From Nitrosopumilus sp. (GTDB lineage Archaea; Thermoproteota; Nitrososphaeria; Nitrososphaerales; Nitrosopumilaceae), in contig OZ245003.1 of NCBI GenBank assembly GCA_965223425.1, positions 1 to 64,000 of the forward strand: a stretch of DNA of 64,000 nt, read 5' to 3'. Under the pieces are notes generated by a model. It did not search any database. It was not told where the DNA came from and was given only the letters and a program-made list of their open reading frames with translations. Positions 1 to 64,000 of the stretch are shown piece by piece. A program made the position numbers and the translations under genes. How positions within the stretch are numbered: position 1 is the first letter of the stretch; the number at the start of each line of letters is the position of its first letter.

Positions 1-29
1 AACATGGATACTGTAAAGTTAGTTGCACT

Positions 30-1391
30 TTAGATACCAAATGAACTTCGTCTAGTGACAAAAATAATGCCAATTATTGAGATTAGCAGAACAAGTAATG
101 TTATGGTTCCAAATTCTGGTGCTACGACAATTCCAAATTCGGTTTCTTGACCTGTATTTCTGATATTTTCAAATTTTATTATTACAGGACCTGCTTGGTC
201 TTCATCAAATGTGAATTTTTCAAAATCACCGCCAACTTGTGCTGTTCCTGATGTACGATGAATTTCCTTTCCATTTTGAATAATTACAAATGTATAATCA
301 GAATTTTTCAACGGTTCACCAGTAGTTCCATCTCTTATGGTAAAAACAAAATTTGTATCTATACCTGGCTCTATCTCAACTGGATCCCAAGAAAGATTCA
401 GCTGAAAATCTTCACTTTTTGTATATGCAGTTAAAGGAAAGTCAATGACCTCGCTAGTAGATAATGTAAACACAATATTATCAGGCAGCGGATCATCTGT
501 TTTTTTCATTTCATTTTTTAAAAATCGAAGATGATCTTGTAACAAAACAAAGTGAACTATTCTTTCATCTTCCTCTGTGTAATCATCAATGGTTACTGAA
601 GATTTGAATAATTTAATTCCGTTTGCATGTCCAGTATAGCTAGGAGACAGCAATTCAGCAAAATCTTTTGGAAAATGAACTTCCTCATGTACGACAGGAA
701 TATGGGACATTTGTTTTTCACTCCAATCAAATGGCATTTCAAATGTGACTTGTTTAGCCTCAGAATTGTACTCAAAATTAGAGATTTTATCAAAATATGA
801 TTTCATACGAAAGTCTACATCATTGTTTTCTGCATCCTTTTGGGTATAGGAAGTAGTCTCAATTACGCTCAAATCAGCATTATATGTTCCAGAATTCTCT
901 ATAATGTTAGTTGGCTCATCAATGGTTCGTACCTCAATTTCAAAGGTATACAATCCACCTGAAGTAAAAAGTGGACCAGTAATTTCAATAGGGTTTGATT
1001 CTGTTCCATGCCAGGCACCAAGTAGGGTGTCTTGTTCTCCATGAATCATAAAATTATCAAATCCTTGTTTTGGTGATATCTTAATAGGCAATACACCATT
1101 ATCTGTAAAAAAATAATTTCTGAAAATCATTTCGTTATTATGAAACAGGCCGATTAGAAATGTAACATTTTTTGCATTTTCTTGGGTTTTATCTTCAACT
1201 GCAGTAATTGTGATTTGTTCCTGATCATTTTCAAAATATAATGGCATCTCAACTGAAATTGAGATGTCTTTTCCTTGAATATCAATTGACGAGATAGTAT
1301 CAATTCCCAACCCATGACCATAAGCACTGCCTGCCGGAAACAGCAAACCGATAACAAGCGTAAATATTCCAAGTTTTGTCAATAGGGACAT
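30..1391 (-). CDS. Secreted/surface protein with PEFG-CTERM sorting signal
   Basis: 453 aa; N-terminal signal peptide; C-terminal APEFG + TM helix + basic RR tail (thaumarchaeal PEFG-CTERM). Confidence 0.85.
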   Translation of the reverse strand: MSLLTKLGIFTLVIGLLFPAGSAYGHGLGIDTISSIDIQGKDISISVEMPLYFENDQEQITITAVEDKTQENAKNVTFLIGLFHNNEMIFRNYFFTDNGVLPIKISPKQGFDNFMIHGEQDTLLGAWHGTESNPIEITGPLFTSGGLYTFEIEVRTIDEPTNIIENSGTYNADLSVIETTSYTQKDAENNDVDFRMKSYFDKISNFEYNSEAKQVTFEMPFDWSEKQMSHIPVVHEEVHFPKDFAELLSPSYTGHANGIKLFKSSVTIDDYTEEDERIVHFVLLQDHLRFLKNEMKKTDDPLPDNIVFTLSTSEVIDFPLTAYTKSEDFQLNLSWDPVEIEPGIDTNFVFTIRDGTTGEPLKNSDYTFVIIQNGKEIHRTSGTAQVGGDFEKFTFDEDQAGPVIIKFENIRNTGQETEFGIVVAPEFGTITLLVLLISIIGIIFVTRRSSFGI

Positions 1392-1409
1392 TTTTTCATT
1401 TCACCACAA

Positions 1410-2123
1410 TTATTTTATTGTTAATAATTCTTCAACATTATGAATCAAGTCTTCTATCGTTGTAGACTCCAAGATAGGTTGAAGATCATTTGGATCCTTT
1501 GCGCCAAGTGCGGATAATGAATAAATGTAATCAATTGTTGGTGTGTCAGTCGCAAGGTAATATTGTTCCAAAACATGATCTAATGCATGTGGTTCAACAA
1601 CTTGTGGTAACGCTTGAGTGACAATTTTATTTTTCCATAACGCAATTAATTTTTCCCATTGTTCCAATGAAATACTTTCATCAATTTCTGGAATCATTTC
1701 AACTTTAGCTTGAATGTATAATTTTTCTTCTATTCCGATTTTTTCATGCATATCAGATATTTCTTGATGGCCTTCTACTGAAAGCGGATCATAAGTTGCA
1801 GGTTGAGGAATTGATGGGGGGATAATTTTTTCAATTTTAAACGAGTTTCTGCCTAATGTTTCAATGTGTAGCTGTAATCCATCAAGCTCAACATCTTCAC
1901 ACTTGGTAATTTTAGCAATTGTTCCAACCAATTTAGGAGAATTCCAACCGCTAACAGAGTTTTGTTCATCAATCAAACACACACCAAATTGACCATCACC
2001 TAACATACAATCATCAACTAATTGCTTGTAGCGAGGCTCAAATATTCGGAGTGGGAGTTCCTGTCTGGGAAATAAAACCAAATCCAGGGGAAATATTGGA
2101 ATTATTTTTGTCTGTGCCAACAA
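1410..2123 (-). CDS. LON peptidase substrate-binding (N-terminal) domain protein
   Basis: IPIFPL..VLFP..LPLRIFEPRY..LV..C motif. Confidence 0.85.
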   Translation of the reverse strand: MLAQTKIIPIFPLDLVLFPRQELPLRIFEPRYKQLVDDCMLGDGQFGVCLIDEQNSVSGWNSPKLVGTIAKITKCEDVELDGLQLHIETLGRNSFKIEKIIPPSIPQPATYDPLSVEGHQEISDMHEKIGIEEKLYIQAKVEMIPEIDESISLEQWEKLIALWKNKIVTQALPQVVEPHALDHVLEQYYLATDTPTIDYIYSLSALGAKDPNDLQPILESTTIEDLIHNVEELLTIK

Positions 2124-2172
2124 GTCATATTGAAATGTCTCTAGATATATGGGATGCGGATTCTAAAATAAA

Positions 2173-3102
2173 CTAAAAACCATTCTCATTAAGGGTCAAG
2201 CCTAGGAGAGCTGCGCGCGTATGTTTTCCATATTCAGCTTGTTCAAAGTATTTAGCATTTTTTGTACTATCAACATCAGTTGAGATTTCATCTATTCTTG
2301 GAAGAGGGTGTAAAATTATAGAATCATCTTTCATTTGTTTCAGCAAATCTAATCCGATAACATAGCTGCCCTTGACTTTGAGATATTCTTCTTCGTCAGG
2401 GAATCGCTCCTTTTGTATTCTTGTTACGTAAAGAACATCAAGTTCATCAATATGTTCTTCAAGATTAGAAGACTCTGTAAAGTCTAATCTCTTTTTGATT
2501 TCGTAAATTGAATCAGACCGTATTCTAAGAGATTCTGGAGAAATTAAACGAACATCAACATCATAATTTCCGAGTCCATACAGCAGGGAATAAACAGTAC
2601 GTCCATATTTGAGATCACCAACTATTCCAATCTTTAGTCCATCAATCTTTTTCTTTTCTTTTTTAATTGTAAACAAATCTTGAATTGCCTGTGTAGGATG
2701 TTCTTCTGTACCACTACCTGCATTGATTACAGGTTTTTCTGAAATTTCAGCTGCAAATCTACTGGAGCCATCCATAGTATGTCGTAAAACAAGAATATCT
2801 GAATAAATAGACATTATTCGAATAGTGTCGGCAAGACTTTCACCTTTTTGAGCAGATGAAGATGAAATGTCGGCAATCCCTAATGAATTTCCACCAACTG
2901 ATGCCATTGCTGCATCAAAACTAAGGCGGGTTCTAGTACTTGGTTCATAAAACAAATATCCCAATGTTTTTCCCTTGCAGATTTCTCTTCGATCAGCGGG
3001 ACTCGTTTGCATGATCCTGTCAGTTGACGAAAAAATTTTTTCGAGCTGTTCTTTGTTATAGTCCTTAATTGAGATAATGTCTTTTTGATAGAACTCGTTC
3101 AT
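2173..3102 (-). CDS. pyrB: Aspartate carbamoyltransferase catalytic subunit
   Basis: FYEPSTRTRLSF, HPTQ, HPLPR motifs; divergent from pyrI. Confidence 0.98.
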   Translation of the reverse strand: MNEFYQKDIISIKDYNKEQLEKIFSSTDRIMQTSPADRREICKGKTLGYLFYEPSTRTRLSFDAAMASVGGNSLGIADISSSSAQKGESLADTIRIMSIYSDILVLRHTMDGSSRFAAEISEKPVINAGSGTEEHPTQAIQDLFTIKKEKKKIDGLKIGIVGDLKYGRTVYSLLYGLGNYDVDVRLISPESLRIRSDSIYEIKKRLDFTESSNLEEHIDELDVLYVTRIQKERFPDEEEYLKVKGSYVIGLDLLKQMKDDSIILHPLPRIDEISTDVDSTKNAKYFEQAEYGKHTRAALLGLTLNENGF

Positions 3103-3143
3103 TCTTTCAATGATATATACGAGAGACTATACAAAGTATTCTG

Positions 3144-3605
3144 ATGGAGCAATCCGAACTTATGGTTCGACGAATCAAGGAAGGCACGGTAATTGACCAT
3201 ATTGACGAAGGTAAGGGTCTTCAAGTACTCAACGCGCTGAGAATTGACGGAAAAGATGGAGGCCTGATTACCATAGCCCTGAACGTTCCAAGCGGTAAAT
3301 TCAAGAAAAAAGACATCATAAAAGTTGAAAACAGGTTTCTAAAGGGTGATGACACAAACAAACTTGCAGTAATTGTCCCAAAAGCAACTATTAACATGAT
3401 AAAAAACTACAAACTTGTTGAAAAAAGAAGAGTGTCACTACCAAACGAAATAGACAGAATATTTCGATGCTCAAATCCGGATTGTATCACAAACAGCACC
3501 GAACACATTGAATCTGTAATGGATGTAATTGACAAGGAAGGAAGAGTGCTCAAGTGCAGATATTGTGCAAGAGTTTTGGATGTTAACAAATTAAAATATA
3601 ACTAA
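3144..3605 (+). CDS. pyrI: Aspartate carbamoyltransferase regulatory subunit
   Basis: GTVIDHI; Zn ligands CSNPDC..CRYC. Confidence 0.97.
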   Translation: MEQSELMVRRIKEGTVIDHIDEGKGLQVLNALRIDGKDGGLITIALNVPSGKFKKKDIIKVENRFLKGDDTNKLAVIVPKATINMIKNYKLVEKRRVSLPNEIDRIFRCSNPDCITNSTEHIESVMDVIDKEGRVLKCRYCARVLDVNKLKYN

Positions 3606-3636
3606 ATTAAAAATTTGAAAAAGATGTAGTTGTGGT

Positions 3637-3951
3637 TTATTGTCCTAAAATGATAAACATCATGACTATACCGTAGATAGCAATTGATTCTACCATGCCT
3701 ACAAAGATGAATACTTTGGACTGTAATGCCGGATTCTCACTGATTACTGCAAGACCCGCTGCACCTACTTGACCTAAACCAACACCGGCGCCGCCTGCGG
3801 CAACACCAAATGCTATACCAGCACCAATTAGTTTAGAGCCATCACTCATACCGCCAGTTTCTCCTTCTTCTGCAGCGTATGCTACATCTGTAAGACCGGC
3901 AGCTACCAAGGTAATGGCTGCTACTGATAACAATAAAACGATAGGTTTCAT
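3637..3951 (-). CDS. atpK: A-type ATP synthase subunit K (c, proteolipid)
   Basis: Signal-like N-terminus, Gly-rich hairpin, conserved Glu in MVESIAIY. Confidence 0.95.
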   Translation of the reverse strand: MKPIVLLLSVAAITLVAAGLTDVAYAAEEGETGGMSDGSKLIGAGIAFGVAAGGAGVGLGQVGAAGLAVISENPALQSKVFIFVGMVESIAIYGIVMMFIILGQ

Positions 3952-4000
3952 CTGCCTGAATTCCTTATAGTTCCATATTTAAATCATGATGACGTTCAAA

Positions 4001-4132
4001 CTAAATTTGATCAAGGGTTTTCTTTTTGAACGATTTTAGATCATCTTGGATTGATTTTGCAAAAGCGTTATGATCGTCGTCTATTTTCTTTTTAGAATTC
4101 TCAAGTAATTTTTTGATTTCTTCTTTTGCCAT
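4001..4132 (-). CDS. Small charged helical protein (43 aa) inside ATP synthase operon
   Basis: Not in ORF track; MAKEEIKKLLENSKKKIDDDHNAFAKSIQDDLKSFKKKTLDQI; ATG overlaps atpD stop (TAATG). Confidence 0.6.
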   Translation of the reverse strand: MAKEEIKKLLENSKKKIDDDHNAFAKSIQDDLKSFKKKTLDQI

Positions 4133-4764
4133 TATTTCCTACTTTCCATCTTTGCTTTCACTTTTTTTAACTTTGCGAATTCTTCTCTTTCTCTTTCTTC
4201 AAGAGTAGCAAGTATGAATCGAATTTTTTGTTGATATTGTGGAATAATTACATTTTCAAGCGCATTTAGCAGTTTTTGAGTCTTTTCTAATGCTTTTGCA
4301 AGACTAAAAATAGAATTTTCATATTCTGCTGCTTTACAAATTTTTGGAAGTAGTTCTTTGATTTGTTTTGCAGCTCTATCAATTGATGAATTTGTATCGG
4401 CAAATCCATAAGGCATTGATTTTGTATCTTTTTCTGTAACAGATAATGCGGGAATTTTTACATCAACAACTCTGCGTACGTTAACATCTACTTCCATTAC
4501 AGGCGGAGTAGATTCGGCAACAGAATCAACCGTATCAGAACCCAAGGCCAAATATGCTTCGTTAACTGACTTGTAGATATCTTGCAGGGGTTCCCAGATT
4601 CCGCCTCTTGCTTTAGATGCTTCCTCAATCATCTCCTCAATATTTTTTAAGAGAACTTTACGTTTATCGTCCAAGATTTTCTGAACCATTACGGCGACTT
4701 GGCTAGATTTTTTATATTTTAAAAGTTCAATTTTTGTGGCTGCAACGTTCTGTCCAAATGACAT
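4132..4764 (-). CDS. atpD: A-type ATP synthase subunit D
   Basis: ATKIEL..KILDDKR..LNALENVIIP..LEEREREEF. Confidence 0.96.
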   Translation of the reverse strand: MSFGQNVAATKIELLKYKKSSQVAVMVQKILDDKRKVLLKNIEEMIEEASKARGGIWEPLQDIYKSVNEAYLALGSDTVDSVAESTPPVMEVDVNVRRVVDVKIPALSVTEKDTKSMPYGFADTNSSIDRAAKQIKELLPKICKAAEYENSIFSLAKALEKTQKLLNALENVIIPQYQQKIRFILATLEEREREEFAKLKKVKAKMESRK

Positions 4765-4768
4765 TTTG

Positions 4769-6154
4769 TTATTCTTCCTGATAGTATTGATCTATGAATT
4801 TATCTTTAATTTTAGTAATCTCATTCTTTGGCAGTTTAGAGACAATCTTCCACAAAATACCAAGTGTTTCTTCAATAGTTCTATTCTCATCAGTTGCTTG
4901 TGTGAGGAATTCCTTTTCAAATACATCGCCGACGTCCATGTATTTCAAATCAATTTCAGTCAGTCCTGCCTTGCCTACAATTCCTGCTAATGCCCTTACT
5001 TCTTGCGCTCTAGAATATGCATCATAAACTTGATTAGAAATTTCGCCGTGATCGTCTCTAGTACTTCCCTCACCAATTCCGTCTTTCATCAGCCTGCTAA
5101 GACTCATCAAAATGTTGATTGGGGGATAAACTCCTTGTCTGAACAGATCTCTACCAAGTACTACCTGTCCCTCTGTAATGTAGCCAGTAAGGTCTGGGAT
5201 TGGATGGGTAATATCATCAGATGGCATTGATAAAATTGGAACTTGGGTAACACTGCCTTTTCTTCCGTTGAGTTTACCTGCCCTTTCATAGATTGTAGAA
5301 AGATCAGTGTAAAGATAACCAGGATAGCCTTTTCTTCCGGGAACCTCTTCTCTTGCCGCACTAATCTCTCTGAGTGCTTCTGCATAGTTTGTCATGTCAG
5401 TTAGAATAACTAGAACGTGCATGCCCAACTCAAAGGCCAAATACTCTGCTACAGTTAATGCCACGCGGGGAGTGATAATCCTTTCAATTGCAGGATCATC
5501 TGCCGTGTTTAGAAATAGAACACTTCTTTTTAATGCACCAGACTCTTCAAGACTTCGTCTAAAATATTCTGCCTCGCTGTATTGCACACCAATTGCTGCA
5601 AAGACGACAGCAAAGTCATCATCAGTGCCAACAACGCTTGCCTGTCTTGCAATTTGTGCTGCCAAAAGGTTGTGAGACATGCCAGAACCTGAAAAGATTG
5701 GAAGTTTTTGTCCTCGAACTAGTGTAATCATTCCATCAATTACTGAAACTCCAGTCTGAATGAAGTCTTTTGGATATTCCCGTTGTTCAGGATTCATCGG
5801 TTCGCCATTAATGTCAATAAATTGATCAGCAATTGGATCTGGCAATCCATCTTTTGGTCTACCTAAACCATCAAAGACTCTACCAAGTACTTCTTTTGAT
5901 ACTGGCATTTCCATAACTTTTCCAACAAATTTAGCATTAGTTGCAGAGATTGACAGTCCAGTAGTTCCTTCAAAGACTTGAACGATTGCCTTGCCATTTC
6001 CTACTTCGAGAACCTTGCCTAGTCTTCTCTCGCCATCTTTAGTTTCAATTTCTACAAGTTCATCAAATGCGGCGTTTTCGACATCATCAACAATTACTAA
6101 TGGTCCTTTGATTTCTGCAATCTTGCTGTATTGAACTCCGCCTTTTGTTGTCAA
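4769..6154 (-). CDS. atpB: A-type ATP synthase subunit B
   Basis: [37 protein letters not shown]. Confidence 0.98.
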
Positions 6155-7929
6155 CTTGAAACTTTCACTCCAGTAATTGATTTGAATTGTTCTTGCATGT
6201 CAGTTTGCAGTTGATCAAGTTTTGGAATCTCGTCATCTTTGATATCCATTCTTGCTTTAAGAATTGAAGAAACAATAGACATTTCACGAATGTCAGATAG
6301 TGCTGCGCCTTCTTTTAGTGCTTGTTGGCCTTTCTTGTAAAAGTCAACTAGTAGTTTCAATAGTTTGTATTGTTTTTCGGGACTACAATAGGTATCAACA
6401 TCATCAAATGAGTTTTGTTGCAAAAGACCAATCTTGACCATCCTTGCAACTTCAAGAATTAATTTTTCCTCATCAGGCAATGCTTCAGGACCTAAGAGTC
6501 TGACAATTTCTTTTAGTGTGTCTTCTCTTTGTAAAACTCCATATGCTTCACCTCTAAGACTTAGCCAGTCTTCATTGATGTTTTCACCCCACCATTTTGC
6601 AATGTCTGCAAGATAACCAGAATAGCTATTCATCCAGTTGATTGACGGGTAGTGTCTTGAGTATGCTAGCTTTGCATCCAGAGCCCAGAAAGTTTTGATA
6701 AATCTCATTGTGTGAGTTGTTACCGGTTCTGTAAAGTCGCCACCTGATGGAGACACGGCACCAACCAAAGTAACTGATCCGTCGCGGTCGGGACTACCAG
6801 ATGCTCTTACACGGCCTGCTCTTTCATAAAATTCTGCCAATCTTGATGCAAGATACGACGGATATCCTTCTTCTGCGGGCATCTCCTCTAATCTACCGCT
6901 CATTTCTCTGAGTGCCTCGGCCCATCTGCTTGTAGAATCCGCTACAAGTACAACGTCTTTACCCATATCTCTATAATATTCTGCAATTGTTACACCAGTG
7001 TAGATACTTGCCTCTCTTGCTGCTACTGGCATGTTACTGGTATTTGCAACAAGTACAGTTCTATCCATAAGTGGCTTTCCACTACGTGGATCTTTAAGAT
7101 GCGGGAATTCAACTAGCACTTCAGTCATCTCGTTTCCTCTTTCACCACAACCAATGTAAACAACAACTTGCGAATCAGCCCATTTTGCAATTTGGTGTAA
7201 TGTAACGGTCTTTCCTGTTCCAAACGCTCCAGGAATTGAACCGGTTCCGCCTTTTGCAATTGGGAAAAACGTGTCAATAACCCTTTGTCCTGTAAGTAAT
7301 GGAACTGTAGGATCATATCTGTTCTTGTACGGACGGGGTTTTCTAACAGGCCATCTGTGATACATTTTAAGTTCAATGTTTTGACCCTCGCTTTCTGTTG
7401 TTGCCAAAACAGTTTCTAAATCATAGTCTCCTTCAGATACAGCGTTTGAAATTTTTCCACCTAGATGATCTGGTGGAACCAGAATAGAGTGCTCAATAAG
7501 ATCAGTTTCTTGAACGGTTCCAATTACATCTCCTGCAGAAACCTCATCGCCGTTACTTGCTGTTGGAACAAAGTGATATTTTTTGGTCATATCTACAGGA
7601 GTCGTAACAATACCTCTTCCTATGAATGATCCAGATACTTTGGATAGTTCTCTTAGTGGTCTTTGAATTCCATCATAGAGCTGCCCAATAATTCCCGGAC
7701 CCAATAATACACTGAGTGGGTTTCCAGTACCAATTACAGGCTCGCCAGGTTTTAACCCACTTGTGGATTCATAAACCTGAATAAATGCTACATCTCCGGT
7801 TAATCGAATTACTTCTCCTACTAATTTTGAATCACCAACAGTTACGGTTTCATACATTTTTGCATCAGACATACCGTCTGCTCTTACTGCCGGACCACTT
7901 ACCCAAACAATTCTACCTTGAGCTGCCAT
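6151..7929 (-). CDS. atpA: A-type ATP synthase subunit A
   Basis: P-loop [25 protein letters not shown]. Confidence 0.98.
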
Positions 7930-7930
7930 A

Positions 7931-8530
7931 CTAATTTCCTACTCCGAATTTGGATGCAATTTCTTTCCTTATTAAAGGCTTTATGCGTTCAATTCTTGCA
8001 TCAATTGTATTGTCAAATGTCATTGCGCCATCTTTGGACTTGACAATAACTCCACCAAGACAATCAATTGTTTCAGATGATAATTCAGCTCCTGAGAATT
8101 GAGATAATGCTGATTGAACCGCATCTTTGTCTTTAGCATTTGTAAAGACGGTCACTTCAGAAGTTTCTAAAATTTTGGTTGATTCATCTAACAAAGTCTT
8201 AATCAGATTTGTGTGATCTTCATTTGTAATTTGATCTAATGCTTTTGAAAAGACCTTGTCAACTGCCTCTTCTAATACCATTAGTTCTTTATTTCTGGCC
8301 TCTAGATCGGAACTGCCAATAATCTGCTTTTCAATTTTATCGGCCTCTTTATTTCCATCTGAGATAATCTTATCATATTCCTGTTCTAGCTTAGGAAGCG
8401 CATCATCTAGTGTTTGTTTAGAATTTGAATCTGAATTTTCAAGATCGGCAAGAATTTCTTTCTCCGTCTTCTTTAGAATTTTATCAATAGCTTGTTCTAA
8501 TGCCAAATTTGCCAATACGAGGTGGCTCAT
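7931..8530 (-). CDS. atpE: A-type ATP synthase subunit E
   Basis: N-terminal coiled coil; C-terminal [13 protein letters not shown]; operon position; true start may be slightly downstream. Confidence 0.92.
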
Positions 8531-8635
8531 TCAATAATAGATTTTAATGTTTGGGAGGGATTGGAATAATTATAAAAAAATAATTCCAATTTGAACTTAG
8601 AAAGATATTATAATGTAATACATATCGTTTGAGAT

Positions 8636-10738
8636 GTGACTGTTGCAGAACTTCTTATGGGCAGCGTTATACTTCCAAGAAGCGAGTCTCCAAAAGCAAT
8701 ATCACGCCTAACCGAATTTGAATGGTTTCATAAAACGGAGATGGAAAACGAAACAGTTACTCCTGAAATTGATGATCTTCTTTTGCGGGCTCAAAAAACA
8801 CACCAATTCATTGAAGATGTTATCAAAGGATTGAATATTCCTCTACGTGTTGGCATCATGGAAATTCTTTTCAAAGGCACTGTTTTTAAAAAGAAAAATT
8901 ACGATATTGACGAGATTGAAGGTTTGATTGCAGAGCTTGAGAAAACTCCGGAATCAGTCACTAACGCAGCTAAAGTATTGGAAGAAAATACAAAAGTTAA
9001 TCACTCTTTAGAAGAATTCAAATCGTTAAAAGAAGCACTACAAGTTGCAAACAAGCTGAAAATTGATCTAAGCGGTTTTGGCTCCATGAAGTATTTTTAT
9101 GCAAACCTGTTTGTCATCAATTCCTCTGATTATGGAGAAATTGAGCGATCACTGGAAGGTATGCCAATTTACAAATACGATTTAGAGTCAAAAGAAAAAT
9201 CAGCAATAATAATAATTTCTGATATTGATGACTCTGATAAAGTTCTCAAAATCATGCGAGCACTTAATTCCAATCCATTTAGCATACCCAAGGAATTTCC
9301 TCAGGTTCCAAGCAAAGCGTTTGCTTTGGCAGAATCAAAGATTAAAGAACTGACAGAAAAGCAGAAATCTCTTTCAAAAGAGTTAGCTTCAATTACAAAA
9401 AAGATTCGTGGTGAAATTCTGGCAATGCATGAAAATGCACTGGTAGCAAAAGACGTTCTAGAAACATTGCGCAAGCCAGGCGGCACGAAAAATTTTGCAG
9501 TAATACAAGGATACATTCCAAAGAAAATGGAAAACAAATTCAGACAGGTAACAAGTCAGTGGACATCAATTACTGAAGAAATAACAGATCCAAAGACTCT
9601 TTCAGATCTTCCTGTTTATTTGGATAATCCTAAGTGGGTTAGAACATTTGAAGTGATTACTCACAGTCAAGGAATTCCAAGAAAGGGAGAGTATGATCCA
9701 ACATGGATGATTGCATTGATGTGGCCAATATTTTATGGAATCATGTTTGCAGATGTAGGTCATGGATTATTGCTAATGGGATTAGGTTTGTTGTTCAAAT
9801 TCAAAGGACAGGGAACACTATCAAGATGGGGAATGCTACTGGCAATATCTGGTGCGGCAGGCGCAGTTGCAGGAGTTTTTCAGGGAGAAGCATTTGGTTT
9901 CCACTTGGAATATTTTGAACCATTTGGCACTCTGTTACATGAAGGTGGGCCGCTTCATTCCATATCATGGTTAGTCGGTTCAATTACTGTTGCACAACTA
10001 ACATTTGATCAAGTAATTATGATTCTCAAAGTTTCAATCTTCATAGGAGTTATACATCTTGGATGGGCTTTCCTTTTGAGAATTAGAAACTACATCAAGA
10101 GTGGTGACAAAGACACATTGATCTTTGAAGCAATTCCAAACTTGTTCATGTGGTTAGGAGTTTTCGGAGTAATGATGGGAGCAATTGGTTCTGGTTATGA
10201 TGTCATGAACATGTATTCAAAGATTCACGCAGAAGCAGTTCCTTGGGTCACGGTACTTGTTGGAGAATGGGCAGTTGTATGGTTGGTTGTTAGAGTTTCA
10301 GTAATCATTGTTATTGCATGTGTGGTGTTGATGATTATTGGCGGAATAAAACACAACAAAAAACATCCAGACGATGGGGGAGATATGGTAAGTGTAATTA
10401 TGGAAGTTTTCCTTGGAAAGACCATCGAGTGTCTGGCGCATACAATCAGCTATGCTCGAATAGGAATTATGCTACTTGTGCATGCTGCTTTATTACTTAC
10501 AGTTAACAAAGCTTATGCAGGTATGGGAGGACTTGATTCGCCAACTGCTCTGGTTCTAATAGTAGGAGGACAAATTGGCATCATGATGATTGAAGGTTTG
10601 ATTGTTTACATCCAGTCTCTAAGGCTTCACCTCTACGAGTTCTTTACAAAGTGGTATGATGGCGGTTCCCAACCATTCAAACAACTAGTTCCAGAAATGG
10701 TTTACAACTCTTATTCTTGGAAGGGCAAGAAAAAATAG
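8636..10738 (+). CDS. atpI: A-type ATP synthase subunit I (a)
   Basis: FYGIMFADVGHG, SYARI, QSLRLHLYEFFTKWY. Confidence 0.96.
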   Translation: MTVAELLMGSVILPRSESPKAISRLTEFEWFHKTEMENETVTPEIDDLLLRAQKTHQFIEDVIKGLNIPLRVGIMEILFKGTVFKKKNYDIDEIEGLIAELEKTPESVTNAAKVLEENTKVNHSLEEFKSLKEALQVANKLKIDLSGFGSMKYFYANLFVINSSDYGEIERSLEGMPIYKYDLESKEKSAIIIISDIDDSDKVLKIMRALNSNPFSIPKEFPQVPSKAFALAESKIKELTEKQKSLSKELASITKKIRGEILAMHENALVAKDVLETLRKPGGTKNFAVIQGYIPKKMENKFRQVTSQWTSITEEITDPKTLSDLPVYLDNPKWVRTFEVITHSQGIPRKGEYDPTWMIALMWPIFYGIMFADVGHGLLLMGLGLLFKFKGQGTLSRWGMLLAISGAAGAVAGVFQGEAFGFHLEYFEPFGTLLHEGGPLHSISWLVGSITVAQLTFDQVIMILKVSIFIGVIHLGWAFLLRIRNYIKSGDKDTLIFEAIPNLFMWLGVFGVMMGAIGSGYDVMNMYSKIHAEAVPWVTVLVGEWAVVWLVVRVSVIIVIACVVLMIIGGIKHNKKHPDDGGDMVSVIMEVFLGKTIECLAHTISYARIGIMLLVHAALLLTVNKAYAGMGGLDSPTALVLIVGGQIGIMMIEGLIVYIQSLRLHLYEFFTKWYDGGSQPFKQLVPEMVYNSYSWKGKKK

Positions 10739-10760
10739 CAGGGCGGGGAACAGACAGGTT

Positions 10761-10847
10761 ATGTCAAAAGAAGCAATAATTACAACAATTCCGGCAGTCA
10801 TTATGCTAGGCTTTGCTGTTTTTGGCGCATCAGTTGTTGCTCCATAG
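10761..10847 (+). CDS. Putative 28-aa single-TM peptide
   Basis: MSKEAIITTIPAVIMLGFAVFGASVVAP directly after atpI; fills the whole gap to the next convergent gene. Confidence 0.4.
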   Translation: MSKEAIITTIPAVIMLGFAVFGASVVAP

Positions 10848-11624
10848 TTATTCTTCTACAGGCAAGTCTAGTTTGTTTCCCCATTCCCCCCAAGAACCTA
10901 GGTATACTCGAACATTTTCAAAGCCAAGTTTCTTTAATGCCAAAAATGCATTAGCGGCCCTATATGCTCCCTGACAATAAGTTACAATTTCAGAATCTTT
11001 TGGAATTTGGTAAAGTTGAGACAATTGATCATCTGGTTTGAAGGTGCCATCGTCGCCGATATTGAGACTCCAATCAATATTGATGGATTTTGGGATATGT
11101 CCTCTCTGAGCTGCCCTTATTGTGGTTCCGGCATATTCTCCATCAGATCTGGCATCTATAATTTTTAGAGTGTCAAGATTTTCTAAAATATACTCGTAGC
11201 CAGAAATAATTTCAGGGTTGATTTTTCCAGAGAATTTTGAAGGTTGGAAGGGGTTTGGTTTTGTCTCAGTCGGCAGGTTTTCATTTTTCCATTTTGTCAT
11301 CCCGCCATCTAAAATAGACACGTCTGGATGCGAGAAGTATTGCAACATCCAAACGCCTCTTGCAGCTAACATGCCAGAAACACTGTCATAGAAGATAACC
11401 CTCTTTTCAGGGGTTACCCCAACAAATGAGAAAAGCATCTCTGTTTGTCTGTTAAAATTTTCTATTCCGTCTTTTGTTGTATCTATCCAATGAAATGCAA
11501 ACAGATCCAAATTTACTGCACCTGGAATATGTCCCTCAGAATATTCCTTGAAAGAGCGAGCATCAATAACCAAAATATTCGAGTCATTTAAAATCAAATT
11601 AAGGCTAGCTGTTGAAATCAGCAT
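10848..11624 (-). CDS. Tandem rhodanese sulfurtransferase
   Basis: GHIPGA, LDGG..W, YCQGAYRA, YLGSWGEW. Confidence 0.93.
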   Translation of the reverse strand: MLISTASLNLILNDSNILVIDARSFKEYSEGHIPGAVNLDLFAFHWIDTTKDGIENFNRQTEMLFSFVGVTPEKRVIFYDSVSGMLAARGVWMLQYFSHPDVSILDGGMTKWKNENLPTETKPNPFQPSKFSGKINPEIISGYEYILENLDTLKIIDARSDGEYAGTTIRAAQRGHIPKSINIDWSLNIGDDGTFKPDDQLSQLYQIPKDSEIVTYCQGAYRAANAFLALKKLGFENVRVYLGSWGEWGNKLDLPVEE

Positions 11625-11696
11625 GATTTTGGTAAACTGATCAAATCTAAATTGATTTGTATTGAAAAATAAAAAGAAAAGAAAAGGGTGTGTTTT

Positions 11697-13259
11697 CTAT
11701 TCGTTAACGTATGCTCTTTCTCCGTGCTGAGCCAAATCGATGCCAATCTCCTCTTCTTTAGGAGTGACTCTGATTCCGCCAGGCCATACGGCATCCATTA
11801 CTTTGAAGATTACAATCGTAACACCAAAGGCATAGCCTACTGATATTGCAGCACCAATGATGCTGATTGCCTGCTGTTCCATTCCTTCTGCAGTACCAGT
11901 CCATGCGCCAATACCGTCTCCGGTATCCCAAACGTGTGGACTAGCTAACGTACCAGTCAAAATTGCACCGGTCAGACCGCCTATTCCATGTACTCCCCAT
12001 ACATCTAGTGCGTCATCCCATTTGCGTGCGCTCTTGAATGCTATAGCTGCATAACAAACTGTACCAGCTGCAATACCGATTATAATCGCAGCCATTGGAC
12101 CTACCCAGCCTGAAGCTGGAGTGATTGCTACCAATCCCGCTACTGCACCTGTTGCGGCTCCTACCACACTTGGTTTTCCTGTATGTGCCCATGACATCAA
12201 GATCCAAGTTACAACAGCCATACCGGTTGCGGTATTTGTAACAGTCCATGCGCTGACGGTAATGCCGTCTACCATTACTTCACTTCCTGCGTTGAAACCA
12301 AACCATCCAAACCAGAGCACTGAAGCTCCGAGAACTACAAATGGAATGTTGTGTGGTTCCATTGGCACTTTGCCATATCCAAGTCTTCTGCCAAGGACTA
12401 GGGCTCCTGCCAATGCAGCGAATCCTGAAGAAATGTGTACTACAGTACCACCAGCAAAGTCTAATGCGTATGATGGAGACAAGTCTGGATCAAGGTCGAT
12501 TGAACCTCCTCCTATGTATCCGCCTCCCCAGACCCAATGTGCTATTGGATCATAAACGAAGGTTCCCCATAGAAGTACGAATATGACAATTGCGCTGAAT
12601 TTGATTCTGTCAATCAAACCACCAATGATAAGTGCTGGTGTAATGATTGCGAAGGTTGCTTGGAACATTGCAAACAATTGGTGAGGTACAGTACCTGGCC
12701 AACCTTGACTACAAAATTCCCCTTCCTTAAACTCGTTCATCTGGTAAGCTGCAGACCATGTGTCGTGACAAGGACCAACTTCACCTAATGGTGCCCAAGC
12801 TGATACCATGTTAAATCCGGCATAATCCAAGTTACCCATGAACATGTTTGCATCAGAATCAATGCCGCCAAATGCTAGCGAGTATCCCCATAGGACCCAT
12901 TGTACTGACATTAGACCCATTACAACTAAGGTCATACCAAGTACATTGACAACATTCTTTGATCTGGCTAATCCGCCATAGAAGAATGCAACGCCAGGAG
13001 TCATGAAGAGTACTAATGATGTTGCAGTTAGCATCCATGCCATATCACCTGTATCTACCATACAAGGTAGCATGCCGCCTTCGCCGTCATCGTACCAACA
13101 TTCGTTAGGATTTCCAGTGTAAATTCCACTGGTTCCTTTGACATATCCATCCATACCATCGTCAACACTTTGTGCATATGCCTGAGACATAGCACCAGTT
13201 GCTGTAATGGTTACTGCGACCACAAGTAATAGAGCATACTTATGGTTCCTAGAATTCAT
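11697..13259 (-). CDS. amt: Ammonium transporter
   Basis: DFAGGTVVHISSG, WFGWFGFNAGS, DDALDVWGVHG. Confidence 0.98.
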   Translation of the reverse strand: MNSRNHKYALLLVVAVTITATGAMSQAYAQSVDDGMDGYVKGTSGIYTGNPNECWYDDGEGGMLPCMVDTGDMAWMLTATSLVLFMTPGVAFFYGGLARSKNVVNVLGMTLVVMGLMSVQWVLWGYSLAFGGIDSDANMFMGNLDYAGFNMVSAWAPLGEVGPCHDTWSAAYQMNEFKEGEFCSQGWPGTVPHQLFAMFQATFAIITPALIIGGLIDRIKFSAIVIFVLLWGTFVYDPIAHWVWGGGYIGGGSIDLDPDLSPSYALDFAGGTVVHISSGFAALAGALVLGRRLGYGKVPMEPHNIPFVVLGASVLWFGWFGFNAGSEVMVDGITVSAWTVTNTATGMAVVTWILMSWAHTGKPSVVGAATGAVAGLVAITPASGWVGPMAAIIIGIAAGTVCYAAIAFKSARKWDDALDVWGVHGIGGLTGAILTGTLASPHVWDTGDGIGAWTGTAEGMEQQAISIIGAAISVGYAFGVTIVIFKVMDAVWPGGIRVTPKEEEIGIDLAQHGERAYVNE

Positions 13260-13374
13260 TAAATTTATCGAAATTGGAACTTATTTAAGGATAAGAGACG
13301 CTAGAATTTGTAAAAAAGTAAATTATTATATTTTAGTATATTCTGATAGTAACATAAAATGTTAAAATTAGGTC

Positions 13375-14055
13375 ATGGAGAAAGCAATGAAAACAAAGCC
13401 AGTTAACAGATTAGCAGTTTTTGATACGTTCAAGACAAAGGGTGACGATTTAACAGGAGAGGCAAACAGGCAAAGATCAATTATCACCATACTTGCCAGC
13501 AATACTAACCCTGCAGAAAGAACAAGAACGGGGATTTCTCAAAGAATAGCAAAAAAACAAGGAGTGTCTTGGAAGAATATCTATTCGGGCATATTCCGCG
13601 ATATGGATGAGATTTTACTTCCTATGGGGATTGTAGGGGAGAATGGAAGATTGCCTCTAAAAAGAGGTCCAAAGGCACTTCAAGAAAAAGGAATTCCATA
13701 CTATCATTTAACCAAAAAAGGTATTCTGATAGCATTATCAATTAGTGAAGTTGAAAATAGAGAAAGTTTGTTTAAAGAATTTTTCTCAGGGTCGGACTCT
13801 GTTGAAAAAGAATTTGAAAAAATTCTCTCTAGTCTTTTAAAGAAAAGCCCCAATTTCACACATTCAATTTTTCAAAAGTATGTCAAGGCTTTTTGTGATA
13901 AAAAAATCGAGGATCTGCTTCCTTTTGATCTGTCAAAACTCAGAGAAATTTCTGACGAGTCATTTGGCATTCAAAAGGAGGTTTTAGAGGCATTTTTAGA
14001 ACTATCAAAACAGGAAAAAGAGGACGCCATAAGATTGCTCAATAAAATAACCTAA
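13375..14055 (+). CDS. Hypothetical protein, probable winged-helix DNA-binding
   Basis: 226 aa; wing-like YYHLTKKG; divergent from amt. Confidence 0.6.
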   Translation: MEKAMKTKPVNRLAVFDTFKTKGDDLTGEANRQRSIITILASNTNPAERTRTGISQRIAKKQGVSWKNIYSGIFRDMDEILLPMGIVGENGRLPLKRGPKALQEKGIPYYHLTKKGILIALSISEVENRESLFKEFFSGSDSVEKEFEKILSSLLKKSPNFTHSIFQKYVKAFCDKKIEDLLPFDLSKLREISDESFGIQKEVLEAFLELSKQEKEDAIRLLNKIT

Positions 14056-14111
14056 TCGCAAACAAGACAACGCCAAACATTAAAATCAGTTATTTATTGA
14101 GAACAGTCAAA

Positions 14112-15143
14112 ATGGGTGGATCTAAAAACGTCTATGCATCTGTCAAATCCTACAGTAAGAGAGGAAAATTACTAAAAAAAGCAGATTTTCAAACTTTGGC
14201 AGAATCAAGAGATCTGGATGAGTTGATAACTAGAATCAAAAATACTGTTTATGGTGAGGCAGTGTCAGACGTAGAAAAACCTTACACGTCTCATGGTATT
14301 GAATCTGCTCTAAGAAGCTCTCTGGCAGATGTTCATTACAGCATAGGAAAGACTGCCGGTGGAGGCATCCTGGATGCATATTATTTGAAATTTATTATCT
14401 CTAACTTGAAACAAATTCTAAAAGGAAAAGTTTTAAGAAAATCCCAAGAAGAGATTGAAGCTCACATTAATCTTCGTGCTGAAGAACTAATCAAACAAAG
14501 AGACATTGTTGTCAAAGCACTTGTTGCAAAAGATCTGGAAGAGGCAGTTGCAAGCCTAAACCAGACAGAATTTGGGGAGGAAATTGCAAAAGCTGCGGCT
14601 TTGTATGCAGACAAGAAAAATCTTCAAATCTTTGATACGTATTTTGATAAAATTTTGTATTCACGTCTTGTAAAGGCACTCAAATCAGGAGATATTGATG
14701 CAAGTAAGCTAGTTGGAATGGACGTTGATTTTTACAATATTCTTAGTGTAATTAGAGGAAAGTTTTGGGGATTAGATGATCAGCAAATTCAGGATTTGGT
14801 TGTAGTTCAGTCTCCGGCTGCAAAAGATTTGCTAGGAAGAATGATGTCAGCTGGGACAATAAGGGATGCATTTAATGAGCTTTCCAATACTAAATACAAA
14901 GATTTGGTTCCTCAGGTTGAAAATGAATTGGATGCCATAGCTGAATTTGAAAGGGCTTTTGAGGTAGCAATCTATCAAGCATCACTAAACTCGTTTACAA
15001 AAATGTTCAGTTTAGCAACAACAGTGGGAATTACAAGGCTGACTGCATACGAAGTAAGAAATCTTGCAGCAATCGCTTACGCAGTTGAACAAAAAATACC
15101 AACAGAAACCACAATGTCAAAACTGATTTTAGAGGCAGAATAA
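14112..15143 (+). CDS. atpC: A-type ATP synthase subunit C (V0D/AC39 family)
   Basis: YASVKS..KRGKLL, NLKQILKGK, YEVRNLAAIA; ATG at 14112 preferred over TTG 14097. Confidence 0.9.
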   Translation: MGGSKNVYASVKSYSKRGKLLKKADFQTLAESRDLDELITRIKNTVYGEAVSDVEKPYTSHGIESALRSSLADVHYSIGKTAGGGILDAYYLKFIISNLKQILKGKVLRKSQEEIEAHINLRAEELIKQRDIVVKALVAKDLEEAVASLNQTEFGEEIAKAAALYADKKNLQIFDTYFDKILYSRLVKALKSGDIDASKLVGMDVDFYNILSVIRGKFWGLDDQQIQDLVVVQSPAAKDLLGRMMSAGTIRDAFNELSNTKYKDLVPQVENELDAIAEFERAFEVAIYQASLNSFTKMFSLATTVGITRLTAYEVRNLAAIAYAVEQKIPTETTMSKLILEAE

Positions 15144-15155
15144 TTGGTATAAAAC

Positions 15156-15386
15156 ATGAGTAAACTCCCACCAGAAAAAACTAAAGCGCCAATTAATGTT
15201 CTAACAAACTGGGTCAGTATTTCTATGGCATTGATTTTTGCTCTGCCATCACTTGGGGTATTTTTAGGAATTTACTATGGAACTGGAAATCTGATTGCAG
15301 GGGCAGTCTTGGGATTTGGAATTCATTTTGTCACGCTCGCATTTTCAGGCAGGATTTCAAAACGCCTAAACAAAATCATGAATTAA
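15156..15386 (+). CDS. Small two-TM hypothetical protein
   Basis: 76 aa, two hydrophobic helices, co-directional with atpC. Confidence 0.7.
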   Translation: MSKLPPEKTKAPINVLTNWVSISMALIFALPSLGVFLGIYYGTGNLIAGAVLGFGIHFVTLAFSGRISKRLNKIMN

Positions 15387-15418
15387 CCTATATTGATCTA
15401 ATTATAAGATGATATACT

Positions 15419-16057
15419 ATGATGGGCGACAGAGATTTTCGAAGTATTATTAAAAATTCAATTGACTCTATAGGAAAAGAGCTAGAAATTGGGATAGATG
15501 CCAAGGATATCCGGACCATTCATCTTAAGGAAGTAACCCAATGTCTAAGACGCTCGTATTTTGATAGAATGGATTCCAGTGAGATTGAGAGGAGAGGATT
15601 CAATGAGCTTCTCTCAGGATTACTAAGGAAATTACAGTATGGAAGCCAGCCAAAGGAATTTGCAATAGAGGATATCAGTCTGAAGGGACAAGCTGACATG
15701 ATAGTTGATGATTCTATTATTTTATTCAGATCAGCGTCTGATAAATTAGAGAATCCTTTGGCTAATGATATTTTATATCTAAATGCATGTATGTGGATAT
15801 ACGACAAAGTTGATGGAATGGTTGTGTACATTACAGGGGATAGAAAAGAAACAAGTTTTTCATTGACACGTGACAAAAAGATGTTTGAAGAGGTTATCAG
15901 AAGGGTAAGAGTACTAAATGATCTTCTTAAGGAACAAAAAACGCCTATCTTAGAACCATCATCAGAATGTTCTGACTGTCAGTATTATGAAAGATGTTTT
16001 GTGAAAAGGAAAAATACCAAGCAGTTGTTTCTATCAAAAATGTTTGATATGGAGTAA
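15419..16057 (+). CDS. Solo Cas4-like Fe-S protein (PD-(D/E)XK fold)
   Basis: N-terminal CLRR plus C-terminal CSDCQYYERC (4 Cys Fe-S ligands); GQAD motif. Confidence 0.75.
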   Translation: MMGDRDFRSIIKNSIDSIGKELEIGIDAKDIRTIHLKEVTQCLRRSYFDRMDSSEIERRGFNELLSGLLRKLQYGSQPKEFAIEDISLKGQADMIVDDSIILFRSASDKLENPLANDILYLNACMWIYDKVDGMVVYITGDRKETSFSLTRDKKMFEEVIRRVRVLNDLLKEQKTPILEPSSECSDCQYYERCFVKRKNTKQLFLSKMFDME

Positions 16058-16105
16058 AGATTAATCTAGAAAAATGAAAAATATGAAAAGGGTTTGTTCC
16101 TTTGT

Positions 16106-16216
16106 TTATTCCAGTGGTTCAGGATGTCCTTTACCACGGAGAGCGAAACACACTACTGCTAGTGCAATTGCAACTCCTATTGCTGAGCCAAATGCGGCCA
16201 TGCCTGCTTCTGCCAT
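16106..16216 (-). CDS. Putative 36-aa single-TM peptide
   Basis: MAEAGMAAFGSAIGVAIALAVVCFALRGKGHPEPLE; TATA-like TTATAA about 25 bp upstream; locally raised GC. Confidence 0.6.
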   Translation of the reverse strand: MAEAGMAAFGSAIGVAIALAVVCFALRGKGHPEPLE

Positions 16217-16314
16217 TTGATAAAAACCCTCTTTACGGGCTTTTATAACTTTGCCAATATTTTTTTTCTAAAAACAAATTATCGTAATTTTAAAATTTTA
16301 TGATACTATTAGGC

Positions 16315-16869
16315 CTATTTGGTAAATTCAAAATGAAGCTCGTTTTCTTGACCACTTGTCATAGAACTAAGATTGTAAAAGACATTGCCGGAAACTCGCC
16401 AAGATGCAGTATCGTTTGTAAGATCATTCCACAATTCAGGAGTATTTCCAGAGTTTTTCAGTGAAATAGTGTCTTTTAGTATAATTGAGTTATCACCAAG
16501 CAGGGTATAGTAATTTGAACCAAATTCCACCATTCCCTCAGGTCTACTTCCAATTTGACCGCCTGAAATTTGTTCAGACTCTGAATAATTTGTTTCAAAT
16601 AATTGATAGTCCATAACTTGAACAATCATTGCGCGGGGATTAGGATTGGTGATCTTAAATGCAATGTTAATTGTAGCTGTTCGTTCTGAAATTTTTTCAA
16701 CAGAAATATCATCTAGTTCAATTTTGAGAGGCTTGGCTTGTGTTGTATCTTGAATTTCAAAAGTGTCATTTTGAGGTGCTATAATCATTGAGGGACCAGT
16801 TAGGAGAATTCCGCCTAATATAGCAACAAGTGCAACAACTGCAATACCAACAAAGATTTTAGGGTTCAT
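16315..16869 (-). CDS. Membrane-anchored LEA_2/WHy-like protein
   Basis: N-terminal TM; FKITNPN..MDYQL pattern; paralogous to 58871..59365. Confidence 0.65.
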   Translation of the reverse strand: MNPKIFVGIAVVALVAILGGILLTGPSMIIAPQNDTFEIQDTTQAKPLKIELDDISVEKISERTATINIAFKITNPNPRAMIVQVMDYQLFETNYSESEQISGGQIGSRPEGMVEFGSNYYTLLGDNSIILKDTISLKNSGNTPELWNDLTNDTASWRVSGNVFYNLSSMTSGQENELHFEFTK

Positions 16870-16941
16870 CAGTTTTGCTTAATCTCCAGACATCTTAAAT
16901 GTTGAGATGGTTATTATATATCATCGGGGACAGGAAAAACC

Positions 16942-17298
16942 ATGCAATATTTTCAAGCAGTGCAAGAGGGAAAGCAAAGAGCAGGCAAGTCGCAGATGAG
17001 AATGTTTGAAGCAGCTGGATTTGGGATGTTAACTTTGACTACCAAAAAAATTGATGGAAAATTTCAACCGGTCGGAGAGGAGGAATTTACTGCAGTAATA
17101 AAGTCCCCAGATGGACATGTAGCAATAATTACTGATAAGGATGGTTTTACAAAAGCACAATCAAAGGCAGTAGAAAAAGAAGAGGCAATATCAATTTTTA
17201 AAAAACTTAGAGAATCAGGAATGGCTGAATATTCAGGAAAAGAGATTCAGATTTGGTCTGAGACAAGACCTACAGTTCAGAATGAAATTTCTGAGTAA
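16942..17298 (+). CDS. Hypothetical protein
   Basis: 118-aa ORF with host codon usage. Confidence 0.7.
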   Translation: MQYFQAVQEGKQRAGKSQMRMFEAAGFGMLTLTTKKIDGKFQPVGEEEFTAVIKSPDGHVAIITDKDGFTKAQSKAVEKEEAISIFKKLRESGMAEYSGKEIQIWSETRPTVQNEISE

Positions 17299-17982
17299 TT
17301 ATTTTGAGGGAAGAATAATTTCTGTGCCTACATTGCCACCCTTAATGGCTTTTTCAATAATTTTTGGAGTGGCCTTGAGAATTCTGGTTTTGATTTTAGA
17401 GCGTTCGATGATTTTTAGAGCAACAATGTCCATCAAGTCATATCCTCCTGCAACAGAATCTTCGTGAACCAGCATATTTTTCAGGTTTTTTAGCTCGATT
17501 CGTTTGAATTTTTTTGCTTTTTTGAATTTGTTTGGATCCATATCATAAACCCCATCAACATCAGTGGCATTAAGAAATTGCTCAGCTTGTACTTTTTCAG
17601 CAATCAATGCGGCAGTACCATTTGTGCTTTGGCCAGGATGCAGTCCTCCTGTTACAACAATTAATCCGTCATCTACTGCATGTCTGACTTCTTGTAAAGT
17701 GGATGGAGGATGTGAATATGCCTTGTTTTTTAGAGCATAGATCAATAATTTTGCGTTAAGTTTGGAAATTTCAATTCCAAGCTCGTCAAGTGTGGATTCA
17801 TCTGCACCAGAGGATCTTGCATGAGAGATATAGTGTCGCGCAATATTACCACCCCCAGCGACAATAATTGGTTGACAAATTTTGCTAATTTTTACCAGAA
17901 ATTCGGCATAGTCTTTGAGGGCTTTCACATTATCAGTGCCAAAAACTCTTCCAGATAATTTGATAACAACTCTCTTTTTCAT
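17299..17982 (-). CDS. pyrH: UMP kinase
   Basis: [29 protein letters not shown]. Confidence 0.96.
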
Positions 17983-19214
17983 TTTAGATCACCAATAATT
18001 GATTTTGCGGCAATTTCAACTTTTTTTCTGTTCTTTTGATTGGTATAAATTCTAAGAATGTTCATAAATCCAGAAATTGCAGAAACCACAGGTATTTCTG
18101 AGATTGGCATCTCTGTTGCAGAAGATTTTCCATTATCATTTGTAATCAAAACTATTGATTTTGATTCATTTTTGGATGGTGCAAGGGGGATGGATGGTGT
18201 TGCAGAACTGTCAACAAAAATTTCATTTTCATCAACTTTGGATTTTTTAGAAATAGCAGTTCTAAGTTCATCAGTCCGAGTTTTTTTCAGATTAGTCCTG
18301 CTGGTCAAAATTTGCTCATATACGCATTTTAGCAGTTTTCTATTTTGATAATCCAAGGCAAACTTTCTAGCGCGCTTCAGTTTTGAGGACGTGGATGAGA
18401 TCAAATTTGACAAGACGTATTCGTCGGTGAGTTTCACAAATTCATTGATGTTAAAAGTGGTAAAACCAAATTCGTCATCAGATAATCTTAATGCCTCAAT
18501 TAGCATAACCTCCGCTGCCCTTACAGTTTTGTGGAAATATACTGCCTTGAACATTTGATATCTAGAATGCATCATTGATTCAAAAGAGTACAATGCAGAC
18601 CGTTGTAAAGCTAATTTTTTCTGATGTACATCAAGTGACTGTGTTATTCTTTTGTGATCAATTTTTGCATGTTCTGCCCCTGTGAAATATCCATCTCGAA
18701 GCAGATAATCCATCATATCTGCACTAAGTGCACCTGACACAATTTCATTTAGATATTGAAGTTTTGATTCTCCAAATGCAATTTGGGTAATTAGCTTTTT
18801 ATCAAATCCAGTTTTTGATAATATATCACCAATTTCAGATTTTAAAACAAGTTCTTTACCAAAATCTTCGTGTGAAATTTTTTTTTCCTGTATTATTTCC
18901 TCAAAAAGATGTGAAAAGGGTCCATGACCAATGTCATGCAAGAGAGCAGCTAATCTAAGAGTCTCAATGTCATCAGATTTGATGATATCTTTTTCATTTA
19001 ATGCATGGCCTGCTTGACTGGCAATATGCATAACACCTAACGAATGCTCAAATCTTGTGTGTTGAGCTGTAGGGTATGTTAAATGGGCACCAGACAGTTG
19101 TCTAATTCGCCTTAACCTTTGAAAAATGGGATTATCAATTATTGGTAATTCATGTTTATAGACGCGAATAAAATCATGGATTGGATCAATTATATCTAGA
19201 TAATTTTTTTTCAT
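17979..19214 (-). CDS. HD-domain phosphohydrolase (SAMHD1/dNTPase-like)
   Basis: [39 protein letters not shown]. Confidence 0.93.
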
Positions 19215-19792
19215 AGTCCTGTTTTCTTTGAGAATACTTTCAGAATTTCTTTATGTATTTCTTGTTTAGGTTTTGAGGCGTCAATTATTTTCCAATGTTT
19301 TTTCTTAGCAGTTGTTTGATATAGCTTGGAGATTTTTCTTAAAAATTCTTCATTTTTTTCGAATTTATCTCTACGAGTTTTTTGTCTATGAAATGATTCC
19401 TTTTGTGTGACATCAAGTAAAATCACAAGATCGGCTTTTGGCAGACCGGCATCAAGACTCTCAAGCCATTTTCGCTTCATGCCGTTTGCCAAACCATAAA
19501 CAAGATTAGAATGGTAATAGCGATTCATGATCAGAACCGAGTTCTTCTCTTGTGCAGACAGAATTTCATCAAGTTTTTCCCACCTATTTGCAGCCAAAAG
19601 GCAGTGGATTACCTGAGGGGGGAATTTTCTTTTGCCGTCCAGATATTGTCTAATTTCTTTTCCTATCGGAGTTTTGTAATCAGGAAAATGGAATAGTTTT
19701 GTCTTAATCCTTCTTTTTTTAAGCGCTTTTTCCAATAAAGTTGATTGGGTCAACTTGCCTGCCTGATCTCCGCCCTCAATTACAATTATCAT
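19211..19792 (-). CDS. tmk: Thymidylate kinase
   Basis: IEGGDQAGKLTQ, NRYYHSNLVYG. Confidence 0.95.
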   Translation of the reverse strand: MIIVIEGGDQAGKLTQSTLLEKALKKRRIKTKLFHFPDYKTPIGKEIRQYLDGKRKFPPQVIHCLLAANRWEKLDEILSAQEKNSVLIMNRYYHSNLVYGLANGMKRKWLESLDAGLPKADLVILLDVTQKESFHRQKTRRDKFEKNEEFLRKISKLYQTTAKKKHWKIIDASKPKQEIHKEILKVFSKKTGL

Positions 19793-19951
19793 AAGTTATC
19801 AAAACAGAGAGATTAATTGATTAAAAATCTATCAAGATATAGAACATACTATGTAAATATAACACAAAAAACCGCCATAATTTTTCAAAAAATCAACCCA
19901 TTTCTTGAATTTTTTGCTAACAATCAAAGAGATACATTTTGTCTGTAAAGA

Positions 19952-21248
19952 CAGTAGTTGGGATTGTACCGTTCCAGAACAGCCCACCAATCACCCGGTA
20001 GGCGGCGGCCACCTGGCATACACATATGCTGCAAACACGTGGACTATCCTGTTTAAAACACCGGCAAGTGTCACATGATAGCCCTGTCTGCCCACCGTGC
20101 GACGCAGGCCTATCCAGATATTGTTTAGCACCAGTGATAAAACAAACAAAAGCATCCGTATGAGGGGTTCCTGCTGGCAGTGTGCGGGCGTATGCTCTTT
20201 GCAGACCTGTACCCCGTTTCAATTCCCCACCGTTTTTTGTACTGCTCTGGGATGTGTCTGCTAACGTCCTTTTCATTCCCGTATGGCAGCGATGTTGCAA
20301 ATGCGTGGTACCTGTCAAACATGGTGCCGTCTTTTTTTCGAACGTTGTCTCTGATCAGAACCAGGTTGAACGTGAACTTCTCAGAGCCTGACCGTATGGT
20401 GTACCGGGAGACATCGCCGCGCTTTCCTTGGGCGTGCTGTGTAATGGTACCTTGATGCCGGCATCCTTTTTTGCCGGCATGATAAAATGCCTGTGAAATG
20501 ATCTGACAGTCTGCATCACGTCTGTTGCGTAAAACTCCCTGTCAAAAGATAGAGGTTGATTCCAGTGCAGCTTGGAGCATTTTTCGATGGTTTTACGCAC
20601 AAACTCGCCGTTGAATATGCCCCGGGTAACCGGACTGAAGCACAGGTTGGCCTCCTTGCCGCCCTGCATATCTTGGATGTTATGTATGACTCACCGGTAC
20701 GTTCCTGACTCGTATTTTGACTGTATGAGGTGCCTGAGGTCTGGATTCCTGTCATGGTGCGGAATCTTGTGCTTGTCTATTGCAGCTACTGTCGTTTCAT
20801 TGCTAATGCGTCGCCTCATGCTACGGCATGCCGCATTGACCGTATCATGCATCATCTGGTCGCAGAAACAGCTCATCTTGTCCTGTTTTATGATGCGCAG
20901 CTTTTTGAGCAGCCAGCTGCCAGACGGATGCTGATGCCGGGAGAACCGAGATCACGTGCGCTGTTGGCGTATCCGTTGGAGCTGGCCATGGCTAGGAGGA
21001 GCATGTGCGCTGCATCCTTGAGGCAGTACAGCGTGTTGTGTCTTGTGCCAAAGGCAAGGTTCAGGCGCTGCAACGCAGACTGGAAGGTTTTACACCCCTT
21101 GATATCTTGGTTCTGTTGGTGTGCTTGCCCATCTTTTCTGTACACGTCAAGGTGGGTGAGCATGCCTTGTATTTGGATCTGGTTGATCGTGTTTTGTTCT
21201 TAAAATGATCAGTTTGGCCTAATCTAAAATGTACAATCCCAACTATTG
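19952..21248 (-). mobile_element. ISH3-family (IS4 superfamily) element, transposase frameshifted
   Basis: TIRs CAGTAGTTGGGATTGTAC (19952) and GTACAATCCCAACTATTG (ends 21248); fragments with AIDKH, FDREFY, YKKRWGIETGYR in different frames. Confidence 0.85.
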
Positions 21249-21296
21249 ATTACAAAGATCATTCATAACGTTCCGAGTCTGCACATTCTAATTATG

Positions 21297-21635
21297 TTAG
21301 AAAAAGTATCCTGCAACAAGTCCTGTAATTGAAATTATTGCACTAACAACATAAGGCAAATACTTGTCTTTCCTTGTCTGTAAAGGTAATAATTCGTTGA
21401 TGAACACAACAGAATCTGTAATTTGCGCTTCTAATGTTATTTTTAGTTCTAATGTATTGAAATCATCATCCACTCCTAATTTTTCCCAAAAATACAAAGC
21501 TGCAGAGGAATTTTTTGGTTGAAGTGCTTGATAGTTATGCATTATGGATTGTTGAAAATGAGTTTGAAACAAATTCAGAACATTTTGCAATCCAAAACTG
21601 GTATTAAACATAATCCCTACAGAGATAACTCTCAT
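21297..21635 (-). CDS. Hypothetical protein with C-terminal TM helix (cargo)
   Basis: 112 aa, AT-rich, hydrophobic C-terminus. Confidence 0.55.
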   Translation of the reverse strand: MRVISVGIMFNTSFGLQNVLNLFQTHFQQSIMHNYQALQPKNSSAALYFWEKLGVDDDFNTLELKITLEAQITDSVVFINELLPLQTRKDKYLPYVVSAIISITGLVAGYFF

Positions 21636-21648
21636 GTCAGATGACTAA

Positions 21649-21876
21649 TTATAGCGCTGCTATTTCTATTGATGAAAGAGATTTACCAGCTTTAGTTTCG
21701 ATTTTTTCTTTAATTGTAAAGGCGTCCTCGATAGAAGATAGAAGAATCTTTCCAGTATGATCAAAATGTTTGTTTTTGGCATCAGAAATATCTTTGAATC
21801 CATCCATGAAGGATTTGACATTAGCACAAGATTCTTTTTTATTAGCACAAGTAAATCTAAATTCAAACTCTTGCAT
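21649..21876 (-). CDS. Small hypothetical protein (cargo)
   Basis: 75 aa; 13 bp upstream of 21635 ORF, operon-like. Confidence 0.55.
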   Translation of the reverse strand: MQEFEFRFTCANKKESCANVKSFMDGFKDISDAKNKHFDHTGKILLSSIEDAFTIKEKIETKAGKSLSSIEIAAL

Positions 21877-21975
21877 TTTATCTAGTACTCCCAGATGTTT
21901 CTTTTATACTTTCTTTTTGTAAATATTTAGGCACGTACTTGGTGCATTTTATCTAGTACTCCCAGATGTTTCTTT
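21872..21975. repeat. ~34-bp direct repeat, two copies
   Basis: TGCATTTTATCTAGTACTCCCAGATGTTTCTTTT at ~21872 and ~21943. Confidence 0.85.
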
Positions 21976-22196
21976 TTGTAGCAGAACCGCCAAAGGATGC
22001 ATCAAGTAGATGCATTGCACAGTTCAGGGATTTTTTTGCCATTGTGATTATATTTACCACATTCTTCATTTCCTTTTCGGCCTGTGTGATTGTTTTCTCA
22101 TATCTTGGAAGCCGGAACCAAGAGTTTTTTTACATCGTCTGCATAAATTTCAATCCAGAGAAGATCCATATTCATGTCCCCAATTTGTTACAGAAC

Positions 22197-22423
22197 CCAG
22201 CAAGAACCCCTCCGTACGGATGCTTTTGTTTGTTTTATCACTGGTGCTAAACAACATCTGGATAGGCCTGTGTCGCACGGTGGGCAGGCAGGTATACCAT
22301 GTGACACTTGCCGGTATTTTAAACAGGATAATACACGTGTTTGTAACATCTGTCTATGCTAGGTGGCCGCCGCCTGCCGGGTGATTGGTGGGCTGTTCTG
22401 GAACGGTACAATCCCAACTACTG
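22197..22423 (+). mobile_element. Truncated inverted copy (3' end) of the ISH3 element at 19952
   Basis: Reverse complement of ~19952-20178; ends in GTACAATCCCAACTACTG. Confidence 0.88.
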
Positions 22424-22479
22424 AAAGAATGAGAAGATCTATAAGAAAAGATCATCATATTTGAAAATTAAAAAAATTC

Positions 22480-22890
22480 CAATATGGCGGGTCTGTCCCT
22501 CAACGAGTCCTTGCAATTGACATCCTGACTATAATTTGTAACAAACGCTCTTCTCTCCTTGAGCATCCTGTAAACGACTCGCAGCAGCTTTGAGGCAGCA
22601 GCTGCTGCCGTTGCCCGTCCCTGCCTCTCTTCTTTGCAAGCCTCCTGTAGAATGCCGAAATGTCAGACTTGGGTGCATGCCTCACATGTGATAAAGCGCA
22701 CTTCTCTGCCAGAACCCGTCTGCATATGTCGCTTCCCCGGTGTGTTATGCGTCCATAGCGTACTGATTGGCAAGACGATCTCACAGACGGGACGGCGCCG
22801 ACACAAGAGCGCAGCTTGTGTGAGCTGACGAATCTTTCATACTGTCATGGTGCGTGCGATGACCGGTGCAGAGCATGGGATCCTTTTGAA
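22480..22890 (-). pseudogene. IS110-family transposase C-terminal remnant
   Basis: PSVRSS..RYGRITHRGS..RRVLAE..FYRRLAKKRG..AAASKLLRVVY (frameshifted); boundaries approximate. Confidence 0.75.
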
Positions 22891-23005
22891 TTTGAGCTAT
22901 TCTTATCATCATCTGATTTCCTTGATCGGGCACATAAGATTACGATGCAATAACAGATTATTTCTAATTTACTTCTTAAATACAGACATTTCATAAAAAT
23001 AACGC

Positions 23006-23329
23006 ATGAAAAAAGCAAAAGATGTTACAGGCTCTAATGAGTTTGGTGAATTCTTCAAATCATTATCAGAAGATGACCCTTTCAAAATAGAGATTAACAA
23101 GGCAAGAAAAATTCTACAGGAGGACTGCAGCAGAGGAGACAAGATATAGCATGACAGATGGCCTGATCACTATATTAAAAAATACAAAATAAACAATTTA
23201 TGGAGATATGATTTGTTAGATGGGAAAAGACTAGCCTATACAATTTTGGGATCATCAAAGGGTTTTATTGTCTCAATAATTGAGGCGTTTGCAAGTCATG
23301 CAGAATATGAGAAAAGATTTGGTTACTAG
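23006..23329 (+). pseudogene. RelE/ParE-like toxin with in-frame TAG at codon 48
   Basis: Manual translation ...RGDKI*HDRWPDHYIKKYKINNLWRYDLLDGKRLAYTI...SHAEYEKRFGY; TAG at 23147-23149. Confidence 0.65.
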
Positions 23330-23634
23330 AGAGAGTTTTGTAGCAGTTCGTGTTCCGGAGCATTGGAGAATATCCATACAATACTACCATCATTGTCATA
23401 AATTATTTTGTTAGACTTTTCTAAATATTCTAAAATTACCTTAAATGATTGATATTGAATTTGTCGTGGCAAGCTTCTCCACAGTTTGTTTTTGGTAGGA
23501 TAGTCTTTCATTCCAGATAGTGCATCTTCTACCATTTGTATTGATTCTAGCGTAGGATTGGGCTTTTTTGCAATTTTAGAATAACTTCTGGAAACAGTTT
23601 TCGGCTCTTTTTGAAAAAGTGATGCGCTAGCCAT
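23326..23634 (-). CDS. wHTH-like protein, putative antitoxin/regulator
   Basis: PTLESIQMVEDAL..LWRSLPRQIQYQSFKVILEYLEKSNKI; stop overlaps the toxin stop. Confidence 0.6.
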   Translation of the reverse strand: MASASLFQKEPKTVSRSYSKIAKKPNPTLESIQMVEDALSGMKDYPTKNKLWRSLPRQIQYQSFKVILEYLEKSNKIIYDNDGSIVWIFSNAPEHELLQNSL

Positions 23635-23662
23635 GTCATATTATAGCACATACTCGTATATA

Positions 23663-23694
23663 TATACATACATGTATACATACATGTATGTATA
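23663..23694. promoter_or_regulatory. Perfect 20-bp palindrome with 12-bp tandem duplication, putative operator
   Basis: TATACATACATGTATGTATA at 23675-23694, about 40 bp upstream of the 23634 start. Confidence 0.55.
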
Positions 23695-23981
23695 ATCCAT
23701 TTTAGGCGTAATTCAAAAAATTAAGATAAATTTTCAAGCAGTATTTTGCTCTTCAAAAAACGGTATAGATTATAACCTAAATTCTTCATAGATATTATTG
23801 AAAAAAAAGGCGTAATCTGAACCCATTTCTAAGAAATTAGATTTTTAGTATGAATAATTCTCTAGAATGAAGATGAATGAAAAGATCTAATGTAAAATAT
23901 TCTCTTTACTGCATTTTAATTGCATTATTGGCATCAGGCCCGGCGGCAGGACAGGACATGCGAGAGTATCACGACATCACA

Positions 23982-24078
23982 AGCTAAGCGAAATGTATCT
24001 CAAATCTGACATCAGATCAGCGATTTGAACCTGCACATGAAAAGTGGTTTTCTTAATCGTGGTACGTTTCGCTTAGCT
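23982..24078. mobile_element. MITE-like inverted-repeat element
   Basis: AGCTAAGCGAAATGTA ... TACGTTTCGCTTAGCT (16 bp, 1 mismatch); no TSD seen. Confidence 0.45.
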
Positions 24079-24125
24079 GCAATTCCACCAAGGTTTATAA
24101 CCAAAAATTGAGCATATAACGCAAA

Positions 24126-24506
24126 ATGGGGCTAGTCAGAGAAGTAATCAAGGAGATTGGAAACAAATCTAGGGAATTCTATGAATTTGTTTTGCCGCCA
24201 ATTGACATGTATCTAAATGATGATAGTCTTAAAGTGATAATCGACGTTCCAGGATTTGTCAAAAAAGATATCGAGTTGACTTTATGTGGAGACATACTTT
24301 CAATCAAGGCTCAAAAAGCTATTGACGAAAAAGAATCTGAATCATTAATTTCAAATCAAAGGCCCAACAGGATTGATAAAAAAATTAGGCTTCCCATTGA
24401 TGTAAAACAGGGCGAAGAAAAAATAAAGTCTGCAAGATACGAAAGTGGTATTCTTACACTAGTTATTTCCGTTACAAAAAAAGGGAAAAATATCCCAATC
24501 GAATGA
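24126..24506 (+). CDS. Small heat-shock protein (Hsp20/Hsp14)
   Basis: PPIDMY..IDVPGF..SARYESGILTL. Confidence 0.92.
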   Translation: MGLVREVIKEIGNKSREFYEFVLPPIDMYLNDDSLKVIIDVPGFVKKDIELTLCGDILSIKAQKAIDEKESESLISNQRPNRIDKKIRLPIDVKQGEEKIKSARYESGILTLVISVTKKGKNIPIE

Positions 24507-24507
24507 T

Positions 24508-26052
24508 CTAATATTTTCTAAGTAATGCCGAAGCTATCATTATCAGTCCAGAAGCAATTATTCCAACGGAACCAAGAAACTCGTTTGATGGATACAAGAA
24601 TGTAGAACCGAGAAAAGTTGCAGAAGCAAAAATACTTCCACTAAGTAAAGCCATGGGTTTTCTTTTTTTCATAAATATTTTGGCCTCATCCATAAATTTT
24701 TCCATATCAGGTCCTAATCGCAATGCTGAATCAATTGATTTTGAAAAGTTTTCAAATGAGATCTTTAATTCTTCAACATATGCTTTTGGAATCATATTTT
24801 CTTCTTCAAGTATATTTCTCAAAACTTTAACAAACTTAAAATCAACATTATGTGTTTTGTATATTCCTTCAATTATTGACGCCATTCTCATGTACAAAGC
24901 TAGATTTTTTGGCAGTACAAACGGAAACTTGCTCATAGTCTGATTTGCAAGCTCCATTAAACTTTGAACTTCCATTTCATCGGGTTTATTACCATGCATC
25001 GCACGAACTGAAAGCTCTATCCCCTTTTCAATTACTGCTCTATTGTATCCTGGGGTAAGCATTCCAAGATCATTCATAGCATTAACGACTCTTGGAGGAT
25101 TTTTTTCAACTAGGGCAAGATATAATCGAATTAGCTTGTGCCTTGTTTCATTGTTTATTCGCCCGACCATTCCATAGTCGTATAAAATGAGTTTTCCATC
25201 ATCAGTTATTGAGATATTTCCAGGATGAGGATCTGCATGGAAAATTGAGTGCTTGAGCAGCATGGTAAAAAATACCTTGTGCACGTCAATGACTAGTTGC
25301 TCTCTATCAATTCCCATCTCATCAAGGGCCTGTACATTAGTAACTTTGATGCCAGGAAGATATTCCATTGTAAGGACATTTTTTGAAGAAAGATCATCAA
25401 AGACCGAAGGTATGATCACTTTGCCGATTCTTTCCATATCCTTTTTTATTTTTTTGAGATTTGTAGATTCGGTAGAATAATCCATCTCCTCATAAATGGT
25501 TTCAATAAATTGAGAAAGCATAGCTTTTGCTGAGTAACGCAAGTTTGGATCAACAAATCTCAATGCTAATGGAAGGATTTTTTTTAGAACTTTGAGATCT
25601 TCTGCTACAATTTTTTCAATACCGGGCCTCTTTACTTTGATAACGATTTGTTGGCCGGAAATAGATCCACGATAAACTTGCCCTAGCGAAGCACCTGAAA
25701 TCGAATCAGTGTTTATTTCATCAAATTTTTCATTGATTGGTCCAAGATCATTTTCAATTATTGGTTTTACTTGATCAAAAGGAGCTGCAGGCACACTGTC
25801 TTGTAGTTTTGATAATTCTTCCAAATATGGCTGAGGCAAGATGTCTGCTCTGGAAGAGAGCCACTGGCCTAATTTTATGTAAACAGGGCCTAGTGAAATG
25901 AATGTGTTGAGCACCTTTCTGGCATTTTTTCGAAATTGTTCTGAATCAATTTGATTTTTCTCTTGATGAACCCATATTTTCCTGTCTTTACGTAATGCAA
26001 AAATTGATGGAAGCAGTTTAACAAGTACTTGAACAGTTCTAAACGAAGACAT
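24508..26052 (-). CDS. ABC1/UbiB (AarF) atypical kinase
   Basis: YIKLGQWLS, ASLGQVY, FHADPHPGN, DYGMVG. Confidence 0.94.
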   Translation of the reverse strand: MSSFRTVQVLVKLLPSIFALRKDRKIWVHQEKNQIDSEQFRKNARKVLNTFISLGPVYIKLGQWLSSRADILPQPYLEELSKLQDSVPAAPFDQVKPIIENDLGPINEKFDEINTDSISGASLGQVYRGSISGQQIVIKVKRPGIEKIVAEDLKVLKKILPLALRFVDPNLRYSAKAMLSQFIETIYEEMDYSTESTNLKKIKKDMERIGKVIIPSVFDDLSSKNVLTMEYLPGIKVTNVQALDEMGIDREQLVIDVHKVFFTMLLKHSIFHADPHPGNISITDDGKLILYDYGMVGRINNETRHKLIRLYLALVEKNPPRVVNAMNDLGMLTPGYNRAVIEKGIELSVRAMHGNKPDEMEVQSLMELANQTMSKFPFVLPKNLALYMRMASIIEGIYKTHNVDFKFVKVLRNILEEENMIPKAYVEELKISFENFSKSIDSALRLGPDMEKFMDEAKIFMKKRKPMALLSGSIFASATFLGSTFLYPSNEFLGSVGIIASGLIMIASALLRKY

Positions 26053-26057
26053 GACAA

Positions 26058-26441
26058 TTACTCCAAATAATTTTTAATTTTTTTAGTTGCAACGTATCCT
26101 GCATACCCAGAAATTATTGATGAGATGATGCTGGAGGTTAGAGTTAACTTTTTTGATTTTGTATTGATAAATTTTTTTGCAACTTGTGAACCGCCAAAAA
26201 TTGCACACCCCAAACCAATTAAAACCTCAGGTGCATCAAAAACTAAATGTCCGATGGGATCTTTTCTAGGATCAATTTTATCAGTGTGAATTAAAAATTT
26301 ATCATCATATTCCCTAATGTGCAAGTTACCATAGCGGTATTGCTTGTATGCCCCATTTTTTTGTCCAAGGAAAGTTTCTTCTGCTTCTTCTAGCATGAAT
26401 TCTCTTAATTCCTTTGGGACTTCAATTTCATCCCCAGTCAT
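26058..26441 (-). CDS. Hypothetical membrane protein
   Basis: 127 aa; LHIREY..HTDKIDP..GHL then hydrophobic C-terminus. Confidence 0.75.
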   Translation of the reverse strand: MTGDEIEVPKELREFMLEEAEETFLGQKNGAYKQYRYGNLHIREYDDKFLIHTDKIDPRKDPIGHLVFDAPEVLIGLGCAIFGGSQVAKKFINTKSKKLTLTSSIISSIISGYAGYVATKKIKNYLE

Positions 26442-26678
26442 AATCGCAAGATCCAGTAATTGTTTATAATCTTACGGTCTGTAGTGCTTCAGTCTAAGAC
26501 CAAAAACGGACTGTATTTTGGTGACGACTAGAGTGAATATTGTAAGTTAGTATTTAGATCTAACTGATAATTTCTACGCGTATCGTTTATTCAGACTCTA
26601 TAAACACGAGTCAGATAGACAGGATGGGGGTTTTTCCTAGAAAAATTCACACCGCCTATTGAATGCATAATAAAATGG

Positions 26679-26873
26679 CTAAGATGTTCTTAATCGATCT
26701 TTCGTAAACATAACAAAACTAATGGAAAAAGCTACCAACATTGCAACCCCTGGGATATATGCATAATTAAATCCAGTTCCAGAATGATCTTCCTGATGAG
26801 AGTAGTTGATTAGAAACGTTACAATTAACAAAATCATTCCAATAATTGTTAATTTTCTATGTGTCTCCAACAA
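26679..26873 (-). CDS. Small two-TM hypothetical protein
   Basis: 64 aa with two hydrophobic segments. Confidence 0.6.
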   Translation of the reverse strand: MLETHRKLTIIGMILLIVTFLINYSHQEDHSGTGFNYAYIPGVAMLVAFSISFVMFTKDRLRTS

Positions 26874-26967
26874 ACATGGCTTTGCTGTTAACTATATGAA
26901 TTTAGAATAATTTGGAGTCCTCAAAGAAGTGGTGTCGTGATAAATCCCACAATACTTCTTCCTGCTA

Positions 26968-27158
26968 TAGTAAGCACATAAAAAAACTGAATCATTTTGA
27001 CAATTATTTTTGGCCAAAAGATCCAAGACCGGCCATATCACACACATTACATGTACAAACAAAAAAAGAGACAGGTTGCAAGGGGATCAAAATTTCTGCC
27101 AAACACCGGCGTTACAGACCTCAAAAGGGCATACAAAAAAGAGACCGATCCCAGTTGA
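26968..27158 (+). pseudogene. IS630-family left-end remnant
   Basis: TA|TAGT end like the element at 52722; ORF from 27051 (..FLPNTGVTDLKRAYKKETDP) resembles the N-terminus MPTVKSEDLKKAYRREKNP of that transposase. Confidence 0.55.
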
Positions 27159-27487
27159 GTAATACTAGACTTTATGCATAATTGAATCATAAAAATTTTT
27201 CCGAAAGATTTAGATCCATTTTGATCGCCGCAACAGGTAATGGAATCTTCAGAACAGACTATACGCAGGCTGCAAAGGGAGCTCAAGTAAAAGGACACAG
27301 CAATCAAGCAGAACAACAGAACAATCAAGCAAAAGGACACAGCAATCAGCAAGCGCGAGAAGACGATTGGCCTGCTGCGCGAGCAGCAGCTGCTGCGCGA
27401 GGACAGCCTGTGGGCCGTTACAGATGCAGGCCGCTCTGATACGGACACGTCGCTGCTGCACAGCAGGGAGGTGATCCACGGCATACT

Positions 27488-27586
27488 AGACCTTATGCGT
27501 AATCGACTAAAAATTCAAAATCAAATTGGTTTACTAAGGCAAAAATTATCTCGCAATATTAGTTTGATCGATTATGCATAAGGTCT
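27488..27586. mobile_element. 99-bp MITE with 3-bp TSD (ACT)
   Basis: TIRs AGACCTTATGCGTAATCGA / TCGATTATGCATAAGGTCT; absent from copy 2; removal restores GGC ATA CTG CAC. Confidence 0.9.
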
Positions 27587-28555
27587 ACTGCACAACAGCG
27601 CAAAGCTTGCAGGGATTACCGTATGACCTTGACCAGTTTGACTACATCTACAATGACTTTGTGGCAGAGTCAAAGAAGCACAACAAAGACGCGCCGCTCT
27701 TTTCAGAGGACGAAACACCGGATCCCGGAAACCGTTGCCTGCCTGGCCGCAGGTTCGTCCTGCTGCTTGCGCTGTTCCGCAAGCGCTCAAACGTGACGCA
27801 GGACGCCCTGGGCGCTGTTTGATGTTGACCAGTCCACCGTGTGCAGGTACCTCCGGTTCGCAGATTCCGTGCTGGCAGGGATCCTGCCTACTGCAGACAG
27901 GATGACCCGTCTGGTAAAAAAGGCCGAGACATCAGAGCAGCTAGAGCAGCTAATGCCGGACAGAACCATCATAATTGACGGCACCGAGGCGGTGCCAAGG
28001 CAGCGTCCGCAGTACAGGGATAAAAGAAAAAACACGTACTCTGGCAAAAAGAAGCGCTTTACGATTAACACCACCATAACAACAAACAGGGCAGGGCCTG
28101 ATACTTGCAGCAGGCAGGTCCTTTGAGGGCGGGACGCACGACCTTACCATGATAAGAGAGGATCCGACAGACTGGCAGGTGGTCTGAATCCATGTACAAA
28201 AAGGACACTCCGGAAAAGGACAGGATACGGGTGCTTGCAGACAAGGGGTACCAGGGATGCCAATCACTACGAGGGAATGGCACTTGAGATGCCTGAAAAA
28301 AAGAGGCCGCAGGCGGAGCTGACGCAGCAGCAAAAGGACTCCAACAAAAGGATCAGCGCCAAGAGGGTAAAGGTGGAGCACTCTATTGGAAGAATAAAGC
28401 AGTGGGCAAGGATGACAGACCCGTACGACGGCACGGTAGAGGAGTTTCGCGAGGAACTAGTTGTGTGTACCGGCCTTGCAAACTTTGGTTTGCTGTGGGA
28501 TGCGAAAAGAAAGCAGCCGTCACTTGGTTATTGACGGTACGATACTGGGTGCATC

Positions 28556-28579
28556 ATGATGATGATGATGATGATGATG
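28556..28579. repeat. (GAT)n microsatellite in the IS right end
   Basis: About 7-8 ATG/GAT units; absent at the equivalent position in copy 2. Confidence 0.85.
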
Positions 28580-29340
28580 CACCGCAAGAGTGCGCACGGA
28601 TTTCTAATTTCTGCGAATTTACACGGCCTTTTGCGTCAAAATTAAATAATTTCCTGGACTGGCTTTGTGTGTCTTGGTAATGTATGCTGTAGAAAAAAAT
28701 TTGACGGGTCAATTACGTATAAAGTCTTTTGTATGAAATTTTACTGCATTTACACAATTTTTAAAAAACTCCTTAACCATTTTGATACGTATTATTTCGT
28801 GTAGGTTGTTTTACATATGAAAATATAATTCCCAAAAATTTTGTACTGCTAAAAAAGATAGAAACATGAAAAACTTGATATTAATAAATTCACCAAAAAT
28901 AGAAAAACTGAATGTCTGTTTGACATTTCGATCAAATTATGCTATCAAGAATGAAATTTTTGTGTTTTACTTATTATCAAGTGTGTTTACAAAATATTGT
29001 TGAGAATGTTAGGGGTTTTCAATAATACTGAATTTAGTTTAATGTTAGGTATGATTAATAACCAATTTTTTGAGATAATGACACAAAATGTGGAGGTCAA
29101 TTGTATCATTCTCTAGTTCTAGAATGAGCCTATTATGATTGTTTTATATGGTGCCTACAATGTTGTGTGTATTTTTTTCAGACAAGCTGATAGAGAAGTT
29201 TAACCGAGAGCACGATCAGTAATGAATACTTTGTATGCACATCATAAAATTTTACTCTTTAGTAAACTTGATAGTTTAAATTGTCTTTTAGAATTTGATT
29301 TGATTAGAATGTTAAATATGCAAAAGGAGTATAATAGTAT

Positions 29341-29625
29341 ATGATGAAAGCGGAACCAAATCCATATCATAAAGTAATTGCATGTCCATCTAAGCTTTAC
29401 ATTATGGATCAGCTTCACAAACAAGGAAGAATAGGTGTTGAGAATATAATTAATGATTCAAACATTTTTCGTCCTAGTGTTGAACGTCACATAAAGGAAC
29501 TTCTTCAAGACAACCTTGTATCCAAACATGATGATGGTAGATTTCTCATTATTACAAATCAAGGAAAAAAAGTTGTTAGATATATTGACGGCGGTAAAGA
29601 ATCTTTACGTGCTTTAAGTCATTGA
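29341..29625 (+). CDS. ArsR-like winged-helix protein
   Basis: IACPSKLYIM..SVERHIKELLQDNLV..ITNQGK. Confidence 0.7.
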   Translation: MMKAEPNPYHKVIACPSKLYIMDQLHKQGRIGVENIINDSNIFRPSVERHIKELLQDNLVSKHDDGRFLIITNQGKKVVRYIDGGKESLRALSH

Positions 29626-29632
29626 AGAAAAA

Positions 29633-30013
29633 TTATTTTTTGTTATTGTTTTCATCTCTGTATCTTTTTCTTAAATCTTCTCCGTATTGATTTATTTCAT
29701 CAATAGCAAATCTCAATTTTTCTTTAACTTCGTCAACCTTTTCAATGGATACTTTATCTCTTAATCGAGAAACTAATTCATCTACTGATGCCATGTTACT
29801 AAGCATGTTATTTGCAGAAGTTTTCTTTTCATTATTATCAAAATCTCTTTTAACAATATATACAATAATACCTAGCACGCCTACAGCTAAAATGAATAAT
29901 AAAATTTTACTTAGAGGATCAGCAGCTACAGTAATTTCTAATCCCAATGCAACGCCTTCTGTAATTGCTAGTGCAGTAACTTGCATCCATGTACGTATTT
30001 TAGAAAAATCCAT
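29633..30013 (-). CDS. Two-TM protein with C-terminal helical/coiled-coil domain
   Basis: 126 aa from ATG 30013 (MDFSKIRTW); two hydrophobic helices; convergent with the wHTH gene. Confidence 0.6.
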   Translation of the reverse strand: MDFSKIRTWMQVTALAITEGVALGLEITVAADPLSKILLFILAVGVLGIIVYIVKRDFDNNEKKTSANNMLSNMASVDELVSRLRDKVSIEKVDEVKEKLRFAIDEINQYGEDLRKRYRDENNNKK

Positions 30014-30342
30014 TACAATCTCCTTGTAAAAGTTAGGATCAATGTGGGTATAAATGATACGTGATTTCTTTCTCAAAGTTCGGTTCAAAAATATTGACAC
30101 TACTACTATGAAGTTCATACAAGCATAACAACGATCATAGATGACGATGATCGTAACATCGAAACTGATCAAAAAGTTTTAAAAAATGATCATTACTAGT
30201 TTTTTATTTGTGGTTTTCAGATAACATACAGTTACTTACACTTTAGATATATCAGGCTCCTCTTAGAAACTATGTTCACTACAAATCATATCTTTTACAG
30301 CAAATTCATTTTTGTAGATTTGAGCCTACGAAAATCTATAGT

Positions 30343-31748
30343 AGACTTTATGCACAATTGAATCGTCAAAATTTTTCCGAAAGACTTGGATCTATTTTGA
30401 TCGCCACAACAGGTAATGGAATCTCCAGAACAGACGATACGCAGGCTGCAAAGGGATCTCAAGCAAAAGGACAGGACAATCAAGCAAAATAACAGAACAA
30501 TCAGCAAGCACAACAAGATCATCGCTTCACTCCGTGAGCAGCTAAAACTTGAAGACAACCTGTGGAACGTGACCGGAGATGCGAACCGCCTCAAGACAGA
30601 GACGGCACTGCTTCACAGCAGGGAGGCAATCCACGGCATGCTACACAACGACGCAAAGCTTGCAGGCATTACGTCATTTGGAACAGACCAGTTCGGCTAC
30701 ATCTACGACCGGTTTGCAGCCGAGTCAAAAAACGACGGCGCGCCGCTCTTTTCAGAGGACGGGACGCCGGATCCCGGAAACTGCTACCTGCCTGGCCGCA
30801 GATCCGTCCTGCTGCTTGCGCTGTTCTGCAAGAGGCCAAACGTGACGCAGGACACACTGGGTGTGCTGTTTGATGCAGACCAGTCCACAGTGTGCAGGTA
30901 CCTCCGGTTCGCAGATTCCGTGCTGGCAGGGATTCTGCCGACTGCAGACAGGATGACCAGTCTGGTAAAAAAGGCCAAGACGCCTGAGCAGCTCGAAGAG
31001 ATAATGCCGGACAGAACCATCATAATTGACGGCACCGAGGCGGTGCCAAGATGGCGTCCGCAGTACAGGGATGCAAGAAAAAACACGTACTCTGGCAAAA
31101 AGAAGCGCTTTACGATTAACACCACCATAACAACAAACAGGGCAGGGCCTGATACTTGCAACAGGCATGTCCTTTGAGGGCGGGACGCACGATCTTGCCA
31201 TGATAAAAGAGGATCCGGCAGGTGGTCTGAATCCATGTACAAAAGGGACACGCCCGAAAAGGACAGGATACGGGTGTCTGCAGACAAGGGATGCCAGGAA
31301 TGTCAATCACTACGAGGGAATAGCACTTGAGATGCCGGAAAAAAAGAAGCCGCGGTCGGAGCTGACGCAGCAGCAAAAGGACTCGAACAAAAGGATCAGC
31401 GCCAAGAGGGTAAGGCGGGGGAGCACGCCATCAGAAGAATAAGGCAGCGGGCGAGGATGGCAGACCCGTATGACGGCACGGTAGAGGAGTTTTGCGAGGA
31501 ACCGGCTGCGTGCGCAGACCTTGCGAACTTTCAACTGCTGTGGGATGCAAAAAGAAAGCGGCCGTCACTTGACTATCAACGGCACAGCACAGGGTGCATG
31601 AGGCACTGCAAGTGCGCACGGGTTTTGAATTTCTGCGAATTTACAATGATCTTTTGCATCAAAATTAAATAATTTCTTGGATTGGCTTTGTGTGTTTGGT
31701 AGTGTGTGCTGTAGAAAAAATTTGACGGGTCAATTAACCATAAAGTCT
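30343..31748 (+). mobile_element. IS5-family element, copy 2, frameshifted
   Basis: TIRs AGACTTTATGCACAATTGA / TCAATTAACCATAAAGTCT; transposase from 30416, co-linear with copy 1. Confidence 0.88.
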
Positions 31749-31753
31749 AATCT

Positions 31754-33058
31754 TTAATTTGGCTCTATTGCAGCTTTTTTACGCCTACGTACCACGTAAA
31801 ACCCAATTCCTACTGCCAAAATAATTGGGACAATTATCATTGCTGGGTCATAACCATCCTCATTACCGTTTGATGGTTCATTAACAGAGATTGTTGTGTC
31901 ATGAGTAAGAAAGATCTCATCTCTGACACTGTCTTTGTATCTTACAGTGACGGTAATGTCATGTTCTCCGTAACTTGGATCGCCATCAAATTCAATAGGA
32001 ACATTAAATGGTACAGGTGCGTCTACTTCAATTTCATCAATGAATTGAGTGTTTGATTTTATATTGGAGTTTCCACGAGGCTCAACAGATACAAAACCAA
32101 ACAGGCCATCTTCATTTCCTTCATTAATTATTTCTCCAATTACCATTTGTGTTCCAGATAATTCAATTACGTTGACATTGAAAATACTAAGATCAATTAA
32201 TCCTTTAATGTAAAAGTCTACAATCTTTGAAATCACATGCTGATCGCCGTGTGCATTATAATATGAGATAGACAAGGGAATTCTCAGAGTATCTCCTTTT
32301 AGTGATTCAGGGACATATACTGTTGCAGTAAGTTGTCTTGCAGATTTAGGATCAATATGGCCTATATCCCAGTTTGATTCTAAAATGACAACATTTTCTA
32401 CATTTGTAGTTGATGAGGACGTGGATGCAAGTTCAGTTTGGGTGTTAGTGGCAACAATATCTACGCCAGAAATTGGAGCAGTTCCATCATTGGCAATTTC
32501 AATTACTACATTATTGGATTTCAAAGACGTAAGAAATGGTTCTAGTGCCCTTACATTGATAACACTATCACCTGTTACTTTGAAATCAAAGTCGGCAAAG
32601 ATCGTTCTAACTCCAGATTCTCTCAATCTAGAATAGTCAACTTTTACAGTTCCCGGATATTGCTGAATTTGTATATTTTTATCCAGATTTACAAAAAATG
32701 TCAAATGAAAATAGTCTCCAGCTATAGAATTAGCGTCACTATCAGCATGAATGGTGGAGCCTGGACCATCAGATGCGGAAAAACCAAATGGCAGTGACAG
32801 TTGACCCCTGATTCCGGTAATGTCTTGTGTTCCGACATTTGCTAGTACAACAGTAAATGGAACATTGTTATCTCCTGCCTCAACTTCGATTTTTTGATCT
32901 ATTGTACCAAAGTATGCGTCTAGGAATTTAACGTCTCCAAAGTCTCGTTCAAAGGGAGAATTGCCAAAGCCTCCGGAGATAATTTGTCCAAAGGAATTAT
33001 CAAAAAGAAAAGGAACAAGTGCAATAACAAACAATGGCAACAAAAATTTGAGATTCAT
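31754..33058 (-). CDS. S-layer/CARDB-like (COG1361) membrane-anchored protein
   Basis: Signal peptide, Ig-like repeats, C-terminal TM + RRRKK; in operon with ABC genes. Confidence 0.75.
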   Translation of the reverse strand: MNLKFLLPLFVIALVPFLFDNSFGQIISGGFGNSPFERDFGDVKFLDAYFGTIDQKIEVEAGDNNVPFTVVLANVGTQDITGIRGQLSLPFGFSASDGPGSTIHADSDANSIAGDYFHLTFFVNLDKNIQIQQYPGTVKVDYSRLRESGVRTIFADFDFKVTGDSVINVRALEPFLTSLKSNNVVIEIANDGTAPISGVDIVATNTQTELASTSSSTTNVENVVILESNWDIGHIDPKSARQLTATVYVPESLKGDTLRIPLSISYYNAHGDQHVISKIVDFYIKGLIDLSIFNVNVIELSGTQMVIGEIINEGNEDGLFGFVSVEPRGNSNIKSNTQFIDEIEVDAPVPFNVPIEFDGDPSYGEHDITVTVRYKDSVRDEIFLTHDTTISVNEPSNGNEDGYDPAMIIVPIILAVGIGFYVVRRRKKAAIEPN

Positions 33059-33762
33059 TATGCCAAAACCTCCACTTCTGATGGTTGATCGCCTTCAAAT
33101 GCTCTACCATCTTTTATTGTGATTACCCTATCTACATCACCAAAACTCTCTCTTTCGTGTGTAACTATAATGAATGTCTGATTCAGTTTTTTTGCCATGG
33201 ATTTCATCAATCGTACTATTGTTTCTGAAGTTATTGAATCAAGATTGCCGGTTGGTTCATCAGCTAAAACAATTGAAGGTTTGTTGATTAACCCTCTTGC
33301 AATTGCTACTCTTTGAGCTTGACCACCAGAAATCTTGTTTGCCCGTTTATACATCTGATCTTCTAACCCAACTGCTTTTAGCAGATCTCTGGCATCTTTT
33401 TCAGCAGCATTATCAGTTCCTTCAATTTGTCTGGGCAGCAAAACATTTTCTAAAACTGTGAGATCACTAAGTAAATTAGAAAATTGGAAGATGAATCCAA
33501 GTTTTTTATTTCTAAATGAAGAAATTTTATTGTCATCAAGTGTTGTAGTATCTATTCCATCAATGGAAATCTTTCCATTTGTTGGACGATCCAATAATCC
33601 AATCATGTTAAGTAGCGTAGATTTTCCAGAACCGGAACTTCCAACAATCAGAACAACTTCTCCTTGGTCAATTGAAAATGTAGCACTGTCAAGGGCCTTG
33701 ACTTTGTTTTCTCCTTCACCATAAATCTTAGTTAGATTATTGATTTCAAGTACCCTAGACAG
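33058..33762 (-). CDS. ABC transporter ATP-binding protein (LolD/MacB type)
   Basis: GSSGSGKST, ISGGQAQRVAIAR, ADEPTGNLD; domain starts at LSRVLEI (CTG at 33762); start uncertain. Confidence 0.93.
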   Translation of the reverse strand: MSRVLEINNLTKIYGEGENKVKALDSATFSIDQGEVVLIVGSSGSGKSTLLNMIGLLDRPTNGKISIDGIDTTTLDDNKISSFRNKKLGFIFQFSNLLSDLTVLENVLLPRQIEGTDNAAEKDARDLLKAVGLEDQMYKRANKISGGQAQRVAIARGLINKPSIVLADEPTGNLDSITSETIVRLMKSMAKKLNQTFIIVTHERESFGDVDRVITIKDGRAFEGDQPSEVEVLA

Positions 33763-34942
33763 TTCGCATGGCCTCCACAGGCAGTAGCTTTGTTGCCCTA
33801 TACGACGGATATAGAGAAGCAATAATTGCCAACACAAACGAAGTCAGAGCGGTTTGGGTAATTTTTTCCCAATTGTAGCTAACTTCAAGGGGGAGACTAT
33901 TATTGAATGACATTTTTGTTTCCTTTGCATAAAATGTATAGCCTAACCCTGCTGCAGTCCCCACTCCGGCCCCAATTGCACCAATAATCATCCCTTGGAA
34001 GATAAAAATTATTAGAATATCTTTTCTTTTAGCTCCTATTGCTCTCATAACACCGATTTCTCTAGTTTTTCCATTAACTAACATCATCTGAATTGTAACA
34101 ATAGCAAAAGCTGAAGACATCATTCCAAAGTAGCCAATCATATTGATCATCGCAATACCAGATCTAAAACCAGCAAGTTGTTCTTCTGCTGATTCTTCTA
34201 TAGTTTCTGCAAGAAAATCATCATTGGGAAACGATTGTAAGAAAAATTCTTTTACCTCAGATGCTTTTGAAGGATCATTTAATTTTACCATAAAGGATCC
34301 TGTATCGCCTGGTCTATTCATCATGTCACGTAAAGTATCAATGTGTATAACAGCGGTATAGTCAAATCCTTGACCACCTGGAGATTTTGCAATTCCAGAA
34401 ACAGTAAATCTTCTTATTTCATCTTGACCGTATCTATCAACGATAAGAACCTTAACACTATCACCTACTTCCGCTCCTCCAAGATCTCTTGCTACATTAG
34501 ATCCCAAGACAATAGAATTTCTTGAGAAAACATAGCTTCCTTCTGAAATGGTTTCATGAATAGTAGAGGCTTTAATGTCACGAAATGGATCAACTCCAAC
34601 TACTGGAACTCGAGTTTCTTCAATTAGCTTCCCATTTTTTGTCATATTCACTTCGGCAGTTGACGAAAGCCGCGGTGTCACAGCTTCAACAAATGGAATT
34701 CGCTCAAACCAGTTTACTAATGCCAAATCTGATTTGTCGATGTAATCTGCATCATCAGTTACAAGAAGGTCACCATTTCTATAATCACTGATGTCTCGAA
34801 CTATGGCATCAAAAAGTCCTTGAAATATTACGAAATTTACGTGAATAACTAAAATTCCAATTGTTACAGCTAAAACTGCCCCAATCAAACTACCTTTTTT
34901 GTTGAATAGCATTCTTTTTGCTAATCTTAATCTGTATTCCAC
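33755..34942 (-). CDS. ABC transporter permease (FtsX/MacB type)
   Basis: KTREIGVMRAIGAKRKDI, LYPSYRATKL.PVEAMR. Confidence 0.93.
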   Translation of the reverse strand: MEYRLRLAKRMLFNKKGSLIGAVLAVTIGILVIHVNFVIFQGLFDAIVRDISDYRNGDLLVTDDADYIDKSDLALVNWFERIPFVEAVTPRLSSTAEVNMTKNGKLIEETRVPVVGVDPFRDIKASTIHETISEGSYVFSRNSIVLGSNVARDLGGAEVGDSVKVLIVDRYGQDEIRRFTVSGIAKSPGGQGFDYTAVIHIDTLRDMMNRPGDTGSFMVKLNDPSKASEVKEFFLQSFPNDDFLAETIEESAEEQLAGFRSGIAMINMIGYFGMMSSAFAIVTIQMMLVNGKTREIGVMRAIGAKRKDILIIFIFQGMIIGAIGAGVGTAAGLGYTFYAKETKMSFNNSLPLEVSYNWEKITQTALTSFVLAIIASLYPSYRATKLLPVEAMRTV

Positions 34943-34997
34943 GAAATCGATTAAATAGTCTAATATTTAATGTATATGATATATAGTGCTAATATTC

Positions 34998-35081
34998 TAG
35001 ACAATTTTATATGATATTAGTTGTTTATTTGTTCTAAAAATAACTAATAGATGAGAAAATAGACAATTTTATATGATATTA
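34998..35081. promoter_or_regulatory. 22-bp perfect direct repeat in divergent promoter region
   Basis: TAGACAATTTTATATGATATTA at 34998-35019 and 35060-35081. Confidence 0.7.
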
Positions 35082-35120
35082 ATAACATGTACATTCTAAG
35101 GAGAATCATCAGATCATAAA

Positions 35121-36023
35121 ATGGACAATTTAGATATGAAGATTTTAAGCAGGTTGCTGAACAACTGCAGAGAATCAGATCGACAAATAGGCATAGAATT
35201 AGGAATTTCTGGCGGAGCAGTACGAGCACGAATTCGAAAAATGGAAGAACGAGGGATAATTGAAGAGTTTTTTGTTAAAGTTGAACCACATGTGTTGGGT
35301 TACGGTATTTTGTACATTGTTGTATCAGGCCAAAACATAAACGAAATATTAGAACAGGTCAGTCTTGTAGGTGAACCATATTTTGTAGTTCCGTGTATAG
35401 GTGGAATTACAGTTTGTAGTATTGTTGTAAAAGAGAATCTAGAACAAAAGATCGAACTTGCAAGTAAATTGATGAGAGATGTTAGAGTTTTGTCCATTTT
35501 TGAAGCAAAAAATACGGGATTTAGTTCCAATCTTACAAAAACCGATTTAGAAATTCTAGGAGAATTGATTAGGGAGCCCAGACAGAAAATTGAGAAACTT
35601 GCAAGGAATACTAGCATGTCAACAAAAACAATAACAAGATGTATTGAAAAATTCCATGAAAATGATGGAATTCAATTTACGTTAATTTATAATCCTAAAA
35701 AAATTGAGGATTTTATTCCTCATGTAATACTTACTTTGATAAAAGGAGATCTAAAAAAAACATTAGAAAATCTAAACAATATATTTTCTGAATCATATCT
35801 ACAAATTCCTTTTACTGCAGAAAATCAAATTGTTTTGTTTATGTATAGTGATAGTATTTTTAAAATGGATGAGCTAACACAAAAAGTTAGAACTGTTAAA
35901 AATATAAAATCAGCTGACTTGTTTATTCCAAAAAAACTTTTATTTTATGTCAAATGGATAAAAAAAGCTATTAGCGATTCTAAAAAATCACCAAAACTAC
36001 ATCTGACATATCAAACCAATTAA
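35121..36023 (+). CDS. Tandem Lrp/AsnC family transcriptional regulator
   Basis: Two HTH modules (MDNLDMKIL..RIRKM and LTKTDLEIL..TITR). Confidence 0.88.
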   Translation: MDNLDMKILSRLLNNCRESDRQIGIELGISGGAVRARIRKMEERGIIEEFFVKVEPHVLGYGILYIVVSGQNINEILEQVSLVGEPYFVVPCIGGITVCSIVVKENLEQKIELASKLMRDVRVLSIFEAKNTGFSSNLTKTDLEILGELIREPRQKIEKLARNTSMSTKTITRCIEKFHENDGIQFTLIYNPKKIEDFIPHVILTLIKGDLKKTLENLNNIFSESYLQIPFTAENQIVLFMYSDSIFKMDELTQKVRTVKNIKSADLFIPKKLLFYVKWIKKAISDSKKSPKLHLTYQTN

Positions 36024-36047
36024 ATAATAATAATTTCCAGGGTTTCT

Positions 36048-36563
36048 GTGAACAAAGAGAAGATCTATGAAGGAAAAATTTTAGGTCTTAGTGTTTATGA
36101 TGGAAAAATAGAAGGAAGAAAAGTAAAGCGTGAAATAATAGAACACAGGGGTGCAGCAGCGATGCTTGCTTTTGATGAAGAAAACAAAGTGATTCTTGTT
36201 AAACAGCATAGATTTCCTCACGGATATGTATTAGAGGTTCCTGCTGGAACACTAGAGAAAAGAGAAAAACCGGTAAAATGTGCATTTAGAGAATTAGAAG
36301 AGGAGACAGGATACCGAGCAAAAAAAATGACTCCTCTGGTTACCTATTATCCATCAATTGGGTACAATACAGAAGTGATTCATTGCTTTGTGGCCTCAGG
36401 ATTAAAGAAAATTGCCGATTTAAAACTAGATGAGGACGAGATATTATCAGTAGTAAAAATGGATATCAAAAAGCTACTACAAATGATCAGATCAGGGAAG
36501 ATTCTAGATTCAAAAACAATTTGTGCAGTTTTAACATACGCCAGTAAAAAGAAATTATACTAA
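36048..36563 (+). CDS. NUDIX hydrolase (ADP-ribose pyrophosphatase-like)
   Basis: Nudix box GTLEKREKPVKCAFRELEEETG; KQHRFP. Confidence 0.92.
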   Translation: MNKEKIYEGKILGLSVYDGKIEGRKVKREIIEHRGAAAMLAFDEENKVILVKQHRFPHGYVLEVPAGTLEKREKPVKCAFRELEEETGYRAKKMTPLVTYYPSIGYNTEVIHCFVASGLKKIADLKLDEDEILSVVKMDIKKLLQMIRSGKILDSKTICAVLTYASKKKLY

Positions 36564-37544
36564 TTATTTGTTATAAATAGGCTTTACAAGATCTGCAACA
36601 TCAGCCCAAGATTGAGCTATTCTTTCAAACATATACACCAAATCAAGAAAGTCAATTGGAATTTGTTTTTTATTGCCTAGGGCTACTCTTAGTTTACTTA
36701 GTTTTTCTGCAAATTTTTTGTGTAGTGATATCGCTTCAATTGCTAAAAGCCTATCAGGTTTTGTAAATGCATCGATGGATTTTTCTGCAAGTTTACTAAA
36801 GTCTTTAACTACATCAAAGATTTTTTTAGAATGGTCTTTTGATAAAGATGAGTTAAATATGAAATTTGAAAGTTCTACAATAGAGTCACCTGCATTTTCA
36901 AGTATATTTGCGGCCACCCTATAATCAAGTACATCAATATTTTCTAAATTAAATACATTAGCTAGCCTTCTATCAACAAGTGTACTGCGAATTAGACGCA
37001 CAAGTAAAAAGTATTGCCTGTTTACTTCTACATCGCGATTTGATATTGTTTGCAGGTTTGATTTATCATCTAAAATTAACCCGTTGGATACATCGTCATA
37101 CATGCCAATTGCAAGTGAGCTCATTCGTTTGAGAATTTTTTCTGGATTTAATGTTGTTGCATCTAAAAGAAATTGCATGTTAATATGAGATGCATCTTCT
37201 TCAATGATTTCCATTCCAACAAGCCTTCTCATGGAATTACGAATTTTTTCTCTATCTTCTCCCGGAATAGTTGATTTAGAGTTGATTTCAATTACGTCAT
37301 ATCCTAAGAGATAAGCCCCTGTAATGTCAGCTACGATGTTTTCTTCCTTTGGTAAGGGATAAGAAATTACAAGCTCTTTTGTTGGACGTGTCTCTTTATT
37401 TGCAGATATTGAGATGCTATCATGTCCAGTTTCAAGTTCTACCTGACTACTTTTGTCCAAATTATTTGCATCCACCCACTCTTTTGGCAGAGACACTAGT
37501 ATGCTACTTCCAATTCTTTGTAGGCGTCGAATAAATTTAGTCAA
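36564..37544 (-). CDS. phoU: AbrB-PhoU phosphate uptake regulator
   Basis: RRLQRIGSSILVSLPKEW N-terminus; two PhoU repeats. Confidence 0.9.
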   Translation of the reverse strand: MTKFIRRLQRIGSSILVSLPKEWVDANNLDKSSQVELETGHDSISISANKETRPTKELVISYPLPKEENIVADITGAYLLGYDVIEINSKSTIPGEDREKIRNSMRRLVGMEIIEEDASHINMQFLLDATTLNPEKILKRMSSLAIGMYDDVSNGLILDDKSNLQTISNRDVEVNRQYFLLVRLIRSTLVDRRLANVFNLENIDVLDYRVAANILENAGDSIVELSNFIFNSSLSKDHSKKIFDVVKDFSKLAEKSIDAFTKPDRLLAIEAISLHKKFAEKLSKLRVALGNKKQIPIDFLDLVYMFERIAQSWADVADLVKPIYNK

Positions 37545-37609
37545 TTTATACTAATATAATTAATTTAAGCCATATTCTTATATTTTATGTAAAATTTAAA
37601 CTCAGATCA

Positions 37610-38521
37610 ATGGAGGCAGTAGCATTTTGTCCGGCTCACATTACAGGTTTTTTCAAAGCCCATTTGGATGACAATCAAAATGCATTAGAAGATTTAGGAT
37701 CAATGGGTGCAGGATTCTCAATTAAACAAGGGGTTACAACCAGAGTAAGAGTCAGCGCAAGAGACAATCAAGAATCAAACTTTAGGATTATTACAAGGGG
37801 ATATCAATCAGATAAAACAGATGTTTCAGAATTTGTTTTAAATGAATTTTTGAAACTTGGGGAATTCTCAACAAGGTTTTTTGATATCGAACATGACATA
37901 TCAATTCCGGTTGGATACGGTTTAGGTTCTAGTGGTGCAGCTGCTTTATCATTATCATTTGCATTAGATCAAGCTCTTCAGACAAAATTAGACAAGACAA
38001 GAGTCGGACAAATAGCACATAATGCAGAAGTAAGTTGTAAAACTGGATTGGGTGATATTTTAGCATCATTTTATGGGGGTTTTGAGATTCGTGTAAAACC
38101 TGGCGCTCCAGGAATTGGCAATGTCGAAAAAATTACTACAAACAAAATCTCCATAATTATGATATGTTTTTCTCCAGTTTCTACAAATAAATTCATCAAG
38201 GAACATCTCTCAAAAATTAATGGCCTTGGTGGAAAAATGGTAAATGAGTTATTAGAATCAAAAAGTTACAGACATTTCCAAGACATGTCATTAGAATTTG
38301 CAAAATATGTTGATGTTATGACTCCAAAAATGCAAAAATTGGTAAATGAACTCTCTGAAAATAATATTAAATGTGGAATAGCACTTTTTGGTGAGACAGT
38401 TTTTTCAATGGTTCCAAAAAATGATGAAGAAAAAGTTTTAGAAATTTTAGAAAAATATCCTGGTGGAATAGTAATAAAGTCAGAATTAGACGATGTGGGT
38501 GCAAGAGTCCTTAATAATTAA
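37610..38521 (+). CDS. poK: Pantoate kinase (GHMP family)
   Basis: FCPAHITGFF, PVGYGLGSSGA, AHNAEV..TGLGD. Confidence 0.9.
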   Translation: MEAVAFCPAHITGFFKAHLDDNQNALEDLGSMGAGFSIKQGVTTRVRVSARDNQESNFRIITRGYQSDKTDVSEFVLNEFLKLGEFSTRFFDIEHDISIPVGYGLGSSGAAALSLSFALDQALQTKLDKTRVGQIAHNAEVSCKTGLGDILASFYGGFEIRVKPGAPGIGNVEKITTNKISIIMICFSPVSTNKFIKEHLSKINGLGGKMVNELLESKSYRHFQDMSLEFAKYVDVMTPKMQKLVNELSENNIKCGIALFGETVFSMVPKNDEEKVLEILEKYPGGIVIKSELDDVGARVLNN

Positions 38522-38531
38522 TTGAAATCAG

Positions 38532-39296
38532 ATGCCTTTAATTCCTAAATCACATCCAAGAGCCAAATCACTTTTGATCCGTGAGAAATTAGTAGAGGGA
38601 TTTGACAAGGGATTGGTTGCAAAAGAAGGACTTTTAGCTCAGGGAAGAGGAGAGGCTTTTGATTATTTACTAGGAGAAAAAACCAGAAAAGCTGCAAAAA
38701 AGGCCATCAGGGCAGCAGCAGCGCAATTACTTTTGGCAGATATGCCTGTAATTTCTGTTAATGGCAATATTGTGGCATTGTGTCCAAGACAAATTGTACG
38801 ATTATCAAAACAGATCAGGGCAAAATTAGAGGTAAACCTGTTTTATGCAGATAAAAAGAGAAAACAGGCAATAATTAAGACGTTAAAAGAGAATGGCGCA
38901 GGGAAAGTTTTAGGTACAAATCTTGCAGCATCCACAAGATTATCTGGAATGGATTCTGCTAGAAGAATCGTGGATAAGAACGGGATTTTTGTATCAGATG
39001 TTGTAGTTGTTCCTTTGGAAGATGGAGATAGAACATTGGCACTTAGAAAAGCAGGTAAGATTGTTATCACATTTGATCTAAATCCCCTTTCTAGAACTTC
39101 ACGAACAGCTAACATTACAATTGTTGATAATGTCACACGAGCAGTTGATTTGTTAACTGATGAATCTAAAAAACTATCTAAAAAGAATGAAAAAAGCCTA
39201 AAGAAGATTGTTTCTGATTTTGATAATAAAAAAAATCTTGCAGAAAATGTAATTCAGATAAAAAATAACCTAACAAGGAGGGCTAGAATTGCATAA
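38532..39296 (+). CDS. pps: 4-phosphopantoate--beta-alanine ligase
   Basis: IPKSHPR, GRGEAFDYLLGE, PLEDGDR, DLNPLSRT. Confidence 0.93.
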   Translation: MPLIPKSHPRAKSLLIREKLVEGFDKGLVAKEGLLAQGRGEAFDYLLGEKTRKAAKKAIRAAAAQLLLADMPVISVNGNIVALCPRQIVRLSKQIRAKLEVNLFYADKKRKQAIIKTLKENGAGKVLGTNLAASTRLSGMDSARRIVDKNGIFVSDVVVVPLEDGDRTLALRKAGKIVITFDLNPLSRTSRTANITIVDNVTRAVDLLTDESKKLSKKNEKSLKKIVSDFDNKKNLAENVIQIKNNLTRRARIA

Positions 39297-40131
39297 ATCA
39301 GTCCAAGATATCCTTGATATGAAAAAGGAAGAGAAGAAAATTTCAGTAATTACAAGCTATGATTATACTTTAGCTTCTCTATGTGATAAAGCAGGAATAG
39401 ATGTATTGCTAGTTGGAGACAGTGCAGGAATGGTAATGCTTGGTTATGAAAACACAGTTTCAGTTACAATGGAACAAATGCGTATGTTTACAGAAGCAGT
39501 TAGCAGGGCAAGAAAAAATTCGTTACTAGTATCAGATTTGCCATTTATGTCTTATCAAGCAAGCATTGAGGATGCAATAAGCAATTCTGGCAAACTGATC
39601 AAGGCAGGGGCAGATGCAGTAAAACTTGAAGGAGGTTCAATCATGGCCGAAACAATTGGTGCAATTGTAGATATTGGAATTCCGGTTATGGGACATATTG
39701 GATTTCAACCTCAAACAACAACACTTTCACAAGGATACAAAGTACAAGGAAAAACAAAGGATACTGCAATGAGGTTAATTGAAGATGCAAAAGAGCTTGA
39801 AGAGGCAGGCGTATTTAGCATTGCATTAGAGATGGTCAGTCATGAGGTAGCAGAGATAATCTCCGAAACTGTCAGTGTGCCAACCATTGGAATTGGTTCT
39901 GGAGTAGGCTGTGATGGACAGGTGCTGGTTGTTCATGATTTACTAGGTATGTATGATAAGATAAAGCCAAAGTTTGCAAGGAGATACATGAATTTGTCTG
40001 AAGATATTGTAAAATCCCTTGAAAATTACAAAAACGATGTAGAATCAGGCATGTTTCCAGCAGAAGAAAACTGGTTCTCAATGAATGATGATGATGAACT
40101 AGAGAAGTTACGTGAGCAGATTGGCAGCTAA
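39289..40131 (+). CDS. panB: Ketopantoate hydroxymethyltransferase
   Basis: LVGDSAGM, DLPFMSY, VKLEGG, GIGSG..CDGQVLV. Confidence 0.97.
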   Translation: MHKSVQDILDMKKEEKKISVITSYDYTLASLCDKAGIDVLLVGDSAGMVMLGYENTVSVTMEQMRMFTEAVSRARKNSLLVSDLPFMSYQASIEDAISNSGKLIKAGADAVKLEGGSIMAETIGAIVDIGIPVMGHIGFQPQTTTLSQGYKVQGKTKDTAMRLIEDAKELEEAGVFSIALEMVSHEVAEIISETVSVPTIGIGSGVGCDGQVLVVHDLLGMYDKIKPKFARRYMNLSEDIVKSLENYKNDVESGMFPAEENWFSMNDDDELEKLREQIGS

Positions 40132-41368
40132 GAAAGTGAAAAAAAAGGATCACCCATCATTAGACATTGTCAATTCGTATGGTACAGAACTATCTGGAAA
40201 GAGAATTGTACTTTGTGTTGCAGGAAGTGTTGCAGCATACAAAGCAATTGAGCTTGCACGGTTACTAATGAGACATGGTGCCGATGTTACATGTGTAGCA
40301 AGTAATGCAGTTACTAAATTAATACAACCAGATTATTTCAAATGGGCTACAGGAAATAAAGTAATTACAAAGCTAACAGGCGAGCTTGAACATATAAGAT
40401 TAACAGATTACAATCAGTCAGATCTAGTAATTGTATATCCAGGCACTGCAAACACATTAGGAAAATTGGCAAATGGTATTGACGATACGCCAATTTCTAC
40501 AGTACTTACCGTGGGATTTGGATCAAAGATTCCAATATTGATGTGTCTTGCAATGCATGAATCAATGTATGATAACTTGGCGGTAAGAAAGAACATGGAA
40601 TTTCTAAAAAACAAAATTGAGTTTCTTTCACCTAAGATGATTGAGGGGAAGGCAAAGGCTCCAGAGCCAGAAGATGTTCTAGACTATACTTTAAGAAGGT
40701 TTGGAGCATCACGAATTTTAAAGAATAAAAAAATCCTAGTGACAGCAGGCCCAACAATAGAATATATCGATCCTGTCAGGGTAATTACAAATCTTAGTTC
40801 AGGTAAGACCGGTGTCCTTTTAGCCTCTGAATTAGTTTCAGCTGGGGCAAAAGTCACTATGGTGTATGGCCCTGCAAGTCAGAATCCACCGCAGGGGGCA
40901 AAAATAATCAATGTAACTACAAACAAAGAGATGTTTGATGCTACAAAAAATGAATTAAGGAAAAAATTTGACGTCATAATCATGGCAGCTGCCGCCTCTG
41001 ACTACACTCCTGAAAATAATGCAAAATCAAAGATCAAGAGTGATAAGAAATCACTAACCATTAGGCTCAAAAAAACGCCAAAGATAATAGATTACGTAAG
41101 AAAGTCCCAAAAAGATGCATTGCTGATTGGGTTTAAGGCAGAAACTAATCTATCAAGGAATTCACTTATCAAATCAGCTCAAAAAAAGATGAAGGAAAGC
41201 AAAGCCGACATGATAATTGCAAATGATGTTGGTACAAAGTATCAAAAAAATCCAAACTATAACGAAGTACTAATAGTAAATTCCATAAAAACAATTTCAT
41301 CAGGACGAAAGAAAAAAGAAGATATTGCAAAATTTATCAAAAAAGAAATTGAAAAGAAGCTAAAATGA
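40112..41368 (+). CDS. coaBC: Phosphopantothenoylcysteine decarboxylase/ligase
   Basis: GSVAAYKA, TAGPT.EYIDPVR.ITNLSSGK, AAASDY, GFKAET. Confidence 0.96.
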   Translation: MSRLAAKKVKKKDHPSLDIVNSYGTELSGKRIVLCVAGSVAAYKAIELARLLMRHGADVTCVASNAVTKLIQPDYFKWATGNKVITKLTGELEHIRLTDYNQSDLVIVYPGTANTLGKLANGIDDTPISTVLTVGFGSKIPILMCLAMHESMYDNLAVRKNMEFLKNKIEFLSPKMIEGKAKAPEPEDVLDYTLRRFGASRILKNKKILVTAGPTIEYIDPVRVITNLSSGKTGVLLASELVSAGAKVTMVYGPASQNPPQGAKIINVTTNKEMFDATKNELRKKFDVIIMAAAASDYTPENNAKSKIKSDKKSLTIRLKKTPKIIDYVRKSQKDALLIGFKAETNLSRNSLIKSAQKKMKESKADMIIANDVGTKYQKNPNYNEVLIVNSIKTISSGRKKKEDIAKFIKKEIEKKLK

Positions 41369-41462
41369 AAAATTCTGATCTCAAAAAAACTAATATCACA
41401 ATGCAAAGAAGTCAGAGAAGAGCAAAAAAAGAAACACGCAGGTAACTTTAAGCTATCCAATA

Positions 41463-43142
41463 GTAACTATTCGGATTTGTGGAGTTGTGGGGGATTTATT
41501 TTGACAGACAAATCACGCCCCGTTATATAGTGACAGTTCAAAATCGGCAAAAACGCCGCTCAGCCCCATACATGTGTGCGCGATGTTGCGGCGTTTTAGG
41601 CACAGACACACTTTACTGCCGCAGCTTTGTCCGGACAAGCCATGGGAATCCCGTCGGTTCTGCGGCCGTCAAGGCATTCCAGGATAAAACTGTACGGGTT
41701 TGCACCGCGCATCCTGCATGTGGCGTATATGCTTGCCAGCGTCTCTGTGATGTACATGCCCTTCTCGGATCTGCTGCCGTAGCTGACCTTGCGCATGGTG
41801 GCAAACATCCTCAGGGCCCTCTCGCTTTTGTTGTTGTGGTATTCCACGCCGTGCTCTAGAAACGTCAGCAGCTGATCCCCCTCCCTTTTGAGCCTTTTTG
41901 CGTACCTCCGGCAGTCCGCATCGTCGTATGACTGCCGTGCCAGCGCGTCTATCCTGTCCTGCAGCCTTTGTGTGACGTCTGCTGGAACCGCATTACTGTC
42001 GTACTTTTCCCGTGCGTCTATGGCATCCTTGAGTATGCCGTGCAGTCTCTTGAAGAATGTGGCAAACTCGTTACTGCAGCTCTCCTCCAGGGTCTTGTAC
42101 ATGTCCCTGAAATAGTGCAGCAGGCACTTTTGGTGTAGCAGGCCTACTCCACTCCATGCCAGATACGAGTCCGATATTACAATTCCGTCAAACTCACCTG
42201 CCAGTGCCTCTGCCACCTGCTTGCTGCGCGTCGATGATATGTGGTATATCACGCCGTGCGTGGAGACTAGAACCCATACCCAGTAATGCAGTCCGTTGAG
42301 AAACCATCCGGTCTCGTCCCCGTATATGGCGCGAGCCCTGTGAATCATCCCTGCAAGCAGTCCGTCGTAGACGGGCCTCATCTGGCATGCCGCCTTTTCG
42401 CACATGGAGACCAGCGTTGAACCCGGGATTTGTATCCCGTATATCATGTCAAATAGGTCAGTTATCCTTTCAAACGGTATGCCCATGCAACGCATCAGCA
42501 CTACCTGGGAGATTATCGTGATTCCATACTGAGAGCCGGACAGGGTGCCGGGTATGCGTGCGGAGTGTGACGTTTTACAGTTCCTGCAGTAGCGGCGCGC
42601 CACGCTCCATCTGATGCGGCGCGCCCTGCCGTCCTGTATGTCTGTTATGTCACGGTCGTAATCGGTACTGCTGTCTGCAAGTCTGAGACCGCATCCGGGA
42701 CAATATGAAATGTCTGCGTCCCTGTGATCTGTGACTGGGATGTCAGTCTTCTGTTCCCTGCCGCGCATCCCGGTATTTTTGTCGCTTTTTGGCCGCGGAT
42801 ATTCCTTGAATTTTCTCACATTGTAGCTTCTTGCCTTCCTGGCCGGCTTTTGGGTTGCGGATCCTGTCCTTAGCTGCCTGTTCTCTTCTTCCAGCTGCCT
42901 GATTGTGTCATTTTGCTGCTTGATTGTATCATTTTGCTGCTTGACTTTTTCTTCCAACGACTTTCTCTCTCTTCTCTCCTGATCAAACACTGATTTGAAA
43001 TGCTTAAAGAGATAGTTTGTGTCTTGGTTGTCCCAGTCTACGCGGGTAGGATCAAACTCCGCCGGCATCACATGTGTGTTCTAGCCGTGATCTTTATCTC
43101 TTTCGGCACCCCAAAATTCACTCCAGAAATCCGAATTGTTAC
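41463..43142 (-). mobile_element. IS66-family element (single-ORF type) with 8-bp TSD
   Basis: TIRs GTAACTATTCGGATTT / AAATCCGAATTGTTAC; TSD ATCCAATA at 41455-41462 and 43143-43150. Confidence 0.95.
41596..43071 (-). CDS. IS66 transposase TnpC, intact
   Basis: Coiled coil, CPGC..CRNC Zn finger, GDETGW, SDSY, HQKCLLH, NNKSERALR. Confidence 0.95.
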   Translation of the reverse strand: MMPAEFDPTRVDWDNQDTNYLFKHFKSVFDQERRERKSLEEKVKQQNDTIKQQNDTIRQLEEENRQLRTGSATQKPARKARSYNVRKFKEYPRPKSDKNTGMRGREQKTDIPVTDHRDADISYCPGCGLRLADSSTDYDRDITDIQDGRARRIRWSVARRYCRNCKTSHSARIPGTLSGSQYGITIISQVVLMRCMGIPFERITDLFDMIYGIQIPGSTLVSMCEKAACQMRPVYDGLLAGMIHRARAIYGDETGWFLNGLHYWVWVLVSTHGVIYHISSTRSKQVAEALAGEFDGIVISDSYLAWSGVGLLHQKCLLHYFRDMYKTLEESCSNEFATFFKRLHGILKDAIDAREKYDSNAVPADVTQRLQDRIDALARQSYDDADCRRYAKRLKREGDQLLTFLEHGVEYHNNKSERALRMFATMRKVSYGSRSEKGMYITETLASIYATCRMRGANPYSFILECLDGRRTDGIPMACPDKAAAVKCVCA

Positions 43143-43229
43143 ATCCAATATGCTAAAAGAGATCTAGCATGGATATTTTCATGAAACAGCAAGAACATTA
43201 AAATCAGATTTGAATGATTTTAAAGAAAA

Positions 43230-44069
43230 TTGAGCAAGATAAAGCCATCTGAATATAAAAGACGAAACATGGCAATTTGGAATGAGGTTGCACCGAGATA
43301 TCACAAAAGGTGGGCTTCTGCTAACAACGGACCGTTTCAGAGTACAAAAAAGTTAGTAGAATTGGTCGATATCAAAAAAGGAGACAGGGTTCTTGATGTT
43401 GCATGTGGAACAGGCGTTGTAACTAAAAAAATTAGAGAGAAGGTTGGTAATTCAGGATATGTCATAGGCGCAGATACCTCGATTACTGCAATAAGGATAG
43501 CAAAAAAATGGAATATAAAAAAATCAAATTCAGATTTTGTAAATATTGATGCAGAAAGATTTAGTTTTTCACAAAAATTTGATATTGTTACTTGTCAGTA
43601 TGCACTGTTTTTCTTTCCAAATTCTCAAAAAGCATTAATGAATATGAAAAATAGCCTCAAAAAAACAGGCAAGTTGGGAATCTCAGTTCATGGGAACAAG
43701 GTTCCATTTTTTAGCAATATTTTAGATTCAGTTACTAAGTTTATTCCAGATTACGTTCCACCTGGATCACCAAACCTTGATAGATTTGGAACAAAGTCTG
43801 CATTACGAGATGAGATCAGTAAGGCGGGATTCTCAAAAATTTCAGTAAAAGAATTTGTTTTTCAATATGGTCCCGGAAGATTTGAGGATTATTGGAGAAA
43901 TTATACCAAGTACATTGCAAAACCGCTAAAAGAGAAACTAAACGAGTTGGAATTTTCAAAAAGGAGAGAGCTAAAACGGCTAGTAAAAGAAAAAACAGTT
44001 CAATACACAAGGAAAGATGGAAAAATTCAATTCCCATGGCAAGTTTTAATTTTAACAGCAAAACACTAG
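43230..44069 (+). CDS. Class I SAM methyltransferase (UbiE-like)
   Basis: VLDVACGTG, FDIVTCQYALFFFP. Confidence 0.9.
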   Translation: MSKIKPSEYKRRNMAIWNEVAPRYHKRWASANNGPFQSTKKLVELVDIKKGDRVLDVACGTGVVTKKIREKVGNSGYVIGADTSITAIRIAKKWNIKKSNSDFVNIDAERFSFSQKFDIVTCQYALFFFPNSQKALMNMKNSLKKTGKLGISVHGNKVPFFSNILDSVTKFIPDYVPPGSPNLDRFGTKSALRDEISKAGFSKISVKEFVFQYGPGRFEDYWRNYTKYIAKPLKEKLNELEFSKRRELKRLVKEKTVQYTRKDGKIQFPWQVLILTAKH

Positions 44070-44088
44070 AAATTCAGACAAGATAGAA

Positions 44089-44568
44089 ATGGCCAGAGAC
44101 AAAAAGAGGAAGGAAGAAAAACCAAAAAAATCAGATTTTAAAGCATTTCTCAAAAAAAGGGCTCCGATATATCTTGGCTTGATCGCTTTGTTTGTAGTGT
44201 TTGTAGTTCCTGAATTAACAAAAGGCAATCTAGAAAGTAGTCTGCCAGAACTTTCATCTGAAGAACAACAGATAGCAGACATCTTGATGGGATATAACGG
44301 ACCAAACGAGTCTGGATTAACTGTAATGGATGCAATTGCAGATAAAATTAGTGAAGAATATCCGGATGAGAAAATATTTGATAACAAAAAAACCAAGGTA
44401 TCTCTAACTGTTTCAAATATTGATCCTGAGAGTCATCAGGTTGTTTTTAATTTTGTATCACATAAAGGAGAAATGAATTATGATTGGAATGTAGATACAT
44501 CTGGAAAAATTACAGCAAATAATGCTGAATCAAAATATATTATTGATTTGGTAGACTTTTATGATTAG
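44089..44568 (+). CDS. Hypothetical membrane-anchored protein
   Basis: Basic N-terminus + TM + acidic domain. Confidence 0.75.
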   Translation: MARDKKRKEEKPKKSDFKAFLKKRAPIYLGLIALFVVFVVPELTKGNLESSLPELSSEEQQIADILMGYNGPNESGLTVMDAIADKISEEYPDEKIFDNKKTKVSLTVSNIDPESHQVVFNFVSHKGEMNYDWNVDTSGKITANNAESKYIIDLVDFYD

Positions 44569-44593
44569 AAGATTTTGAGACAAAAAAACAGGC

Positions 44594-45658
44594 TCAGATT
44601 GTGACTAAATCTTTAGTAAACTTGTGCATTACAATTGGTCTTTCCTTTACAATAAGCGAATCTTCAATTCTAATTCCAAATTTATTTTCAATATAGATTC
44701 CGGGTTCTACGGTGATTGCCATGTTTTTTTTTAGTTTTGTATCACTTTGATATGAAACAGTTGGAAGTTCATGTACCTCTAGTCCTATTCCATGTCCGGT
44801 AGAATGAATAAAATATTGACCAAAATTTTTCTCTTCAATGTAGTTTCTGCATGCAGAATCTATATCCTTACAATTTACATTTGGTTTAGCCGCTTTGAGA
44901 CCTAGCTTTTGAGATTCTTTGACAATTTCATATGCTTCACTTGCTTGAGAGGAAATTTTTCCAACTGCAAATGTTCTTGTTGCATCAGAGACATATCCCT
45001 TGTATCTTAATGTAAGATCAGTTACTATAAGATCACCTTTTTTGAATTTTCTTTGAGTTACTTGAGCATGAGGTAAAGCACCATTTGGACCTCCAGCAAT
45101 GATAAGAGGGTTAAGTGTAGATTTGTATCCGGTATCAAACATTTGTTGATCCATTGCATATGTCATCAAAATTGTCTGTAATTCTGACTCTTTTTGACCT
45201 ACTTTGATCTTTTTTGAGCAAATTTCGAACATTTCATCGATTATTTTAGAGGCTCTTTTGAGAACCTGAATTTCTTTTTCATCTTTGACTATTCTAGAAT
45301 TGTAAAATGGCTCAGCAGATGATTTTATTTTCGGAATGGATTTTTTCAAAGACGTCATGACAGAGTAATTTTGACAGTCAGTACAAACTCGTTTTTTCTT
45401 AATTTTTTCAATAAGAGAAGAAATCAGACCTGTTCCACGTTCTGCAGTGATTACATTACAGTCTTCAGACTCTTCTTTTGCTCGACTTGCTTCAAGTTCT
45501 GGAGCAATAATGGTTGTTTTTCCACTTTTTTCAAGTAATCCTATTGCCTCACCCCAAAATCCAGTCATGTAAAACAAATTTTCAGGCTCAAATGTGACGA
45601 TTGTGTCACAGTCAATCTTTTGGGCATGTTTTAGAAGGTTCTTTCTTCTTTGTTTCAC
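44594..45658 (-). CDS. Xaa-Pro aminopeptidase (M24)
   Basis: HSTGHGIGLEVHE, TVEPGIY, GIRIED; GTG start at 45658 preferred. Confidence 0.94.
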   Translation of the reverse strand: MKQRRKNLLKHAQKIDCDTIVTFEPENLFYMTGFWGEAIGLLEKSGKTTIIAPELEASRAKEESEDCNVITAERGTGLISSLIEKIKKKRVCTDCQNYSVMTSLKKSIPKIKSSAEPFYNSRIVKDEKEIQVLKRASKIIDEMFEICSKKIKVGQKESELQTILMTYAMDQQMFDTGYKSTLNPLIIAGGPNGALPHAQVTQRKFKKGDLIVTDLTLRYKGYVSDATRTFAVGKISSQASEAYEIVKESQKLGLKAAKPNVNCKDIDSACRNYIEEKNFGQYFIHSTGHGIGLEVHELPTVSYQSDTKLKKNMAITVEPGIYIENKFGIRIEDSLIVKERPIVMHKFTKDLVTI

Positions 45659-45729
45659 ACAAAAACACACCTCTTTCACAATTTATGTATGATGCAAAGT
45701 TTGTATATGGAAATTTAGTGTAGATCGTT

Positions 45730-46743
45730 GTGACAGAAGAAAAAGAGAAGAAGAAAGTGGTTGCGTTGCTGTCAGGAGGTTTAGATAGTCAGCTTGCAGT
45801 AAGAATGATGCAAGAACAGGGCTTTGACGTTTCAGCTGTTGCAATAAAAACTCCTTTTTGTGATTTTGATTGTGGAAGGGGATGCGGATTTGAAATTAGA
45901 GAAAGGGCAGATGATCTTGATGTAAATTTAAAGACTGTTTATCTTGGTGATGAATACATTGAGATGTTAAAACATCCAAAACATGGAACTGGTGCAGGTT
46001 TTAACCCATGTATTGACTGTCGTGCTATGATGTTTGATGCTGCAAAGAAACACATGGAAGAAATTGGTGCAGAATTTATTATTTCAGGAGAGGTGTTAGG
46101 CCAGCGTCCAATGAGCCAGCACGGACCAGCATTAAGAACTATTGAGAAAGAATCAGATCTTGTTGGAAAAATTGTAAGACCACTGTCAGCTGCATTACTG
46201 CCAGAAACAGATCCTGAAAAAGAAGGGTTGATCAAAAGAGAGAATTTGGGAATGATCAAAGGCAGAACAAGAAGAAATCAGTTACAGATGGCAAAAGAGT
46301 ATGGAATCGAAAACCCGCCTAATGCAGGAGGAGGTTGTTTGCTAACAGAGCCACAATTTGGAATTAAGGCAAAAGATCTGTTTGAACATATTGAAACTCC
46401 AACAATTAACGATGTTGATTTGTTAAAAATTGGTAGGCATTTTAGGTTAGATGAGGAAACAAAGTTTGTTGTTGGGAGAAATAAGGATGAAAACGAAATG
46501 ATCAAAGCAATAGCGTTGCCAGGGGATATTTTACTTGAAGCTAAAGATTACGTAGGGCCAATTTCAATTCTGCGTGGCAAGAATGCACCAACACATGTAA
46601 AATTTGCATCGTCTGTAACATTAAGATATTCAGATGCACCAAAAAACCAGCTTGGAATTGTTTTAGCAAAAAATGGGAACGTAGCTGAAGAAATAAGCAT
46701 TGAAAGTGCGATGGAAGAGTCATACATTAAATTTAGAATTTAG
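45730..46743 (+). CDS. ThiI-like PP-loop tRNA thiolation protein
   Basis: SGGLDS, PCIDCR, GEVLGQRPMSQ, GGGCLLT. Confidence 0.85.
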   Translation: MTEEKEKKKVVALLSGGLDSQLAVRMMQEQGFDVSAVAIKTPFCDFDCGRGCGFEIRERADDLDVNLKTVYLGDEYIEMLKHPKHGTGAGFNPCIDCRAMMFDAAKKHMEEIGAEFIISGEVLGQRPMSQHGPALRTIEKESDLVGKIVRPLSAALLPETDPEKEGLIKRENLGMIKGRTRRNQLQMAKEYGIENPPNAGGGCLLTEPQFGIKAKDLFEHIETPTINDVDLLKIGRHFRLDEETKFVVGRNKDENEMIKAIALPGDILLEAKDYVGPISILRGKNAPTHVKFASSVTLRYSDAPKNQLGIVLAKNGNVAEEISIESAMEESYIKFRI

Positions 46744-46816
46744 GCGTGAAATTTTTTAAAAATTAGTTAGAACTAAGGAAGAGTTTTTGAGGAAGTAGAT
46801 CACATTTTCAGCAAGG

Positions 46817-47095
46817 ATGCAAAAACAAGAAAACCCAACATATCTAAAGGCCATAACGATTAGGGACATCAGTGATGTCCATTCTATCAAAGAAGACATC
46901 AAAAAAGGAATGATTTTGATTCTAAGAGTTACACCGTTAGCACAAAAAGATGTGGAACAACTTCGTAAAGTAGTTGAAGAGTTGTATTCTATTGCAAAAA
47001 CCGCCGGTGCAGATATTGCAAGACTGGGAGAGGAAAGAATTATTGTTGCTCCATCTAGTATAAAAATCTGGAAACCAGAATATGATCTAAAATAA
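46817..47095 (+). CDS. sepF: SepF family protein
   Basis: GMILILRVTPL..GADIARLGEERIIVAP. Confidence 0.8.
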   Translation: MQKQENPTYLKAITIRDISDVHSIKEDIKKGMILILRVTPLAQKDVEQLRKVVEELYSIAKTAGADIARLGEERIIVAPSSIKIWKPEYDLK

Positions 47096-49024
47096 TTTTA
47101 TTGCTTCCTGAATTTGAGGATAGTGAGCTGGAACCCTATACATTCGTCTGATGTTCATGGCTAGGTTTTCAGATTTTTTTCGTTCACCGTGGTTAACTAG
47201 AACCCTTCGAAGTTTTGGTCTCAGCCTTTGTACAAAGGACATCAATTGGTTGTAATCACTGTGACCACTGAATCCATCTAGTTTTTCAACGCCGCAGTTG
47301 ATAGTGACAACTTCAATTTTGCCTCCTTTTCCTAGCATAGATACTTGTTTAGAACCATCAAGAACTCTTCTTCCTAGAGTTCCATTAACCTGGTAAGAAA
47401 CAAACAATACCTTGTTCTTTTTGTCAGGAGAGATATTTTTGAAGTATTCTAAGACAGGGCCGCCTTCCAACATTCCTGATGTTGCCAAGATAATACACGG
47501 TGAGTTTTCTCTCATTGGCTCTTCCCTAGAGTCTGCATGCTCGATATTTGTAAAGTATTCAGAATCAAATGGGTTATCATCAGTTTCTAAGATTTTTTGT
47601 TTGAGTTCTCTTGCTAGATATTCTGGATAGGATTCATGAATGGCTGATGCTTCAGAAATCATCCCTTCCGTAAATACCGGTGCCTCGATCATTTGACCTG
47701 ATTTCATATAATGATCAATTACCATCATAATTTCTTGTGCACGACCAACTGCTGGAATGGGTATCAGAACTTTGCCTCCATCTGCCAAAGTATTGTTTAC
47801 TGCATTAATGAAAGCAGATTCTACCTCCTGTCTGCTTGGTTGAATGTCCTCTTTAAGACCATATGTACTTTCGATCAACAATGTCTCTACTCTTGGAAAA
47901 TTCCAACTAGCAGCTTCAAACAAGATACTTTTTCCAAATTTTATATCACCTGAATAAACAAAATTATGATTGCCATTTCCAATGTGAAAGTGACATAGCG
48001 CAGAACCTAGAATATGGCCCGCATTTGCAAGAACTAATTTTATGTCAGGAGAAACATCAGTAACAGTTCCATATGGTAAAGTAATTGCTTGTCTCATAAC
48101 TTGTTTAACATCTCGTTCTGAATAAATTGGGGTTCTGCCTTGTGCGGCAGCTACTTTGATTGCATCTAATTGAATTAGATTCATCATAGGAAGGGTTGGC
48201 TCCGTACAATAGATGGGACCCTTGTAACCATACTTGCACAGCGTAGGTAAGAATCCGGTATGATCCAAATGTGCATGTCCTATTACTACTGCATCAAGTT
48301 CATCTAACGTTAAATTTAGAGAGTCCAGTCTTGGATACGCATCCATTGGTGAGCGCGCACCGGGATTGATTCCACAGTCAATTAGGATTTTGCTTTCAGG
48401 AGTAGATAACAATAAAGAAGATCTGCCAACTTGGCCAAATCCGCCAAGTGTATAAAGAGAGACTTCGGTTCGTTCGGACAATCTTGGTCTAAAGATTTCA
48501 TCACCGACCTGTTTAAGCTGTTTACTTCGCTCAGAAGAGTATTGTTTTAGAGTTGCATTGATTGTTTGGATTGTTCGTGAAGGTATGGTTGTGGCCTTTC
48601 TAACGCGTATTTTCCATCCTATTTTCTCAGTAACTTCAGCATGATTGAATTCCTTTGCATCTCTTTGTAGCAACCAGGGTCTTTTGGCTTCAACTGAAAC
48701 CTCACCAGTAGCAGTATCAAAGATGACTCCCTGTAGATTTGCATCCTTTGGAACACAATCGGCAAGAATTCGTCTAGCCTCATCTTCAGGTTTTCTAATT
48801 GATTTATCAGTCCTTACAACAATTCTTTTTTTAATTACATTGACAAGATTTGATATTGTTTCATTATTTTCCATCAAGTAGCGAGGGGTGTTTGTATAAA
48901 GAGCAATTCGCGGCCCCTCATATTCTATTTTTGTAATGTTTGCGTCTTTGGGAATACTTTGCAGTATGGTGGCCATTACATTTTGGCTGGAAGGTATTTC
49001 TTTTTGTTGTTGTTTTCTTTGCAT
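47087..49024 (-). CDS. beta-CASP ribonuclease aCPSF1 (FttA)
   Basis: KH domains, HAHLDH, AGHILGS, GFSGHSD, HGE; ATG at 49024. Confidence 0.95.
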   Translation of the reverse strand: MQRKQQQKEIPSSQNVMATILQSIPKDANITKIEYEGPRIALYTNTPRYLMENNETISNLVNVIKKRIVVRTDKSIRKPEDEARRILADCVPKDANLQGVIFDTATGEVSVEAKRPWLLQRDAKEFNHAEVTEKIGWKIRVRKATTIPSRTIQTINATLKQYSSERSKQLKQVGDEIFRPRLSERTEVSLYTLGGFGQVGRSSLLLSTPESKILIDCGINPGARSPMDAYPRLDSLNLTLDELDAVVIGHAHLDHTGFLPTLCKYGYKGPIYCTEPTLPMMNLIQLDAIKVAAAQGRTPIYSERDVKQVMRQAITLPYGTVTDVSPDIKLVLANAGHILGSALCHFHIGNGNHNFVYSGDIKFGKSILFEAASWNFPRVETLLIESTYGLKEDIQPSRQEVESAFINAVNNTLADGGKVLIPIPAVGRAQEIMMVIDHYMKSGQMIEAPVFTEGMISEASAIHESYPEYLARELKQKILETDDNPFDSEYFTNIEHADSREEPMRENSPCIILATSGMLEGGPVLEYFKNISPDKKNKVLFVSYQVNGTLGRRVLDGSKQVSMLGKGGKIEVVTINCGVEKLDGFSGHSDYNQLMSFVQRLRPKLRRVLVNHGERKKSENLAMNIRRMYRVPAHYPQIQEAIKLF

Positions 49025-49031
49025 TAAATCA

Positions 49032-49664
49032 CTAAAGTTCGATGACTGCTTTCTTTTGCTCATCGGTCAAAAGACGGAATCCGTCTTTATCCATAATTGC
49101 GACGTTTATTCCGTCGCCGGTGCCAATATTTCTAACTATTGCAGCTTTAACAGCTCGTAGAGCTATTTTTTTTGCATCTTCAACTGTAAGATCCTCTTGA
49201 TATTCCTCTTCAAGTAAACCATAAGCTACTGGTGAACCACTACCAGTTGTGACATATGATTTCTCTTCAACTGAACCAAACATATCTATGTTGAACAATG
49301 CAGGACCGTTTGCATCATAACCGCCAACCAAGATATCAGCCATGAATGGATAGCCTCTATTTTGATGGAATATCAATGAACAAAGTCGTGCAAGTGAATG
49401 AATTGAGATTGGATCTTGTTTTTCAACCCTATGAAGATTAGAGTGATAACGTAAAATATCAACAATATTTTGTGCGTCTGCCACACCGCCGGCCAATGTC
49501 AATCCGGCATGCAAGTCAATTTTTTGAATTTTCATTGTGTTGTTATTTGCAATAAAATAACCTGCGCTTGCTCTCATATCGGCACATAATACGATACCGT
49601 CTTTGGCCTTGATACCTACAGTGGTAGTCCCGTGCAGAATTTTTTCTTCAACATTGTTTGACAA
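49032..49664 (-). CDS. psmB: Proteasome subunit beta
   Basis: HG|TTTVG, ADMRAS, TGSGSP.AYGLLE. Confidence 0.96.
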   Translation of the reverse strand: MSNNVEEKILHGTTTVGIKAKDGIVLCADMRASAGYFIANNNTMKIQKIDLHAGLTLAGGVADAQNIVDILRYHSNLHRVEKQDPISIHSLARLCSLIFHQNRGYPFMADILVGGYDANGPALFNIDMFGSVEEKSYVTTGSGSPVAYGLLEEEYQEDLTVEDAKKIALRAVKAAIVRNIGTGDGINVAIMDKDGFRLLTDEQKKAVIEL

Positions 49665-49740
49665 AAATACACCTATTAAGATAAAGTAGGTGGCATGTCA
49701 CCCTTTTAAATAACTTTTTGATCCCTTGAAATAATAAATA

Positions 49741-50805
49741 ATGACAAAAAACCAAGATCGCATGCAATCACATACGATGGAATTGCCCAGGCTCATTGAA
49801 ATTGGCGAGAAAAACATTGGAGATTTTGGAAAATTTCTAAATTCATTAAGCAAGCCAAAAAAGGTTTCTTTAATATCGGGTACAAATGTTCAAAAAGTTT
49901 TAAGGAAGAAAATTGAGAAATCACTCAAATCAAAAAAAATTCAATTTGTATGGCATACATCAAAAGATAGTCAGATAAAATCATTAAATCAAATTCAAAA
50001 AGCTGTTAAAAAAGACAATCCTGATTTGATTGCGGGCATTGGTGGAGGCCGCTCTGTAGATACGGCAAAAATGATTTCATATAATTTAGACAAACCATTT
50101 GTAAGCTTACCAACTGCAGCTTCACATGATGGAATGGCAAGTCCGTTTGTTTCTGTAAAGAGTGACAAACCACATTCAATTGTGGCATCTGCACCTATGG
50201 GTGTTTTTGTAGATATTGATGTGATCAAAAAAGCTCCCGCTAGACTATTAGCTAGTGGGTGCGGAGATCTTGTTGCAAATACCATAGCAGTAAAAGATTG
50301 GCAGCTAGGTCATCAAAAGAAAAAGGAGTACTATGGCAGATATGCAGCAGACTTGGCCTTGATGAGTGCCAAAATAGTTATGGAAAATTCTTCCAGATTT
50401 GCGAAGAATGGGCTAGATGCAAGAGTAGTTGTGGAAGGATTGATCAGTGCAGGAGTAGCATCATGTATTGCAGGAAGTAGCAGGCCGTGCTCCGGAGCTG
50501 AACATCTTTTTTCACATGCACTTGATAAAATTGCCCCAGGTGTTGGGCTTCATGGAGAAAAGTGTGGAATTGGTTCCATAATGATGGCAAAATTACAAGG
50601 ACAAGATTGGAAAAAAATTGTAAAGACGTTGAAAGATGTTAAAGCTCCAACAACTGCAAAACAAATTGGTCTTGAACCAGACGTGATAATAAAAGCTCTA
50701 ACCATTGCACAAGATCTAAGACCAAAAAGGTATACAATTCTGAAAGAAATCAAAATGACGGAAAAAAGAGCGCAAAGTCTTGCTAAGAGTACCAGAGTAA
50801 TTTGA
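49741..50805 (+). CDS. egsA: sn-glycerol-1-phosphate dehydrogenase
   Basis: GIGGGRSVD, PTAASHDG, SRPCSGAEHLFSH, LHGE. Confidence 0.95.
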   Translation: MTKNQDRMQSHTMELPRLIEIGEKNIGDFGKFLNSLSKPKKVSLISGTNVQKVLRKKIEKSLKSKKIQFVWHTSKDSQIKSLNQIQKAVKKDNPDLIAGIGGGRSVDTAKMISYNLDKPFVSLPTAASHDGMASPFVSVKSDKPHSIVASAPMGVFVDIDVIKKAPARLLASGCGDLVANTIAVKDWQLGHQKKKEYYGRYAADLALMSAKIVMENSSRFAKNGLDARVVVEGLISAGVASCIAGSSRPCSGAEHLFSHALDKIAPGVGLHGEKCGIGSIMMAKLQGQDWKKIVKTLKDVKAPTTAKQIGLEPDVIIKALTIAQDLRPKRYTILKEIKMTEKRAQSLAKSTRVI

Positions 50806-50806
50806 T

Positions 50807-51553
50807 TTAAGCGGTAGTTTGTTCAGGTGCTTTTTCTTTTATTTCAGGTTTTTTTTCCCGAGTTTGTTTGTTAACGTGCGTTTCTACAAAGCTTACTTTA
50901 CTTAAAGTTGGAACAAATTTGAGAATATCTAATTGAATAAAGTATTTCATCATTTGTAAACCGTCTGAACGGAAAATTTCCTCAGGAATTGTAATGTTTA
51001 CATCTTTGTCCTTCAAGTCAAATGCAATTTTTGAGTCTTCCACAGGTATCTTATTTTTAAGAATTCCATCAATCTTGTCATTCGGGGAATCCAATGATTT
51101 TATTACATTTACATCAAACAGAATTGTTTTACCAGCATATCTGTGGTTGTAATCTATTTGGATCCTACCAGAGCCAATAAAACGAATAATTCCTATTTTG
51201 TCATCAACCTCAACTGTGTCACCCACTGAAACTTTTTCTGCATCTTCACCTAATTTCCTACTAGGAATCATTCTAACTTTTTTAGAGTCTCTTTCACCAA
51301 ATCCTTTCTCAGGCGTAACTTCAACCGTAAGTTTGTCTCCGACAGATGTTTTTGCAAGTGCTTCATCCAATCCTTTTAGAACAGGGTAAGACACTTCGCC
51401 AATCGATACTAGTTTTGGTTTATACTTTACATTTTGCTCATGAATAGAATATTTTTTTGCATCTGCTTCAAGAGTGGTATCAAACACTTCTTCACTGTCT
51501 TTTACCTTTGCAGTATAGTCTACTAGAACCAATGAACCTTTATCGAAAGTCAA
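50807..51553 (-). CDS. FKBP-type peptidyl-prolyl isomerase (SlyD-like)
   Basis: VFDTT, PEKGFGER, DYNHRYAGKT. Confidence 0.92.
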   Translation of the reverse strand: MTFDKGSLVLVDYTAKVKDSEEVFDTTLEADAKKYSIHEQNVKYKPKLVSIGEVSYPVLKGLDEALAKTSVGDKLTVEVTPEKGFGERDSKKVRMIPSRKLGEDAEKVSVGDTVEVDDKIGIIRFIGSGRIQIDYNHRYAGKTILFDVNVIKSLDSPNDKIDGILKNKIPVEDSKIAFDLKDKDVNITIPEEIFRSDGLQMMKYFIQLDILKFVPTLSKVSFVETHVNKQTREKKPEIKEKAPEQTTA

Positions 51554-51808
51554 TGTGATCGGTCTCGAATTTCCTTATATTAAGTTACCATATATCATCT
51601 GAAGTTCGTAAATGAAAAACTAGTTACGATCGTTTTTTAAAAATTATTTAACCACTTTCAGATGTAACGATCATTGTAATTTATTGTTAAAGTTATGCCT
51701 ATATGAATATCATAGTAATGGTGTCATTATTTTTGAACCGAGTTTGAAGAAAAAATTGTGGAATCAGTTATACCCACATTTATCTTATGCTTGCGGGGGA
51801 GATTGTAA

Positions 51809-51911
51809 CTGGATAATTCACAAATAGAAAATACTATCAACGAGATCCGTAAGCGTAGCGATACAGTCATGGCTTTCAATAAAGATAAAATTTCAAGTGA
51901 TTTTTACAAAT
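51809..51911 (+). pseudogene. ATP-cone fragment (ribonucleotide reductase N-terminus-like)
   Basis: DNSQIENTINEIRKRSDTVMAFNKDKISSDFYK matches the ATP-cone pattern IxKRxG...FxxxKI; similarity ends after about 35 codons. Confidence 0.5.
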
Positions 51912-51959
51912 CAAGAAATTTGTCAGAATTTTCAATAAGGAAAAAATTTATCGAGATTA

Positions 51960-52501
51960 GTGGAGATTATTTTGGTTAAAAAACAAAGTGACAAACAAGT
52001 TAAAAAGATCTTGAGAAAAATTAATGTTTTAATTTTAGGTTCAGGACAACCAAAAAGTGAATTAACATTTAGAAAAGAGATCAAAATGAGGCTAAAAAAA
52101 CATGGAATTAATGCGATTGTTATGGAAGAGCAAAAACAAGCTAAACGTAACATTACACATATAGATAAATTCAATGATCTTTTAGGAGAGAAAAATTTGT
52201 TGTGTATTTCAATCCATACACCAAAAGGATCTCCATTGGGAGTTACTTTTGAAATAGGTTATTTGTGCGGACGATATTGGCATAGTAAAAATGGACAAAA
52301 AAACTTAAAGACCAGCTAGGATTTTTATTTTCTAAAAAACGTCCAAGATATGAAATAATGACATCATATATACACTCGGGATTATTTGTTGATGGAACTA
52401 TAGAAATGCAAAATGAATATGGCTCGATTACAGATATTGTAAAGTACATAGAAGCATGGACAAAAAATAGAGCAGAAAAATTAGGAATGCTTAAACGATA
52501 A
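51960..52501 (+). pseudogene. TIR/nucleoside-deoxyribosyltransferase-like protein, split by a -1 frameshift
   Basis: VLILGSG..GSPLGVTFEIGYLCG; continues in the -1 frame after the A7 run at 52297-52303 to TAA at 52501. Confidence 0.55.
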
Positions 52502-52920
52502 AAAACCTAGTGTGCCATTTGTAGATGTTCTTGTTTGTTATGTACTGCATGTTGTACTTTATCACCAATAGGGGATAGTTTTATTCTATATATACCGTCT
52601 ATCGAAAATGTTTCAAAAATTAATCCCTTCATACTCATTTCCTTAAGATATTTTTCAAAGTTTTTCTTTGTCACTTTTGCATCCAAGCATGAATCCACAA
52701 CTTTATGTAATTCGCTGTGTATAGTCTAGAGCAAAAGTTCTTGAGATCAAATATGTTAGACAGAAATACATTTTGATCACGCCGCACCACGCATTACAAT
52801 GCCCACAGTAAAATCCGAAGACCTGAAGAAAGCGTACAGGAGGGAGAAGAATCCTCGTGTCAAGATCAGAATGGCGGCCGTAAACATGGTGTGCATGAAC
52901 AATGAAAGCATTCAACATGT

Positions 52921-54286
52921 CAGTAGTTCCCAGATGTAGATTTACCGCAACCGCAACTGGCATCGGTTCTACTTGCCTCGATCATTGACAAACAACTCGT
53001 TTCTGCTTGTAATGTACACGATAAACAACGCCATGGTGAGTTTTTTTCCCGCAGAAGACACTCTTCCGTGCCTCTTTCCCGCATCAAGGCAGAACCTGGC
53101 AATCCTCCACAGGTTGTACAGCAGCAGCGGCAGGTAAAACATCAGCAGCCTCACAGACAGGGAGTTGCTGCATGTCCTGCCCATGATCTCCTTTATGACG
53201 CGAAACCCCGTCTCGATGCCCCATCTCTTGCGGTACTGCTCCGGTATGATGCCTGTCATGGCTCTGGCGCTCCTGATGGGAATGTTTGTTGCAAACGCAA
53301 TGTATTGCTCCTCCTCCTCTTCCCCCTCCCCCTTTTTCTTCTTCTTCCTGTCTCTTTTGACAATTACAAGGTTGTAGGTCACAGTTACGCCGTCTTTGTT
53401 GGTCATTGACTGCTGCGATACCTGGCTTGCCTTTCCGTCCTTGTACATCTTGACTATCCTCTTGATCTTGGAGTTCATGATGACAGGCATAATGTAGCGG
53501 CACCCGCCCTTTCCTGCCTCTGTCATGCAGTCAACGTTGTAAAAGGCGCGGTCGTACAGGAACACAGTCTTTGAGTGTGCGCCCCCTCTGAGGATTTTCG
53601 TGCGTGTTTTGGCTATAAAATCGGCCAGTTTTTCCTTTGCCGGTAGCAGCTGCGATTCCAGGACAATCTGCGAGGAGTCCCTGCCGACTCCGTGCACTGC
53701 GACATACGAGAGAAACGTGGATGTTCCTGCCCTTGGACGCGACTTTCTTGTATGCTCCTGCAGCTGCTCCCCATGGTATGGTATGTCCGTAACGTCTATT
53801 GCAATGGCGTCGATGTCCTGCAGCATTCCTGCACGGCAGGCGTGCCGCACCGTGCGTGCCAGCGTCCTTGCACACCAGGCCTGCACGTCTGCCGGTTTGA
53901 CGCCACGGACTGCAGACATGACCAGGTCTGCATCAGGCGTACGTGCACCCGTGTCTTGAAGCCTGTTGTGCCGTACGAGGGATTCTACAAACGTGTTTCT
54001 CTCAGACGCCTTGATTAGCACGTCCAGTATGTCATTGCATCCGTATACGGCGTTGTGCCTCTCAGACATTGGCATGCCAAGCTTTTGAAACGACGAGCGC
54101 AAGATTTTAAACCGGTTTGATGTTATATTGTACTGGCGTGCGATCAGTTCGTCATGTAATTCGACTTTCATGACATATTGCACGCCGTAGCCTAATCTGG
54201 ATCTTTGCATTGCAGTTATGCGGTAACGCACCGGCATCTGGGCATAAACCTACATCTGGGCACAAATCTACATCTGGGAACTACTG
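52921..54286 (-). mobile_element. ISH3-family element with 4-bp TSD (ATGT)
   Basis: TIRs CAGTAGTTCCCAGATGTAG / CTACATCTGGGAACTACTG; ATGT at 52917-52920 and 54287-54290. Confidence 0.93.
52969..54237 (-). CDS. ISH3-family transposase, intact frame
   Basis: AIDVTD, YDRAFY, YRKRWGIETGFR; start codon uncertain. Confidence 0.9.
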   Translation of the reverse strand: MPVRYRITAMQRSRLGYGVQYVMKVELHDELIARQYNITSNRFKILRSSFQKLGMPMSERHNAVYGCNDILDVLIKASERNTFVESLVRHNRLQDTGARTPDADLVMSAVRGVKPADVQAWCARTLARTVRHACRAGMLQDIDAIAIDVTDIPYHGEQLQEHTRKSRPRAGTSTFLSYVAVHGVGRDSSQIVLESQLLPAKEKLADFIAKTRTKILRGGAHSKTVFLYDRAFYNVDCMTEAGKGGCRYIMPVIMNSKIKRIVKMYKDGKASQVSQQSMTNKDGVTVTYNLVIVKRDRKKKKKGEGEEEEEQYIAFATNIPIRSARAMTGIIPEQYRKRWGIETGFRVIKEIMGRTCSNSLSVRLLMFYLPLLLYNLWRIARFCLDAGKRHGRVSSAGKKLTMALFIVYITSRNELFVNDRGK

Positions 54287-55541
54287 ATGTGGCAGACTCG
54301 CTCATGCAGTGCCCCAACTGGGTGTCCTTCTGGGTGGAACGCTTCAAGGAGGAGAAGGGCGGCATAGACGCCCTCCGGGATCTTCCAAAGACAGGCAGGC
54401 CGCCAAAGGTTCGGTTGGACAAGATTGCAAGGGTTGTATCAGATGCAAACAGCAGCGGCATTATTACGCCAAAAAGATTCAAAAGCGACATACAAAAAAG
54501 ATTCAAAGTAAAATACCACATAACCAGCATCAGAAAGATAATGCACAAGCTTGGAATGTCTGCCAAGACGGCTCAGCGCATCCACATCAGCAGGGCAGAA
54601 ATTGACAAAATCAAAAGGTGGCAACACAATGCAAAAAGGCGGATTTCACGCCTGGAATTGAAGGGTTTTACAACTGTCGTTTTTGACGAATCGATATTCA
54701 TCGACGATCCTGCAAGTGGCGCAAAGTACTGGTCACCAAAAGGGGAGCCAATCACAACGACATACAAGGGACGGCACGGCAGGGTGGTGGCATACGGCTC
54801 CATTGCGACAGACGGCAGGCAGTTCTTTAGGACATATGACAGGTTTGACAAGGAGACGGTTCTGCAATACATCAAGGAGATGACAAGTCATTTTGGCAAG
54901 GTGACAATCATCATGGACAACGCGCCGCAGCACAAGGCAAGGATTGTAAAAGAGTTTCTTGCAGGCAACCCCGATGTCAGGACAATATGGCTTCCGACTG
55001 CAACGCCTGAGCTCAGTGTAGTTGAGGAGTACTGGCATCAGGCAAAACGGGACGTGTCGGTATCTGAATATTACGCTACGGTTGTGCACATGCGCCATGC
55101 AATGTCAGAATATTTCAGGACAGCCCGTCCCAAGCTTGATGCGATGAAGTTTATCTGTAGAAGGTCGCTCACTCTCAAAAACTTTTGATTGACACTATAG
55201 GTATTGTTCTTTTTTCTTTAATTGATCTAAGGTACAAGCGATTTCATCATATTTTTTTGCAAGTTCTATTTCTTTTTCGTACATTATGTAACTACTTTTT
55301 TTACTCATAAATATCTCTCTTCAGAATTTCAACCGTGGCGGATCTCCTTATAAACCATAATCTTAACATTACAACTTTGAATTTGTGAAGGATGTATAAT
55401 AAATTGCCGATTTGTATCATGCGAAATGGACAAAAGAGAATATTCAAGCTGCTCCCCATCTGTCTTTCAATGTTTCAGGCCGTATTTATCTTTGAAAATA
55501 GTAAAAGATATCTGCTTATCATACATTGCAATATTTTTGGA

Positions 55542-56687
55542 TTAGAGAGCTTTTAGTTTTTCTTCTGCAGTCTTGAGTCCTGCTTGAGCATCTATTTCGT
55601 ATCCCATCATTGCCAATGTTGATGAGATTGCAGAGACTGTTCTCATTACATGATAAGGACTTACTTCTCCCATGCATCCAACTCTGAATACTTTGCCTTT
55701 GAGATTTCCAAATCCTCCTGCAACTAAGACTTTGAATTTGTCTGCAAGAGTGTTTCTAAATGTTTTGTCCTCAAGACCATCCAGATAGTTTAGTGCAACA
55801 ATTGAGATTGAACGATCTTCCTCTTTTGCAAATGGAGTAAGACCCATTGCACTTAATCCAGAGTACAATGCATCTGAACAGGCTTTGTGACGATTAAAGA
55901 CGTTTTGAAGGCCCTCTTCTAGTAAAATTGAAAGGGCTTCTCTGTATGCATAAAGTAAAGGCAATGCAGGTGTGAAAGGAGTGTGTTTTTCCTCATCATA
56001 ATATTTGAAATATCTTGCTAAATTGAAGTACATTGTAGCTGGTGGATTTTCAATCATGTATTTCTTGGCTCTGGCACTTACAGATATTGGTGAAATGCCC
56101 GGGGGGGCGGCAATTGCTTTTTGTGCACCAGTCATACATACATCGACATTCCATTTATCCACTGGGAGTTCGGCGCCTCCAAGCAGGGAAACAGAATCCA
56201 CGACATAGAATGCATCATTTCTAGATGTCAAGTCAGATACTTTGTCAAGGTAATTTACCATCGTTCCAGTTGAAGTTTCATTGTGAACCACATAGAATGC
56301 CTTAACGTCCTTGTTGTTGTCAAATGCTTCTTTTACTTGATCAAAAGTTGCATTTTGTCCCGGTGGAGTTTCGAGTCTAACAACATTAGCTCCCTGACCT
56401 TCAATAAGTTGTGATAACCTGTTACTAAATTCCCCATTTACAGGAATTATAATTTTATCACCTTTTTTAACTAAATTTATTACTCCTGCTTCTACTGCAC
56501 CCGTTCCAGATGCAGATAAGGCTACAATATCATTTTGTGTCTCAAATACTTGTTGAGTTTTTTCAACAACATCAGTGTATAATTCAACAAAATCATCACT
56601 TCTGTGATTAATAATGGGTGCAAGCATTGCTTTCATAACACGATTAGGTACATTTGTTGGACCAGGAAGCATTGAAAGATATTCCAT
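55542..56687 (-). CDS. Class V aminotransferase (alanine-glyoxylate/serine-pyruvate type)
   Basis: PGPTNVP, HNETSTG, DSVS, GAQKAIAAPPG, FRVGCMG. Confidence 0.93.
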   Translation of the reverse strand: MEYLSMLPGPTNVPNRVMKAMLAPIINHRSDDFVELYTDVVEKTQQVFETQNDIVALSASGTGAVEAGVINLVKKGDKIIIPVNGEFSNRLSQLIEGQGANVVRLETPPGQNATFDQVKEAFDNNKDVKAFYVVHNETSTGTMVNYLDKVSDLTSRNDAFYVVDSVSLLGGAELPVDKWNVDVCMTGAQKAIAAPPGISPISVSARAKKYMIENPPATMYFNLARYFKYYDEEKHTPFTPALPLLYAYREALSILLEEGLQNVFNRHKACSDALYSGLSAMGLTPFAKEEDRSISIVALNYLDGLEDKTFRNTLADKFKVLVAGGFGNLKGKVFRVGCMGEVSPYHVMRTVSAISSTLAMMGYEIDAQAGLKTAEEKLKAL

Positions 56688-56727
56688 ATATTATCTAGTG
56701 TCAGTGTCATATTGGGTTTATTTATAA

Positions 56728-57222
56728 TTAGAGATTTTTCAAACGTTCTTTAGCACCAGTGTTAATCAAAAAATTTTTTGCACCTTCAGGTACAAGATCA
56801 TCCCATTTTTGATCGCTAATAATCAGATCTCTAATATTAGTGCCAGATAATTCATCTCTCCTCAAAAACGGAATAGGAACCACTTGAAAATCTCTTTTTG
56901 AATACAGATGTCTTGTCAAGTCATCATTTGAAAAAACTATATCAAATTTTGGAACAATAGTATCTATCTTCTCAATCCATTTGATGTGGTTATCCAAATC
57001 CGGGATAAAATAAATTGAGATTTTATTTTTCATTGAATCATCAATTGAAGAGGCAATCATCTCTTCTCGTTCTTTTGCAGAAAAAGGATTGTTTTTTTGT
57101 GGAGATTTGTTAGAGCTGCCCAAACCTATCCATAATTTTTCAACTTTTGATAACGCAAATTGCAATGCTTCAAGATGGCCTAAGTGAAAAGGCTGGAATC
57201 TTCCTATCAATAAACCGTTCAT
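56728..57222 (-). CDS. nadM: Nicotinamide-nucleotide adenylyltransferase
   Basis: GRFQPFHLGH, NPF...ER, SGTNIR; ATG at 57222. Confidence 0.93.
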   Translation of the reverse strand: MNGLLIGRFQPFHLGHLEALQFALSKVEKLWIGLGSSNKSPQKNNPFSAKEREEMIASSIDDSMKNKISIYFIPDLDNHIKWIEKIDTIVPKFDIVFSNDDLTRHLYSKRDFQVVPIPFLRRDELSGTNIRDLIISDQKWDDLVPEGAKNFLINTGAKERLKNL

Positions 57223-57282
57223 ACAGAAATATAGAAAATTTCTTTTTAAAAAACTATCATAAGGAGTTGTGATTTTAAACAA

Positions 57283-58311
57283 ATGGTGAATTTTTTAGAA
57301 ATTAATGGAGAATATGGCGAAGGGGGAGGACAGATAATTCGCTCTGCAATTGCGCTTTCATGTATTACAAAACAGCCAATTCACTTAGAAAATATAAGAA
57401 GGAATAGAAAGGTTCCAGGATTGCGAGCACAGCATCTGACAGCTATAAGAATTCTACAAAAAGTTGCAAATGCCAAAGTAATTGGAGCAGAATTAGGATC
57501 TACTGAATTAAAATTTATTCCAGATGACATCAAAAATTTAGAAATAGTTGAAGATGTAGGAACGGCCGGGAGTATTTCTTTGATTTTACAAGTTTTAATT
57601 CCTGTAGTATCCATTTCTCAAAAAAAACTAAAATTGACAATTAGAGGAGGAACAGACGTACCATGGAGTCCTTCAATTGATTATACTCGATATGTACTAA
57701 AAGAAGCGTATTCAAGAATGGGCATAGAGTTTTCTGTTGAATTATGTAAACGCGGTTACTATCCAAAAGGTGGTGGAGAAATTGTTTTGCAAGTATATCC
57801 ATCTAATGTAAGATCAACATCATTTTCCAAAAGAAGAACAAAATCCATTAAATTAATTTGTACATATTCAAAGCTTTCAATTAAGGAAATTGAGAATAAA
57901 ATTGAAGAGATCAAAAGAAGGTTATCTAAAGAAGGTTTTGTCGTTGAAACAGAAATTAAAAATCAGGATGCAATAGATTCGGGAGCATCTTTGTTAATTT
58001 ACAGTATTGATGAACATTCAGTAATAGGGAAGGATGCGTTATTTGATAAAAAAACACAAAGATTTGATCTGGATTTAAAAGAGTTTATTGAAAACTCACC
58101 AAGTGTAGACAAAAATTTAGCAGATATGCTTGTAGTTCCTGCAAGCTTGGGTCAGAAAAAAACAACATTTCAAGTTAAAGAGATTACAAAACATCTGGAA
58201 ACAAATTTGTTTGTAACATCAAAAATTACAGGTTGTAAGTATGGAATTGGAAAGCTATCTAATGGATTTGAAATAATTATTGAAGGGATATCAGACTCCG
58301 GCATCAAGTAG
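57283..58311 (+). CDS. rtcA: RNA 3'-terminal phosphate cyclase
   Basis: GEGGGQIIR, QHL, GGTDV, RGYYPKGGG, catalytic HLETN. Confidence 0.94.
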   Translation: MVNFLEINGEYGEGGGQIIRSAIALSCITKQPIHLENIRRNRKVPGLRAQHLTAIRILQKVANAKVIGAELGSTELKFIPDDIKNLEIVEDVGTAGSISLILQVLIPVVSISQKKLKLTIRGGTDVPWSPSIDYTRYVLKEAYSRMGIEFSVELCKRGYYPKGGGEIVLQVYPSNVRSTSFSKRRTKSIKLICTYSKLSIKEIENKIEEIKRRLSKEGFVVETEIKNQDAIDSGASLLIYSIDEHSVIGKDALFDKKTQRFDLDLKEFIENSPSVDKNLADMLVVPASLGQKKTTFQVKEITKHLETNLFVTSKITGCKYGIGKLSNGFEIIIEGISDSGIK

Positions 58312-58788
58312 GGATGCAAAAAATAGAATAGCCACTGACAAAACTACTGTAACTTCACCAAGAATAATGATTTTTTTTCTTAATTTTTGAATTTCATTTT
58401 CGGGCATTTGATTTGACATGATTTTTTCTTCAACATCCTTACGGATTACTCTAACATGAACAGTATATGTAATGATTAGAACAATAACAAGAATAATTTT
58501 GATAATTAGAAATGTTCCATAACTTGTTGCTACAAGAAGTTCAGGTTTGCCAAGTAACACGTGTGAGCTATACAATCCGGTTGCCATTAGAATAATCAAT
58601 GACGGAACAGCTATTTTGTTAAATCGTCTTCCAACACGAATCATTATTTGCATTCTTTCTTCAAGAGAATTAGTCATTGTTTTTAGAAGTGGTGAAAATA
58701 CAACGCCAATGAAAAGCGCACCGCCAACCCATATTGCGGCAGAAACTAGATGAATCCAAGTAAGAATTGCTTGTTCTAGCGCAGTCAT
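58291..58788 (-). CDS. CopD/DUF4149-like membrane protein
   Basis: WIHLVSAAIWVGG; four TM helices. Confidence 0.85.
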   Translation of the reverse strand: MTALEQAILTWIHLVSAAIWVGGALFIGVVFSPLLKTMTNSLEERMQIMIRVGRRFNKIAVPSLIILMATGLYSSHVLLGKPELLVATSYGTFLIIKIILVIVLIITYTVHVRVIRKDVEEKIMSNQMPENEIQKLRKKIIILGEVTVVLSVAILFFASLLDAGV

Positions 58789-58870
58789 GAAATATGATAT
58801 TTTAAATCAAATATTATGTATTTGGATCTTAACAACATTTTTTAGTTGTACAGAATCTGATAGCATTGAA

Positions 58871-59365
58871 ATGGCACTTCAAAGTAAGATGACAGTATAT
58901 GCCGCATTAGCTGGAGTTTTGGCTTTAATGGGAGGAATTGTTTACTATGCTAGTCTAGATAATGTCGAACTTGAGCAAGTCGAAATTGAATTAACGAGTG
59001 TAGAATTAAGGGATGTCAACACAATAAATAATCAAGCAAAATTTGACGTCACATTTCTTGTAAAGAATCCAAGTGACAAGACATTTACAGTTTCATTGAT
59101 TGGATACCAACTTTACGGAGATGGAATACTGTTAGGTTCGGGGCAGTATTCTACAGCAGACATAGCATTGCCTGGAAGAGCTGTGTTTTATTCAGGTGCA
59201 GAAGTTCCTTTGAAAAGCACATTTGTTCTCAGTAAATCTGAGATTAATTCAGAGATTTACCAAGACGCCATAGAAAATAAGATCAATGGTTTTGAAGCCG
59301 AAGGAAGTATCACTACCGAGTCTTCATGGAGTACTGTTGAAAAAGAATTCAAAACTGGATTTTAA
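58871..59365 (+). CDS. Membrane-anchored LEA_2/WHy-like protein
   Basis: TM then FLVKNPS..IGYQLY..LLGSG; ATG at 58871. Confidence 0.7.
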   Translation: MALQSKMTVYAALAGVLALMGGIVYYASLDNVELEQVEIELTSVELRDVNTINNQAKFDVTFLVKNPSDKTFTVSLIGYQLYGDGILLGSGQYSTADIALPGRAVFYSGAEVPLKSTFVLSKSEINSEIYQDAIENKINGFEAEGSITTESSWSTVEKEFKTGF

Positions 59366-59613
59366 TTGAAAAGTGGGCCGGGAGACACCCCTAAAACAAA
59401 TGGTTTTTTTGACAAACGCCACAACAGAAGATTTGATTGTAATCCTTTATCAACACGCTTGAATCAGAAAGGTGTAAGAGAATCCGTAATGGATGCAGGT
59501 AGTAAAAGCGATGCTGATTCATCTGTGTTAAAAAAAAGACTCGGACATCCACATAGCGAAAAATAGGAAAAAATCGCCTTAAATCAAAATCAAACATACA
59601 AAGTTGGAATAGA

Positions 59614-60989
59614 ATGGCAAAAGAACCAACAAAAAAACTGCTAAGCGATCCAGATGTGCGCAGATGGTACGAAAATATGCGCAGATCCAGCAAGCTTAAC
59701 TCTGATGTGAGGCTTAGACGACTGAATCTGTTCTGTGACCGGATAAAGATGACCCCCAAAGGAGCTTGTAGGGGTTGGTAAAGATAACCCCATGAAGGCA
59801 GAGAACATCATGCTGGATCACGTCTCATGGATGGAGGATCAAAACTATGCACCAGGATACATTGCCGGCATGATAAGGACGGTAAAGGCATGGCTTGATT
59901 ACAATCACATCGAGATAAGGCGGAAGATAAAGATCACAAACGCCGATGTGCAGGTAAGCATCAGGATGAAAGGATACCTGAAGGAAAGCAATTGCAACAG
60001 ATTCTCAATGCTGCACCTCCACGATGCAGACAATCATAAGCATGATTGCATTTGCAGGAATCAGGCCGCAGGTCATGGGACTTGCTGACGGAACTGATGG
60101 GTTGTGCCTCTCAGATCTGCAGGATCTGGTACTAGACGGTCAAAATATCAAATTTTCCAAGATGCCTGCAAGGGTGGTAGTAAGACCCAATCTGAGCAAG
60201 ACACGAAACAAGTACTTTACATTTCTGACAGAAGAAGGCTGCAAATACGTACTAGGCTACCTGCAGCAACGACTAGCAAAGGAGGAGATACTAAAACCAG
60301 AGTCGCCGTTGATAACTACGGACTTTGGATATCGCCTCAAGGGATGGCGTAAGATTGGCTCATCTAACAACAGGTTTTTGGTCACAAACGCCATAACCCA
60401 GTCCATACGTCAGATAATTCGTAGCGTGATCAAGATACGTCCGTATGCCCTTCGGTCGTACTTTGACAGCCAGCTTCTAATTGCCGAAAGCCACGGATGC
60501 ATGACACACTCGTATCGCCAGTTCTTTATGGGACATAAAGGAGACACGGAGTCTCGATATACTACCAACAAGGGAAGATTGACTGAACAGATGACCGAAG
60601 ACATGAGGCGCTCTTTTGCACAGAGTCAGATGTTCTTATCAACCAACATGGAAGATCACACTGAAGACAGCAGGAAGAACATGCTCATAGACATGTGGCG
60701 CCAGCAGGCCTCCATGTATGGGATAGATCCCAATTCCCTTTTGCAAAACGATGTGGACGAATCCTCATCACATGGTGTCAAATCCAGCAAAGATGTTGAT
60801 GTAAATGTGTCTACGGGATCGGAAGTGCCCAAAAACGGCATTACAGATGAGAAGGCAGAATCGTCACCATATGAGACTCAAATTGTTGATGGAGAGAAGA
60901 CTCTGCTCTCATATGCCGCACAGGGATGGGATCTGGTAAAGGATCTGCCTGATGCAAGATTTCTGATTAGACGCAGAATTCCAACTTAA
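59614..60989 (+). pseudogene. Tyrosine recombinase/integrase with about three frameshifts
   Basis: MAKEPTKKLLSDPDVRRWYEN.. N-terminal domain in three frames; catalytic AGIRP, SKT, YALRSYF, FMGHKG, RYT. Confidence 0.88.
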
Positions 60990-61020
60990 ACTTGTAAAAA
61001 ACATTCGATGAAAAAGCAGC

Positions 61021-61128
61021 CTAGGACCAGTGATGCATTCTGTCTATGGCCAGCTTTCTAGAATAACCAAACTCCTTCATCAGGCGTCTGACAAATTCCT
61101 CATCCTCTTTTGAAAGCTTGCTCTTCAT
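61021..61128 (-). CDS. 35-aa peptide downstream of the ART gene
   Basis: MKSKLSKEDEEFVRRLMKEFGYSRKLAIDRMHHWS; GGAGG upstream; starts 2 bp after the ART stop. Confidence 0.55.
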   Translation of the reverse strand: MKSKLSKEDEEFVRRLMKEFGYSRKLAIDRMHHWS

Positions 61129-61782
61129 GGTTATAGTTGTCCTCCGACATACTTAATCGTTATCTCCAAATTTTGCCTTTTTTCTATAATCTTGACTATT
61201 TTTTCCAGTCTTTTTTTAAATGCGGATGTTCCGTCTCTAGACACTGTCATGCTGTTGATACGTAGTCTTGCGCCCTTTTTGATCTGCACTTCGCACTCTC
61301 GCATATACCAACCGGATTGACTGCCTCCGAATCTCTCATATGGATTGTATGTGTGCCGACCTCTAGGCGTCACATATATGATGCGCCTTGTCACATATGT
61401 GACTGGGCAATAATCTGACGGATTCATTTCCAATATGTCCATTTCTACTACCAATCCACGCTTTTTTCTTTTTGTTGCAAAGAGTGTTGCTATATCAGCA
61501 TCAATTGAACACGACACAAAATCGTTTCTTGCAGCATACATTATTCTGCTCTGATATCCTACTGCACCCTTCATCTTGGCAATGCTTGCCAACTCTGAGA
61601 TTTGCATGCCCCGGTATACCGTCTTGGTTCTTTTCAGAACCGTCTTTATCATCTTGTTGATTTTGTTCATATGGCTTTCAAGACCCTGCAGTATCAGGCT
61701 CTGATTCATGGCTCTGTCAAGAATCATTCTGTATTTTTTTAGCTCAGACAGCCTGATTATTATCCCGTCTGTTCCCAGCACC

Positions 61783-62857
61783 GGGGTTGTTGCCAAATTC
61801 ACCCCCATGATCTAATTTTGTGATTTTGTACACATATTGATCAGAGAGGATGTGAGTTCTCTAATGAGTGATCATAAGAGACGTGATCAGTACTGGAAGT
61901 ACTATCACGAGGCCCACACCCAAGAACTGGATTTTCTCACGTCCCATATAGTTTCTTTGATTGTGAAAAATCCGTGTCCTGTCCGGGACAGACAGTCCGG
62001 TCCTGAACGCAACCGGGTTCACAGCAGGAACAAGCTGGCATGCATCTGCATACTCATGGTATGTCTAAACTACACATACCGGGATATGGAGAACCTTGTA
62101 TCCAAGCTTAAGCTGCCGTGGGACGAACCCGTACCTGATCACACTACTGTCTCCAAGTTCATGCAAAAGATTCCTGTTGCATGGCTTGAAGATATCATTG
62201 CCTGCACGGCAGCATCGTGCCTTGCAGGATTTGATGCCTCTGATCTCACGCTGGCATCAGACAGCAGCGGCGTTGCCACTGACAGGTATGAAAGAGTGCA
62301 AAAAAAAGGCCAGAAACAGGCACAACAGGAGGCAAAGCGTCAAAAGAAATACCTGAAATGGCACGTGGCCTCGGTACTGGGCCTGCAGGTCATACTCTCC
62401 TGCCGCATCACATCCAACAAGATGGCAGATACTACCGTCTTTGCCTCGCTGCTAAAGAAGATCAAAAAGACAGGCATTGCCTTTGCAGGCAGGTTCAATG
62501 CAGACAGGGGGTATGATTCTGATAGGAACTGCAAGCTTGTCTTTGGTGCCGGCATGACCCCGAACATAAAGCAGAGGGGCAATGCCGTGAACAGATCAAA
62601 AAAGTTCAGGAAAAAGGCCGCAGGACTGTTTGACGTGGAGATCTACAAGAAACGAGGCATGATAGAGGGAATATTTGGAGCAGAGGAGACAGAAGGTCAC
62701 CGGTTGCTGTGCAGGTTCAGAAAGACATCCACAAGAAGGCGGTTTGGACTGTGCAAGACAATAGGATGGAACCTTGAGGTGTTAAACCGTTTGGAGTGTG
62801 CAGCAAGGCAGAATATTGTGGTGGTGGCAGCTTAGATGTGAATTTGGCAACAACCCC
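61783..62857 (+). mobile_element. IS5-family element with 9-bp TSD
   Basis: Perfect TIRs GGGGTTGTTGCCAAATTCAC; TSD CCCAGCACC at 61774-61782 and 62858-62866. Confidence 0.93.
61837..62835 (+). CDS. IS5-family DDE transposase, intact frame
   Basis: PDHTT, DSSG, KWH, ADRGYD, YKKRGMIEGIF. Confidence 0.9.
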   Translation: MIREDVSSLMSDHKRRDQYWKYYHEAHTQELDFLTSHIVSLIVKNPCPVRDRQSGPERNRVHSRNKLACICILMVCLNYTYRDMENLVSKLKLPWDEPVPDHTTVSKFMQKIPVAWLEDIIACTAASCLAGFDASDLTLASDSSGVATDRYERVQKKGQKQAQQEAKRQKKYLKWHVASVLGLQVILSCRITSNKMADTTVFASLLKKIKKTGIAFAGRFNADRGYDSDRNCKLVFGAGMTPNIKQRGNAVNRSKKFRKKAAGLFDVEIYKKRGMIEGIFGAEETEGHRLLCRFRKTSTRRRFGLCKTIGWNLEVLNRLECAARQNIVVVAA

Positions 62858-63107
62858 CCCAGCACCACATTGGAGGGCGTAGGTAAAATCCTCGCCTTGC
62901 CGTTGATTCGAGGCAGAGAAAAACGCTCAAACTCCTTGTCGATATCTCTTCCAACGTTACTCTTACTTACCGCTGTAAACACTCTAGAAAATCGTAATTG
63001 CGTGTCTTTAATGGCCCGCAGATTCGCTCTTGACAATCTGCCAACACTGCCTGATTTTTGACCCCCTTTCTTAGAATCCCTGGCTGGGCCTTTTTTTTGA
63101 TTTAGTA

Positions 63108-63266
63108 TCAAAACTGCTTCATTCTCCGAATCAACCTATAGTACAGCTGGCGCACCGTGATTCTGTACCCCATGTCTTCATAATCCTCTACAATTTCTGC
63201 CATCTTGTCCAAAAGCTTCTGGCTTGAGCTCCGAAGTGACTTTGTGGCGTATGCTATCTTTGCCAT
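63108..63266 (-). CDS. 52-aa protein with TVRQLYY motif (TopoVI-A/Spo11-like wHTH N-terminus, probably truncated)
   Basis: MAKIAYATKSLRSSSQKLLDKMAEIVEDYEDMGYRITVRQLYYRLIRRMKQF; TGA overlaps the ART start TTG. Confidence 0.55.
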   Translation of the reverse strand: MAKIAYATKSLRSSSQKLLDKMAEIVEDYEDMGYRITVRQLYYRLIRRMKQF

Positions 63267-63273
63267 TAAACAA

Positions 63274-63290
63274 TACCGTAATTTACGGTA
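63274..63290. promoter_or_regulatory. 8-1-8 palindrome, putative operator
   Basis: TACCGTAA-T-TTACGGTA, 7 bp upstream of the 63266 ATG. Confidence 0.5.
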
Positions 63291-63454
63291 CTATCCTATA
63301 TGGGTTTTGGGGCAAAAAAAGGTCGGGATGATCATGTTCGAATCCGAACTCAAACGTAATTGTTGAATTCTAACCTCAACTTACCTCTGTACATGGCAAG
63401 GCCGGATTTAGACAGCAAAAATGGAGCTAATTTTGAGCTCGATAAAGTTGAGAG

Positions 63455-63528
63455 TGGGCCGAGAGAGATTCGAACTCACGATCACCGCCGTGTCGAGGCG
63501 GTATCCTAACCAGCTAGACTACCGGCCC
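63455..63528 (-). tRNA. tRNA-Val(GAC)
   Basis: GGGCCGG acceptor, CCGCC-TCGACAC-GGCGG anticodon arm, TTCGAAT T-loop; no encoded CCA. Confidence 0.95.
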
Positions 63529-63609
63529 ATTGAAAAACAAGACTAGATGCGGGATTATTAACGTTTAACAAAAGAAAGAAAGAATAAAAAGAAAGAATGC
63601 GTGAAGTAG

Positions 63610-64000
63610 TTGACAGAAAATTTTACTGAAGAAGAAAAAAGAGGTTTCTATAAAGCAATTTACTCAAGAAGAGATGTAAGATCTCATTTTATCTCAAACC
63701 CCATAGAAGATGATATTTTGTCAAAAATTCTACATGCCGCACATCATGCCCCATCAGTGGGATTTTCTCAACCCTGGAATTTTATTTTGATAAAAGATAT
63801 CGAGACGAAGAAGAAGATCAAAAAGTCTTTTGAAGAAGAAAAAGATCGCTCATCAAAATTAGTTGAGGAACCAAGGAGATCAAAATATCTCTCATTTAAG
63901 CTGGAAGGAATACTAGAATCTCCGGTAAATATTTGTGTAACATATGATCCTACAAAATTTGGTCCTTTTGTAATTGGCAGATCTAGCATTCCTGAAGCAG
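63610..64000 (+). CDS. bluB: 5,6-dimethylbenzimidazole synthase (nitroreductase family), truncated by window end
   Basis: Not in track; FYKAIYSRRDVRSHF..AAHHAPSVGFSQPWNFILI..KLEGILESP. Confidence 0.9.
   Translation, partial: MTENFTEEEKRGFYKAIYSRRDVRSHFISNPIEDDILSKILHAAHHAPSVGFSQPWNFILIKDIETKKKIKKSFEEEKDRSSKLVEEPRRSKYLSFKLEGILESPVNICVTYDPTKFGPFVIGRSSIPEA

Follow-up and report, generated by a model that had tools for sequence, protein, structure and literature searches.

An IS-split ADP-ribosyltransferase-like gene and a putative 35-residue micro-antitoxin on a decayed integrated element of Nitrosopumilus

The window analyzed here is the whole 64,000-nucleotide stretch at positions 1 to 64,000 of Nitrosopumilus sp. 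contig OZ245003.1. Toward its right-hand end, between a candidate attL and a tRNA-Val gene, we find a tyrosine-integrase pseudogene, a gene for a 35-residue peptide, an ADP-ribosyltransferase (ART) gene split by an insertion sequence (IS), and a 52-codon remnant of a Mini-A gene (Table 1). The preliminary description of this DNA had called the ART gene element-borne, and its position next to the tRNA-Val gene and the integrase bears this out. A tblastn search with the 529-aa integrase of G306, a relative from the same genus, recovers the pseudogene at 41-70% identity in three frames: residues 28-178 in frame 1, 87-156 in frame 2, and 172-527 in frame 3. In G306 the gene order is integrase, Mini-A, ART, peptide, an MreB/ParM-like gene, and a TrwB/TraG-like ATPase gene, and no other defense genes lie near the ART in G306 or in the window. 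When 59200-59700 was compared with 63260-63600, the candidate attL came out as the top short match (E 0.13 for so small a search). It sits right after the last host gene and right before the GC content climbs from ~0.35 to 0.45, and is plausible in this role.

Table 1. Features of the locus, in window coordinates
Feature	Position	Strand	Remarks
Candidate attL	59372..59385	.	14-nt copy (13/14 identical) of the tRNA-Val 3' end
Tyrosine-integrase pseudogene	59578..60989	+	Three frames; ORFs 59614-59781, 59792-60088, 60024-60989
35-aa peptide, putative micro-antitoxin	61021..61128	-	Intact; ends Trp-Ser; homologs behind ART elsewhere
ART gene, C-terminal part	61131..61782	-	216 codons + stop; entire catalytic domain; YRG, FVSCS, ECEV intact
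Target-site duplication, left copy	61774-61782		9-bp CCCAGCACC
IS	61783..62857	+	1075 bp; perfect 20-nt terminal inverted repeats at 61783-61802 and 62838-62857
Transposase ORF in IS	61837-62835		Pfam DDE_Tnp_1, E 5.3e-10
Target-site duplication, right copy	62858-62866		9-bp CCCAGCACC, same as left copy
ART gene, N-terminal part	62858..63111	-	84 codons, basic, without hydrophobic leader
52-aa Mini-A remnant	63108-63266	-	Matches positions 2-48 of the 303-position phrog_6247 'DNA topoisomerase' profile (E 3.1e-9)
Promoter-proximal region	63274..63301	-	Palindrome 63274-63290; TATA-like ATATAGG 63295-63301, 29-35 nt upstream of ATG
tRNA-Val (GAC), integration target	63454..63528	-	3' end (63453-63466) = candidate attR

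The IS that splits the minus-strand ART gene is flanked on both sides by a perfect target-site duplication, as described earlier, and its assignment to IS5 rather than IS4, from a Pfam DDE_Tnp_1 match, is tentative. There are 33 matches to it in the host genome, 12 of them full length: four at 100% identity, seven at 89-93%, and one at 78%. Since the copy in the ART gene is 100% identical to three other genomic copies, the knock-out is recent, in agreement with the earlier proposal. By using a script that cuts out the IS and one 9-bp duplicate by coordinates, we rebuilt a frame of 298 codons with zero internal stops, in which the motifs YRG, FVSCS, and ECEV fall at 138, 170, and 244. Two separate ORFs had been read as halves of one gene, and the homologs confirm it: P0002, P0003, and P0004 cross the IS junction uninterrupted and cover both halves (homolog lengths, 246-314 aa). 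The N-terminal part aligns up to the junction with the corresponding parts of P0002 and P0003, and it is matched at E 2.9e-24 in a profile search of its own genome. It is also consistent with the reported basic N terminus and the lack of a signal peptide. The true start is uncertain: the open frame offers no ATG, and the TTG at 63111 is the one common start codon it contains. In sequencing runs X1 and X2, assembled contigs reach into the ends of the IS from either flank; none joins the flanks as an empty site would, although such contigs cannot show absence. Run X5 gave two short contig pieces of the ART C-terminal half.

Upstream of the ART gene, the preliminary description had placed a winged-helix gene as the first member of a three-gene operon. 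The reported TTGA overlap is present (the TGA of the 52-aa ORF overlaps the ART TTG at 63111), and the motif was rightly taken as TopoVI-A-type: the ORF matches phrog_6247 and keeps VRQLYY, the 5Y-CAP motif R-x-x-[Y/F]-Y. Residues 1-48 of G306 Mini-A (292 aa) align with it at 58-60% identity. The Toprim (E...DxDxxG) and xWELDAL (T2BI) boxes, present in full-length Mini-A of G306 and in the 296-aa paralog L012 of the same genome, are missing from it; nothing of Mini-A beyond ~48 codons is left within the window, and at ART loci other than G306 Mini-A is absent, so that it is not supported as a partner of the ART. On these comparisons the ORF is the start of a decayed ~292-aa Mini-A (TopoVI-A-like) gene and not a dedicated third gene, and the three-gene operon falls away. 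Its last six codons may be the native Mini-A 3' end, left by an in-frame internal deletion, but the DNA aligned for this is only about half identical over ~25 nt. The 5Y-CAP motif is R-x-x-Y-Y, with the arginine ahead of the catalytic tyrosine, whereas the Toprim and xWELDAL boxes are given as the discriminating features of Mini-A, which has been tied to viruses (PMC7671362). Here, in contrast, Mini-A belongs to a plasmid-like element that also carries ParM-like and TraG-like genes, and the window copy, short of ~240 codons including both the Toprim and WELDAL boxes, is a remnant and not a functional member. A 69-aa ORF upstream of the ART in G320 was considered as a second Mini-A stub and rejected (20% identity by MAFFT; no tblastn match at E < 1).

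The 8-1-8 palindrome described upstream of the remnant, TACCGTAA-T-TTACGGTA, is present, but it is not supported as a signal. It is one of five in the window (mean 1.5 and maximum 4 in 30 shuffles) and so is unremarkable on its own. The promoter-proximal block can be aligned to the sequence ahead of G306 Mini-A, which retains ATATAG and has an imperfect palindrome; we read ATATAGG as a putative archaeal TATA box.

The predicted structure of the C-terminal 216 residues of the ART has a pLDDT of 94.6 and a pTM of 0.89. Searched with Foldseek against the PDB, this catalytic half gives four matches at E ≤ 0.001, all of them DarT (best E 3.9e-5); Tpt1, TreX, and cholera toxin A1 come next in the list. 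An exhaustive search independent of Foldseek likewise ranks DarT highest, with Z scores of 7.4 (rmsd 3.4, 136 aligned) and 7.3, ahead of Tpt1 (6.6), KptA (6.2), TreX (6.1; 23% identity), pertussis S1 (5.6), TreTu (4.5; 21% identity), and ParT (3.6), and rows 1-25 of its list are all ARTs or ART-like domains. These Z scores are all below 8, the range in which the tool warns of a possible common arrangement, so the call of an ART fold leans on the near-pure ART make-up of the match list together with the motifs. In a library of viral structures, the best matches are uncharacterized archaeal lipothrixvirus proteins (E 3.0e-6 and 1.4e-4) and tailed-phage proteins.

The motifs are near-invariant. 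Among 39 aligned family members, the arginine is kept in 38, the following glycine in 37, the first serine in 33, the second Ser/Thr in all 39, and the final glutamate in 38; the first position of [E/Q]-x-E is Glu or Gln in 31 (21 and 10, respectively). All three parts of the cholera-toxin-clade signature are present in the window copy: the aromatic-Arg (YRG), S-x-S (FVSCS), and ExE (ECEV). The ART fold with R-S-ExE that had been proposed thus stands on both the structural matches and the motifs. According to PMC8120803, R-S-E with an STS motif and ExE defines arginine-modifying ARTs, and the ExE motif accordingly suggests protein arginine as a possible acceptor. This target is not secure, because the best structural matches, DarT and Tpt1/KptA, modify nucleic acids.

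Sequence libraries place the family nowhere. None of the 39 members is above any Pfam cut-off: one matches ADPrib_exo_Tox at E 9.6e-4 (19 bits, cut-off 23.4), and none matches DarT. NCBIfam and PADLOC give nothing for the ART family, and Pfam, NCBIfam, and PADLOC give nothing for the peptide, integrase, or Mini-A. Only one sequence-library match, to phrog_832 ('RNA polymerase ADP-ribosylase'; E 4e-4), carries a functional name, and two of the 39 members reach this profile at E ≤ 0.01. A profile search of the PDB returns nothing significant (best E 0.082, unrelated), and the family's DFVSxSI aligns with DFVSTTI of TreX without significance (E 0.73). In a protein atlas we noted a Mod_ADP_RT cluster (score 0.89), which we treat as a lead only. 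The family is small: 68 representatives at E ≤ 1e-3 in 1.84 billion proteins. Searches by tblastn with the C-terminal half found no match in 50,697 phage records and none in plasmids, and a motif-pattern scan gave 16 genome-contig, 58 viral-contig, and 206 metagenome-contig matches, none of which is a relative by tblastn. We infer an enzyme that would act like those of the cholera-toxin (R-S-E) clade yet, with no member above a Pfam cut-off, stands outside every catalogued family.

The 35-residue peptide starts 2 nt past the TAA of the ART gene. It had been described at this spacing and is real and conserved: its homologs follow the ART in G306, G320, and G110, starting at +2 nt in G306 and at -4 nt in G320 relative to the ART stop. 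Identity between loci is 31-43%, with M1, K4, E10, G21, A27, and W34 invariant, and all six clusters of the peptide in the protein collection have the WS terminus. The GGAGG assigned to it does lie 12 nt upstream of its ATG, but it consists of the two terminal Gly codons of the ART, which are not kept in G306 (whose ART ends IGVQQ), and it is not supported as a signal. Two other ideas about the peptide were not supported. No peptide has a Pfam UBA match that would make it a truncated UBA/NAC-like motif; in G149, where a distant ART is followed by a NAC-like ORF of 127 aa, that ORF matches Pfam NAC only at E 0.13. The ORFs just downstream of distant ART-like genes, which by eye share an x-x-W motif, show no significant homology to the peptide (935 small ORFs compared, lowest E 0.05).

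In the 401 family genomes searched, we found the peptide at 12 places in eight genomes at E ≤ 1e-5; a further 13 places at E 0.001-0.01, several of them within ~465-aa frames from a different genus, are likely chance and were left out. All 12 retain an open peptide frame. The ART, in contrast, is intact at only two (G306 and G320:C3), broken or a remnant at five (the window, G227, G110:C71, G110:C53, and G574), not found at three (G258 and twice in G565), and undecidable at two on G320:C115, where the contig ends. Where both are present, the two genes are adjacent, co-directional, tightly spaced, and kept together across loci, with the peptide behind an intact, split, or remnant ART at seven of the 12 places. 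The peptide thus often outlives a degraded ART gene in relatives. Its position in G258 is behind a DPPY methyltransferase-like ORF, and two ~97-aa proteins of G565 have it as their C-terminal part. No ART is nearby in either genome, so the peptide may have a function of its own.

The intact, 270-aa G306 ART was modeled together with its peptide, using a three-row peptide alignment. The complex scored 0.88 in all three runs, against 0.01 for the best of three controls, a pass that reflects the model's own confidence only. Of 157 solved complexes, 116 attained this score mark, as did two of 215 mismatched pairs; the counts hold only roughly here because our own alignments were used. Contact agreement between runs was at least 90%, and the partner pLDDT was at least 82. 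In the model, W35 of the peptide contacts R110, G111, S143, and F154, and the interface also takes in E202, F212, R214, and E215; the equivalents in the window C-terminal half are R57, G58, S90, F101, E149, Y159, R161, and E162. The predicted contacts thus cover the catalytic R, S, and E, and the peptide probably plugs the ART active site, its terminal Trp abutting the Arg and Ser used in catalysis.

Conflict systems that pair an ART toxin with its own inhibitor are known from bacteria and phages. Among the closest to the window pair are Tre1-Tri1 and TreTu/TreX with TriTu/TriX, in which an R-S-E mono-ART gene lies beside that of its inhibitor; TreX also has the highest sequence identity in the structural match list. 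Tre toxins are C-terminal domains of secreted bacterial T6SS/Rhs proteins, whereas the ART here stands alone as a cytoplasmic protein, shows no secretion-associated domain, and belongs to an archaeal integrated element. In PMC8120803, Tri1 is described as neutralizing Tre1 partly through active-site occlusion and as also bearing a DraG-like hydrolase domain, unlike the inhibitor here, which has just 35 residues. DarT is the best structural match, but the absence of a Pfam DarT match and the R / S-x-S / E-x-E of the cholera-toxin clade set the window ART apart from it. The DarG antitoxin, a macrodomain that removes the modification (PMC8120803), has no counterpart here, where the partner is a peptide predicted to plug the site. 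ParT-ParS (RES-Xre) is likewise a two-gene module with an ART-fold toxin, but it ranks low in the structural list, the RES triad is R-Y-N in PMC8120803, and ParS is an Xre-type protein. T4 Alt, ModA, and ModB are R-S-E ARTs on mobile elements (PMC8120803); they share R-S-E with the window ART, together with the weak phrog_832 match.

The best reading of the locus, and one we hold with moderate rather than high confidence, is that the ART and the peptide are a toxin and its micro-antitoxin, left on an integrated plasmid-like element that has decayed. The region would be the ~4-kb remnant of such an element at tRNA-Val, with the ART and the peptide as its only surviving cargo. The ART would act in the cytoplasm as a mono-ADP-ribosyltransferase, in a new family absent from the catalogs, and the peptide would be its translationally adjacent antitoxin (immunity factor), lying over the NAD+ cleft so that the invariant C-terminal Trp-Ser, packed on the catalytic Arg and Ser, keeps NAD+ out. 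If the labile peptide were lost, through loss of the element or shut-off of host expression, the ART would modify an essential target and arrest growth, serving element addiction and possibly abortive anti-virus defense. In this genome the system is dead, with the integrase frameshifted, the ART recently split, and the antitoxin gene intact; the Mini-A remnant may still give a promoter and transcript start to the ART and peptide. The predicted complex, and the loss of the enzyme with the peptide staying, make this the best fit among the roles offered in the preliminary description. The toxin-first order, the less common one among type II pairs, counts against it.

Two further readings are both unlikely, to the same degree, in our assessment. 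The ART could be a host-takeover or counter-defense enzyme like T4 Alt/ModA/ModB, acting at element entry on host RNA polymerase, translation factors, or defense proteins, with the peptide as a regulator or chaperone limiting or timing this activity and not as an addiction antitoxin; no partner peptide is known for Alt or Mod. The phrog_832 match, the lipothrixvirus and tailed-phage matches, and the Mod_ADP_RT lead point this way, as does the place of the G306 ART in an entry-proximal block beside the integrase and Mini-A. However, the phrog_832 match is weak and rare among members, and the peptide is predicted to lie over the catalytic residues, not on a distal surface. The repeated loss of the ART while the peptide is kept is also explained more readily if the enzyme does harm than if it helps. 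In the other reading, an abortive-infection pair, viral shut-off of host expression would deplete the short-lived peptide, and the freed ART would stop the cell or modify viral nucleic acid like DarTG. DarT as best structural match and the mobile-element location, common for defense systems, are consistent with this, and so is the gene order, since in DarTG too the ART toxin comes first and the antitoxin second. Against it are the absence of a PADLOC match, of a DarG-like macrodomain, and of other defense genes near the ART in the window or G306. It does not exclude the toxin/micro-antitoxin reading, since the mechanism is the same.

Less probable again is an ART fold without a transferase toxin role (an NAD+ glycohydrolase, a nucleic-acid 2'-phosphotransferase-like enzyme, or a catalytically silent binding domain) with an unrelated, co-transcribed peptide: Tpt1/KptA are among the best matches, the Z scores are middling, and the peptide also occurs without an ART, but the near-invariant R, S-x-S, and [E/Q]-x-E correspond to the cholera-toxin clade's transferase signature and not to the H-H-h set of Tpt1 (PMC8120803), the peptide keeps its position at seven loci, and its binding is predicted.

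A broader proposal, to which we give slightly less than an even chance, is that the 35- to 46-aa peptides ending in (R)-W-S would form a new class of minimal protein antitoxins, in which a two-helix hairpin puts the Trp into the nicotinamide pocket. The module would be reused as the C-terminal end of the ~97-aa proteins and would stay behind as an orphan guard once the toxin is lost, and this would be the first ADP-ribosylating toxin-antitoxin or abortive system described in ammonia-oxidizing archaea; among the papers listed by a literature search that took in PMC6563490, none was found to describe an ART toxin in these organisms. The window copy is dead, so its direct interest is limited. If the terminal Trp does block the NAD+ site, the peptide would stand out among natural protein inhibitors of ARTs by its small size and would offer a simple scaffold for inhibition studies. 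The ART family sits on mobile elements of globally important nitrifying archaea, and this locus shows a decaying element shedding its putative toxin with the putative antitoxin retained.

The preliminary description had taken two minus-strand open reading frames (ORFs) for halves of one gene split by an insertion sequence (IS), and this reading holds. The IS has perfect terminal repeats and an identical target-site duplication on either side (see table), and its scripted removal by coordinates leaves a stop-free frame of 298 codons with YRG at residue 138, FVSCS at 170, and ECEV at 244. Three uninterrupted database homologs (280, 314, and 246 aa) cross the junction, reading PTPSN[IV]VLG and then [TM]D...IRLSE, and a homolog-built profile recovers both halves and nothing else in the genome; the fusion is therefore not an artefact. 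Among 33 matches to the IS in this 2.64-Mb genome, 12 are full length: four at 100% identity (the window's included), seven at 89%–93%, and one at 78%. From these copy numbers and identities, with four copies at 100%, it follows that the IS is active and the insertion young, in line with the claim of a recent knockout. Insertion sequences are abundant in the genome, and two more transposase-like ORFs (422 and 327 aa) lie in the window.

Coordinates of the element remnant and other features in the window
Feature	Positions	Strand	Remarks
Transposase-like ORF	52969-54237		422 aa
Transposase-like ORF	54205-55188		327 aa
Candidate attL	59372-59385		14-nt copy of tRNA-Val 3′ end, 13/14 identical; just beyond last host gene
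Tyrosine integrase remnant	59578-60989	+	Matches 529-aa G306 integrase in three different frames
Peptide ORF	61021-61128	-	35 aa
Enzyme, C-terminal half	61131-61782	-
Target-site duplication	61774-61782 and 62858-62866		CCCAGCACC, identical copies flanking IS
IS	61783-62857		1075 bp; perfect 20-nt terminal inverted repeats; ORF with DDE_Tnp_1 transposase domain, E = 5.3e-10
Enzyme, N-terminal part	62858-63111	-
52-aa ORF	63108-63266	-	Mini-A remnant
tRNA-Val(GAC)	63454-63528	-	Adjoins 59.4–63.5 kb region

Neither half of the enzyme has a match in Pfam, NCBIfam, or PADLOC. In PHROGs it matches phrog_832, "RNA polymerase ADP-ribosylase" (E = 4e-4), as do two of 39 aligned family members; none of the 39 passes a Pfam cut-off, and one matches ADPrib_exo_Tox below it. 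An exhaustive HMMER search with the family profile, covering 1.84 billion representatives, returned 68 proteins at E ≤ 1e-3, of which 50 reach ≤ 1e-10 and 15 reach ≤ 1e-30. In some of these the ADP-ribosyltransferase (ART) domain forms the C-terminus of a far longer protein, and the few matches in multiple stretches, to Ig-repeat proteins, are probably spurious.

Structure prediction settles the fold as that of an ART, as had been proposed. The model of the C-terminal 216 residues, made with the 39-row alignment, has a pLDDT of 94.6 and a pTM of 0.89; Foldseek against the PDB ranks DarT first (E = 3.9e-5 to 4.8e-4), followed by Tpt1, TreX, and cholera toxin A1. An exhaustive, Foldseek-independent alignment against 48,161 chains gives DarT (Z = 7.4 and 7.3), Tpt1 (6.6), KptA (6.2), TreX (6.1, 23% identity), and pertussis S1 (5.6), with DarT1, EcPltA, the CNFy ART-like domain, Scabin, LT, diphtheria-toxin homologs, and Arr also matched; the tool itself warns that scores of this size are middling, but the match list is essentially pure, its first 25 rows all being ARTs or ART-like domains. 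In a viral structure library, uncharacterized lipothrixvirus and tailed-phage proteins rank first; a Betalipothrixvirus protein and SIFV2's "conserved lipothrixviral protein" are the closest, a hint that archaeal filamentous viruses also carry ART-like proteins of the enzyme's shape.

The catalytic residues are nearly invariant among the 39 members: the arginine is present in 38 and the glycine after it in 37; S-x-S has its first serine in 33 and its second (S/T) in 39; and [E/Q]-x-E has its first residue in 31 (E in 21, Q in 10) and its last glutamate in 38. This signature matches the definition of the cholera-toxin clade given in review PMC8120803. Judged from sequence and model, the enzyme would work like an R-S-ExE mono-ART, yet it falls in no catalogued family. 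Its N-terminal 84 residues are basic and, by inspection, lack a hydrophobic leader, which agrees with the earlier statement that there is no signal peptide; no secretion-related domain was detected in the enzyme.

The 35-aa ORF proposed as the last gene of the operon is a real gene. It has homologs downstream of the enzyme in G306, a genome of the same genus (36 aa, after 2 nt), and in a further relative, G320 (46 aa, with a 4-nt overlap); the enzymes of these two share 51% and 31% identity, respectively, with that of the window. An HMM of the three peptides finds a fourth in genome G110 (E = 2e-6 among 935 small ORFs), and a collection of 5.8 billion proteins holds six clusters of 35–46 aa, all ending in W-S. 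Since the small gene recurs in this way, it is no accident of ORF finding. Across the four aligned peptides M1, K4, E10, G21, A27, and W34 are invariant. The motif G-x-x-R-x-x-A-x-x-x-x-x-x-W-S also occurs in tandem paralogs (locus L015, 1027-1278, minus strand; loci L061 and L062), and two loci of G320 each have two copies.

For the intact G306 pair, a complex predicted from custom alignments of 38 and three rows scores 0.88 in each of three runs, against at most 0.01 in three controls. Of solved complexes, 116 of 157 reach the score mark, as do two of 215 mismatched pairs; these counts are only rough here because of the custom alignments. At least 90% of contacts agree between runs and the partner pLDDT is at least 82, and the prediction supports binding of the peptide to the enzyme. 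In the model, W35 of the peptide contacts R110 and G111 (of the YRG), S143 (the first serine of S-x-S), and F154, and the interface further includes E202, F212, R214, and E215, the last being the first glutamate of ExE; these positions correspond to R57, G58, S90, F101, E149, Y159, R161, and E162 in the window's C-terminal half. A terminal aromatic residue on NAD+-binding residues is the arrangement expected of an occluding inhibitor, and the predicted placement resembles the way in which Tri1 occludes Tre1 according to the same review (PMC8120803).

Of 401 genomes sampled across the class, six have a match to the enzyme profile, and all six belong to one family. A broader profile matches 17 of 401 genomes of that family, mostly through distant paralogs; for the peptide profile, 19 of 401 have a match (E ≤ 0.01). 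We tallied the 12 places with a peptide match at E ≤ 1e-5, in eight genomes, leaving out 13 weaker ones. The peptide frame is open at all 12, although the Trp is replaced in G574 and one G110 copy (contig C53) has no common start codon ahead of it. The ART is intact at two places (G306:C114 and G320:C3), split by the IS in the window, fragmented across several frames in G110:C71, reduced to its C-terminal part in G110:C53 and G227, and, by eye, to an "ITIKY" tail in G574. It was not found in G258 or at two places in G565, and at two more (G320:C115) its state is undecidable because the contig ends. Repeated loss of a toxin gene whose small neighbor persists is the wreckage expected of a toxin-antitoxin pair.

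The occurrences without an ART allow that the peptide has a life of its own. In G258 (L057, C1:1568742-1571852) the orphan peptide gene lies directly behind a DNA-methyltransferase-like DPPY ORF, with two stop codons between, and in G565 the motif forms the end of two adjacent ∼97-aa proteins terminating in RWS, with no ART nearby. G236, the genome of a relative, has a distant ART-like ORF in five copies (L028, L040, L047, L049, and L050; 289–309 aa, E = 1e-11 to 1e-20 against the family profile) with near-identical C-termini and no recognizable peptide gene 3′ of them; this may be a multi-copy element. In G149 (L017, 1073-1456, minus strand) a 127-aa ORF starts 2 nt behind a distant 343-aa ART-like ORF lacking the first Glu of ExE; it has a weak NAC-domain match (E = 0.13) and a C-terminal helix-Gly-x-x-R-K-x-A motif that resembles the peptide by eye. 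Kinship of the peptides with UBA or NAC domains finds no support in Pfam.

The 52-aa ORF, previously read as a winged-helix stub and one of three operon genes, is instead a pseudogene fragment. It matches positions 2–48 of the 303 in phrog_6247, "DNA topoisomerase" (E = 3.1e-9), shares 58%–60% identity with residues 1–48 of a 292-aa G306 protein located between integrase and enzyme, and resembles a 296-aa paralog adjoining another integrase in its own genome. Both full-length relatives have R-Q-[LI]-Y-Y, a Toprim motif reading GDHDPSG, and SWELDAL; according to PMC7671362, this last box distinguishes "Mini-A", the type IIB topoisomerase A-like proteins found on mobile elements. Because nothing of Mini-A past residue 48 is left in the window and the other ART loci lack Mini-A, we regard the ORF as a deletion remnant and not a third component. 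Upstream of it the DNA aligns with G306, including a TATA-like ATATAG and an imperfect version of the palindrome, and we infer that enzyme and peptide were transcribed from a promoter that the remnant probably still supplies. The TTGA overlap of enzyme and 52-aa ORF, the gap of 2 nt in front of the peptide's start codon (ATG), the GGAGG motif, and the 8-1-8 palindrome all lie where the preliminary description put them, but the GGAGG is formed by the enzyme's last two Gly codons, and the window has five such palindromes, this one included, where 1.5 are expected. The intact 296-aa Mini-A belongs to a second integrated element (L012, C1:480273-483410), behind a 381-aa integrase; the own-genome profile search found no ART there.

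GC content is 0.436–0.437 within 59.4–63.5 kb, compared with 0.37–0.378 in the surroundings. The tRNA-Val gene and the candidate attL, a statistically weak match (E = 0.13 in a small search), form a plausible attL/attR pair ∼4.1 kb apart. Since the intact G306 integrase aligns across three frames, that of the window has at least two frameshifts; it is a pseudogene, and the element can thus no longer excise by itself. Convergent with it on the minus strand lie, from left to right, the peptide ORF, the enzyme halves around the IS, and the 52-aa ORF, a block inverted relative to the integrase when compared with G306. The rest of the G306-type element is gone, and the block is, as had been noted, the only cargo retained. 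The genes of G306 run integrase, Mini-A, ART, and peptide, followed by an MreB/ParM-like protein (E = 1.4e-10), a protein of 419 aa, and an ATPase resembling TrwB/TraG (E = 1.2e-7), which reads as a plasmid-like or conjugative-type integrated element; a thaumarchaeal integrated-element survey (PMC6563490) describes such a class and, in the portion consulted, mentions no ART.

Of the roles suggested earlier (toxin-antitoxin, anti-virus, or host-takeover module), toxin-antitoxin is the best-supported mechanism, resting on structural prediction and comparative decay. The window's copy is, on its sequence, inactivated. This kind of system is already known; what is new is the enzyme family, the 35-residue putative inhibitor, and the host lineage.
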